From NCBI GenBank assembly GCA_038496445.1, contig JALMLS010000383.1, positions 1 through 35,015 of the forward strand: 35,015 bases of DNA. The letters run 5' to 3'. A program made the position numbers and the translations under genes. Numbering within the stretch: the first letter of the stretch is position 1; every line of letters starts with the position of its first letter. The stretch comes from Trichosphaerium sp. ATCC 40318 (Eukaryota; Protista; Tubulinea). Below, in pieces: positions 1-35,015 of the stretch. The notes under the pieces were generated by a model. The model ran no database searches. It worked only from the letters and a program-made list of their open reading frames with translations, and had not been told where the DNA came from.

Positions 1-773
1 AACGCTTCTTCGAGAATGTCTAAGCCAACTGAGATGACAGCCTAAAACAAGAGCTAAGCTTACTAAAACAACTCATGGGAGTTCAATCAACTCATAAGAC
101 ATTGTGTACATACGTGGTATACGTTTTTTACGGACTTTATCGATGATAAAACTTGTGCATCTCCTCCTTTAAAAGGATCAGTTTTTGGCGACGTCCAGTC
201 TGACTTTTGGAGGATTAGAGAGTCTCCACCACCATCCTAGTATCTGTGAGTATTTTTAATTTAAGAGAGGTCCTGTTATTAACGCTTTTAAAGGGTAGGC
301 TGTGACGTACAACGAATATAATGTTTGATAAACCAAATTTTTTAAATGATGTTGAAACGGCATTTTTGAGGTTTCTTGGTTCGTAGAACCTAGAGTTTTC
401 ATCTTTCCACCTTGCATAATAAATAACATCTTCATTTAGGGCCTTTGAGATCTTTGGTTCTGCGTATCTACTCCGTTTCAGCAAAAAAAAGTCACTGAAG
501 GCGCCTTGATTGGTTTTCCTTATTTTTTGCGTCATGGTACCTTCCGGGGTAATTTATAACGGTCTCTGGGTTAATTACTGTGCCAAATTGGTGAAATTTT
601 TTGTGATTAGTCATTTTGTCAACAGTACATGGTCTACTACTTCCTATTGCGACATCATGTGTACCCTCGCGTTTTGCCATAAAATAAAGGAGGCTGGCAT
701 TAACAATGTCCAAACCTCCGCCTAGGCCACAAAATAGTATTTTCCGCCTATTCATCCCCTTTTTTGACGCCAT
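1..773 (-). CDS. DUF1152-family protein (spliced; 3' end runs off the window start)
   Basis: N-terminus ILFCGLGGGLDIV, then spliced exons RYAEPKIS, FGLSNIIFV and DGGGDSLIL, resembling the GGGxD and DGGxDSL motifs of DUF1152. GT..AG introns join the ORF-track pieces. Confidence 0.65.
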
Positions 774-840
774 CTCACGTTTTGACCAGAATTGACGTTA
801 ATTCACATCAAACTCACCACAATCAATCCAACGTTACACC
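774..840. promoter_or_regulatory. Compact bidirectional promoter region
   Basis: Only 67 bp separate divergent ATGs at 773 (-) and 841 (+). Confidence 0.4.
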
Positions 841-2247
841 ATGGCTTCTAAATCACCTAAGGGGTGAGCTTTATCATGTTTCTAGCGCATTTATGCTCTT
901 TGACACTTTCCAACATTAACTCGCCTTTAGAGACGACTTTAAAACGTGTCATGTGACTACAGTTGGCGTACAAAACGAAATAACAAAAGAAGGACCACAC
1001 CAACCAGAAGCTGGTCGCTATCATTTATTTACAGCAAAACTATGCCCATTCGCACACAGGCACGTATTATTATTGACCATAAGGGTATCTACGCTTCTTC
1101 AAGCTACCCTCGGGTGTCTTTCCTTTTTTGCCTGAAAATTATTCCGAAATCATTCACACCTTTTGTGGTCGTCTGATTGTCAACCCATAGTTTGCAAGGT
1201 GTATAACCAAGCACCGTTAGATATTCATAATGAAAAATTTACCGCAAATTTATCCGCTAACACGTGCTTTTCCTTTTTGAAGTATTACCGAGATTATAGG
1301 CATTTGTTGCTTTTGTTTTTTTTCTCTTTGCCTTTAACTTTGCGCTTGACACTGTTGTGCTTATTTGCATTGATAGAACAGAAATTGTGAGAAGACTGAA
1401 AGGCTTAGAAGATAGCATTGGGTTAACTATAGCTTGCTCTATTCAATCTGAGACGGGATGGAAACTAGACAATGTCTACGCTGGTAAGACTTAAACTTTC
1501 GCCCCACAGCTACATAAACACTTACACCACATGTAGCGAAGGATGGAGAACCTAATCCAGTGAAAGACACCAAGACTGTACCTGATATTTACCGAGTAAG
1601 TTTATTTTCTGAAAGAATGTTCATGTTAACAAAGTTCATAGCTTGGTACTGATAATCCTCCATCTCGATTTTCTGTACCCGTATTCTACGATAAGAAGCT
1701 TAACAAAGTCGTAAATACAGAATCAGCTGAAATAATAAGAATGCTAAACAGCAGCTTTAATGACGTTTCAAAAGTCCCAGAACTTGACTTATACCCAGAA
1801 TCCCAGCGTAAGGACATTGACGCTTTCAACGACAATATCGGAACTACCTTCGTATCCGCTATATATCGTGCTGGTTTCGCTAAAGATAAGGATGTATACA
1901 GTAAGTACTACGACTCTGTCTTTAAAGCTCTTGAAGACTTGGACAAGCGATTTTCTGATGGAAGAAAATATGTGTTCGGCGACAATCTCACTCTTGCTGA
2001 TGTCTATGTTTTCGTACACGTGATTCGGTTCGACTCTGTTTATTACGGATTATACAAGCTTAACGAAAAGCACATTCATGAGTATCCAAACATCAGGGCG
2101 TACATTGAACGTCTTTGGAAAATTGATGCTTTTTCTAAATCTACTGATATCAAAGAAGCACAGATTGGATACTACTTAAGCTGGAATCAACCAAGCCAAA
2201 TAAAAGTTGCTCCTAAAAGCACTAGTATGGGTTGGTTACTTGGATAA
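841..2247 (+). CDS. Glutathionyl-hydroquinone reductase / omega-like GST (Ecm4/YqjG family), about 6 exons
   Basis: Spliced product has EAGRYHLF..CPFAHR|TEIVRRLKGLEDSIG, RFSVPVFYDKK..VVNTESAEIIRML, IYRAGFA and LTLADV..IRFDSVY. Confidence 0.9.
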
Positions 2248-2563
2248 CTAAACTGACATCAACGATAAAGTGTAGAACAATAAACAACAGAATACTTCAA
2301 ACATTTTTTTTTTACTGAGATAAGTTTTCATATTCTAAGACGGTGGAGGTCGTTGCACAAGCACTTAGTTTGATATGTTATGTCTTGTAGTCTTGTATGT
2401 AAGTGATAACCTACAGTATCGTAAATGGTTTAATTTGGTGTTTTTTACCTGATCTAGCAACATCAAAGTGCTCGCAAAAAGTTTGACTTGAGGTACGCTC
2501 AATTACAGCAAAACCTTTCGTTAGCTTCATAGCCTGAATACTTCTTGTATCGTTTGACTGCAG

Positions 2564-4650
2564 TGTTCAACAATTTTGTCGCCAGTTTCAACAGGGAGAT
2601 AGTGTAAGTGAAAATACACCAAAGACAAGAGCTCTTCTGTGAACAGGTTTTGTGGCTTAAGCCAGGAGGTTGTTCGTTGAATTTAAAGAAAATCACAGCA
2701 ACACTTGGCCACAACAATGAGTCCTCGACATCCGACCCTACTGTCAGTATTCGTTTTAGCACTCAGCTTCTTTATTTTAGTAAATGCTAAACTCTCTTCT
2801 CGATACGTGAGCTTCTTGAAAGACTTTAAAGGTGAATATGCTGTTTGGGTATGTATAGCTAACTATACGTGCCTCTAGCGAGCTTCTCCGGATGGCCTTT
2901 TGAGTTAGATACAGCCAACGTTGATTCTTGGTGTAGTATACAAGATAGCACTGGTCATAGCTTTCTCGTGTGCTCAGGGAGTTCGGTTTCTCGAATGTGC
3001 GTTCTGTGATCCACGTGAAAAATACCAATCAAATAATCCTGTATGTCTAATGACACGTGCGTAGGGAATTGTTTTTCGAAGAAAACACGCTATTTGGTAC
3101 TATCCCCGATATCTTTGACAGAGTAGATTCTAACTTTCAAGAATTGTACGTTGCGTAAAAGAGACTGCTTTGCGCTCTAAAAAAATTACTAAGCGCAATT
3201 CATCAACAAAGAGGAGTTCATGGCACTATACCACCGACATTATTAGATGCTTCTTTAGAGATTATATCTATACGCGGTACTAATATCACCGGGGAAATAT
3301 CAAATACAGTTTCCCCAATACTTGTGGACTTGTACACGTGTTTTTGCTTAACGTCAGGTTTTTTAACTTTCTTCAGGAATTTATCAGACAATCTACTTAC
3401 TGGCGGTTTACCTGATTTCATTGGTGATGCAACGTCACTTCAGTTTGTGACTCTCAATAACAACAACTTATATGGTCCTCTAAAGGCAATATCACCTTCA
3501 ATGCTAAGCTTGTAAGCATTTTCATTCATGATTGTTTGCCAATTGGTTTTCTTGTTTAGGGACGTATCAGAAAACGAATTAAGTGGTTCTCTTGAGGCTA
3601 TTTCACAATCGAGATTAGTCAGTTTGTGCGTTTTAACCTTGGGTTGTTAGGAATAACAAAAAACTAGTTTTGGAGAAGCCAACTTTTTCACAACTCTACC
3701 TACAGAGTTACCTCGAGACATGAGTATACTGTACGTCTACTATGAATAATATTGGATTTATCTAATGGCACGGTAGGGTATTATCAAGTAACAACATAAC
3801 TGGATCGATTCCAAAGAGTTTTTTTGAAGGACGAATAACCCAAATGCAAGATAATTTCTGCGGTTGATACTAACTTAGCTCACTAGAGATCTAAGCGATA
3901 ATCTACTATATGGTAGTGTACCTCCAGTAGGGAATAATTTAAGAAGAGTGTAAGTTGCATTCAAGCAAAATTTGTTTGGTGCTGTATCGTGTCTGGCATC
4001 TGATAAGAAAATTGTAGGAATCTTGAAAACAACTTATTGAGTATTTGTCCTGATGAACGGACATTTAACAACTCTCGCCTTATAGAATGGTGTGCTTATT
4101 TCATAACAATTAAACTTGCTAACGTTAGTGATACAGTAAACTATCTTGTAACAATATTGAATGTGGTAGATGTGATAACACTCACTTGTTGCAATGTAAG
4201 TGAACAGAAGCTGCATTCTTTTTGCAATCCTGATAATGAAACATGCTGTACAAACCTGTTTCTGTAGGGCTTATTGACAAATACAGCCTTGGTATTATAC
4301 TGGGTAGTATATATTCTGTAGTCCTTTTGTCGTTATTGTTTGTGACGATTGTCTTATTCTTGAAGTACAAAAGAAGAAAACATGTAGAATACTCAAAAAT
4401 GCAACGTACTGTTTTATACTTGATTGTCTTTGCTTTTGATGTATTTCTAGAAGAAGGATTAAAAGAAAATGGAAATGAAACAACAATTATGCACCACACT
4501 GAAAACAGTGAAGAGAATGGAGACATTACAAGTATTACTAGTACTTTTCTTTCATGTTATATTTGATCTAACAACTAACAAACAGTAGGATATGAAACGC
4601 TTTCTGAAGCAAGTATTCCTGAAGAAGGAAGCACTACTACAAAGACATAA
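2564..4650 (+). CDS. Leucine-rich-repeat single-pass membrane protein (no kinase domain); 5' end uncertain
   Basis: LRRNT-like cap (GWPF..DSWC..VCSGSSVSR). Roughly one LRR per exon (NLSDNLLTGGLP, DVSENELSGSL, VLSSNNITGSIP, DLSDNLLYGSVP), then a Cys cap, TM helix LGIILGSIYSVVLLSLLFVTIVLFL-KYKRRK and a short tail ending TAA at 4650. Confidence 0.8.
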
Positions 4651-4983
4651 AGAAGATATGCTTTACTTCCAAGAAGACAGAAACGGATGAATAAATTCTA
4701 GTTTAATAAGTCTATGGCTACATTTAAGACCCACATTAGGGCTCCTTCATAGTTGCATCTCATTGACTCCATAGGCAAGAAGCACAAACATACGTATTAT
4801 GGCATCACTGTATCTTGTGTTTAACTTAAAAACGTGCGCCTCTATGTACAATGTGGTCAAAGAAGAAATTGGCTTGTTTGCATCTAGGAACCACATAGCC
4901 AAATAGTCAAGACTAGTCCCTTTCAAACTGTTTTATCACGTGTCTAATTTCTAATACAAAAAAAACCAGTACTTTGTAACAGA

Positions 4984-5577
4984 ATGACAGCAACACAAAA
5001 GGCACTTGTTCACAATCTACATGCCTTTACAATAGCTAATGAACCGTTAAAACAGACAAATACCTCAGAATTAGATGAATGCTATCTAGTGCATCTTCCA
5101 GTAGAGCTACAGCTTGATATAATTGACTTGGACACTGAATTGGAAATAAAGTGGCCTTTGCTCTCAAAAAAGTCAGCAATCATAACAAGATATGATAACG
5201 AATTGAATAAACATGGGAAATGGACAAAATATTTGGTAGAACCATCTAGAAGGATAAACCCGAAGATTTTAGGTGTTGAAGATTGGAATCATGGTGCAGA
5301 GAATGGAGAGTTCAAAAGTTGGCACAAGAATGGTCGTCCAAAGCTTTGTTGTAGTTATGTTCTTGGTAATCTTGAACGAGAGTACAGAACTTGGTACTAC
5401 ACTGGACAAATCAGCACTCAATGTAATTATGTAAGTAGTAATCTTGATGGAGAGTACAAGAAGTGGTATAAAAACGGTGTACTATGGAAACACTACAATT
5501 ATGTTAATGGAAAACGAAAGGGTGAGTGCAGAGAATGGCGTGAGCAGGGACAGATACATATGACTTGGATAGAATAA
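4984..5577 (+). CDS. F-box-like + MORN-variant (MORN_2/YwqK-like) repeat protein, intronless
   Basis: LVHLPVELQLDIIDLD followed by GE(F/Y)KxW(H/Y)xNG repeats. Confidence 0.8.
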   Translation: MTATQKALVHNLHAFTIANEPLKQTNTSELDECYLVHLPVELQLDIIDLDTELEIKWPLLSKKSAIITRYDNELNKHGKWTKYLVEPSRRINPKILGVEDWNHGAENGEFKSWHKNGRPKLCCSYVLGNLEREYRTWYYTGQISTQCNYVSSNLDGEYKKWYKNGVLWKHYNYVNGKRKGECREWREQGQIHMTWIE

Positions 5578-5933
5578 CAGAAAGTGTTAGTGCGTAGATT
5601 ACATAGCAATCACTGTGTACTTGATGTGTGGATAGATGAACAATTCGCTTACATGGATATACAATATGCAAGACTTTGTAGGGTTAAATTTGAGTTGAAT
5701 TATTATTAACAAAAGCATTTTTTTTTCAACAACAAAACAAGTTGTCTCTGTGTTAGCTACAGCAATGGTGATGTCCGTCTTTTGCTTCTTGGTTTTGTTT
5801 CCATACCGAACCATCCTCATAATACTCTTTTTTCCACTGGAACGTACCTGTAGGTTGTCACATAACGGAGAATCAAACTTAGCACAAGTTTTTAAGTTGG
5901 GATTTTGCCTTTCGTCTGTTTGTACGAGTTACC

Positions 5934-6633
5934 ATGGCGCTGTGTCTCGTCAGAGACGCTACCAAAGACGATGCTGGAACTATTTTCGATCTGTTGAAGG
6001 TTTCAACACATAAACATACTAAAATAACGGCCTTTAGGCTTACTTGGGTGTTAGAGAGCGTAAAACGAACCTAACGGTTGATTGTACGAAAAAATACACT
6101 AACATCCACTGACAATTCTTAAAGCTATTAAACGAGATCTTGGCGATTGTTTTCATGTAGCAATAGCATTTATAGAGGCGAAACCGGTTGGCACGTTCAT
6201 TTATAAAATGTCATTCCCAAAAACGCTAACTAACACTTAGGTTTGGCTTTATACTACTTCAGGTTCTAAACTAGCGACTTAACAAATTAATAACCACAAA
6301 GAAAGGTATTCAACTTGGGAAGGAAAAGAACTGCAACTAGAGGAAATATACGCTATCGACAACGATAAAGGAGTACTTACCGCGCTGATGAAGCATGTAG
6401 CAGATATTGCTTATAAAAAGGACTGCAAGAGGTGCTCTCACTGTTGAAATGCTTAATATCGCTTTTTTAATCGCCTTGACACATTCTACAGGCTTAAACT
6501 TGAAGTAGAGAAGACGGACGAACAACAACAAAAATTTTGGACTGATCTCGGTATCACAAGAACAAAAGCATTGCTTGTTTATCGTCTTGATAAGAACGGA
6601 TTACTGAAGTTACAAGAGACTCCTTCTTCATGA
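5934..6633 (+). CDS. SSAT/diamine acetyltransferase-like GNAT protein (missed by the ORF track; about 6 exons)
   Basis: Spliced: MALCLVRDATKDDAGTIFDLLK...FHVAIAFIEAKPVG|LALYYFR|YSTWEGKELQLEEIY...KDCKR|LKLEV...FWTDLG. YSTWxG is typical of SAT1/SAT2. Confidence 0.8.
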
Positions 6634-7430
6634 TTTAAAACGTGATTAAAGCCAGAAATCAGATCACAATACAAAGCATACAATTTTAAAAAAACCCAGA
6701 TGGCTGCCATTCTTTGGACAAGCGTCACGAACCATCAACGGACTCAATGGTGTTACGCTGCCTAGCAGTGATCAAATACAGTTTTTGCGCTCCACAGGAG
6801 CAGCCTTTCATTGAGAAGTCATAACCAAATTGGTTTGTACACGTGATTTATAGGCAGTTAGAAATTGAAAAGCGTTACTTCAATGGCGGATGTAGTCTAA
6901 GTAAACGTGGTACAACTAAAAACTATCACAAACACGCCGTTGTATGGCAGTTGTCACGAAAACTAGTACTGTTACGATATTAAACACGTGGGAAATGACA
7001 ACACGCTCGCGAATAGTAAATCATTGATTTCACATGAACCGAATATTCTTGCGACCTGAAATCATTCCATAACGCCATACAGGGTGGCAGAACTATTATC
7101 TACCTAATTAAAGTAGACAAGCACTCACAAAGCGGAAAATTCGCAGTTTTTGTTGCGAGTAGATTGTCCCGTTTGTTGAAACGTCGTTAAACAAAAAAAT
7201 TGGTTTTAGCCGTCTGAAAACGTTTGTTTACCGTCGAAAAACAACAGAAACCGTAGTGACATCTGTTTTTATCGGTACTCGATGCTTCTTCCATTGTTTT
7301 TTGTAGTTAATTGACAACTTTATGTCATTCTTAATGCATTTACATAAACATCTACAATGAACACAACAAAGTACGTAACACTTAAAACACTTGTAAAGTA
7401 TAATCATTCTAATCTAAAGGTTGTAGTTTA

Positions 7431-7900
7431 ATGACACCTTTACTGTACATCTCTTTTCTCTGCATTCTACCTTCTGTGCTATCTTTTGGAGATGTCAGAC
7501 AATTCGCTGTTATAGATCCACTTGACTTTGATAACGTTGAGCAGGGAATAGCTTAGGATGCTGTTACTGACAGATACTTGGTAGCATATGAGGTCTCTGG
7601 AACAGAGTCTGACAGTGTAGCAATGCTACTTGATGAAAACGGAGTACATAGTCCAGCTCGTATTTTTCCAATAAGTCAATCTTCTGAAAAAGCGAGAACG
7701 CAAACCCAAGTGCTGCCTTTGATACAAATAAGTATGTGGTAGTATGGGCTTCTCAAGAAGTCGTTGGTAATGATAGGGATTTTGGTATATTTGGAGCATC
7801 AGTTGACCCTGTAACTGGCGATGTATCTCCTCAATTCAGAGTTTCAGTTTTCAAAGATATTGAATCTGCGCCTGTCATAATTGTTAATTTTGACGCTTGA
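7431..7900 (+). pseudogene. Disrupted secreted beta-rich protein (signal peptide, propeller-like repeats)
   Basis: MTPLLYISFLCILPSVLS signal; IA*DAVTDRYLVAYE has an in-frame TAG near 7554; a -1 shift in the A-run near 7687 leads to NPSAAFDTNKYVVVWASQE. Confidence 0.55.
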
Positions 7901-7909
7901 TTGTTTAGT

Positions 7910-8990
7910 TCTTGTAGTTTCAATTCTATTACGGCTCCTGAGCCAGTACTGTCCATCCAAAACACGGTGTATACTTACCTACTCAGGTGTACGCTTATTT
8001 ACCTGTTTAGAGCCGAAGCGTTAATTTCGCAAAACAATTTTTGGGGAAACACAATCACTGGATGCCGGAGTCTTTCCATAAGTTTACTCGTATCTGAAAG
8101 CAACAACGTGACTACAATTCGAAATTGTAAATTCGAAAACAATTCTATTCAAACAAATGCGAACTGTCCAAGTCGAGGTTTCATCTTTAAACAATATGGA
8201 AATGTACAATCACGTGATACTTTTTCTTTCAACTTATTTAGTTCAGCTTGTTGTCAATGGCTCTTTTTTTCAGGATAATACACTCGAACCGAGCAATACA
8301 GGCATGATCAATTGTTTTTTTACAGGTTCATTAATCCCTTTCTTTAAGTTCTTCTGTCGGATAGCATCATCAATACAGTAGATACAATTTCTGTGAATAT
8401 TGAAGGCACCAGTTTTGTGGGAAATAATCTAGATATCGCTAGTGTTATTGACAACGCAAATAGCTCAAATACTAGTATAGTCCTTTGAACAGAAACAAAA
8501 TAATTAATAAGAATAGGATTTGTAGTAGACACCGTGGATGGGAATGAAACGATAATAAGATCATCGGTTTTTAAAGACAACATCGGATTAGAGTACGTTT
8601 CAACTATTTTTTGGAATGATGTGTCTTCTTTGCTACCATGCCTCAAAATTTAACAGTCTTCTAGCGTCATGTCATTACGGTACTCTACAAATTAGTTTAC
8701 CTCATTCACTAACTCTGAGACAGTACGCAGTTTTCCAATATTGAGTAAGTGACGCAAATGAAACTAAAAGTATAAATGACCTCTAACTTTTCGTTTTTAG
8801 AGACGTCCACATTAATACGGATGGTACAGTTACCATAAACTTACAAAACTCTAAATCATGTTCAGTTTCTCGGGTTCGTGTGGGTTGTAACTCTTGTAAC
8901 TCTTCGATTTTACTACAGCGTACGTTAGAGATAGTCTTTCAAAGTAGTACTAACAGCATAGTTTCAAAGAAACTGTTTTTGAAGATTCTC
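7910..8990 (+). CDS. Spliced exons of a right-handed beta-helix (pectin-lyase-like) protein, possibly a fragment
   Basis: Exons with ISQNNFWGNTI, IRNCKFENNSI, VNGSFFQDN, IEGTSFVGNN and IRSSVFKDN patterns, separated by GT/GC..AG introns. Confidence 0.45.
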
Positions 8991-9591
8991 CATGTAAAAA
9001 CTAAGTTCTGTCTCTAAAACTCCTATAGTGGTAAACCATAGGTATAGAGACGGGTGATGATAGCTTTATGTGGAACACTGAAAGTGATAAAAAATCCCAG
9101 AAACGACAGAATGTAATCCTTAATCACTATGTTCTAAAAGAATTACCTGCAAAACATGGTGGTGATAGAGGAGAAGAATATGATCCCAGGCAGTAAAAAC
9201 TTGTTTTTAGTTTCAATGAAATAGTTGATTGAAGTACACTAATTACCAGTAAGTTCTGGTTCAACTACATTATAGAAACATATGCAATCTGAAGCATACT
9301 CAAAATATGGCCAAAACTACCATTTTTGAGGTGTGCTAGACTTTTTTTGAAAGTGTGAACTACCAGTAAATTTTGATGTTTGGATACTTGTGCCTTTATT
9401 CAAGCCTTAAAAACTTACCCCTTTGTCACAATGACAAGTATCCCAAGTATTACTTATCGCGTTACAACGGTGAGACTTCAACAAGATTGTTGATTTGGAT
9501 GTAGCTTGATCTTCTAATTTGTCTGGTACGTGATCTGGGGCATTATCGCTTTTGAGATGTTTCGAAAAAGTATGAAATATTTGACTCGCAA

Positions 9592-9770
9592 CCATCTTAA
9601 CTTCAATCGCCACTTTCAACATGTAGCTATGTTGCTATACATATCCTACCTAGGTAGGCAAACTCTTTTGCAATTCGTTTGTGCTGTACCGAGGAAAAGT
9701 TCTGACAGTCAAAGCAATTTTTTTTTCGTTTCGAAAATCATTTTTTGGGATTTCTGAAAACGCCTCAAAA
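9592..9770 (+). repeat. Dispersed ~180-bp repeat, copy 1
   Basis: Aligns by eye with 33646-33812 (shared blocks CCATCTTA, CTTCAATCGC, GCTATACATATCCT, AGGCAAAC, TGCTGTACCGAGG, CTGACAGTCAAAG, TTCTGAAAA). Confidence 0.85.
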
Positions 9771-10063
9771 GCAATGCTGCCCAAGTACAAACCCTCGAAG
9801 GTACTAGGCCGTATTATAGTGAAAAAGGGTAGACAAGGGATTTCACTACCAACAAATTTGATGCGCTAGAAGTACATCCAGTTGTGGTATGTTTTCAAGG
9901 CTGTTCTATGTGATTGTCGTTTCTTTTTGAGCTCTAATGGAAGCAAATTTATGCTCACAAAGGACTTTCTATTTCTTCAAGCAACTATGTGATTTCGGAT
10001 AGAAAACTGGGAGCTTTTCGTTTGCTGAAAGAAAAAAAAGCAAAAAAAAAAATAAACTCGGTG

Positions 10064-12092
10064 ATGGTGCGATTTGCGATAAAGCTGAACGAAAAACGAC
10101 ATCATTGGTATGCTGGCGAAACAATACGAGGACATGTCAGCTATGGTAAAGCTAAACCGCTTACAATAAGGTAAAGTCGCGTTATTATACAACCAATAAA
10201 TAACATAAGCGTAGATATTTGCGTATCGCGTTTGTTGGCGTCGAAAGTATCGTAGAGCCCACAAGAAAAAAGAAACGCAAAGGGAGTATCACCAAATCCA
10301 ACGTAAAGAGGGTTAAAGTACTAGAACGAGTTCGTTACCTCATAGGCGATCCTTCAAATCCGTTATATTCAAAACGTCTTCCAGGAGGTAAAAACCATCA
10401 CTTAATACGCAACAACGCGATTAAATTACCCGTAGGTGAACATACATTTCCTTTTGAAATTCAACTCCCAATGGGTATCCCGTCAACGTGTGGTCATCCC
10501 AAGGGCATATTTCGCCTCAGATACACGCTAAGCGCACATTTAGAAGTACCCGGATACCCTAACAGTAAGTTCATAACTTTCACGTGTACAAGTGTCACAA
10601 AAAAGATCAACAAACTCAGATCAATTTGTTAGAGTGTAAACAATATTCCAGACCAACTTTTTGCACCAACTCCCGAGTTGTGTCTTTGGATTTTTTTGTT
10701 TTGTGGTTTTTTTTGTTTCTTTTTTGGAGTTTTACGTTGCTTCGTATCTGTAAACACTGATGTTTTTTGAAAAAAAAATAGGTCAAGCGTCACAGGAGGT
10801 ATTCGTTCTAGCAGATCCTACTCCAGTTGCTAGACCACAGACTCTATTTGCTCAAACAAAAAGTGTTTCTTCAAAACCTATTAAAACAGAATGTACTCTC
10901 TTAAGACATGCCATGTTCCCTGGTACGCGCCTATAATTTTTCGTAGTACTTTATGTAACCATCTACTATTGCTTTTAATTATTGTGGATACATTCTTAAC
11001 ATATTTCTAGGAGATGTGATGGCAATTCATCTAAAACTTGAAAATAAGGCTTTGCTTCCAATCTCGAAATTCTCAGTGGACATTAGACAGATTTGGGCTG
11101 CTGGTAACTTACGTGATAATCTTGCGTTCTCTCACGCAGATTATATGATGTCACAGTACGTACACAATTTATCGATATTTTAAAATCACGTGACATAAAG
11201 ATAAAAGGAACGCCATTCGTTTTCGCGCTAAATTACAAACTACAATTCACATTTAACTTCATACGCTTTTGTATACATCGTTCTATAACCAAAGCTACTC
11301 CTATCAATACTCCAACGGTATTTGCGAGTGTCTGACGCGAAGAAAACAAACGAGTTTTACAATGAAATATAAAGTTTTTTTGCCTTTGTTGATTTCTCTT
11401 TAGGTTTTCTCCTACTCCTGTATCCATATTTGAACTACCTATAAATGTTCAAATACCTACAGATATAAATCCAACTATTGATACAGCAAAGACAATAAGC
11501 GTTAGATATTTCTTGGTTGTTACAGTCTTTGTTAGAAGAAGCCCAGAGGTGCATTTTAAGGTTATCTTTTACCAGCTTATTCGTTCATAGCTTACTCTCA
11601 ATTGTCCTTTGTTGATTATACCACGTCCTCCACCAACAAAGGCTGCACCTGCACCTACTGTGGTCCATGTACATCATCACCATTACCACAACAACAACAT
11701 TGTTCAACAACCTCCTCAAGTTGTACAGGTTCAAAACAAACTATTTACTTTTCTCCCTTAACCGTTGCTTACTAGGCGCCTAATGCGAATCCACAAGCTT
11801 ATGTAAACCCTCAAATGCCTAAAGCGTACGCGCAGCCTCATCAGCAAGGCTTGGGCAGTGTACGAACAAAAAGAAAACATAAACCATTCAAACCTTTTTT
11901 ACTCACCTTTTTTAGGCACCTCTTCCAATCCAGCACAGTCCATCTGCTCCCCCAATGACATACGAAGATATTGGAATGGGCACGGATACACCGCAACAGT
12001 AAAAAAACCCAAAAAGTTAACACGTGGTCTTAGATGCGAATAGAAAAGCTAAAGAAATTTCTGTGTCTGATGTAGACTTTGTAGTTTTGTAA
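10064..12092 (+). CDS. Arrestin-domain (alpha-arrestin-like) protein with Pro/Gln-rich tail
   Basis: WYAGETIRGHV, LRIAFVGVE and GEHTFPFEIQLP..IPST..LRYTLSAHL (arrestin N). FPGD..IHLKLENK and ELPINVQIP..PTI..ISVRYFLVV (arrestin C). Tail contains PSAPPMTY. Confidence 0.85.
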
Positions 12093-12571
12093 ATAATTTT
12101 TGTTTTGTACATACCTCACTTGTACATAAAATAAAACCTTCTTAACAAGGTGTAACAGAAATATCTACTACTCCAACACTTGTAACTGAAAACCAAACGC
12201 ACAAAAAATCAAACATAGCAACAAAGAATAACTCTTTAGTGGCACGTGTACTTCAATCGTTACATCTACATTGGTCGATATGATGTTGTGGTGAGGTACG
12301 CTATCTATATAGGCTCTGCCAGTTCATGGACAACAACGTCTCCCAATTGATTCTCAAAAAAGTCAACACGTTTTTCATAGCTACCAATAGCCTGATTTTG
12401 TCTAAACTGCGCCAATCCTGTTAGTTACTCGATAAATTTTACGTGTTGTAAACACTATTGCCGGCAAATGATCAAAAGAAAAAGGTATCTTAACAAAGCC
12501 CGCCAAAATCAGATCTAAGCCCATTTTACACTAATTAACGCGCTAGCGTGCGTCAAAGAGGTTTTACAGCT

Positions 12572-14279
12572 ATGAATTTGCTTAGTTTACCATGCGATCT
12601 ACTAGTACGTCTGGCGAAGATCTTTACGACTTCCATTCACTTTCAACGCGACTAACACACTTTTAAAGGTCGAAATAAGCAATTACAACAATCACACCTT
12701 TAAATCCTTACATTCGCTGTCAAAACTAGCAGCTGTGAAGACCCATTTTAAAGCGTACGTACTAGACTGGTTTTTAACGCTTTTGCGTTAGTTCTCATCG
12801 CAAAAAACCAAATGCGCCGCTAACTTTTTCGTTTTTTACAGAAATCTCAGTAAAAACGGTCTTTGGATACAATGGCACGATAATGGTAATTTGAAAGAGA
12901 AGTGCTACTACCAAGAGGGAATCAAGGAAGGAATGTTTTTAGCTTGGTACAAAGACGGGCAAATAAGTCACCAATGGCAAAACAAGAACGATCACGTTGC
13001 TGGAAAAGCTACAACGTGGTATTCAAATGGACAAATCCATTTAACTGGATTCGTTATTGAAGGAAAGCCTAAAGGAGAAACAAAGGTGTGGCACGAGAAT
13101 GGACAGTTACATAAAGCGTATTGTTTTAATGATAATGGAAAGATGGAAGGAGAGTTTCAAGAATGGAATAAAGACGGTGTTGATATTCGTCAGTGTTTCT
13201 ATAAAAATGGAGAAAAACAGGGTTTGTATATGGAGTGGCACAATGATGGTTCATTAAAGGAGCACAGCTATTACAAGGATAATGAGTATCATGGGGATTG
13301 TACAAAATGGAGTAGAACTAATCAAGTGATATTTAAAGGTAGTTACAAGGATGGTGAGAAAACAGGTGAACACAAGTTTTTACGTCCTGACTCTGGGGTG
13401 TTGTACAAAACACGTGTTTTTACTAAAACGCAAAGTGGTCTTAACATAGTAGAAAAGAGGAAATTTGATGAGGGTGGGCGGTTGGAGTGTTCTGCTTTCT
13501 ACAAAGAAGTCAGTGAGAGTAAAATTAAAGAAAAACAAGCAGATCGCAGATCACGCCGCCTGAATTTGGTTAGCAGCTCTATCTCAGCAGTTGGGCATGG
13601 TGAATACAAATGCTGGTACCCTAGTAATGGTCAACTGAAAGTTGAGTGTTTTTATAAAGACGGGAAGATTCAAGGTGAGAAAAAAAAGTGGCATGAGAAC
13701 GGACAACTGAAATCAGTTGTTGGATTTAAAGATGGATTAGAAGAAGGAGAATTTAAAGAATTTTATGATAATGGCCAGTTAAAGGAGAAGCACTTCTTTA
13801 AGGAAGGTATGAAGGAGGGAGAATGTACTGAGTGGGGTTACCATGGAGAATTTACAAAGTGTTGTTTTTATAAGAATGATAAGCTTGATGGAGAGTATCA
13901 GACTTGGAATGATGATGGTAAGTACTGTGTTCATTGCTTTTACAAAAATGGAGTAAAAGTTGGTAAATATGACGAATGGAATTACAAAGGAGTAATGCAA
14001 TTAGATTGCTTTTATGATGATAATGGAAAGTTAGAAGGAGAGTATAAAAAATGGAACTTTAGCGGAGTATTAGTGAAGTCTTGTTCTTATAAGAATAATA
14101 AGTTACATGGATTTTATATGATTAGAACAGTAGATGATGATTATGAAGAGGAGGTGACTTATACAAGTTATGAGAATGGAGTAGAGGTAGAATATAAGAA
14201 GCTTTATGAAGATAAACTGGCGCTTCAAAAAGAAGTTCAAGAACTTAAGGAACAACTGAAAGAAAGCCAAAACAAATAA
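12572..14279 (+). CDS. F-box-like + long MORN-variant repeat protein with 2 N-terminal introns
   Basis: Exons MNLLSLPCDLL|VEISNY..LSKLAAVKTHFKA|NLSKNGLW splice in frame to ORF 12891-14279, which has many GxxxxWxxNG repeats and a C-terminal coiled coil. Confidence 0.85.
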
Positions 14280-14490
14280 GTTTTGTAAAATGATAATATC
14301 CACAAAAAAACGTTTGTGAAACGTCAATACTCTTTTGTAAGTAAACAAAAAAACATTGGACGAAGCAACTGAAGTTGTGTTTGACTAGTGTTACTGTACT
14401 GCTACTTGTACACCATAGTAAGTATTGGAAACAAGTAATGCATAACTTTTATTTACTCGTCAACTAATCACTAATTTATCTTTACTACAA

Positions 14491-15524
14491 CAGTGGTAAA
14501 ATGAAAACGGGATTTTGGATATAAATCCCACTAAATTCCTTTGTTTTAGGGATTTTTAAGGTAATTTGTGAAGAATTCTTATTTTTATTTTTTTTTTATG
14601 GCAGGATTTTTGATAGAATTACCATAATATTCCCTTAAATACAGAATTTTCAGAATTATTGTACAAAATCCACCAAATAATGTACTAATTTAGTTAGGGT
14701 TAGGGTTAGGGCTAGGGTTGAGGTTTATGAAAGGTACAAATTAAGTTAGGGTTAGGGTTTAGTTTTATATTTGCAAAAAACCATCGACACCTTAGGTACA
14801 TAGGTTTTTCTAGCAAACAATATCCACATGCTATTATTAAAGGTGAAAAAGCCAATGGTACAGGTTAAAGTGCATTAATCCAAAAAGTAACAGAGAACGC
14901 GTTTTAGGTGGTTTGGAAAATCACTTAAACATAAATATCTCTTACTTATTTGTTTTAGGATGATTAAAGCATTGCAACAGCCTTATTACACCATTAAAGA
15001 ATGTATTTAAAGCATTAACTCCAAGTACGTTGTTTTTAAAGCTTATTTCCACTTAATTTATCAAAAAACCCTACGCGTTCTTAATTTAGCGTTTACAAAT
15101 GCATTAATTATTGTTCAGGCTCTCAAAACCAAATGCAATCAAATTACTTCTTTCGTTTATGAAGACATGATGTATTTAACTTGTACGTGTTATTTAGGAT
15201 GTTTGTATTTTGTAATGATCAATAAATAAAATGACTTTGCATTAATTCTGAACCAAAGTATCGAATAATATTTTGTGTAATTTATAAAGTATTTTTTATT
15301 GAAATCTACAAAAAATACATTAAGAAATGCTATAAAGAATACATAGAGAATTCTATATAAAATACATACGCAATTCCAAAAGTAATACTCTAAGAATTCT
15401 ATGAGTAATACTTATGGAATTTCATATAAATTCAATGGGAATTAAGGAAGAGTTTTTCCGTCTACTTTTCCCATAGGAAAACAAGGTGGATTACTTAAAA
15501 ATTCCCATTTTTATTTTACTACTG
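14491..15524. mobile_element. Non-autonomous AT-rich TIR element with internal TTAGGG repeats
   Basis: Left end CAGTGGTAAAATGAAAACGGGA matches the reverse complement of the right end CAGTAGTAAAATAAAAATGGGA at 19/22. No ORF. AA flanks both ends. Confidence 0.65.
14694..14757 (+). repeat. Interstitial telomere-like repeats
   Basis: (TTAGGG)3 CTAGGG at 14694-14717 and (TTAGGG)2 at 14746-14757. Confidence 0.8.
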
Positions 15525-17178
15525 AAAGGAGTTGTTTTGACACTTTACAAATTTTGCACGTTCAAGCACTGTAAAGCCTAATTCCTTCATAACTTCACCT
15601 GTTATTTCATGTATGTCATTAACGCACATACAGTTCAACAGTAACCCAAGGTTTTGTGTGCGTTGTTCGTCAAAACCGGACATCGTCAATATCTTAGTCC
15701 ACTCTAATTTTTTGTAGCTTTTGGCAGATGTAATATCTATTGGTTTACCACCGATAGTACCATTTGTATAATCTATTTTTAGTTCAGCAGGAATATCTAC
15801 AGGCACATGAAGTAAGGTTTTATGTTTGATTCCGTCTATGAGAAACATGGCAACAGTGACCTCAAGAATATTCAATCTGCCACTCCCGTCTTGATCAGCA
15901 ATGGTCCATATACGCGATAACTGTGAAGTTCTAAAACGAAATTCAGGAACAAGTTGGGTTTTTTTGGCATGTGTGCTGTACCCTAGTTTGGAAAGCAAAA
16001 ATAAATCTTTGCCTTGTTGGGTATCAATGTATCCAACATCGGAAGTGTCATGTTTACGAAACAGACCTTTGTATGCTTGTATATCTGAATCGGGTATACA
16101 CCATAATTTTTTATCACTATTTTGAACTTCTGTTCTAAGTAAAGTTTGACTTTGCAAAAAATACTGAGAAATATCTTTTTTGTGTTCGTACTTAGTGCCA
16201 CTAGTTATCATACCAGCTCCATTACCTTCTGCAGTTTCCACTGTACTGGTACCAATAGTGCCATGTATATAATCAATTTTTAGTTCCTGAGGAACATCTG
16301 CAGGTATATGAGTTACAGTTTTATTTTTGATTCCATTTAGGAGAAACATGGCAACAGTGAATTCGAGAACATTCAATCTGCCTCTCCTGTTTTGATCAGC
16401 AATACTCCAAATAACTGCCAATTGTGCATTTCTTTAATAATAGGTAATAAGCACAAAAAAACGTTTTATATCACATGTTGCATACCCCATTTTGTAAGGA
16501 ACAAATAATTCTTTGCATTGTTGTCCATCAATGTATCCAACGTTAGACGTATCTAGTTTATGAAACAGAGCTTTGTATGTTTTCATCTCTGAATCTGGTA
16601 TACACCACATGTCCTTTGAATCTTCAAGGTGTTCTTGCTCTCTGAATTGGAAGAAAAGTTGGTATTTGTTCAACTGGTTTTTTTTGTGTCTCGTACTTGT
16701 TACTACTGATAGCCACACCAGCGCCAGTTGTCCCACCGATGGTACCATTTTCATAGTCGATTTTGAGTTCAGGAGGTACATCTGTAGGCACATGAGGTAA
16801 GGTTTTACATTTGATTCCATCTATTGTGCATTACATGCAGATCAAAAGATTGTACTGCAAAATGTATATAATGACGTGACATACAACAACACAACAATAA
16901 AATGTCACAACAACACAACAACAAAGTGACACAACAACACAACAAGCTGACGGCAAAATGTACAAAGTATACTTGTAACAAAAATTAACACACAGCCATT
17001 AGAAATATGTACACATTGTGTCTAAACATGTGCAGTAAAAGCTCACAATGGTTTGAAAATCAGAAAGTGTGAAAATATTACTCCTGTGTCGTCACAGACA
17101 TTAAAAAAACTGCACAGTAGGCAAGACTTATTCGCAAATCCAGAAAATAACAAAATCTAATATTTATTTGTAGACAGC

Positions 17179-18781
17179 TTACATAGTATTTCTAACTGAA
17201 AAATCACACACAGCTTGGTTACGATGACATACATAATAATAAATACAATCTTTTCTATTAAATATTTTACTAGCAGGCTGTTGGCAGTAGCAGAGTACAC
17301 CTGATTTCTTCTTCTGAAAAACTCGTTATTGAAAAAAAAAAATTATCAAATTACGCACAATGCACTTGAGTAAATGCCCCACTAATGCTGCGTCCACAAT
17401 TGTCTCATGTTCATTAGTGTACAAGTGAGTGTGAACAAGAGGTTCTGGTAACCCATACAATTGATGTGTGTTTGCGTAGTATTGTAGTGCTAGCTCATCA
17501 TCAAGTTGTTCAAGCTCTTCTTCCTTTTTTTTCTTTCTTGATTGTTGCTCCATGCGCATTTGTGCAGCGTGAGCGTGCTAAACTAGTTAGTGAAGGCTTG
17601 TAACAATTACACTACCTTTTTTTGGCGTTTTATGCGGTTTTGGAATTGTTTAACATCCTAATTGCATTTAACAAGCAAAAAAAAACACGTGATTGTTTGG
17701 TCTACAAAATTAAGCACGAAAATTGTGATAACGTTTACCTCCTCACACTTGCTAGTAAATTTGCGTTTGGAACGCTATATAATCATTAAAATTACTGTAC
17801 ATTTGGTAAAACTTACTGTTCGGACAGTGATGACATTATTGATGTCGTCTATGTCCTACTCGTATTAGTACTAACTATTAAACCAAAAAAAACCACATGG
17901 TACGTTTTTTCTTCCCAAAATGTAGCCTTTTCCGCTGAACTAATCAAATTAGCATTATCTTTGTGTGCGGTGTACCTTTGAGGATAGGAGTGCAGCCTAA
18001 AATTACATGTGAGTGAAAACTACCAAAACTCATAAACTCAAACGTACGTCTTTTTTTTCTGGCTTGTCTGGTGTGTGGATTGATTTTTCTTGTTCAAGGT
18101 TTGAAAACAAGTTTGGAGAGTAAACTAATCAGCGTTACACCCATCTTGAAAATTACATACTTGCTTGTTTGACCTCACGTTCAGGTGTAGACAAAAGGTA
18201 ATTGTATTTTGCTAACTCCTCTAAAGTGAAATTAAAACGCAGGTAGGTTACACAAAGACATACTAGGTGGACTGTTTTTCCACTGTTTTTGTGATGCCAA
18301 GTTTTTTAATTCTTCCAGCGCACTATTATATTGCTCCATTTGCTTCAAACGTGCTTGAATGTTGCTAGAACCCAGGGACGCTCTGATTTTTGCTTCATCC
18401 ACCTGACGTTTACTTTTAATGCTATTTTGTAGCTTCGTAGCCTATAACATTGAGATGCAAACAAAAAACTCTCTTGTACCAGCTGCTTCAACTGAATGTT
18501 GGTCCTCAGGTCTTTACCATGGCCGTCTGTGTGAGGAATGTTATTTCAAATGTAGCACAAATAAACGTACAGTGGCTTTGTTTACACCACGTTTTGCTTA
18601 GGCAAATTACATCTTCATTATTTACTTAAGGACACCTGTGTTGTCTACCATTCCGTTTGAACCTCATATCACTCTTAACAAGATGACAAATGGTACATAT
18701 ATGGCCTCTATTATTGCGCAATGGTATAGGATCAACTGGATAACCTGCTGGTCTAGGTGGATCAGGAGGTACGTGTGTCAT
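17179..18781 (-). CDS. Transposon second gene: Cys/His finger, coiled coil, SHP-box-like motif and GRF-like zinc finger (about 12 exons)
   Basis: Phase-consistent GT..AG chain: MTHVPPDPP..HICTICH..HRCP*..CLSKTWCKQSH|YGH..|..|FSGKGYILGRKN|..|LCYCQQPASKIFNRKDCIYYYVCHRNQAVCDFSV. One in-frame TAA at 18626-18628, which a weak 39-nt intron could remove. Confidence 0.65.
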
Positions 18782-18827
18782 TGTTTAATAAACTAAATGT
18801 ATTTATTTTTCCATCACAAAATCACAT

Positions 18828-19991
18828 ATGGCAACAGAAAAAGCTACTTATATGTTAGGTTTGGCTGCCGCAGTAGGTGGTCAAAGCTTTGCTAGAAAGC
18901 TTTTTGGAGCATCTGCTGGAAAGACAAAATACTGGCTCACAAAATTTGTAGATCCCACCTTTCATAGCAACAAAAATGGGGGGCTTCGCACAACAAAGTT
19001 TACTCCAGGTAGATTTTTTTTTTGAGTTTAGTTAATTGTTGTTTAGAGCAAGAAAAAAATGTGTGGGATGTTGTACTTTTTTTACACAGTGTGGACCCCC
19101 AACTGACGTTGATTGAGTATGCCACGGTAATCAACGAATTAATTGTGCCATATAAAATCTCTAAAGCATGGATATCACGGAGATTTATTGCTATGGGGTG
19201 GACTTGGAAAGTATGAACATATAAATTTTTTGATATTTTTTTATTTATTTTTTTGCAGGTTGTGGAGCACAAGCAAATTCAAAAATACACTCCAGAAAAT
19301 ATGTTACACTATAACAGGTTTCTTTCTTTTGTATTGTCAGTGTCTCCATCACAGTTAAAGTTTGCAGACGAGACACACTTTGTTTCTAAAAGTTTGTATT
19401 TTTTTTTTTAATTTTTTTTTTTCACTTTTTTTTTAGGCAACTATCGAAAATATGGCCGAGGCCCTTGTGGCCATAAAGTAGTAGTTATTAATGAACCTAT
19501 TCTAAGTAAGTCCGCTAACCTAACTATATTGACGTCACTTACTGCAGATGTACGTTTTTATCCCAACAATCGTTTTTTCTCAAATTTCTATTAAAAAAAT
19601 TATATAGGTTCCAGTGCTTGGTATGTATCATAAACACAAGAACACACAGCATGATTGGGCGTCTTTTGTTTACTATGCACTAAAAAATGATTATTTGGTG
19701 GCTGGAGATATTTTGGTATGTGATAATGCCCCTATTCACTGTGCCGACAAAGTACTAGTACTAGTAACAGAGGCTTGTGAATCAAAAAATGTGAAATTAT
19801 TATTACTACCAACTTATTCACTGGAGCTAAACCCTTGTGAACTTGTATTCGGAACAGTAAAAAATCACATCCGTTATTACAGAGGAAAAGAGCCTTTAGA
19901 TGTAGAAGTAATGATGGCATTGTCAAGAATTTCAAAAACAAAACTTAAAAACTTTTATAAAAAATGTCGTGGTGGTGTAGAGCTTGAATAA
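18828..19991 (+). CDS. IS630/Tc1-like DDE transposase, 5 exons, D-D38-E
   Basis: Spliced ORF is open: HTH-like region, KFADETHF, ILVCDNAPIH and LPTYSLELNPCELVFGTVK. 38 residues lie between the second D and the E. Confidence 0.9.
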
Positions 19992-21688
19992 ATTTTGGCC
20001 TGTACTTATTAAAGTAACTTCATTAAACAGCAAACTTGTTCTTTTTATTGAGTACTATTAATAGATCTTGCCATACTGTGCACTTGTCTACTGTACATTT
20101 TGCCGTCAGCTTGTTGTGTTGTTGTGTCACTTTGTTGTTGTGTTGTTGTGACATTTTATTGTTGTGTTGTTGTATGTCACGTCATTATATACATTTTGCA
20201 GTACAATCTTTTGATTTGCATGTAACGCACAATATGAGAAACATGGCAACAGTGAATTCAAGAATATTCAATCTGCCACTCTCATCTTGATCAACAATGC
20301 CCCATATCATTGCCAAGTCCATTTTACTATAATGTAACGGAAGAAATTAATACACATGACACTGGTAGAGTTGACATTGTTATCATACTGCAAGTTGTAT
20401 TGCATAAACAGCTGTTTACATCGTTTTCCTGAAATGTAACCATTGTTGTCACTATCTTCTTTATAGAATAGTGTTTGAAACTCTTGCTGCTTTGAATCCG
20501 GAATTCTCCACATGTGCTCTATTTTTGCAAATGAGAATTAAAATGATAATATACATTGTATAATATTAGTGTTTGATTTCCAAGAAACTTCTGGTGTGTA
20601 GTTGTAATCAACAGAAATGTCTTTTACCTGAACGCTTGTTTGAAAGTATACGCAGGTCAAATACCTTTGAATGGATTGAATTATTACTGTAAGAGCAGAT
20701 TACAGTATAACTGGCAGAAATAAAGCTCTTTGAAGCGATTTCTTTTTGAATACCTCAAACAGGCGTTTTGTTCAATATTATTACCCGCACACTTGTGCTG
20801 GTGAAATGTGCCACGAAGTTGTGATACTCAAATTGTAACTGAAGTAAAGTGAAGAAATTAGTGGTACCAAATAAATGTCAATAGTTTTCTCCATCAAAAA
20901 AAAAAAAAAAAGACTCGTAAAGCAATAATGCGAACATAACCGATAGCAGTCACATCAGTGATTTATTTTACACAGCCTACCACCAGTATTTTTAAAGCAA
21001 TTATTAACTTACAGTCCCACGAGCAGGGAAGAGATTTTCTACTGAATCTGAATAACTCTGTGTTATTTGAACGGCTTGAGTTAAAAACATTAAGTACTGA
21101 AACCAAGACAGTGGCATGGTTTCGTTAGAAAGATAATAAGAATCGTTCAACGGCTTACAAGTGGTCACTAGTGGTATACAATGTCCATGCAAAGAGGCTC
21201 ACAACTAACACGTTAGTACTCAGTTATCATAACATAACCAGAAGGTAATTTACATAAGGTTACACGCAATAGTATGTAATTATTAGCAGAAAATAAGTGT
21301 GGTTCCTTTTCGCTAAATTTTTTTACAGCAACATGTTGTGAGACAGCTATGCATGATCTCAAACACCTTTTTCACTCAGTTTTCGAACAGTTTTGTTACC
21401 TTTCTGAACCGTCATTATATGGTAGATTCTGGGAGAAGTACATAAAGGCCGCATAGTTGAGTACATTTGAAAAACAACCAAAAGATCCTCAGTGAGGACA
21501 CTGTAATGCTCTTTGTTTGTTCAAATGTGTTTTCTAGGCAACACCTATGGTAACGAGTAAGGTCTATATTCGCCGATGCACGCACCTTGTAGATGCTCGT
21601 AGATTTGTTCTTTTTTTTGATTTTTTACATACAATGAAAAAAGGTGATTGACGGTGCCAATGTAAGTTTTATTATTTGTTTTGATTGT

Positions 21689-24472
21689 TTAACACTTATG
21701 CTTTCTTGCAAATTTAGGTGTTGTTGCCTTTATTCCATTTATACTTTCTCTTGTACAGCATATCCAAGAACATGTAAGGGCAGTGCACCTATTGCGAAAA
21801 TAAACTTTGTTGAACTACAAACCAATCATTGTGAACGTACTTCGTATCTTTCCTTCTCACCGCCACTTTTATCACCTTCGTCATCATCTTCATCATCACT
21901 ATCTTCATCTCCTATCCATGCACTCCATAGTGACTGTGCAGAATCTAGTGCTTTCTGTGACGAATGTGAATAACTTATTATTAGAAAGAAAAACCTATAA
22001 TTTGTTTGTTGTTAAATCATACGGCGCCTTTATCATCAAGTGGATAGTAAACGAGTATGTTTACTTTGGCATAATAAGCAGCAGCGATTTGAATTAGTGC
22101 CATCAACTCACAATCATTGCCATACCTATCAAGACATTTAACAATAAAACTTGTTAGTTTTCTTCTCATAATTGAAATAACTTACGCTCCACAACCCCTA
22201 TTTTCATCAGATTAAAATCAAACTAATACTTGTATTAGAACGTACCAGTTGCCAGTGTGTATAATTACACAGAACTCATCATCTTCAGACTCGTCATCCG
22301 AGTCAGACAACTCATCATCGCTATCATTCTGTTCTTCATCACCATTGGTGTTCTTTTCTGCAAGGCCCAATCCAATCTTTGATTCATGAACAGCTACAAA
22401 CATCAAGTTAATGGAAACAAAATCTTGATGAATGAAGGGTACCAGATACAAATGATGTGTAAGCAGTACGTAACGCATACTCAAGTTGCCACTTTTTGTA
22501 CTCTTTTCCCCAATCTTTCTGACAACCTTTTTGAAGTTATACAATTCCTTTCTAGTACAAAACTTTCGGCACCTGGTGCTTGCATGCTAACATAAAAGGT
22601 CAGTTGAATTAAATTATACGAATATTATTTCCATACCAAATAAGATTAGTCACTGTAGGTCCATTCCCAACTTTGGAAATTCCAGCTTTAATTGCCTTCT
22701 TTGATTTCGTTCTTCCTAATTTTACGCCATACAGCTTATCTGTATCAATAACACCAAGACGTTCAACGCCACTATTAAAAACCAACTCAGTATTTTGATA
22801 AAAAACAAAATGAATGTACCGAATAAGAATGGGTGTTGGAGATGAAGAAGCGAGGTTTCCTTCTTTTAGTGTGCGTGTATGAGTACCTAATTGCTTTATA
22901 TCACCATCATCCCGATTTGCCTTTACGAGTAGCACTGTAATAGCATTAAGACCAATAACAATATCAAGAAAATTCATGCGTTGGTTCAGCAAAACGTACT
23001 TTCACGAATTGAAGCAAGAGCTGGATGCTCTGCAACTTGAATTTCGTCTTGAGCAAATAAACTTTTTGCGCCATAGTACTTGAAAACGTCTCTAAAACCA
23101 ATCAATTAAACAATTCAAACAAAGAGCTGTATAATGAATTGCAACTTTACCTCTGTGCGAAGTTGAGGTACCAACTGAAATCGTTTGGCTATGTTATTTA
23201 GTAAATTAAATGTACCATTACAATGCATGTATTGTACGTACTTGTGGCTCCTAAAAAAAAGTGTTTAGCACAAAACAAAAAAAAGTTGTGAGGTTTTAGA
23301 TACCTTATCACAGTACAAGAATGGTCCTTCAGTCGATTCTATTCGTAAGTAGTGTTCTTCGGTATCTTCTAAAATATTCGCTTTTCCATTTCCGTCTGTG
23401 CGATCCACAACTCTTTTAGTGTCATCAACAACCTGAAAATAATTCAATAAAAAGCGTATGATAATGCTTGTACCTCTTTGCCATCAACTATAAATATATA
23501 CTCGTGGTTGGCATCTTCATCATCGAGCTCTGGTAGTTCTGATACAACTGTAGCCCAAACATTCTCTACACTTTCAAGTTAAAGTTGGGAATACAAAACA
23601 ACACAGTGTTTTTACGTACCTGTGTGTAACTCAATACACTGAAGATTAATTGGTCTATCTCTTCGCCATGTGTTGAATGTACCAACAACCTGTACTTCTT
23701 TTGCTTTGCGCTCAGGGTCATGCCAAACAAATGAAATACCGAATCCTATTAAATTCAGATTCTAATCATAAAATGATTGAAAACACGTGATAAACAGCGT
23801 CAAGATTAACGTCTTTCTTATAAAAATATCAAGGCTTCAAACAAATGTTTGCCCATGGGCGCACGTGATAAACAAAAAAAAGTTCAAGTTTGTGAATCTT
23901 GTGCATTTTGGCATGAATCTTGCCATGCAGCTTATACTTCAAAAAGTGTTTGTACCTGCGTTATCAGGGAACTTTGCGACATTTACTTTCGTAACAACCA
24001 CTTTTGAAGATGCTGTACCGTGTTTAGCATACTCTGCTATTGTTTTATACACAGTTTGCTTCCTTGCGCCATTAACTTTGGGTGGATACTTTTTAACAAA
24101 GCCGCTTGTGTTGAAGGTCCTTCTCATCATAAAGTGCTCTGGATCTACGAGGCCTAACATCACAGAATCAGGTTAATGAAAAAAGAGAAAAACCGCATTT
24201 GCTGTTGTTGTTTTGGCACGTTTTTTGATTTTAGGTACCCACGTACCATTAGAGCCTTCCTGTATTGATTTGCTATCCCATTTCTCTCGTTGAGCTAGGA
24301 AATCGTCATCATCCTCGAAATCAGAAAATTCTTCGTCAGAGCTTTCGTTTAACATGTTTGGTAGGTTTTCGATAATACTCTCTTCTCCAGTCCCTTGCTT
24401 ATTCCATTTAGCGCGTTGAGCTAGGAAATCTTCTTCATCCTCATAATCAGAAAATTCTTCGTAGTCAGACAT
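21689..24472 (-). CDS. PARG-family poly(ADP-ribose) glycohydrolase-like protein with an inserted CBM48 module
   Basis: Spliced motifs WYLNFAQR|DVFKYYGAKSLFAQDEIQVAEHPALASIRE, PTPILIR|GVER, PTVTNLI|CMQAP, YALRTAYTSF and IHTGNW|GCGA|YGNDCELMALIQIAAA. CBM48-like block FVWHD..KEVQVVGTFNTW..HEYIFIVDGKE..GNGKANIL at about 23375-23746. Confidence 0.85.
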
Positions 24473-24576
24473 GTTTGGTACGGTTAAAACTCATTGATAG
24501 AATACAATTGACTTTTATCTTGCGTTCCGCTTTATTTGAACGAATAGTGAGCCGGCTCGGTTTTATTTCGACCCTG

Positions 24577-24600
24577 CAAAATCCACTCGAGTGGATTTTG
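24577..24600. repeat. Perfect 24-bp palindrome
   Basis: CAAAATCCACTCGAGTGGATTTTG is its own reverse complement. Confidence 0.85.
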
Positions 24601-24856
24601 GTACTAGTCACATATTAACCTGTGCTGCCACACCCACCAATGGATGACATTTTGTGAGCGAAGGTCGGGTTCTTTTCCTGAGCGAAGTGATGGGCCTGAT
24701 TGAAAGCGAACAGTGCTCTATATTAGCTTGCATTTGTTGTCCCATGGATCTAGATGATTGTTATTCTAACGTTGTGAATTTGGATGAGAATGAAAAACAA
24801 GAAAGTGATGAGAAACAAACAATTAACAACTCATCGGGTGGAAACCTAAGAAAGAT

Positions 24857-25075
24857 TTGAGTAAGATACAATGGTACAGATGTAACCAGAAAGGACATTA
24901 TGTGAATAAATGTTGGAAAAAGAAACATCAAGGAGTGATAAAAGAGGAAAGCGCTACGATGATAGAGATGATTACACAAGAGATCATGGACGCAGAGGAT
25001 AGTTGTGATAGAAGAGACAGAGAATGCGACAGAAGAGGCAAAAGCCGTGATAGAAGAATCAAAGAGGTTATTTAA
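24857..25075 (+). pseudogene. Degenerate gag-type CCHC zinc knuckle (retrotransposon remnant)
   Basis: SKIQWYRCNQKGHYVNKCWKK fits CX2CX4HX4C with the first C mutated to W. An in-frame stop lies just upstream. Confidence 0.55.
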
Positions 25076-25094
25076 AACTCAATCTGTTTATTTA

Positions 25095-27051
25095 GTCAAA
25101 CATGAAAAGTGTCCCAAAACATGTAAAGTGTCCCAAAAAAAAATGCCATGTTTTTTTTGTAATTTATTTTTTATTTTTACACTATTTAATCTAGCAGTTT
25201 AAAACTTTCGTCACACGTCATTAACACCACTGCGCATATTCTACAACGTGCGACTTCTATATGAGCAACCATTCTCATGAGTTATAAATCGCACTTTAGC
25301 TGCGTCCAATTTGATGCAATTTGGGCACACCATGTGAGTACCACAATTGATGCACCACTTCCACCCTGCGCCACCTCTCCACACCTTTAACATACATTCA
25401 CGACAGGTGTAAATTTGATGGAAGTACTTTTTTTTAGCACTTTCTTCTTTTTTGCGAATTTGATTTTTTAGTTTGGTTTCTGCTCTCTGCTTCTTACGAC
25501 TTTCTTGCTCCTTCTTTTTTGCAACAGAGGCTGCCTTGCGCTTTTGTCTGTTAACTACTGCAGCTTCTTTTTCAAGCCTTTTTTTTCATCATACTCATCT
25601 TGATAATAGACCAACCCTTCTGTGCCGAATACATCCTCCTTTCCCATATGGAAGGAAATTGTTCTTTTCTTTCTAGGAGGCATCTTTGATTCAATTACAT
25701 GTTGCATTACTAGTTCAGCTTCTTCAACTTCAGGGTCACTTGGCGCAGTGGAGTTTGAACTTTTTTTACCAACATTTTTTTTGCCCGGTCCAAAATTTTT
25801 TTACGATCATACGGCCATATACCAACACTCTCCCAAGCGCTTTTAATGATATGAGGTAATAAGGCTTGTCTTTCTGCTTCGTGAACAATACTCAAATTAA
25901 AATATTGTTGGCTCCTAGTCACTATGGCATGCTTACTCTCTTGTGCATGCAGTTTTGTGAAAGTCTTGGCTAAGGTCGCAAATGGTTTATCATCGAGAGG
26001 TTGTTGAAAATGGGATGTATGTGCTGGCCATACCATGGTCATCACATTCTTTTCCATACATTGTAAGAGGTGTTCTTTTTTAATGTGAGGTGACAAGCGA
26101 TCCAAAAATAAAATTGCTGTTCGATCTCCCTGAAAACTCGAAATTTCTTTAAGGAACACTGTCAAAATCTTTGGCCAAATTTCATTTGTTACATAACCAT
26201 TGCGGTGATAGCAGTAGTAACGTGGCCATGATGAACGAGTGTTACGTTCTTTGTGGATCATGAAATTTGCCTTTTGAGTTGGCTTTCCATTTTTTCTAGC
26301 CGCCATAATGTACACTGTGAGGAGGACCCTCCCAGTAGCTGATACAAACGGGACCAGTGTCACATTTAAGCCTGACCTTAGTGCTATTGTACCATGATTA
26401 GTGCGTCTCCGTGCTCCCATCACATGGTGAGTAAACTTGTTATTTTTGAAAACAAAAAGTTTTTCATCAGCGTTGATCATAATTTCAGGAATGGTTGGGA
26501 TTCTCTCTTGAATTTCTTCATAGGCGTCACAGAACTTTCTAGTGAGGACTAAAGTCTTTGGTGTAACGCGTTGGTAGCTTATTGGTTTTGGAGTCGTCTC
26601 AGTAAGGAAATCTGACCAACGTTTCTTGAACCCATCAAACCAACCTCGCATATCAGATTGGGGTCTTTTTTTAAACAAAACACGTGCGGTACTCCGTAGT
26701 TCTTCAAGTGATAAAGGCATATGCATCGCATCAAACGCCATACAGTACCCCACGAGTTTTTTTTCTTGTGTTTTCGTAAATATTAAATTTCCGTGCCCCA
26801 AATTCTCCCGTCTAAGTGCTCGGTGAACTCTCTTTTGTAGTGAATTAGGGATTACGCCGTAGATAGCAGCCACTTCCGTGCAAATTTCGTTTAATGAGCC
26901 CTGTGGTTCCTCGCTTTTGTTGTGGTAAATTTTTATAACGTCATTGGCAGCAAGAGTGATCTGCGAACTCTTTTCATTAGGTGCGGGCTTCATTTGTTGT
27001 TCAACATTTTTGGGACACTTTACATGTTTTGGGACACTTTTCATGTTTGAC
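25095..27051 (-). mobile_element. pogo/Fot1-type DNA transposon
   Basis: Perfect 45-bp TIRs GTCAAACATGAAAAGTGTCCCAAAACATGTAAAGTGTCCCAAAAA, with TA at 25093-25094 and 27052-27053. Confidence 0.95.
25241..26993 (-). CDS. pogo/Fot1 DD35D transposase with C-terminal Cys-rich finger (two -1 frameshifts in A-runs)
   Basis: CENP-B-type HTH (GWFDGFKKRW), NADE, FLDRLSPH and QPLDD (35-residue spacing). Adding one A near 25764 and one near 25582 extends it to CRECMLKVWRGGAGWKWCINCGTHMVCPNC. Confidence 0.85.
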
Positions 27052-27409
27052 TAATTATTCAAAAGTGTAATTACAAAATACATTCCTAGCAATTATTTGT
27101 TGTGGGATGTATCACAATAGGTCTTACAATTTCTTCTCTGAACGAATGTTACAATAGCACTTCCGCTTTAAACTGAAAAGGCAGATCACTTGATTACATT
27201 GTATTAGCAATGTTAGGGTAAAGCTGAACCGTTGCTTGTAGATTCAAATAGCCCTATACAGGGTGTGGGTTCTATTTACGTAAAGATGTGTAGCGTAGCG
27301 ACATCAACAGGGCAGTAACATTTAAGCAATGAAATAATTTTGAATCTACGTTGACTTATATGCAAAATATTACCTAACCTTCACGTAACAAGCTAATTAA
27401 TGACTATAG

Positions 27410-27895
27410 ATGATTTACAACCTATCATACTTGCCGTTAGAGCTACAGCTCGATATGATTGATTTGGACCATGAAGTGTATTGTAAGTTCCCTTTACTAT
27501 CAAAACGGACAGCAACAACTACAAGGTTTGATTCTAACTTAAAGAAACACGGAAAATGGCGTTGCATGGCAAATATCATAGGAAAAACACAAATAGTGCG
27601 GCAATATCATTGGAAACATAATAAATGTCATGGGGAGTACAAAGAATGGTACGCAACTGGTCAAATACGTGAGATTGGTAACTACAACAATGGAGAAAAG
27701 GAAGGAGAGTTTAAGAGATGGCATGAAAATGGTCAACTGGCTGAAAAGGTTAATTATGTGAAAGATGTCAAGCAGGGAGAATACAAGAGCTGGTATGAAA
27801 ATGGACAATTATGGGTTCACTGTGCAAAGTTAGTTGATGGTAAATATCAAAATGGTTTTAAGTGCTGGCGAGAGAACGGTGACCTATATGAATAA
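27410..27895 (+). CDS. F-box-like + MORN-variant repeat protein, intronless
   Basis: LSYLPLELQLDMIDLD, LLSKRTA..RFD..KKHGKW and GEYKEWYATGQ / GEFKRWHENGQ repeats. Clear paralogue of 4984-5577. Confidence 0.85.
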   Translation: MIYNLSYLPLELQLDMIDLDHEVYCKFPLLSKRTATTTRFDSNLKKHGKWRCMANIIGKTQIVRQYHWKHNKCHGEYKEWYATGQIREIGNYNNGEKEGEFKRWHENGQLAEKVNYVKDVKQGEYKSWYENGQLWVHCAKLVDGKYQNGFKCWRENGDLYE

Positions 27896-28128
27896 TCCAC
27901 CCACCAAAACAAGAAAATTTGAGAAGAAGAAGAACTGGAATGCAATGTTATAATTAAACTACAGTTATCTGCAATCACCTCCTTTCGCTGTACAAGAGCA
28001 TAGTGATGTACATGAATACTAACCACATGTTTCTTTTCTTTGTTGAAGTTTATTGTAATCAATTCTATTCCATTCACTGATGACACGTTTTTAGCACCAA
28101 ATTACAGTTACAATGAGTACTTTGTACT

Positions 28129-30273
28129 TTAGTTATATTCAGCGCATAATACTTCGGTATCACTCTTGTAATACCTGTAAATAAGTATGGCAATAGCAAT
28201 GATAATACAAAGTAAAGCAACACCACATCCTACACCAACATAGAGAAAAGGGAATGTTTCGTCATCTTCACATGATGCTGAATCATTACGAATTAAATAA
28301 GACAGATCAATTGCTTCAACACTTAAGACGTCACAATCCTTTGTTTCAACTCTATCTGATAATTCTTGTACAGAAAGGCATCCTGGAGGTAATGTAATGG
28401 TTGCAGAACTTTCAAGTTGTATTGTGATATCTAGAGGTAAGATAAGTAACAAACCAGTTAAAAGTAAAAGCATATGTTCTTGACTTTACCTGTTGGACAT
28501 TCCAGAAATGTGACATTTGCTCCTGGAGCAAGAAAGATAACAGAAGTAGGAATATCGCCTACGCCAAGGTGAGAAAAGTTGGTTAAAATACAAATTTATG
28601 TCTCACCATCAATAGTTACATTGTCTTGAATTCGAATAGAAGGTAATGGTTCAGAACCAAAAGGAAAAGTCCAAACACCACTAACGCATGTAGCTAAAGG
28701 TACTGACCCTGAACATGCACTTGTAGGAGGTTCAACCATAAGAGCAACTGGCATAGTAGGTACAGTTGGAGCACCAGTAGTAGGAGCAACAGGAGCTGCT
28801 GGTATTGTTGGTGCAGATGGAACCTCAGTAGTTGGAGCGACTGGCGCAGTAGGCATAGTTGGTGCACCAGTAGTAGGAGCAACAGTTGATGCAGTCGGAG
28901 GTGAAGCAGCGGGAACAGTTGGAGGAGACATAGTTGTCGGCGTGGTTGGAGGAATAACAAATGGAGGGTAAACAATCAATTTTATGTCATCCCTTTTTTC
29001 GACTCCTAGTATTATTTGTCCAGTTACTGGATGTAAAACAGCGCTTTGAATGGCAGTGCCGAATGTATTATCAATACCGCCTAATAATTCACCTAGAATA
29101 CAAGTAAGAAAAAATTGAGAAAAACACGTCACCTTCGAGATTAACAATTGCTACTGCTTGATATGCAGCTGTAAGCATTAAAGTACTAGCAGTATATCTT
29201 TTAACAGAGTGATAATTCTTAAAAGGATCTATAGTTAAGTTCCGTAATTGTTGGGGTTCTTGGGATGCTTCATCAAAGTTATAATTCAACAGTGTATCAG
29301 CACCAATAATGATTAAGGAACTGTCGTAGAACAGGGCACCCTATTTACATGTTAGCTTAACAGCAATAAAAGAACAAAGGAAAATAGAAAGCACATACTT
29401 GGGCGTCTATAATGCCTGTTTGTGAAATACTAGCACCTAATCAACGTTAGCTTGTGAAAAAAAAAAAAAAAAGTTACAAAATAAGAAAACTTGTGTACCT
29501 GTAGATGTCGAGAATACTCTCATCTCCTTAAGTAAATACGCAACAGCAAGAAATTTTTCGTCTGGGGATAGAGACATTTGGCGTATAAAACTAGGATCTT
29601 AACAAACAATTACAAAAAAAACTATTTCGTTTCCTGGAAAATTTGTCTAATTAGACAACGTACCACCTGATGCGATAGAGCTCGCATAAGTTCCGTTAGG
29701 ATAAATCTCTAATATCGCCTGACCTTCCAGCATTCTTATACCAGAAACATATATGTTTCCATTTGAGCGTAATGCAATGCCTTGAGGTTGTGTTTGATCA
29801 AATGTTAAATCGCCGAATGGACTTTGAATAGTTGAGTAAGCCTTCGCGAATGTATCTAGAAACAACGAAACAAGTTAACAATCCACTAGAACATGCTAAC
29901 ACGTACAGTTTTCTGCATGATAAAACTTTAAGGAACCATCACTCATCCTGCTAACGCCGCTGTCCGCAATAATGAGATACTCTCCATCTAAAGAGAATAC
30001 AAGCTCTTGAGGGGTTATAATGCCTAATTAATAGATTAATGAGCACTACACATTATTCAATAGATAGTATCGGCTATGCGCGTCTTATACCTGTTTCATT
30101 GGTGTAAATAGCGTCATGGTCGCCATCTCCTATTGTTTTTCGTTATTTCACAGTAAAACTAAATTTGGCGTTGTACCAAACCATCCAGTAAACTCTTGAG
30201 CGTCGCCAATCGAGAAACAACCAAAAAAAGCGAACAACACCAAAACAAGCACTCGAATACCACCACAACGCAT
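28129..30273 (-). CDS. Type I membrane surface protein: signal peptide, beta-propeller (NHL-like) region, Pro/Thr stalk, TM helix
   Basis: MRCGGIRVLVLVLFAFFGCFSIGDA signal, PQELVFSLDGEYLIIADS and QPQGIALRSNGNIYVS blades, APTT stalk, TM LYVGVGCGVALLCIIIAIAILIY. Confidence 0.75.
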
Positions 30274-30744
30274 AGAATAGTGCTTATCCGCGTAGAGACA
30301 GGTAACGTACTGATATAGTCGCAATAACTGAATGGATTCCAGATTTAGATGTATCGAAAAATGGATAGGAACATTTTTGACTTGTGCAAATACTTCGTGA
30401 TTAGCGCGAACAAATAAAATGAACTGTATGTATGTACTACTTTCACGAACTTCAGTGCAATATTGTTACTGTAATAGCTATCAAAACAAGCTAACCTTGC
30501 CTTTTTTAGTTTTCATACATTGTATTTCAGTTTTATTCAAGCGTATACTTTGGTATCACTCTTGGGTTTGCACTACCTTAACTAAATTAGGCGCTATGTT
30601 ACATGATCCAAAAAAGGTCGGTTGTTTTACTTAGACAGCTTCCACGAGGTAAAACTATAACAATTCAGGTGGTACGAAACCGTAGTTTGCAATGATTTCA
30701 CTCAGCATTTTTTGTATTTTATACAATCATTAGTACACTTAGAA

Positions 30745-32938
30745 CTATAAAGAGTATTGACAATTTGGTAGCATACCCAGCAGAGGTACACTTTGGAGCT
30801 CCAAAATTGAAGTTAAATAATATAGATGTCCTCCCTGCCAGCTGTTGTCTGTTCTCTGTTACGTCAAAACAAAGGTTTGTAGAAGCTATTTTGTATATTA
30901 CAGTATCACATGCTGCACTCTGAGTTATAGTGACAGTCCTTGTCTATGAAAACCAAATCAGCGAAAAAATCCTCGGCAACTTTTCTGTATTTTTGGGAAA
31001 TACTATGCAACGTGACGTACAAGACTGGTAGGCTTAATTTCTATAAAAGGTGATTTAATGCAATCATCAACATTAAAGGTTATATCTCCACTACCAAACT
31101 CAATAATTCCTCCATCTGGTAGAAAAACATTGCCTAATGTACAAAGCTGTTAGCATCATTTTTCTAAAACAGGTTTTTTTTTTCAAACGAAATAAGTGCC
31201 TTCAAGATTAATGTTGTTGTCTACTATTATAATTTCGTTTTTAGTCACAAGTTCACTCCAAATAACAGATATTGGAGCGTTCGCACTACTGTTCGTAGGC
31301 GCTGATGTTGGTGCTTCTGTAGTTGGGGCAGCTGTGGTTGGCGCTTCTGTAGTTGGGGAAGCTGTTGTTGGTGCTTCTGTAGTCGGAGAAGCTGTTGTTG
31401 GTGCTTCTGTAGTTGGGGCAGCTGTGGTTGGCGCTTCTGTAGTTGGGGAAGCTGTTGTTGGTGCTTCTGTAGTCGGAGAAGCTGTTGTTGAGGAAGGTGA
31501 AGATGGTGGTGGGCTTTGAGCAAATGATACATTACCGTTTCCCGAACTCCATGAGTTCACAATAGCACCTCCTTTTTTATCTGTTTGTGGGTTTGCTATA
31601 AAAAGATGTAAGAATAATAAATAGTCGCTTTTGCTTGGACCTGAATGGAATTCCCAGTGATGGAGCATATCAGGATCAGAAACCTCTGGCTGGCCATTAG
31701 CAGTTGCATTAAGTTGTGATGCTGTTCGAATTCCACTCCAAACTGTTACTTCAGCAATTTGGCCCTTTTATTAGATTAATTTTGTTGCGCATTGGGAAAA
31801 AAAAAAGGTACTTCAAGCTTTCCATAGTTTGTTTTTTAGAACGTACTGTATAAAATGGTCTAAAGGCAATATCATGTCCTCTGTAAGCACAACCAATTGA
31901 TACGTTGTTACCATCAACAGCTGTAGGCGAGACACTAACAGTGTAACTAGTATTTCCTGAATCTATGTCTAAAGGATCATAATACATGATGTTGACACTC
32001 CCATTTGAAGCTGTTTTAGAAAGTGAAACATACATCTATCAAGTTATTAATAAACGAATAATATATCCACAAAAAAAAAAGCAACTCTTAGCAGCTTTTA
32101 AACGTTGTTGATGCGGATGCTTTAGCTTGTGTATATAACCTCATTTCGTCATCGTAAACGGAGAGGCTGTGCCGACACTCGACAACGAAAATAACACGAG
32201 TTTTTGTGTCAATAAAATAGAACTTTGCGTACCCATTTATTTGCTGGCATTACTTCTGTGTGAGTGTTAAACTCTTCACACCAAACAGCATCAGGTTTGA
32301 AATGCTCATAAGTCAACTGGGCGTTCGATTGGGCTACAATACCTCCAATAGTAAAAAGAAATCCATTTGCAACATCGCAACCACCTTGCTTTGTTGAAAA
32401 CAAAGGATTCAACCCGCAGGCATACGGGTTTGGACAACTAAACAAAACGTTACGTATGATTTAAAAAAAACGACAAACTTGCAAACAACAGGCAGGTATT
32501 TCAAAAAAACCCGCCAGTAAGGTTTTGTGGGGCAAACCAGTTGGTTTCCGAGCAAGCAATCAAAATATTTTTGTTGATACAATAACGTACTCCCATTTCA
32601 CCCATAAGCTCACTGTTAGTGAATCATATGAACCAAGGTTTATATCAGTTTGTAAACAACTATTTCCGCCAAAAGTTGCTCCGTAGTCCGTAGGTACGTA
32701 CGAGTACACTATAGAGTAATTAGATACCGTACAGGCTCATCATCCAATTAATTTGAATGCTAATCATCAAATACGTTCACAAAGCAAAAACACAACGAAG
32801 TCCGTTATTTAAACTCGAAATTACGTTGTGCAAACCAAAAGAGTTTCTGTATTCGTAAATTCTACAGTTCGTACCCCCACGCGATAGTATAGATAATAAT
32901 ATGGCTAACAATAGGAGCTGAAAGCTCAGCTTTTCCAT
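30745..32938 (-). CDS. Secreted/surface protein with LamG-like domain and TEAPT mucin stalk, possible GPI anchor
   Basis: [21 protein letters not shown] signal, [24 protein letters not shown] (Laminin_G_3-like), (TTEAPTTA[S/A]P)n stalk, hydrophobic end [12 protein letters not shown]. Confidence 0.7.
31300..31490 (-). repeat. Coding tandem repeat (30-bp units with a 90-bp higher-order duplication)
   Basis: About six units of GCTGT(T/G)GTTGG(T/C)GCTTCTGTAGT(T/C)GG..; 31311-31400 recurs at 31401-31490. Confidence 0.9.
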
Positions 32939-33238
32939 TTGTGTGTCGCACTCAGCCAGTTCAGGACAATTTTCCTATTTTGTAGAGAAACGCTCCGTTT
33001 TTGACACTAAAAAGACCTACAACTTACGTAATTTATTATGAACATTAGTGTAAAAGTGTGCATGCTGATCAAGCATGTATTTTAGTAATTCTTTCCTTGT
33101 TAAACTAGTCCATCCAACATGCCAAATTTGCTAAACAAACTTCCCTTTACATAATTATGTGTAGAAGCTAAATGGATTGCTTAGGAAACACTGTAACGTT
33201 CTTACATGTCGGCATCCACTTAAACATTTCCGCTTTGC

Positions 33239-33384
33239 GGCAAAAAAGCCGAAAATTGTGCGAGTTTCCTGTCATTTAGAGCGCGTTTTACAAAGAAAAC
33301 TCGTAAAGTTGTCAGCTGTAGCGTTTGTTGTCATTTTTTGACGTGTTTACAAAGAAAACTCGCACTGTTTTCGGCTTTTTTGCC
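33239..33384. repeat. Inverted repeat with 32-bp arms, overlapping a pair of direct repeats
   Basis: GGCAAAAAAGCCGAAAATTGTGCGAGTTTCCT versus reverse complement GGCAAAAAAGCCGAAAACAGTGCGAGTTTTCT. TTTACAAAGAAAACTCG occurs twice inside. Confidence 0.7.
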
Positions 33385-33645
33385 TCTCGCTCACAACGCT
33401 CCTGAAACGCATGCAAATAGTCGAACTTGGCTCTTCTACGCATGTAAAGCCCGTACAGAGGCGGAAACGTTTAAGTGCAAGTCGACATAAAAAAAGTTGC
33501 ACAATTGAAGCGAGATGCACTGTAGTATTTGCCTTGATAGTAATTTTGATATGAGACGCATAATAAGCAACCAACTGTTTGCTCATATTACACTCAACAT
33601 TTAAACTACTAGTAGACCTTTGAGACGTTTTTACTCACCTGAGAG

Positions 33646-33812
33646 CCATCTTACACTTCAATCGCTACTTTTAGAATGTAGCTATACATATCCTTCCTAG
33701 GCAGGCAAACCTTTTTGCGATTCGTTTTTGCTGTACCGAGGGAAAGTACTGACAGTCAAAGTTTTGTTCGAAAACTCATTTTTTCGGTGATTCTGAAAAT
33801 GTCTTCTCAAAA
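33646..33812 (+). repeat. Dispersed ~180-bp repeat, copy 2
   Basis: Similar to 9592-9770. Confidence 0.85.
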
Positions 33813-34134
33813 CCTAGCTCCCCATGTTCAAAAAACAGTACAAAGGGCTTGGTTGCTAGATTTACAAATTTGCTTTCATTGTTTAGCACTTAACGCAAAG
33901 AGCTAATTCAAAATAAGCAAGTTAAGCGGAAACACGTTTATAACTACTAAGGTCATTTTGACAAATTGTACGCTCAAAAACGATTACCCTAAAAAGCAGT
34001 ATGCTGATTATTATCCACTACTATACCGCCATTCACTATTTCTACGCAGAAATGGCTGTAGCATCAGTTAGATGAAAATAGAGTACGCCAAAAAGCTGAT
34101 AAAAACAATCAAAAAAAGTTTCTCCATTTGGAAT

Positions 34135-34900
34135 TTATTTTTCTTTTTTTTTTTCCGCTCTGTGTTTCTTTAGTATTAATGACATATCATCATCATACTT
34201 TTCATAAGCTTTATCGAAACCTCCAGCCTTAGGTAGAATATTGGCAAGCTCAGGAAAGTCATTCATAAACTGTTTAAAAGCAGTATACCACCAACTGAAC
34301 TCTCGTAACACAGAAGCCAACTAAAATAATTAGTACATCACGGTTATCTAAAAAACATCATGTTCTTCACTAGGGTTTCTATCCCCTAAGCTCAAGAAGG
34401 GAAATGGCAAGAACATGGTTTTAATTAACAAGCTACGTACAGGTAAATTCCATGGTTTAACAATCCCTGGATAATGCATTATTCTTGTCTCATTTATCGG
34501 TTCTGCAGCACGTGAATCAACCATAAAGTACCTAAAATTAATAGCATAAGATATTAGAAAGTACATTGATGACTATCTTGTAGTAACAGCGGTATTAGAT
34601 AACATACAAAGGTAAGATGTGCCACTTATTCAGAAGGTATCTTTCAAAAAATATTTGATCTGTCAAGTCTTGATCCTTTTCTTCTCCTTTCCATAGCGTA
34701 ACATGTTCAGGTGATATCAATGTTTTCTTTAGTAACTCAAAATATTCGACAGAAGGATTAAATAAAAAAAATCCTAATCGAACTAAGCAACAAACGAAGG
34801 TCAAAGAACACGTGAAATACGACATAGAATATTTGAAAAAAAAAATAAAAAGAACCTGTGTTCATTGCATCACGCCTCTCATTCGTCCATTCAAAACACC
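34135..34900 (-). CDS. Glycosyltransferase family 8 (glycogenin-like), 3' exons; 5' part probably outside the window
   Basis: MNTG|FFLFNPS, TDQIFFERY..WHILP and IMHYPGIVKPW are GT8 motifs. Confidence 0.8.
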
Positions 34901-35015
34901 CTACAAGCTTTAAATATTCGTTCTTTCATTAATCCGGCTATTTATTAAAAAATTGAATCTAGCAAGAGCTCTAGAACAAAAGGAAAAACACTGAAACTTC
35001 GCTTTCCAAAAAAAA

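Follow-up and report, generated by a model that had tools for sequence, protein, structure and literature searches.

To our knowledge, the IS630/Tc1/mariner (ITm) transposons are regarded as one-gene systems except in ciliates. A stable second gene is a trait of PIF/Harbinger elements, which have a 3-bp target and a Myb/SANT domain in the accessory protein, and the ORF2 of the L31-duo ITm elements of bivalves reportedly codes for SGNH/PHD next to a DD37E transposase. Some Tc1/mariner elements carry Fanzor1 as second gene. In ciliates, multi-gene ITm elements have been described, i.e., Oxytricha TBE, Euplotes Tec and Paramecium Sardine, Anchois and Tennessee (PMC7325037, PMC4724952, PMC5405496). 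They are of the DD34E or DD32E type, with up to four ORFs, a tyrosine recombinase in some of them and a zinc-finger/kinase ORF in TBE. The amoebozoan members of the superfamily have been barely sampled, with two elements in one survey (PMC7325037). Two other systems are pertinent here: DD38E/Intruder, a family of single-gene animal elements, 1.5-1.7 kb long, that derives from DD34E/Tc1 (PMC7731502), and VANDAL (Mutator-like), whose VANC is a transposon-encoded, family-specific anti-silencing protein (PMC6719617).

We have analyzed a window of 35,015 nucleotides (the whole of the stretch studied, contig JALMLS010000383.1) from the tubulinean protist Trichosphaerium sp. ATCC 40318, and found that positions 16824-20232 are a 3,409-bp ITm element inserted at TA within a host gene. 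Its parts and surroundings are as follows.

15519-16821, minus strand: 3' portion of the host gene that the element interrupts, which carries tandem EH/EF-hand repeats; the 5' part resumes from 20235
16822-16823, no strand: left TA target-site duplication, from the empty-site match to paralogous host repeats
16824-16964, plus strand: left TIR of 141 bp, in which a 24-bp repeat occurs 2.6 times (16883-16945)
17179-18781, minus strand: partner gene, 12 exons, 366 codons, in a sequence-based model (exons 1-6: 18781-18571, 18526-18480, 18441-18264, 18220-18161, 18124-18048, 17996-17976; exons 7-12: 17939-17904, 17855-17817, 17774-17739, 17657-17616, 17577-17359, 17313-17179)
18782-18827, no strand: AT-rich spacer, 46 bp, separating the two ATGs
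18828-19991, plus strand: transposase gene, 324 aa, 5 exons (18828-19008, 19047-19210, 19259-19391, 19437-19549, 19608-19991)
20092-20232, minus strand: right TIR, 141 bp
20233-20234, no strand: right TA target-site duplication

The two TIRs differ by 2 mismatches, and the flanks of the element joined over one TA give the sequence of two uninterrupted paralogous repeats belonging to the host EH-domain gene (families D2-D4, at about 15839 and 16340), so that the target duplication is exactly TA. The 24-bp repeats of the left TIR are candidate protein-binding direct repeats. From the gene stops to the TIRs there remain 214 bp and 100 bp. A sequence-only reading of this DNA had proposed these TIRs, the TA duplication and two genes that start 46 bp apart and almost fill the element, all of which held. 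We infer that the 46-bp spacer is a shared bidirectional promoter. Private intronic palindromes were also looked for in the element and rejected.

The plus-strand transposase starting at ATG 18828 was equally borne out, with four GT..YAG introns of 38-58 nt in a sequence-based splice model, DD38E catalytic spacing and a match to Pfam DDE_3 (E=4.5e-11) that, together with the TA duplication and the TIRs, places the element in the ITm superfamily. The 38-residue spacing was found in 52 of 53 scored loci. An N-terminal HTH gave no clear match exon by exon here, and HTH_33 was found in relatives, partly faintly. Where the relatives have YSPE (YSPELNP), this transposase reads YSLELNP, a P-to-L change. 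Similarity to Sleeping Beauty (SB100X) was weak (E=1e-3). The only NCBIfam family matched was NF033545, with E down to 3e-28 in relatives, and the scores (40.5 bits for exon 5 here, 76-99.3 for near full-length relatives) stay below its curated cut-off of 100 bits. The bacterial IS630 elements (NF033545, DDE_3) share the TA target and the catalytic motifs, but the transposases found here form a separate intron-bearing clade, and the bacterial loci have no partner. Intruder, compared by its description, also has 38 residues from the second D to the E but is a single-gene animal family, whereas those described here are two-gene protist elements of 2.0-5.0 kb (3.4 kb in this copy); the common spacing is probably convergent.

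The partner gene has eleven GT..YAG introns of 36-81 nt in the sequence-based splice model, with a GC content of 39.5% in exons versus 31% in introns, and all 15 modelled introns of both genes end in YAG. Its main features are:

18516-18700, minus strand: family zinc domain, C-x2-C-H-x2-K...H-x-C...C-x5-C-x6-H, from exon 1 into exon 2
18626-18628, minus strand: in-frame TAA, codon 52, within the zinc domain (exon 1)
17904-17939, minus strand: SHP-box-like motif FSGKGYILG in a 36-nt exon, a candidate p97/Cdc48 docking site by pattern match only
17359-17657, minus strand: Lys/Glu/Gln-rich stretch, probably helical, with an imperfect VIM-like run, exons 10-11
17179-17313, minus strand: last exon; a C-x-C...C-x6-C cluster in it looks like a GRF finger by eye

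The minus-strand gene of about 12 exons from ATG 18781 that had been read from the letters thus stands as a model, and the stop at codon 52 has to be added to it. Rescue by an intron was rejected, every candidate GT..AG intron (25-100 nt) ending in AAG and deleting conserved zinc ligands. Reading TAA as Gln was rejected as well: six long ORFs of the genome have 0 internal TAA/TAG versus 74 CAA/CAG, indicating that the genome uses TAA as a genuine stop. Databases were searched exon by exon, and the joined partner model (X at the stop) served to check frames and to make local comparisons with the loci of relatives. No RuvC/TnpB match appeared in the five partner exon pieces of scannable length or in the partners of relatives. 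Over these pieces the gene does not look like a Fanzor, in agreement with the sequence-only reading, and the element, although an ITm with a second gene, differs in this from those that carry Fanzor1.

The relatives are DD38E transposases of environmental eukaryotes that form one clade (SH-aLRT 97 in a quick tree search over 134 columns), and the bacterial genomes gave distant IS630 only. A head-to-head C-x2-C-H motif was present upstream of the transposase in 17 of 27 discovery loci, versus 2 of 27 on the opposite strand and about 0.9 expected, and in 7 of 8 held-out loci (0 of 8 on the opposite strand), that is, in 24 of the 35 related loci scored. Bacterial IS630 control loci had the motif in 3/42 and 1/42. 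The loci with a partner are spread over branches of the DD38E clade, and the partner lies inside the TIRs in every relative with both ends visible. Partner exons gave pN of 0.24-0.44 against pS of 0.61-0.94, with synonymous sites saturated, and the partner genes are under purifying selection. The second gene diverges faster than the transposase (identity of 56-63% vs 85% between L088 and L091). We are highly confident that this is a stable two-gene transposon family whose conserved second gene lies head-to-head with the transposase, as the sequence-only reading had supposed in preferring a stable partner to random capture; a gene limited to one copy or evolving neutrally is not what was found. 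In ten clade loci with upstream sequence (several of them short contigs) and in L087, a complete 2.0-kb element, no C-x2-C-H was seen.

The family is apparently widespread and undescribed, although its kind is not new given the ciliate elements. Like here, the latter have the transposase within the TIRs and extra ORFs under purifying selection that diverge faster than the transposase. The element described here has instead a single head-to-head partner, DD38E, the standard genetic code and a non-ciliate host; TBE and Tec were set apart by their descriptions, and inspection by eye of two ORF2 sequences from Paramecium showed no C-x2-C-H motif.

A zinc profile built without the window gave 26.8 bits on the partner, keeping the register across the stop, and E=4.8e-5 among 13,109 segments. 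The domain had no match in Pfam, PDB or Atlas, searches at the level of fold, run with two models, were also without result, and the profile search recovered its own seeds only. Exon 1 compared with 1.84 billion proteins gave two matches, both repetitive and false. No homologue was found for most partner exons, nor any viral relatives. Judging from its sequence, the domain would apparently be a new kind of zinc-binding fold. Cytochrome c matches to C-x2-C-H were discarded as motif coincidence.

The partner is predicted to consist of a small zinc domain that is constant, a helical stretch of charged residues, and add-on modules that vary between elements, with none recognisable in most partners. 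A chromodomain precedes the zinc domain in five relatives; its profile matches those of CDYL and CBX4 at ~1e-6, of the three aromatic residues that form the cage two are missing, and the best PDB match is cpSRP43, a non-histone chromodomain. RanBP2/NZF fingers were found in two partners (L020 and L031) and a UIM-like motif in another (L008). The SHP-like motif, a loose pattern with P ~0.002 in shuffles, is present in this element alone among those scanned. The strict VIM pattern had no match in the partner. Neither a GRF finger in the last exon (Pfam, PDB and profiles) nor a Tudor domain in the tail of L020 (Pfam) had support from the searches. Harbinger and L31-duo likewise have a stable accessory gene whose product has a domain for binding DNA or chromatin, but neither Myb/SANT nor SGNH/PHD was found in the partner.

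By analogy with VANC, we tentatively favor, without holding it to be probable, the partner being a chromatin adaptor specific to the element and directed against silencing. Both genes would be transcribed from the short shared spacer, and the transposase would bind the TIR repeats, excise the element and insert it at TA. The zinc domain may tether the partner either to the transposase or to DNA of the element itself, while the add-ons (chromodomain, NZF/UIM-like ubiquitin readers, SHP-type p97 hook) would engage host chromatin and the ubiquitin machinery, and the promoter and ends of the element could thereby be kept open, as VANC does for VANDAL. The faster divergence of the partner fits a host-facing protein. 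VANDAL, a DNA transposon whose own accessory protein acts on the chromatin of the host, serves as a working model; it belongs to a different superfamily, and no internal tandem-motif array was found in the element studied here. The wider version, a modular adaptor for counter-silencing or transposition with an element-anchoring zinc fold and swappable host-facing modules (in one element a possible histone H3K9-tail mimic), is put forward with a little more reserve. Several observations count against the chromatin adaptor: the modules that differ among elements, the cage-less chromodomain with its cpSRP43 match, the SHP motif confined to this element, the loci (ten and L087) without C-x2-C-H, and the search for a VANC-target-like short repeat array outside the TIRs, which found none within the element.

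The main rival, in our opinion rather unlikely, is a direct transposition cofactor that would bind the transposase or the TIRs and aid transpososome assembly, direct it towards one type of chromatin or, by means of ubiquitin readers and the SHP box, bring in p97/Cdc48 to strip transposase off product DNA. The tight co-expression layout would suit it; chromoviral integrases carry targeting chromodomains, which the cage-less ones resemble, and ClpX strips MuA from product DNA. The SHP-like motif also speaks for it, and SHP plus ubiquitin-binding fingers is the layout of Wss1/Spartan, SHP-bearing proteins that bring Cdc48 to chromatin (PMC4559962). However, the conservation of an essential cofactor should match that of the transposase, and its modules should be the same everywhere; the partner fits neither expectation. 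Besides, other ITm transposases act alone, DD38E/IT transposing in HeLa cells (PMC7731502), and our literature search found no paper tying p97 to transpososome disassembly.

A self-limiting regulator, i.e., a repressor or degradation adaptor lowering transposase expression or activity and thereby controlling copy number, would have the usual autoregulator layout of a divergent gene on the shared promoter, and ubiquitin/p97 modules could direct transposase removal; we consider it improbable, a trans-acting repressor being easily lost from selfish copies and the partner being retained throughout the clade. A chance capture of host DNA (Pack-type cargo) that is now decaying, to which the stop, the host-like, intron-rich structure and the exons without homologue might point, is largely refuted and scarcely credible: in 24 distant elements with saturated synonymous sites the zinc domain has the same place and orientation, and the window-free profile recognises it.

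If the modular adaptor is correct, it would be an ITm counterpart of VANC outside plants; alternatively, p97 recruitment would make this a first eukaryotic transposon to bring p97 to its own transpososome. In either case, a clade in which a fast-evolving, modular helper is retained offers a compact test of transposon accessory-protein function, a question shared with TBE and the Paramecium ORF2; it also provides a zinc domain without structural match. The copy at 16824-20232 is probably in decay, given the stop in the zinc domain and the P-to-L change in YSPELNP. With its partner truncated at codon 52 it would require the helper of a sister copy in trans, and it would represent a natural helper-null allele.

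We have found that the two-gene transposon of the window, a member of the IS630/Tc1/mariner (ITm) superfamily, carries a second gene (the partner) that is conserved, under selection and placed head-to-head with a TA-targeting DDE transposase. The features concerned are:

16824-20232: the two-gene element, 3,409 bp.
15519-16821 and 20235 onward, minus strand: host EH-domain repeat gene, repeats about 500 bp apart.
25089-27057: another element flanked by TA, with TIRs of 51 bp and a transposase of the pogo type, 444 aa long (DDE_1, HTH_Tnp_Tc5).

The element is inserted in the minus-strand host gene of tandem EH-domain repeats (~500 bp each). Its flanks, joined over a single TA, give the sequence of two uninterrupted repeats, and therefore the target duplication is TA and a coding exon was disrupted. 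The insertion knocked out the host gene. The TIRs (141 bp each, two mismatches) contain a 24-bp repeat in 2.6 copies, and their identity suggests that this copy is young. They agree with the sequence-only reading, as do the TA duplication, the 46 bp between the two ATGs and the exon counts. The genome around the element is intron-rich and uses the standard genetic code, with arrestin, EH, MORN and GST genes in the window; its owner is a microbial eukaryote, probably an amoeba-like one. The CpG observed/expected ratio was 0.59 in the element vs 0.78 across the window. One TIR mismatch, at 16830 (GCG vs GCA), is compatible with CpG deamination.

The transposase, modeled from the sequence alone, is encoded by 324 codons in five exons; its catalytic triad is FADETH / CDNAPIH / ELNPCE, in DD38E spacing. 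It matched Pfam DDE_3 (E=4.5e-11). Its match to NCBIfam IS630 scored under the family cut-off, and by that measure it is not bacterial IS630. The DD38E spacing is shared with Intruder, but the element is not Intruder (PMC7731502). Nor is it a Fanzor carrier, as the partner exons scanned and the partners of relatives gave no RuvC/TnpB match. Ciliates have multi-ORF ITm elements, so that the multi-gene kind was already known; the element is none of TBE, Tec or the Paramecium elements (PMC7325037, PMC4724952, PMC5405496). In the mostly open-access literature covered, with Repbase outside the scope, no paper was found on this DD38E clade or its partner.

Using the last transposase exon as query, 80 metagenome loci were retrieved, the better of which covered the whole transposase at ~30-40% identity. 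The 38-residue spacing was kept in 52 of the 53 loci scored. Among the related loci (L-numbers), complete TIR-bearing elements of 2.0-5.0 kb were found at L003, L014, L031, L041, L043, L087, L088, L090 and L093, and the ends of several of them resemble those of the window element (TA, then TTGTGC, TTGCG, GTGCC or TTGCA). A quick tree built from the catalytic C-half placed every partner-bearing element in a single clade of 54 rows, supported by an SH-aLRT of 97 and separate from bacterial IS630. Viral relatives were searched for and none was found.

The partner gene model, likewise drawn from sequence, has 12 minus-strand exons and 366 codons, with T-rich GT..YAG introns of lower GC than the exons. 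Exon 1 contains an in-frame TAA (18628-18626), absent from the earlier description, and this genome uses TAA as a stop codon. No plausible intron takes it out: the candidates all end in AAG, and each would remove conserved ligands as well. Database searches used single exons as queries, and the joined protein, with X at the stop, was used in local scripts only. The transposase reads YSLELNP where four aligned relatives have YSPE. With a truncated partner and this substitution in a conserved motif, the window copy is probably no longer self-sufficient. The P-to-L codon (CTG, 19822-19824) is compatible with CpG deamination. Within the 81-nt partner intron at 17658-17738, a stretch of 13-15 nt is bordered by an AG and a GT and may be an additional micro-exon.

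We looked for C-x2-C-H, taken from window exon 1, within 1.3 kb upstream of every transposase. The motif lay on the strand opposite to the transposase in 17 of 27 loci vs 2 on the same strand (shuffles expect about 0.9); bacterial IS630 controls had it in 3 and 1 of 42. Eight held-out loci, fetched later by a different search, gave 7 vs 0. The extended consensus is C-x2-C-H-x2-K...H-x-C...C-x5-C-P...H. With a zinc profile built without the window, the window protein aligned in register across the stop (26.8 bits), and exon 1 was the sole strong match among 13,109 segments, seed loci and duplicates aside (E=4.8e-5). Since the post-stop piece alone was not significant (28 of 300 shuffles scored as high) and the profile seeds were picked with a window-derived pattern, the held-out loci provide the cleaner test. 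Between elements, partner exons had pN of 0.24-0.44 vs pS of 0.61-0.94 (mostly saturated), and the single estimable dN/dS was 0.23. The proposal of a stable partner rather than a random capture was thus borne out: the second gene is not confined to this copy, nor do its exons evolve neutrally. Ten clade-member loci, several of them short contigs, lacked the motif. Among them L087:4542-6581 is a complete 2.0-kb element with TIRs, so loss or divergence of the motif does occur. Short minus-strand ORFs remain upstream there, perhaps a degenerate partner.

The ligand pattern suggests that the domain binds zinc. It had no meaningful match among Pfam and PDB sequences. The AlphaFold model from 19 sequences (pLDDT 81) gave no PDB chain with Z ≥ 2, no Foldseek match and Atlas TM < 0.4, for a domain too small to prove a new fold. 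The charged stretch that follows is helical in both models. Beyond these two parts, the partner proteins are modular. Five elements that form a subclade (L088, L090, L091, L095, L096) have a chromodomain ahead of the zinc domain, with weak Pfam matches in four, and also an extra C-x2-C pair; the chromodomain profile matches those of cpSRP43, CDYL and CBX at 1e-7 to 1e-5, and two aromatic cage residues are missing. L020 and L031 have RanBP2/NZF-type fingers, L008 a UIM-like motif, and the window partner an SHP-box-like motif on an exon of its own; the terminal Cys cluster of the latter looks GRF-like, with no profile support. The probable last partner exon of L020 (3-581, minus) contains KQVARKFTGGK, which agrees with residues 4-14 of histone H3 at 9 of 11 positions, whereas the runner-up among 654,000 positions had 6. 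This is a single locus, found post hoc, in which the element end was not seen. The sequence could mimic the H3K9 tail, or a Tudor-like domain could begin there. In the L027, L043 and L044 subclade, an N-terminal region of ~100 residues precedes a shortened form of the zinc motif; L043 and L044 have only C-x2-C-H plus one Cys.

The two-gene family is real, and we infer that its genes are co-transcribed from the shared spacer. As to function, the best fit, held tentatively, would be an element-specific chromatin adaptor opposing silencing, in the manner of VANC, which opposes silencing of its own element (PMC6719617), because the partner combines a constant anchor with variable host-facing readers and diverges faster than the transposase. 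Ranked second, and rather unlikely, is a transpososome cofactor acting in assembly, targeting or p97-driven disassembly, to which the SHP plus ubiquitin-finger layout points, as combined in Wss1/Spartan proteins (PMC4559962). A self-repressor comes third and seems improbable, and chance cargo is nearly excluded.

Past the stop of the pogo-type transposase (25710), the minus-strand stretch 25585-25286 codes for a segment rich in Lys and for a Cys cluster resembling a PHD finger, and is probably its last exon or frameshifted tail. A ~115-bp dispersed repeat (9600-9714 and 33655-33761, ~90% identity) and a short inverted repeat near one copy (33239-33384) are possibly MITE or SINE-like elements. 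A short run of telomere-like TTAGGG repeats lies at 14679-14759, in an AT-rich intergenic stretch. Three MORN_2-repeat genes (4984-5577, 12891-14279, 27410-27895), of a kind that giant viruses and bacteria often carry, lack introns in an otherwise intron-rich genome.

Follow-up and report, generated by a model that had tools for sequence, protein, structure and literature searches.

The SHP box (binding site 1) is a short motif by which Ufd1, p47/Shp1, SPRTN/DVC1, Derlin-1 and ASPL bind the segregase Cdc48/p97. Its core is F-x-G-x-G-x-x-L, as a rule with a G after it. True SHP boxes usually lie in low-complexity linkers, and the box of SPRTN is, as we take it, FSGKGYVLG. The full motif of Ufd1 is 225-FRAFSGSGNRL-235, in which the substitutions F225A, F228A and L235A each abolish binding; the three residues are conserved in Ufd1, p47 and DVC1, and the free Ufd1 SHP peptide is a weak ligand with a Kd of only ~221 uM (PMC5042407). 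The SHP mutant of mouse SPRTN/DVC1, F254A/L261A, has the same F-to-L spacing (PMC4269170).

That a transposon peptide can draw an AAA+ unfoldase of the host to a highly stable transposition complex has been proven experimentally in bacteria, where the C-terminal tag of the MuA transposase is recognized by ClpX. Bacterial ClpX also raises CAST integration in human cells ~100-fold (PMC10055298).

Elements of the Tc1/mariner/IS630 superfamily are characterized by a DDE_3 transposase domain, terminal inverted repeats and TA flanks. They normally consist of a single gene. In PIF/Harbinger elements the transposase is accompanied by a Myb-like ORF2 protein, which is conserved across related elements and on which nuclear import and the binding of the element's ends depend.

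The window analysed here, a stretch of 35,015 nt from Trichosphaerium sp. ATCC 40318, holds a complete Tc1/IS630-like transposon with two divergent genes, one for the transposase and one, designated ORF2, for an accessory protein (Table 1). A whole-genome DNA search revealed three full copies in the 70-Mb assembly, that of the window (contig C326) and those on C522 and C120, with 99 % identity. The terminal inverted repeats are 143 nt long and 99 % complementary, and TA is present at both ends of all three copies, in agreement with the terminal repeats and TA target duplication of Tc1/mariner/IS630 elements. The last exon of the transposase gene matches Pfam DDE_3 (PF13358) at 4.5e-11, the same domain was found in all transposase homologues at 37-45 % identity, and the spliced model with its four introns is open in all copies. 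The element thus shares the domain, the terminal repeats and the TA flanks with the superfamily and differs from it in the 143-nt length of the repeats, the four transposase introns and the divergent 10-exon accessory gene. Three families of this genome, the present one included, depart from the single-gene organization, each having kept a divergently oriented second gene. Between the ORF2 start codon and that of the transposase gene lie only 46 bp (18782-18827), and the two genes must, with this layout, have either a very compact bidirectional promoter or overlapping 5' ends.

Table 1. Features of the transposon in the window. ORF2 exons are numbered in the direction of transcription.
Feature	Position	Strand	Basis or remark
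Complete Tc1/IS630-like transposon copy, two divergent genes	16822..20234	.	3413 bp including one flanking TA per side
Left terminal inverted repeat	16822..16964	.	Repeat comparison
Right terminal inverted repeat	20092..20234	.	Repeat comparison
Transposase gene, 324 aa, 5 exons (18828-19008, 19047-19210, 19259-19391, 19437-19549, 19608-19991)	18828..19991	+	DDE_3, spliced model
ORF2 exon 1, 88 codons, conserved Cys/His module	18518..18781	-	Open in C522 and C120
ORF2 exon 2, coiled-coil-like	18264..18441	-	GT-AG model; weak similarity to family-2 ORF2 (...EELKNLAS / EQLRKLAS)
ORF2 exon 3	18161..18220	-	GT-AG model
ORF2 exon 4	18048..18088	-	Model; 2 substitutions vs MITE copies, both synonymous
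ORF2 exon 5, 21 nt, AALLSSK	17976..17996	-	Model; 3 substitutions vs MITE copies, all synonymous
ORF2 exon 6, 36 nt, FSGKGYILGRKN, SHP-core-like motif	17904..17939	-	Model; TTC>TTT in MITE copies synonymous only in this frame
ORF2 exon 7	17817..17855	-	Model only
ORF2 exon 8, RSKRKF..., basic, NLS-like	17739..17774	-	Model only
ORF2 exon 9, ...IKRQKK, basic	17616..17657	-	Model; in 168 of 168 enumerated paths
ORF2 exon 10 with stop codon	17326..17577	-	83-codon open frame
Segment kept in two ~650-bp MITE-like deletion derivatives (C488, C178)	17922..18109	.	93 % identity

The element has inserted into a coding exon of a host gene whose product contains repeats of an EH-type domain (minus strand; TA at 16822-16823 and 20233-20234; flanks 16600-16821 and 20235-20420). 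In silico excision of the element together with one TA made the EH-domain reading frame continuous again, and the restored frame, ...NILEFTVAMFLIDGIKCKTLPHVPTDVPPELKIDYENGTIGG..., agrees with the neighbouring EH-type repeats of the same gene. Since the transposon sits inside a coding exon whose frame is restored on its removal, this copy of the host EH-domain gene is disrupted here. Elsewhere in the window an intron-less open frame of 462 aa with MORN-like repeats (...GxxxGxxxxWxxNGQ...) was noted on the plus strand at 12891-14279, beside intron-rich genes.

The window copy carries 22 private differences with respect to C522 and C120 (16830-20216), 17 of which are C>T or G>A changes, 10 of these at CpG. 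The bias towards CpG suggests cytosine methylation and deamination of a silenced copy. A private A instead of G at 18628 converts ORF2 codon 52 from CAA to TAA (18626-18628), upstream of the motif discussed below, and this TAA was recovered independently in a profile search of the genome. There are also two private non-synonymous changes in ORF2 exon 7, and the transposase of the window copy has P269L within its YSPELNP motif. With the stop at codon 52 and the CpG decay the window copy is evidently dead or decaying, so expression of the motif would be confined to C522 and C120.

ORF2 was rebuilt on the minus strand, divergently from the transposase gene, as 10 exons encoding 322 aa and separated by GT-AG introns of 36-81 nt. 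The donors are GTA in 9/9 introns, as in the six introns of host Cdc48 that were read, and in C522 and C120 the model can be read through from the ATG to the terminal stop. The acceptor of exon 4 could also lie at 18124, though less probably, and 18089-18109 diverges in the manner of an intron. The only genomic matches to the sequence of exon 10 are the three copies. The protein would consist of four parts: an N-terminal Cys/His module of zinc-binding type, a coiled-coil-like segment, a K/R-rich linker and a C-terminal domain. The linker, presumably disordered, appears to be assembled from six micro-exons with clusters resembling nuclear localization signals, and RSKRK, KRQKK and SRKKKK lie beside the motif.

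A transposase search of the genome identified two further families: family 2 (45 % identity), located on C23, and family 3 (42 % identity), which is represented on C374 and C537 and, in truncated form, on C165. In both families a divergent gene lies upstream of the transposase gene, and its first open frame has the pattern G-x2-C-x2-C-H...H-x-C-P...C...C found in ORF2 exon 1. Nine residues are invariant across the three ORF2 families (G26, C29, C32, H33, H48, C50, P51, C60 and C66), and a profile search added a degenerate family-2 copy on C21. The family-3 copies (L052:3777-6985 on C374 and L053:3470-6677 on C537) are two-gene DDE_3 elements of 3.2 kb with ~200-nt repeats. The family-2 ORF2 has a sequence PPKKRKA, similar to a nuclear localization signal. 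The C23 copy of this family (L050:6645-8480) has no detectable terminal repeats, and the C21 copy (L061:6011-6857) is a degenerate, 85 %-identical fragment with stops and a 1-kb deletion.

Besides the C-x2-C-H...H-x-C-P module, the family-3 ORF2 contains a C-terminal GRF zinc finger (PF06839, 6.9e-7), which fits a nucleic-acid-binding role. Pfam searches with ORF2 exons 1, 2 and 10 gave nothing significant. An exhaustive phmmer search of 1.84 billion representatives with exon 1 found no relatives outside this genome beyond one match at 20 % identity to a bacterial protein of 2507 aa with DUF7507/DUF11 repeats, which was rejected as spurious. Word-index protein searches gave no matches either for exon 10 or for the exon-1 alignment of the three families. 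Against the ESM Atlas exon 1 reached no more than an uninformative 0.76, and AlphaFold2 modelled this exon from the 3-row alignment with a pLDDT of 47, too low to be of use.

The earlier assignment of the micro-exon to a transposon accessory gene was upheld, in that the 10-exon gene is real and its Cys/His module is kept in the ORF2s of two other families. By these comparisons ORF2 is a genuine, lineage-restricted accessory gene, its Cys/His module is conserved and unclassified, and the two-gene layout is unusual for the Tc1/IS630 superfamily. PIF/Harbinger elements likewise have a second DNA-binding-type protein beside the transposase, but the present element combines a DDE_3 transposase and TA duplication with an ORF2 that contains no Myb/SANT domain and has instead the unclassified module, joined by the GRF finger in family 3. 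Most likely the ORF2 product is a nuclear cofactor that binds DNA or the transposase, a role of the kind played by the accessory genes of other DNA transposons with two genes.

The micro-exon at 17939-17904 of the minus strand reads TTCAGCGGAAAAGGCTACATTTTGGGAAGAAAAAAC, translated as FSGKGYILGRKN, as the first-pass annotation had stated. Its 5' flank is ...gctaatttgattAG (...gattAG) and its 3' flank GTaccatg, which gives AG/GT borders, and the exon is identical in C326, C522 and C120. The longest unspliced frame containing the motif extends over 22 aa. The annotation had also considered the phase to be fixed by the neighbouring exons, which proved too strong: in-frame GTA...AG splice paths from exon 3 to exon 10 number 168, and only 36 of them hold FSGKGYILG. 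Dinucleotide shuffles of the 583-nt exon 3-10 interval permit an in-frame GT-AG path in 84 % of cases (14 % with GTA donors), so the threading of an open frame is weak evidence when taken alone. When a branch point (YTRAY) was strictly required of each path, even the proposed ORF2 model dropped out, and this requirement was given up. The ease of threading and the 132 real paths that bypass the motif are consistent with another view, that the motif is a threading artefact and is not translated, the middle of ORF2 being spliced otherwise, by skipping of exon 6 or through a different acceptor, or the transcript having an earlier end. Exons 5-9 are moreover all multiples of 3 nt, each of which could be skipped without a break of the frame, and an AG five bases inside the exon (17935-17936) offers an alternative acceptor.

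The substitutions accumulated in two MITE-like deletion derivatives (C488:15336-15994 and C178:44285-44936) argue against such an artefact and support the frame that the neighbouring exons do not fix. The derivatives consist of the terminal repeats and only the one internal segment listed in Table 1, which takes in exons 4 and 5 together with the first 18 nt of exon 6. At 93 % identity this inner piece resembles the autonomous element more closely than the terminal repeats do (76-91 %). All six exonic substitutions within exons 4-6 (ACA>ACG, GAC>GAT, CTC>CTT, CTA>TTA, TCA>TCG and TTC>TTT) are synonymous in the proposed frame. The two alternative frames reach 1/6 and 0/6, and two stops arise in the third frame. 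With 35 % of possible transitions being synonymous, P is ~0.002 for the six changes and ~0.005 for the five that are common to both MITE copies. This pattern argues for an evolution of exons 4-6 as coding sequence in precisely these frames and shows the exon 6 frame to be under purifying selection. The frame SAEKATFWEEK, named earlier as an alternative to FSGKGY..., is disfavoured, since TCA>TTA would there replace Ser with Leu. As the alternative frames take non-synonymous or stop changes and the uniform GTA donors match those of host genes, it seems improbable that the motif is left untranslated. Exon 6 and its frame are very probably real.

The peptide FSGKGYILG fits F-x-G-x-G-x-x-L-G at 5/5 fixed positions, the final Gly included, and on this point the initial observation was accurate. 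To a perfect core consensus in a supported coding frame is added the location of the motif in a basic, low-complexity linker, so that ORF2 resembles the known SHP adaptors in the core, in the linker and in the conserved pocket of the partner. These likenesses speak for a working SHP box that would dock ORF2 on the Nc lobe of the N domain of host Cdc48/p97. Such docking would bring the segregase to the transposon DNA or the transposase, where it could strip the post-transposition complex, turn over the transposase or remove chromatin proteins. Unfoldases do limit transposition elsewhere, as in the case of MuA and ClpX or of CAST and ClpX (PMC10055298).

The host itself is equipped for this interaction. 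It has one Cdc48 gene (CDC48_N at 3.8e-23), whose N domain is divided by an intron and whose segments KRVHVLP...GNLF...PYFL...VVE...CIVAPDTVIH were aligned to p97 residues 43-149 and 154-202. The residues R113, H115, L117, F131, F139, L140, V166, V176, I182 and H183, listed as contacts of the Ufd1 SHP box (PMC5042407), are all kept, and the SHP-binding pocket of host Cdc48 is, by this alignment, fully conserved. The motif is also in use among host adaptors: a p47-like gene has the box FDGTGYRLG, with G-Y-x-L-G in common with the ORF2 motif, and two Ufd1-like genes have FNGSGQRIS with FGGKGRTLV and FTGDGKALA with FGGTGHTLK. Other matches in the genome that look like true SHP boxes were FSGTGQKLG (C4:466224-466249), FSGPGDRLG (C75:144665-144690), FTGVGSKLG (C99:152637-152662) and FKGKGSKLG (C19:76669-76694), and these loci may encode further Cdc48 adaptors of the host.

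A host gene with an SHP box, whether SPRTN-like, p47-like or Ufd1-like, could in principle also have been the source of exon 6. Transposons sometimes capture host exons, and the peptide is nearly identical to the SPRTN box as we take the latter to be. However, the whole-genome DNA search with the element returned only its own copies and derivatives, the FxGKGxxLG pattern gave no host copy of the exon sequence, the stretches examined of the host SprT-like loci contain no F.G.G..[LIVM], and the SHP box of the host p47-like gene differs at the DNA level. As no host homologue of the exon was found in the genome searches, capture from the host was rejected, its likelihood being negligible.

Several results count against a working SHP box. 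The motif is no commoner than chance: a DNA pattern for F.G.G..[L/F]G had 117 matches in the 70-Mb genome, whose count for the reversed control pattern was 135. When position 4 was restricted to Lys (FxGKGxxLG) there were 6 matches, 3 of them being the transposon copies, versus 3 in the control. A shuffled window contains ~0.015 motif matches, so a scan of more than 1000 windows will meet chance matches.

Conservation among ORF2 homologues, which the first-pass annotation had proposed as a check, was not borne out, as the motif is missing from family 2, family 3 and the degenerate copy on C21. The ORF2 regions of family 2 (L050) and family 3 (L052) contain neither half of the motif, F.G.G or G.G..[LIVM]G, in any of their forward frames, and no [FYW].G.G..[LIVMF] was found inside the ORF2-homologous blocks of C21 (L061), the nearest match, FAGAGLAFN, lying ~750 nt beyond them. 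Only the close relative from which the MITE copies stem retains FSGKGY. Because short linear motifs are gained and lost quickly, absence from families related at 42-45 % is weak evidence. In our judgement FSGKGYILG is a lineage-specific short linear motif of the linker, and its likeness to the SHP core would sooner be due to chance, or at most provide a weak docking site, than belong to a conserved transposition mechanism.

The surroundings of the motif also differ from those in the described adaptors. The residue at position -3 to the core Phe, which is aromatic in Ufd1 (Phe225) and is required for binding there (PMC5042407), is Ser in ORF2 (...AALLSSK|FSGKGYILG). The box of the host p47-like protein, EKTKFDGTGYRLG, also has no hydrophobic residue at this position, so this feature is not universal. 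ORF2 has a single motif: no second Cdc48-binding module was evident in it, whether UBX, UBXL or VIM. Where exons 9 and 10 join, a VIM-like sequence, RQKKHAHAAQMR, misses R-x5-A-A-x2-R by one; it was treated as a chance match. Moreover, ORF2, the putative adaptor, is a transposon protein with no relatives found outside the genome, and a literature search found no paper tying a eukaryotic transposase to Cdc48/p97.

Taken as a whole, the 117 matches versus 135, the paralogues that have no motif, the Ser at -3 and the weakness of isolated SHP peptides make a functional SHP box rather unlikely, though the peptide is a credible candidate for a Cdc48 docking site. The explanation judged best, which we favour tentatively, is that the sequence is a genuine coding micro-exon, the sixth of ten in ORF2, whose likeness to the SHP core would be fortuitous or would provide at best a weak docking site. 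The complete core, the likeness to the p47-like box, the basic low-complexity linker and the intact host pocket count against a purely fortuitous match. With the micro-exon read in this way, ORF2 would presumably act as a cofactor with no dependence on Cdc48.

The first-pass annotation had gone further and proposed a transposon-encoded DNA-binding adaptor that could recruit the segregase to take apart the post-integration complex or to remove silencing factors. In the fullest form of this reading, the Cys/His module would bind the transposon DNA or the transposase and the SHP box would recruit the segregase for disassembly of the post-transposition complex. The proposed logic is that of the ClpX tag of MuA, in which a peptide encoded by the transposon brings an AAA+ unfoldase of the host to a highly stable transposition complex. 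The bacterial tag, however, is part of the transposase itself and has been verified by experiment, whereas in ORF2 a candidate motif is present on a separate accessory protein and the partner would be Cdc48/p97. The disassembly role comes from the analogy with MuA-ClpX and CAST-ClpX and not from this sequence, and an adaptor with this role is in our judgement decidedly improbable.

To our knowledge, it is largely unexplained how the cut-and-paste transposases of eukaryotes are cleared from product complexes of such high stability. ClpX, the bacterial answer to this problem, limits engineered transposition in human cells (PMC10055298). If the docking proved true, a transposon with its own p97/Cdc48 docking site would provide a directly testable answer, a eukaryotic counterpart of MuA-ClpX and possibly a tool. 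Even without docking, the locus represents a two-gene Tc1/IS630-like family whose accessory protein has a conserved, unclassified Cys/His module.

Follow-up and report, generated by a model that had tools for sequence, protein, structure and literature searches.

A predicted PARG-like gene with a nested CBM48-like module in the amoeba Trichosphaerium sp. ATCC 40318

Introduction

Poly(ADP-ribose) is erased mainly by enzymes of the PARG family, and the extra domains described for them relate to DNA repair and RNA. The CBM48 of AMPK-beta stacks sugars against a pair of tryptophans, W100 and W133 in rat AMPK beta-1. The extra domains described in PARGs comprise PBZ, Nab2 zinc finger, G8, transmembrane, and L32e modules, with no nested CBM among those listed (Perina et al. 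2014, PMC4245714).

Here, we analyze a 35,015-nt stretch of the Trichosphaerium genome (the window), whose minus strand carries a predicted gene for a PARG-like protein with a CBM48-like module placed inside the PARG-like fold. A first-pass annotation of the window had called this layout unfamiliar, and our architecture search of papers and databases likewise found no description of a nested CBM48 plus PARG arrangement. Literature and database searches also found no functional characterization of any member of the sister family of PARG to which the gene belongs, distinguished by a QDE triplet.

Results

The gene occupies 24472 to 21714 of the minus strand. It is predicted to comprise 17 exons, with a coding sequence of 1710 nt (569 codons) and the stop codon at 21714–21716. 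All 16 introns are of the GT-AG type and measure 41–210 nt, their phases agree, and the spliced frame contains no in-frame stop. We scored the exons one by one against a profile built from bacterial PARG-related relatives (below, the profile), with 20 shuffles per exon. The exons are as follows, in the 5' to 3' order of the gene.

E1, 24247–24472, minus strand: acidic N-terminal extension; open frame, donor GTACGT; without counterpart in the profile
E2, 23956–24153, minus strand: N-terminal segment of the PARG-like fold; 23.0 bits, profile positions 6–62
E3, 23620–23745, minus strand: first third of the CBM48-like insert; Pfam AMPK1_CBM 17.7 bits, E 0.004, positions 5–30
E4, 23474–23565, minus strand: middle of the CBM48-like insert; positions 37–53 of a profile of this genome's own CBMs, after E3 in order
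E5, 23304–23432, minus strand: end of the insert, then the PARG-like fold resumes; last 18 residues are profile positions 66–83
E6, 23242–23250, minus strand: possible optional 9-nt micro-exon; AG and GTACGT borders, phase 0 on both sides
E7, 23151–23188, minus strand: WYLNFA motif, strand into the catalytic loop; 6.7 bits, profile positions 90–99
E8, 23000–23091, minus strand: catalytic loop with the FAQDEI stretch, QDE for PARG's QEE; 44.0 bits, profile positions 101–129
E9, 22820–22934, minus strand: 2.6 bits, profile positions 133–153, in order with its neighbors; open in all paralogs
E10, 22637–22771, minus strand: 8.8 bits, profile positions 155–205; family-invariant Tyr and Gly pair kept
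E11, 22573–22586, minus strand: 14-nt micro-exon that keeps the frame from E10 to E12; conserved in paralogs
E12, 22443–22526, minus strand: RTAYTSF motif; 12.1 bits, profile positions 215–234
E13, 22246–22393, minus strand: acidic loop of low complexity, followed by the first part of the diphosphate-loop motif; its end is profile positions 244–255
E14, 22186–22197, minus strand: 12-nt micro-exon, center of TGNWGCGAYG; AG and GTAAGT borders, split codons for Trp and Ala
E15, 22023–22125, minus strand: helix past the diphosphate loop, ALIQIAAA; 30.8 bits, profile positions 261–293
E16, 21841–21954, minus strand: acidic C-terminal loop; frame open and in phase; without counterpart in the profile
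E17 and stop, 21714–21788, minus strand: aligns to the relatives' extreme C-terminus, profile positions 318–334

All motifs quoted in the first-pass annotation are found in these spliced exons, on the minus strand and at the place it gave, and the exon it had read at 23955–24171 as a PARG-family N-terminal segment is E2, with refined borders. The lower bound given there for the feature, 21689, lies 25 nt past the stop codon. The 5' end of the model is uncertain: translation may start at 24472 or at an ATG near 24354 that is conserved in the paralogs, where E1 is open throughout and its indels are in-frame. The segment 24355–24472 is a partial tandem duplication unique to this copy. E6 is also uncertain, and the model stays in frame when it is skipped. 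E14 is near-identical in all seven copies, with a different last codon in two paralogs, and the stop position of E17 is common to all paralogs, a 3-nt indel aside. The acidic part of E13 varies from 42 to 82 residues across copies, always by in-frame indels. The intron between E7 and E8 (23092–23150) is precisely missing in four C68 paralogs, whose exons read straight through at this point, and a DNA alignment places the same absence in C502. Two other splicing schemes, in which E9 has a donor immediately behind its first part or an acceptor sits right at E12, each reach a stop and were rejected.

Ten exons match the profile in strict order over positions 6–334, with ~130 bits by simple addition. 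Six of these carry the scores of 6.7 to 44.0 bits given above for E2, E7, E8, E10, E12, and E15; the other four range from -0.4 to 2.6 bits and are still in order. Because the exon scores are ordered and shuffled exons never rose above 1.9 bits (0.3 bits at most for E2), the motif-bearing gene lies far beyond chance. Among the 35 columns that are invariant or near-invariant in the family, the gene keeps 33 (28 by alignment and five by a split-codon table; Ala233 by eye), and the two changed ones are Phe205, replaced by Leu, and Gly306, replaced by Lys. The invariant Ala233 belongs to a conserved motif of the relatives to which the four residues of E11 correspond by eye only. The C-terminal part of E5 retains both conserved aromatics (one invariant, the other present in 13 of 14 relatives), and E8 is 67–77% identical to planctomycete and cyanobacterial relatives.

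The first-pass annotation had drawn parallels to the PARG motifs, and these hold in part. The diphosphate-loop motif (TGNWGCGAFGG type), invariant in the relatives, spans E13, E14, and E15 in the gene and has Tyr for Phe. On an alignment with the canonical-type bacterial PARG L063, the GGG of the canonical signature (GGG-X6-8-QEE) is absent, with non-glycine residues in its place in the gene and in 14 of 14 aligned relatives. The QEE triplet reads QDE in the same set of sequences, and the VDFAN-type motif has other residues in place of its Asp and Asn. In exon-wise Pfam searches, only E15 scores on PARG_cat_C (13.4 bits at positions 173–203; cut-off 26.3) and no exon matches PARG_cat_N. The locus is absent from the scored candidates of six-frame genome scans with PF05028 and PF10021, and exon-wise searches against solved structures returned nothing useful. 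A 130-residue open frame at 22612–23001 had zero matches at E ≤0.001 in large protein collections from which the records of this genome were excluded, which therefore means only that it has no close kin elsewhere. Judged by its sequence, the gene is a member of a sister family of canonical PARG and not a canonical PARG. Hydrolysis of poly(ADP-ribose) cannot be assumed, since the canonical signature is lacking.

A motif scan identified 28 bacterial loci. Bacterial members of this QDE-type family occur in Planctomycetes, cyanobacteria, Verrucomicrobia, Treponema, and Chlamydiota, among others (for example P0002, P0035, P0049, and P0063, and loci L046, L050, and L065). These relatives score 33–61 bits on PARG_cat_C, above the cut-off, and are homologous to the gene over their whole length in unchanged order, with ~30–77% identity per exon; they have the QDE triplet in common with it, as well as the loop and C-terminal motifs. 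They are mostly 320–360 residues long (a few reach 444), carry only PF05028, and lack the acidic extensions of E1 and of parts of E13 and E16. Where the gene has its CBM48-like insert, the bacterial proteins have a short loop. An AlphaFold2 model of one relative (pLDDT 87.8) resembles human and Tetrahymena PARG (Foldseek E 2e-14; VIA Z 22–23 over 270 residues, rmsd 3.0 Å) more closely than bacterial-type PARG (Z 16–17) or plain macrodomains (Z 13). E2 aligns to residues 38–90 of this model. Through the in-order homology, the same fold, a macrodomain with an N-terminal extension, is predicted for the amoeba protein. The bacterial gene neighborhoods hold an aldolase, oxidoreductase, peptidase, transporters, and a sigma factor. 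They give no functional clue because no ADP-ribosyltransferase, sirtuin, or glycogen gene was found in them.

Nothing in the profile corresponds to E3, E4, and the first half of E5, which lie between its positions 62 and 66, the place between N-terminal segment and catalytic core where a CBM48 had initially been annotated. In the relative's model, this site corresponds to the loop of residues 91–106 between strands 84–90 and 107–111. The CBM48 call itself draws on the match of E3 to AMPK1_CBM, which for that exon alone stays below the cut-off of 26.8, and is qualified by the residue at the second sugar-binding position. Scored exon by exon, E4 is unreported by this Pfam model. The C68:138k paralog is more informative, with 17.8 bits for E3 and 19.0 bits for E4 at consecutive positions of AMPK1_CBM (E4 at 36–56), summing to 36.8. 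Aligned with a profile of the CBMs of this genome, E4 reaches an hhalign probability of 69%, and control exons score ≤0.5 bits on that profile. NCBIfam returned just faint GlgB CBM48 matches, for E3. The first sugar-binding Trp is kept in E3, as are the core AMPK1_CBM motifs. The position after the VDG motif, which holds the second sugar-binding Trp in AMPK-beta, is Glu in all seven copies; Trp occupies it in two of the four bona fide CBMs of this genome. The gene's E4 also has an extra acidic loop that the C68:138k paralog lacks. Because the three segments sit at a single site of the profile and match AMPK-beta CBM48, the data support a predicted CBM48-like β-sandwich of AMPK-beta type, ~100 residues in size, nested inside the PARG-like fold. 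None of this genome's bona fide CBMs is close enough to be named as the donor. Two metagenome scans with the E2 and E3 alignments found no relatives, and two weak CBM-like metagenome loci (L070 and L071) contain no PARG-like sequence.

The whole unit is duplicated in the genome, with at least seven further copies at 73–98% nucleotide identity. The six full-length paralogs checked have an open frame in each exon, exons are more conserved than introns, and E2 is 82–100% identical among paralogs. Values of dN/dS across paralog pairs lie at ~0.2–0.5 for CBM and core alike. Within the gene, constraint is strongest on the insert, at ~0.2–0.3 in most pairs and 0.36–0.43 against C68:138k; the core reaches 0.4–0.5, and comparison with the near-identical C364 copy gives 0.05–0.33. 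These ratios show purifying selection on the gene. On one side, the gene is flanked by a DDE_1 transposase ORF.

Three further relatives in the same genome (G000) lack the CBM: C268:34.8–36.1 kb, C4:437.6–439.2 kb, and C79:237.9–239.7 kb. They belong to the same QDE-type sister family, are intron-rich, and cover profile positions 3–335. Two have no CBM at the insertion site, because a single exon spans it in C268 and a gap of only 69 nt bridges it in C4. In C79, the site falls in an unscored 320-nt gap that has no match to the CBM profile. The gene is not clearly closer to these CBM-less amoeba copies than to the bacterial proteins.

Discussion

We consider it fairly probable that the locus is an intact single gene for a PARG sister-family member with a nested CBM48-like module, whose catalysis, substrate, and insert binding are predictions. 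The PARG-like body would bind an ADP-ribose-containing substrate, and its conserved Asp-Glu pair would hydrolyze a ribose glycosidic or ester bond. The insert loop would link the N-terminal extension, at its last strand, to the macrodomain core, at the core's first strand, and the module nested there may hold the enzyme on an α-glucan particle (glycogen) or another fixed partner, a tethering that would limit the enzyme's targets. The full version of this scheme, a PARG-fold hydrolase that a module nested within its catalytic domain anchors to glycogen particles, seems distinctly unlikely to us. The first-pass annotation had named a glycogen-targeted de-ADP-ribosylase; with the PARG signature absent and the second sugar-binding Trp missing, that function goes beyond what the locus displays, and we treat it as a reasonable hypothesis.

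The module could have a CBM48 fold that does not bind glycogen or starch and serves in protein docking, in regulation, or for another ligand, with no link to storage carbohydrate. We regard this as doubtful, although the invariant Glu at the second Trp position and the acidic loop peculiar to this gene's E4 are what it would predict. The second Trp is also missing from two of this genome's four bona fide CBMs, a count that likewise favors a non-glucan module. The first Trp and the AMPK1_CBM core motifs are nevertheless kept, and the insert is under the strongest constraint in the gene. The PARG-like body, for its part, might be a pseudo-enzyme, a non-catalytic reader that binds ADP-ribose or a related nucleotide-sugar and is localized by the CBM-like module. 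The missing GGG loop, aspartate in place of the first catalytic glutamate, the QGE triplet of the C68:138k paralog, and the only moderate constraint on the core fit such a reader. However, none of the 14 aligned bacterial relatives departs from Q, D, and E, the glutamate essential in PARG is kept along with nearly all the conserved residues of the family, and conservation over several bacterial phyla is easier to explain by catalysis, so that we judge a pseudo-enzyme unlikely.

Two further readings concern the integrity of the locus. This copy might be a decaying or silent duplicate among transposons, with the other paralogs alone functional, as the adjacent transposase ORF and the private duplication in E1 could suggest. 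A coding sequence of 1710 nt without stop, frameshift, or broken splice site, the conserved residues it keeps, and the low dN/dS against C364 make this very unlikely. Poorest of all is the prospect of two neighboring genes, one for a small CBM48 protein and one for a distinct PARG-like protein, which we consider highly improbable. The longest intron does lie just before the CBM exons, yet E2, upstream of the CBM, is the N-terminal part of the very fold that resumes after it, the frame continues with neither a stop nor a new start, the gaps are intron-sized, and the whole unit is always duplicated together.

A single gene with a nested module would matter in several ways. A carbohydrate-binding-type module within a PARG fold would point to storage-glucan particles, a setting different from that of the known extra domains. 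Were the protein tethered to glycogen, this amoeba would be expected to use ADP-ribose-type marks, carried by glycogen-bound proteins or by the glucan itself, and the QDE-type sister family would gain its first cellular context and a candidate substrate class. The locus draws attention to a well-conserved, unstudied PARG sister family, with QDE and no GGG loop, whose members are spread over several bacterial phyla, with at least four forms encoded by this protist. As nested and un-nested versions share one genome, the amoeba subfamily is a natural experiment. At present this has limited practical value, the function being a predicted one.

Among described systems, canonical PARG (human, mouse, Tetrahymena, Drosophila; PF05028, PF20811) is the nearest in fold, including the PARG-specific N-terminal extension, as seen through the relative's model. 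It shares with the gene the diphosphate-loop motif and the second glutamate of the catalytic triplet, and differs in having the GGG loop, a QEE triplet where the gene has QDE, and, in the VDFAN-type motif, Asp and Asn residues that the gene replaces. The bacterial-type PARG (DUF2263, PF10021; T. curvata, D. radiodurans) combines a macrodomain with a PARG-type N-terminal strand and is a weaker match than canonical PARG. For the insert, the closest described module is the CBM48 of AMPK-beta (PF16561), consecutive parts of which are matched by E3 and E4, with the first Trp and the core motifs in common. The version in this gene departs from it by Glu at the second Trp position and by an extra acidic loop; whereas the AMPK-beta module leads its scaffold, the amoeba module is predicted to sit nested within another domain.

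Gene structure and paralogs

The assembly is eukaryotic (70 Mb), and the window, its contig C326 (G+C 30–41%), has introns of ~50 nt. On the minus strand, from 24472 to 21714, a chain of short open stretches across three reading frames contains every motif quoted in the first-pass annotation, which had correctly located a PARG-like gene here. With the junctions worked out, the gene has 17 exons (E1–E17) and 16 GT-AG introns of 41–210 nt, the majority 41–68 nt, and its coding sequence of 1710 nt has consistent phases and no in-frame stops. Three of the exons are micro-exons of 9, 14, and 12 nt. The micro-exon residues of E11 and E14 align with motifs conserved in bacterial relatives; E6 (9 nt) is a possible exon, and the exact 5′ end of the gene is tentative. 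The window copy alone has a partial tandem duplication, which makes up the first 118 nt of E1 (24355–24472) and codes for an acidic motif containing aromatic residues and a Trp; an ATG equivalent to ~24354 is the start in the other paralogs, even the 97.6% copy on contig C364. The donor of the first intron (24246) is GT in the window copy versus GC in six of six aligned paralogs (in loci L035, L036, L037, L040, and L041), which could have GC-AG introns or may have a different 5′ structure. The window also contains the following features:

1741–2247, +, GST C-terminal domain ORF
4984–5577, +, MORN-repeat ORF
12891–14279, +, MORN-repeat ORF
15519–16421, −, EH/EF-hand domain ORF
24857–25075, +, CCHC zinc-knuckle-like ORF just upstream of the gene
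25710–27044, −, DDE_1 transposase-domain ORF (444 residues), just upstream of the gene
27410–27895, +, MORN-repeat ORF

The gene model is supported by three kinds of evidence independent of how the exons were joined, namely duplication, a missing intron, and exon conservation. Near-identical copies of the whole unit lie on contigs C364 and C449 (97.6%), while contig C68 holds four tandem copies and one inverted copy, and C502 a fragment, with a nucleotide identity of 73–89%. All exons are open and every indel is in frame in the six full-length copies checked. The copies differ in the intron at 23092–23150 (compared in the window and in loci L035, L036, L040, and L041). It is precisely absent in C68:125k, 132k, 138k, and 13k, where the flanking exons read through, and, by DNA alignment, also in C502; the window, C364/C449, and C68:135k have it. 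Exons are more conserved among the copies than the intervening sequence, and pairwise dN/dS is ~0.2–0.4 in the CBM exons versus 0.4–0.5 in the core. Between the window gene and C68:135k (L040:3690–6720), synonymous divergence is 0.04 in core exons versus 0.10–0.32 in other exon groups, which suggests gene conversion between contigs.

A sister family of PARG

The window exons were searched one at a time. Pfam and NCBIfam returned almost nothing for single exons (PARG_cat_C, 13.4 bits on E15), and the longest open frame had no match in large protein collections that exclude this genome's records. A scan of bacterial and archaeal genomes with the back-translated loop motif identified 28 loci, a few of them canonical PARGs; the majority, from Planctomycetes, Verrucomicrobia, Treponema, Chlamydiota, and Myxococcota, encode proteins of 330–430 residues. 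These relatives pass Pfam PARG_cat_C at 33–61 bits, chiefly in its C-terminal half. Their alignment, used in a word search, retrieved 299 proteins, the best 120 of which span 234–444 residues, contain PF05028 only, and include cyanobacterial entries titled hypothetical protein or PARG. The catalytic loop, encoded by E8, is 67–77% identical to the bacterial relatives. When each exon was scored on its own against a family profile built from 134 members, the matches fell strictly in order, with a maximum of 1.9 bits in a shuffled-exon control; E1, E3, E4, and E16 had no match to this profile. The window gene keeps 33 of the 35 columns invariant or near-invariant among 14 aligned relatives, Ala233 (E11) being placed by eye only.

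Matches of single exons to the family profile (bits; profile positions)
E2: 23.0; 6–62
E5 (tail): −0.4; 66–83
E7: 6.7; 90–99
E8: 44.0; 101–129
E9: 2.6; 133–153
E10: 8.8; 155–205
E12: 12.1; 215–234
E13 (end): 1.0; 244–255
E15: 30.8; 261–293
E17: 1.6; 318–334

E13 (22246–22393) and E16 (21841–21954) encode acidic low-complexity loops without counterpart in the bacterial relatives, and the E13 loop varies from 42 to 82 residues across copies, always by in-frame indels. The most divergent paralog, C68:138k, has QGE for the family's QDE (L041:2135–2224) and Val for Ala in the loop motif (L041 micro-exon), and may be drifting from the family's chemistry. A Verrucomicrobiaceae MAG contig (JAIYDP010000213.1, L066) holds three paralogous PARG-like family genes inside 8 kb. 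In the amoeba, a six-frame PARG_cat_C scan matches at >15 separate loci, and the PARG repertoire of this genome is unusually large.

For the relative on locus L065, the AlphaFold2 model (mean pLDDT 87.8) has canonical PARG catalytic domains as its top structural matches (VIA-align Z 22–23, rmsd ~3.0 Å, ~270 residues aligned; Foldseek E 2e-14 against human PARG), and its residues 41–353 superpose on residues 616–936 of human PARG in VIA-align. Bacterial-type PARG is next-best, with Z 17 over model residues 66–326, whereas plain macrodomains reach Z 13 and align from model residue 103 on. These matches argue for a predicted PARG fold in the sister family, including the N-terminal extension.

A CBM48-like module nested in the catalytic domain

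E2 aligns to residues 38–90 of the L065 model, ending in strand 84–90, and the E5 tail aligns with the following strand (107–111) and the conserved aromatic pair beyond. Between them, E3, E4, and the first half of E5 (~100 residues) have no counterpart in the relatives. E3 matches Pfam AMPK1_CBM (17.7 bits, E 0.004, profile positions 5–30), and E4 falls after E3 on a profile built from the CBMs of this genome. A five-residue acidic loop is missing from C68:138k, in which E3 scores 17.8 bits (AMPK1_CBM 5–30) and E4 19.0 bits (36–56). The predicted protein thus has a putative CBM48-type module at the joint where the N-terminal extension meets the macrodomain core, within the PARG-like catalytic domain, bearing out the nested layout proposed from the first reading. 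Two separate genes are very unlikely, since the insert splits the PARG-like fold and each gene would be incomplete.

The same genome contains three more intron-rich sister-family genes, at C268:34758–36072, C4:437650–439220 (minus), and C79:237940–239700 (L072–L074). A single exon spans the insertion site in C268, and in C4 nothing but a gap of intron length separates its two sides; therefore, neither carries the CBM. C79 has a 320-nt unscored gap at the site, where nothing matches the CBM profile. The sister family therefore extends beyond bacteria, and this genome has both nested and plain forms. When the window gene was compared with the CBM-less amoeba copies and with the bacterial proteins, neither was distinguishable as closer.

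We found no literature report pairing PARG with CBM48, pairing ADP-ribose glycohydrolase with a glycogen-binding domain, or joining macrodomain, carbohydrate-binding module, and ADP-ribose; a survey of PARG architectures describes other extra domains only (Perina et al. 2014, PMC4245714). PF16561 is absent from all of the best 120 of the 299 database relatives. No kin of the nested form turned up in two metagenome scans.

Comparison with canonical PARG and AMPK

Aligned with canonical-type bacterial PARG, the window gene and every relative have non-glycine residues at the GGG positions and QDE in place of QEE. A point missing from the first-pass annotation is that the predicted enzyme is not a canonical PARG. 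Because both changes are common to the window gene and every relative, they are a family trait rather than decay of this copy. Catalysis, substrate, and glucan binding of the predicted protein are what we infer. The CBM of the window gene retains the first-motif tryptophan. All seven copies have glutamate at the position following the VDG motif; a sugar-stacking tryptophan occupies this position in rat AMPK beta-1.
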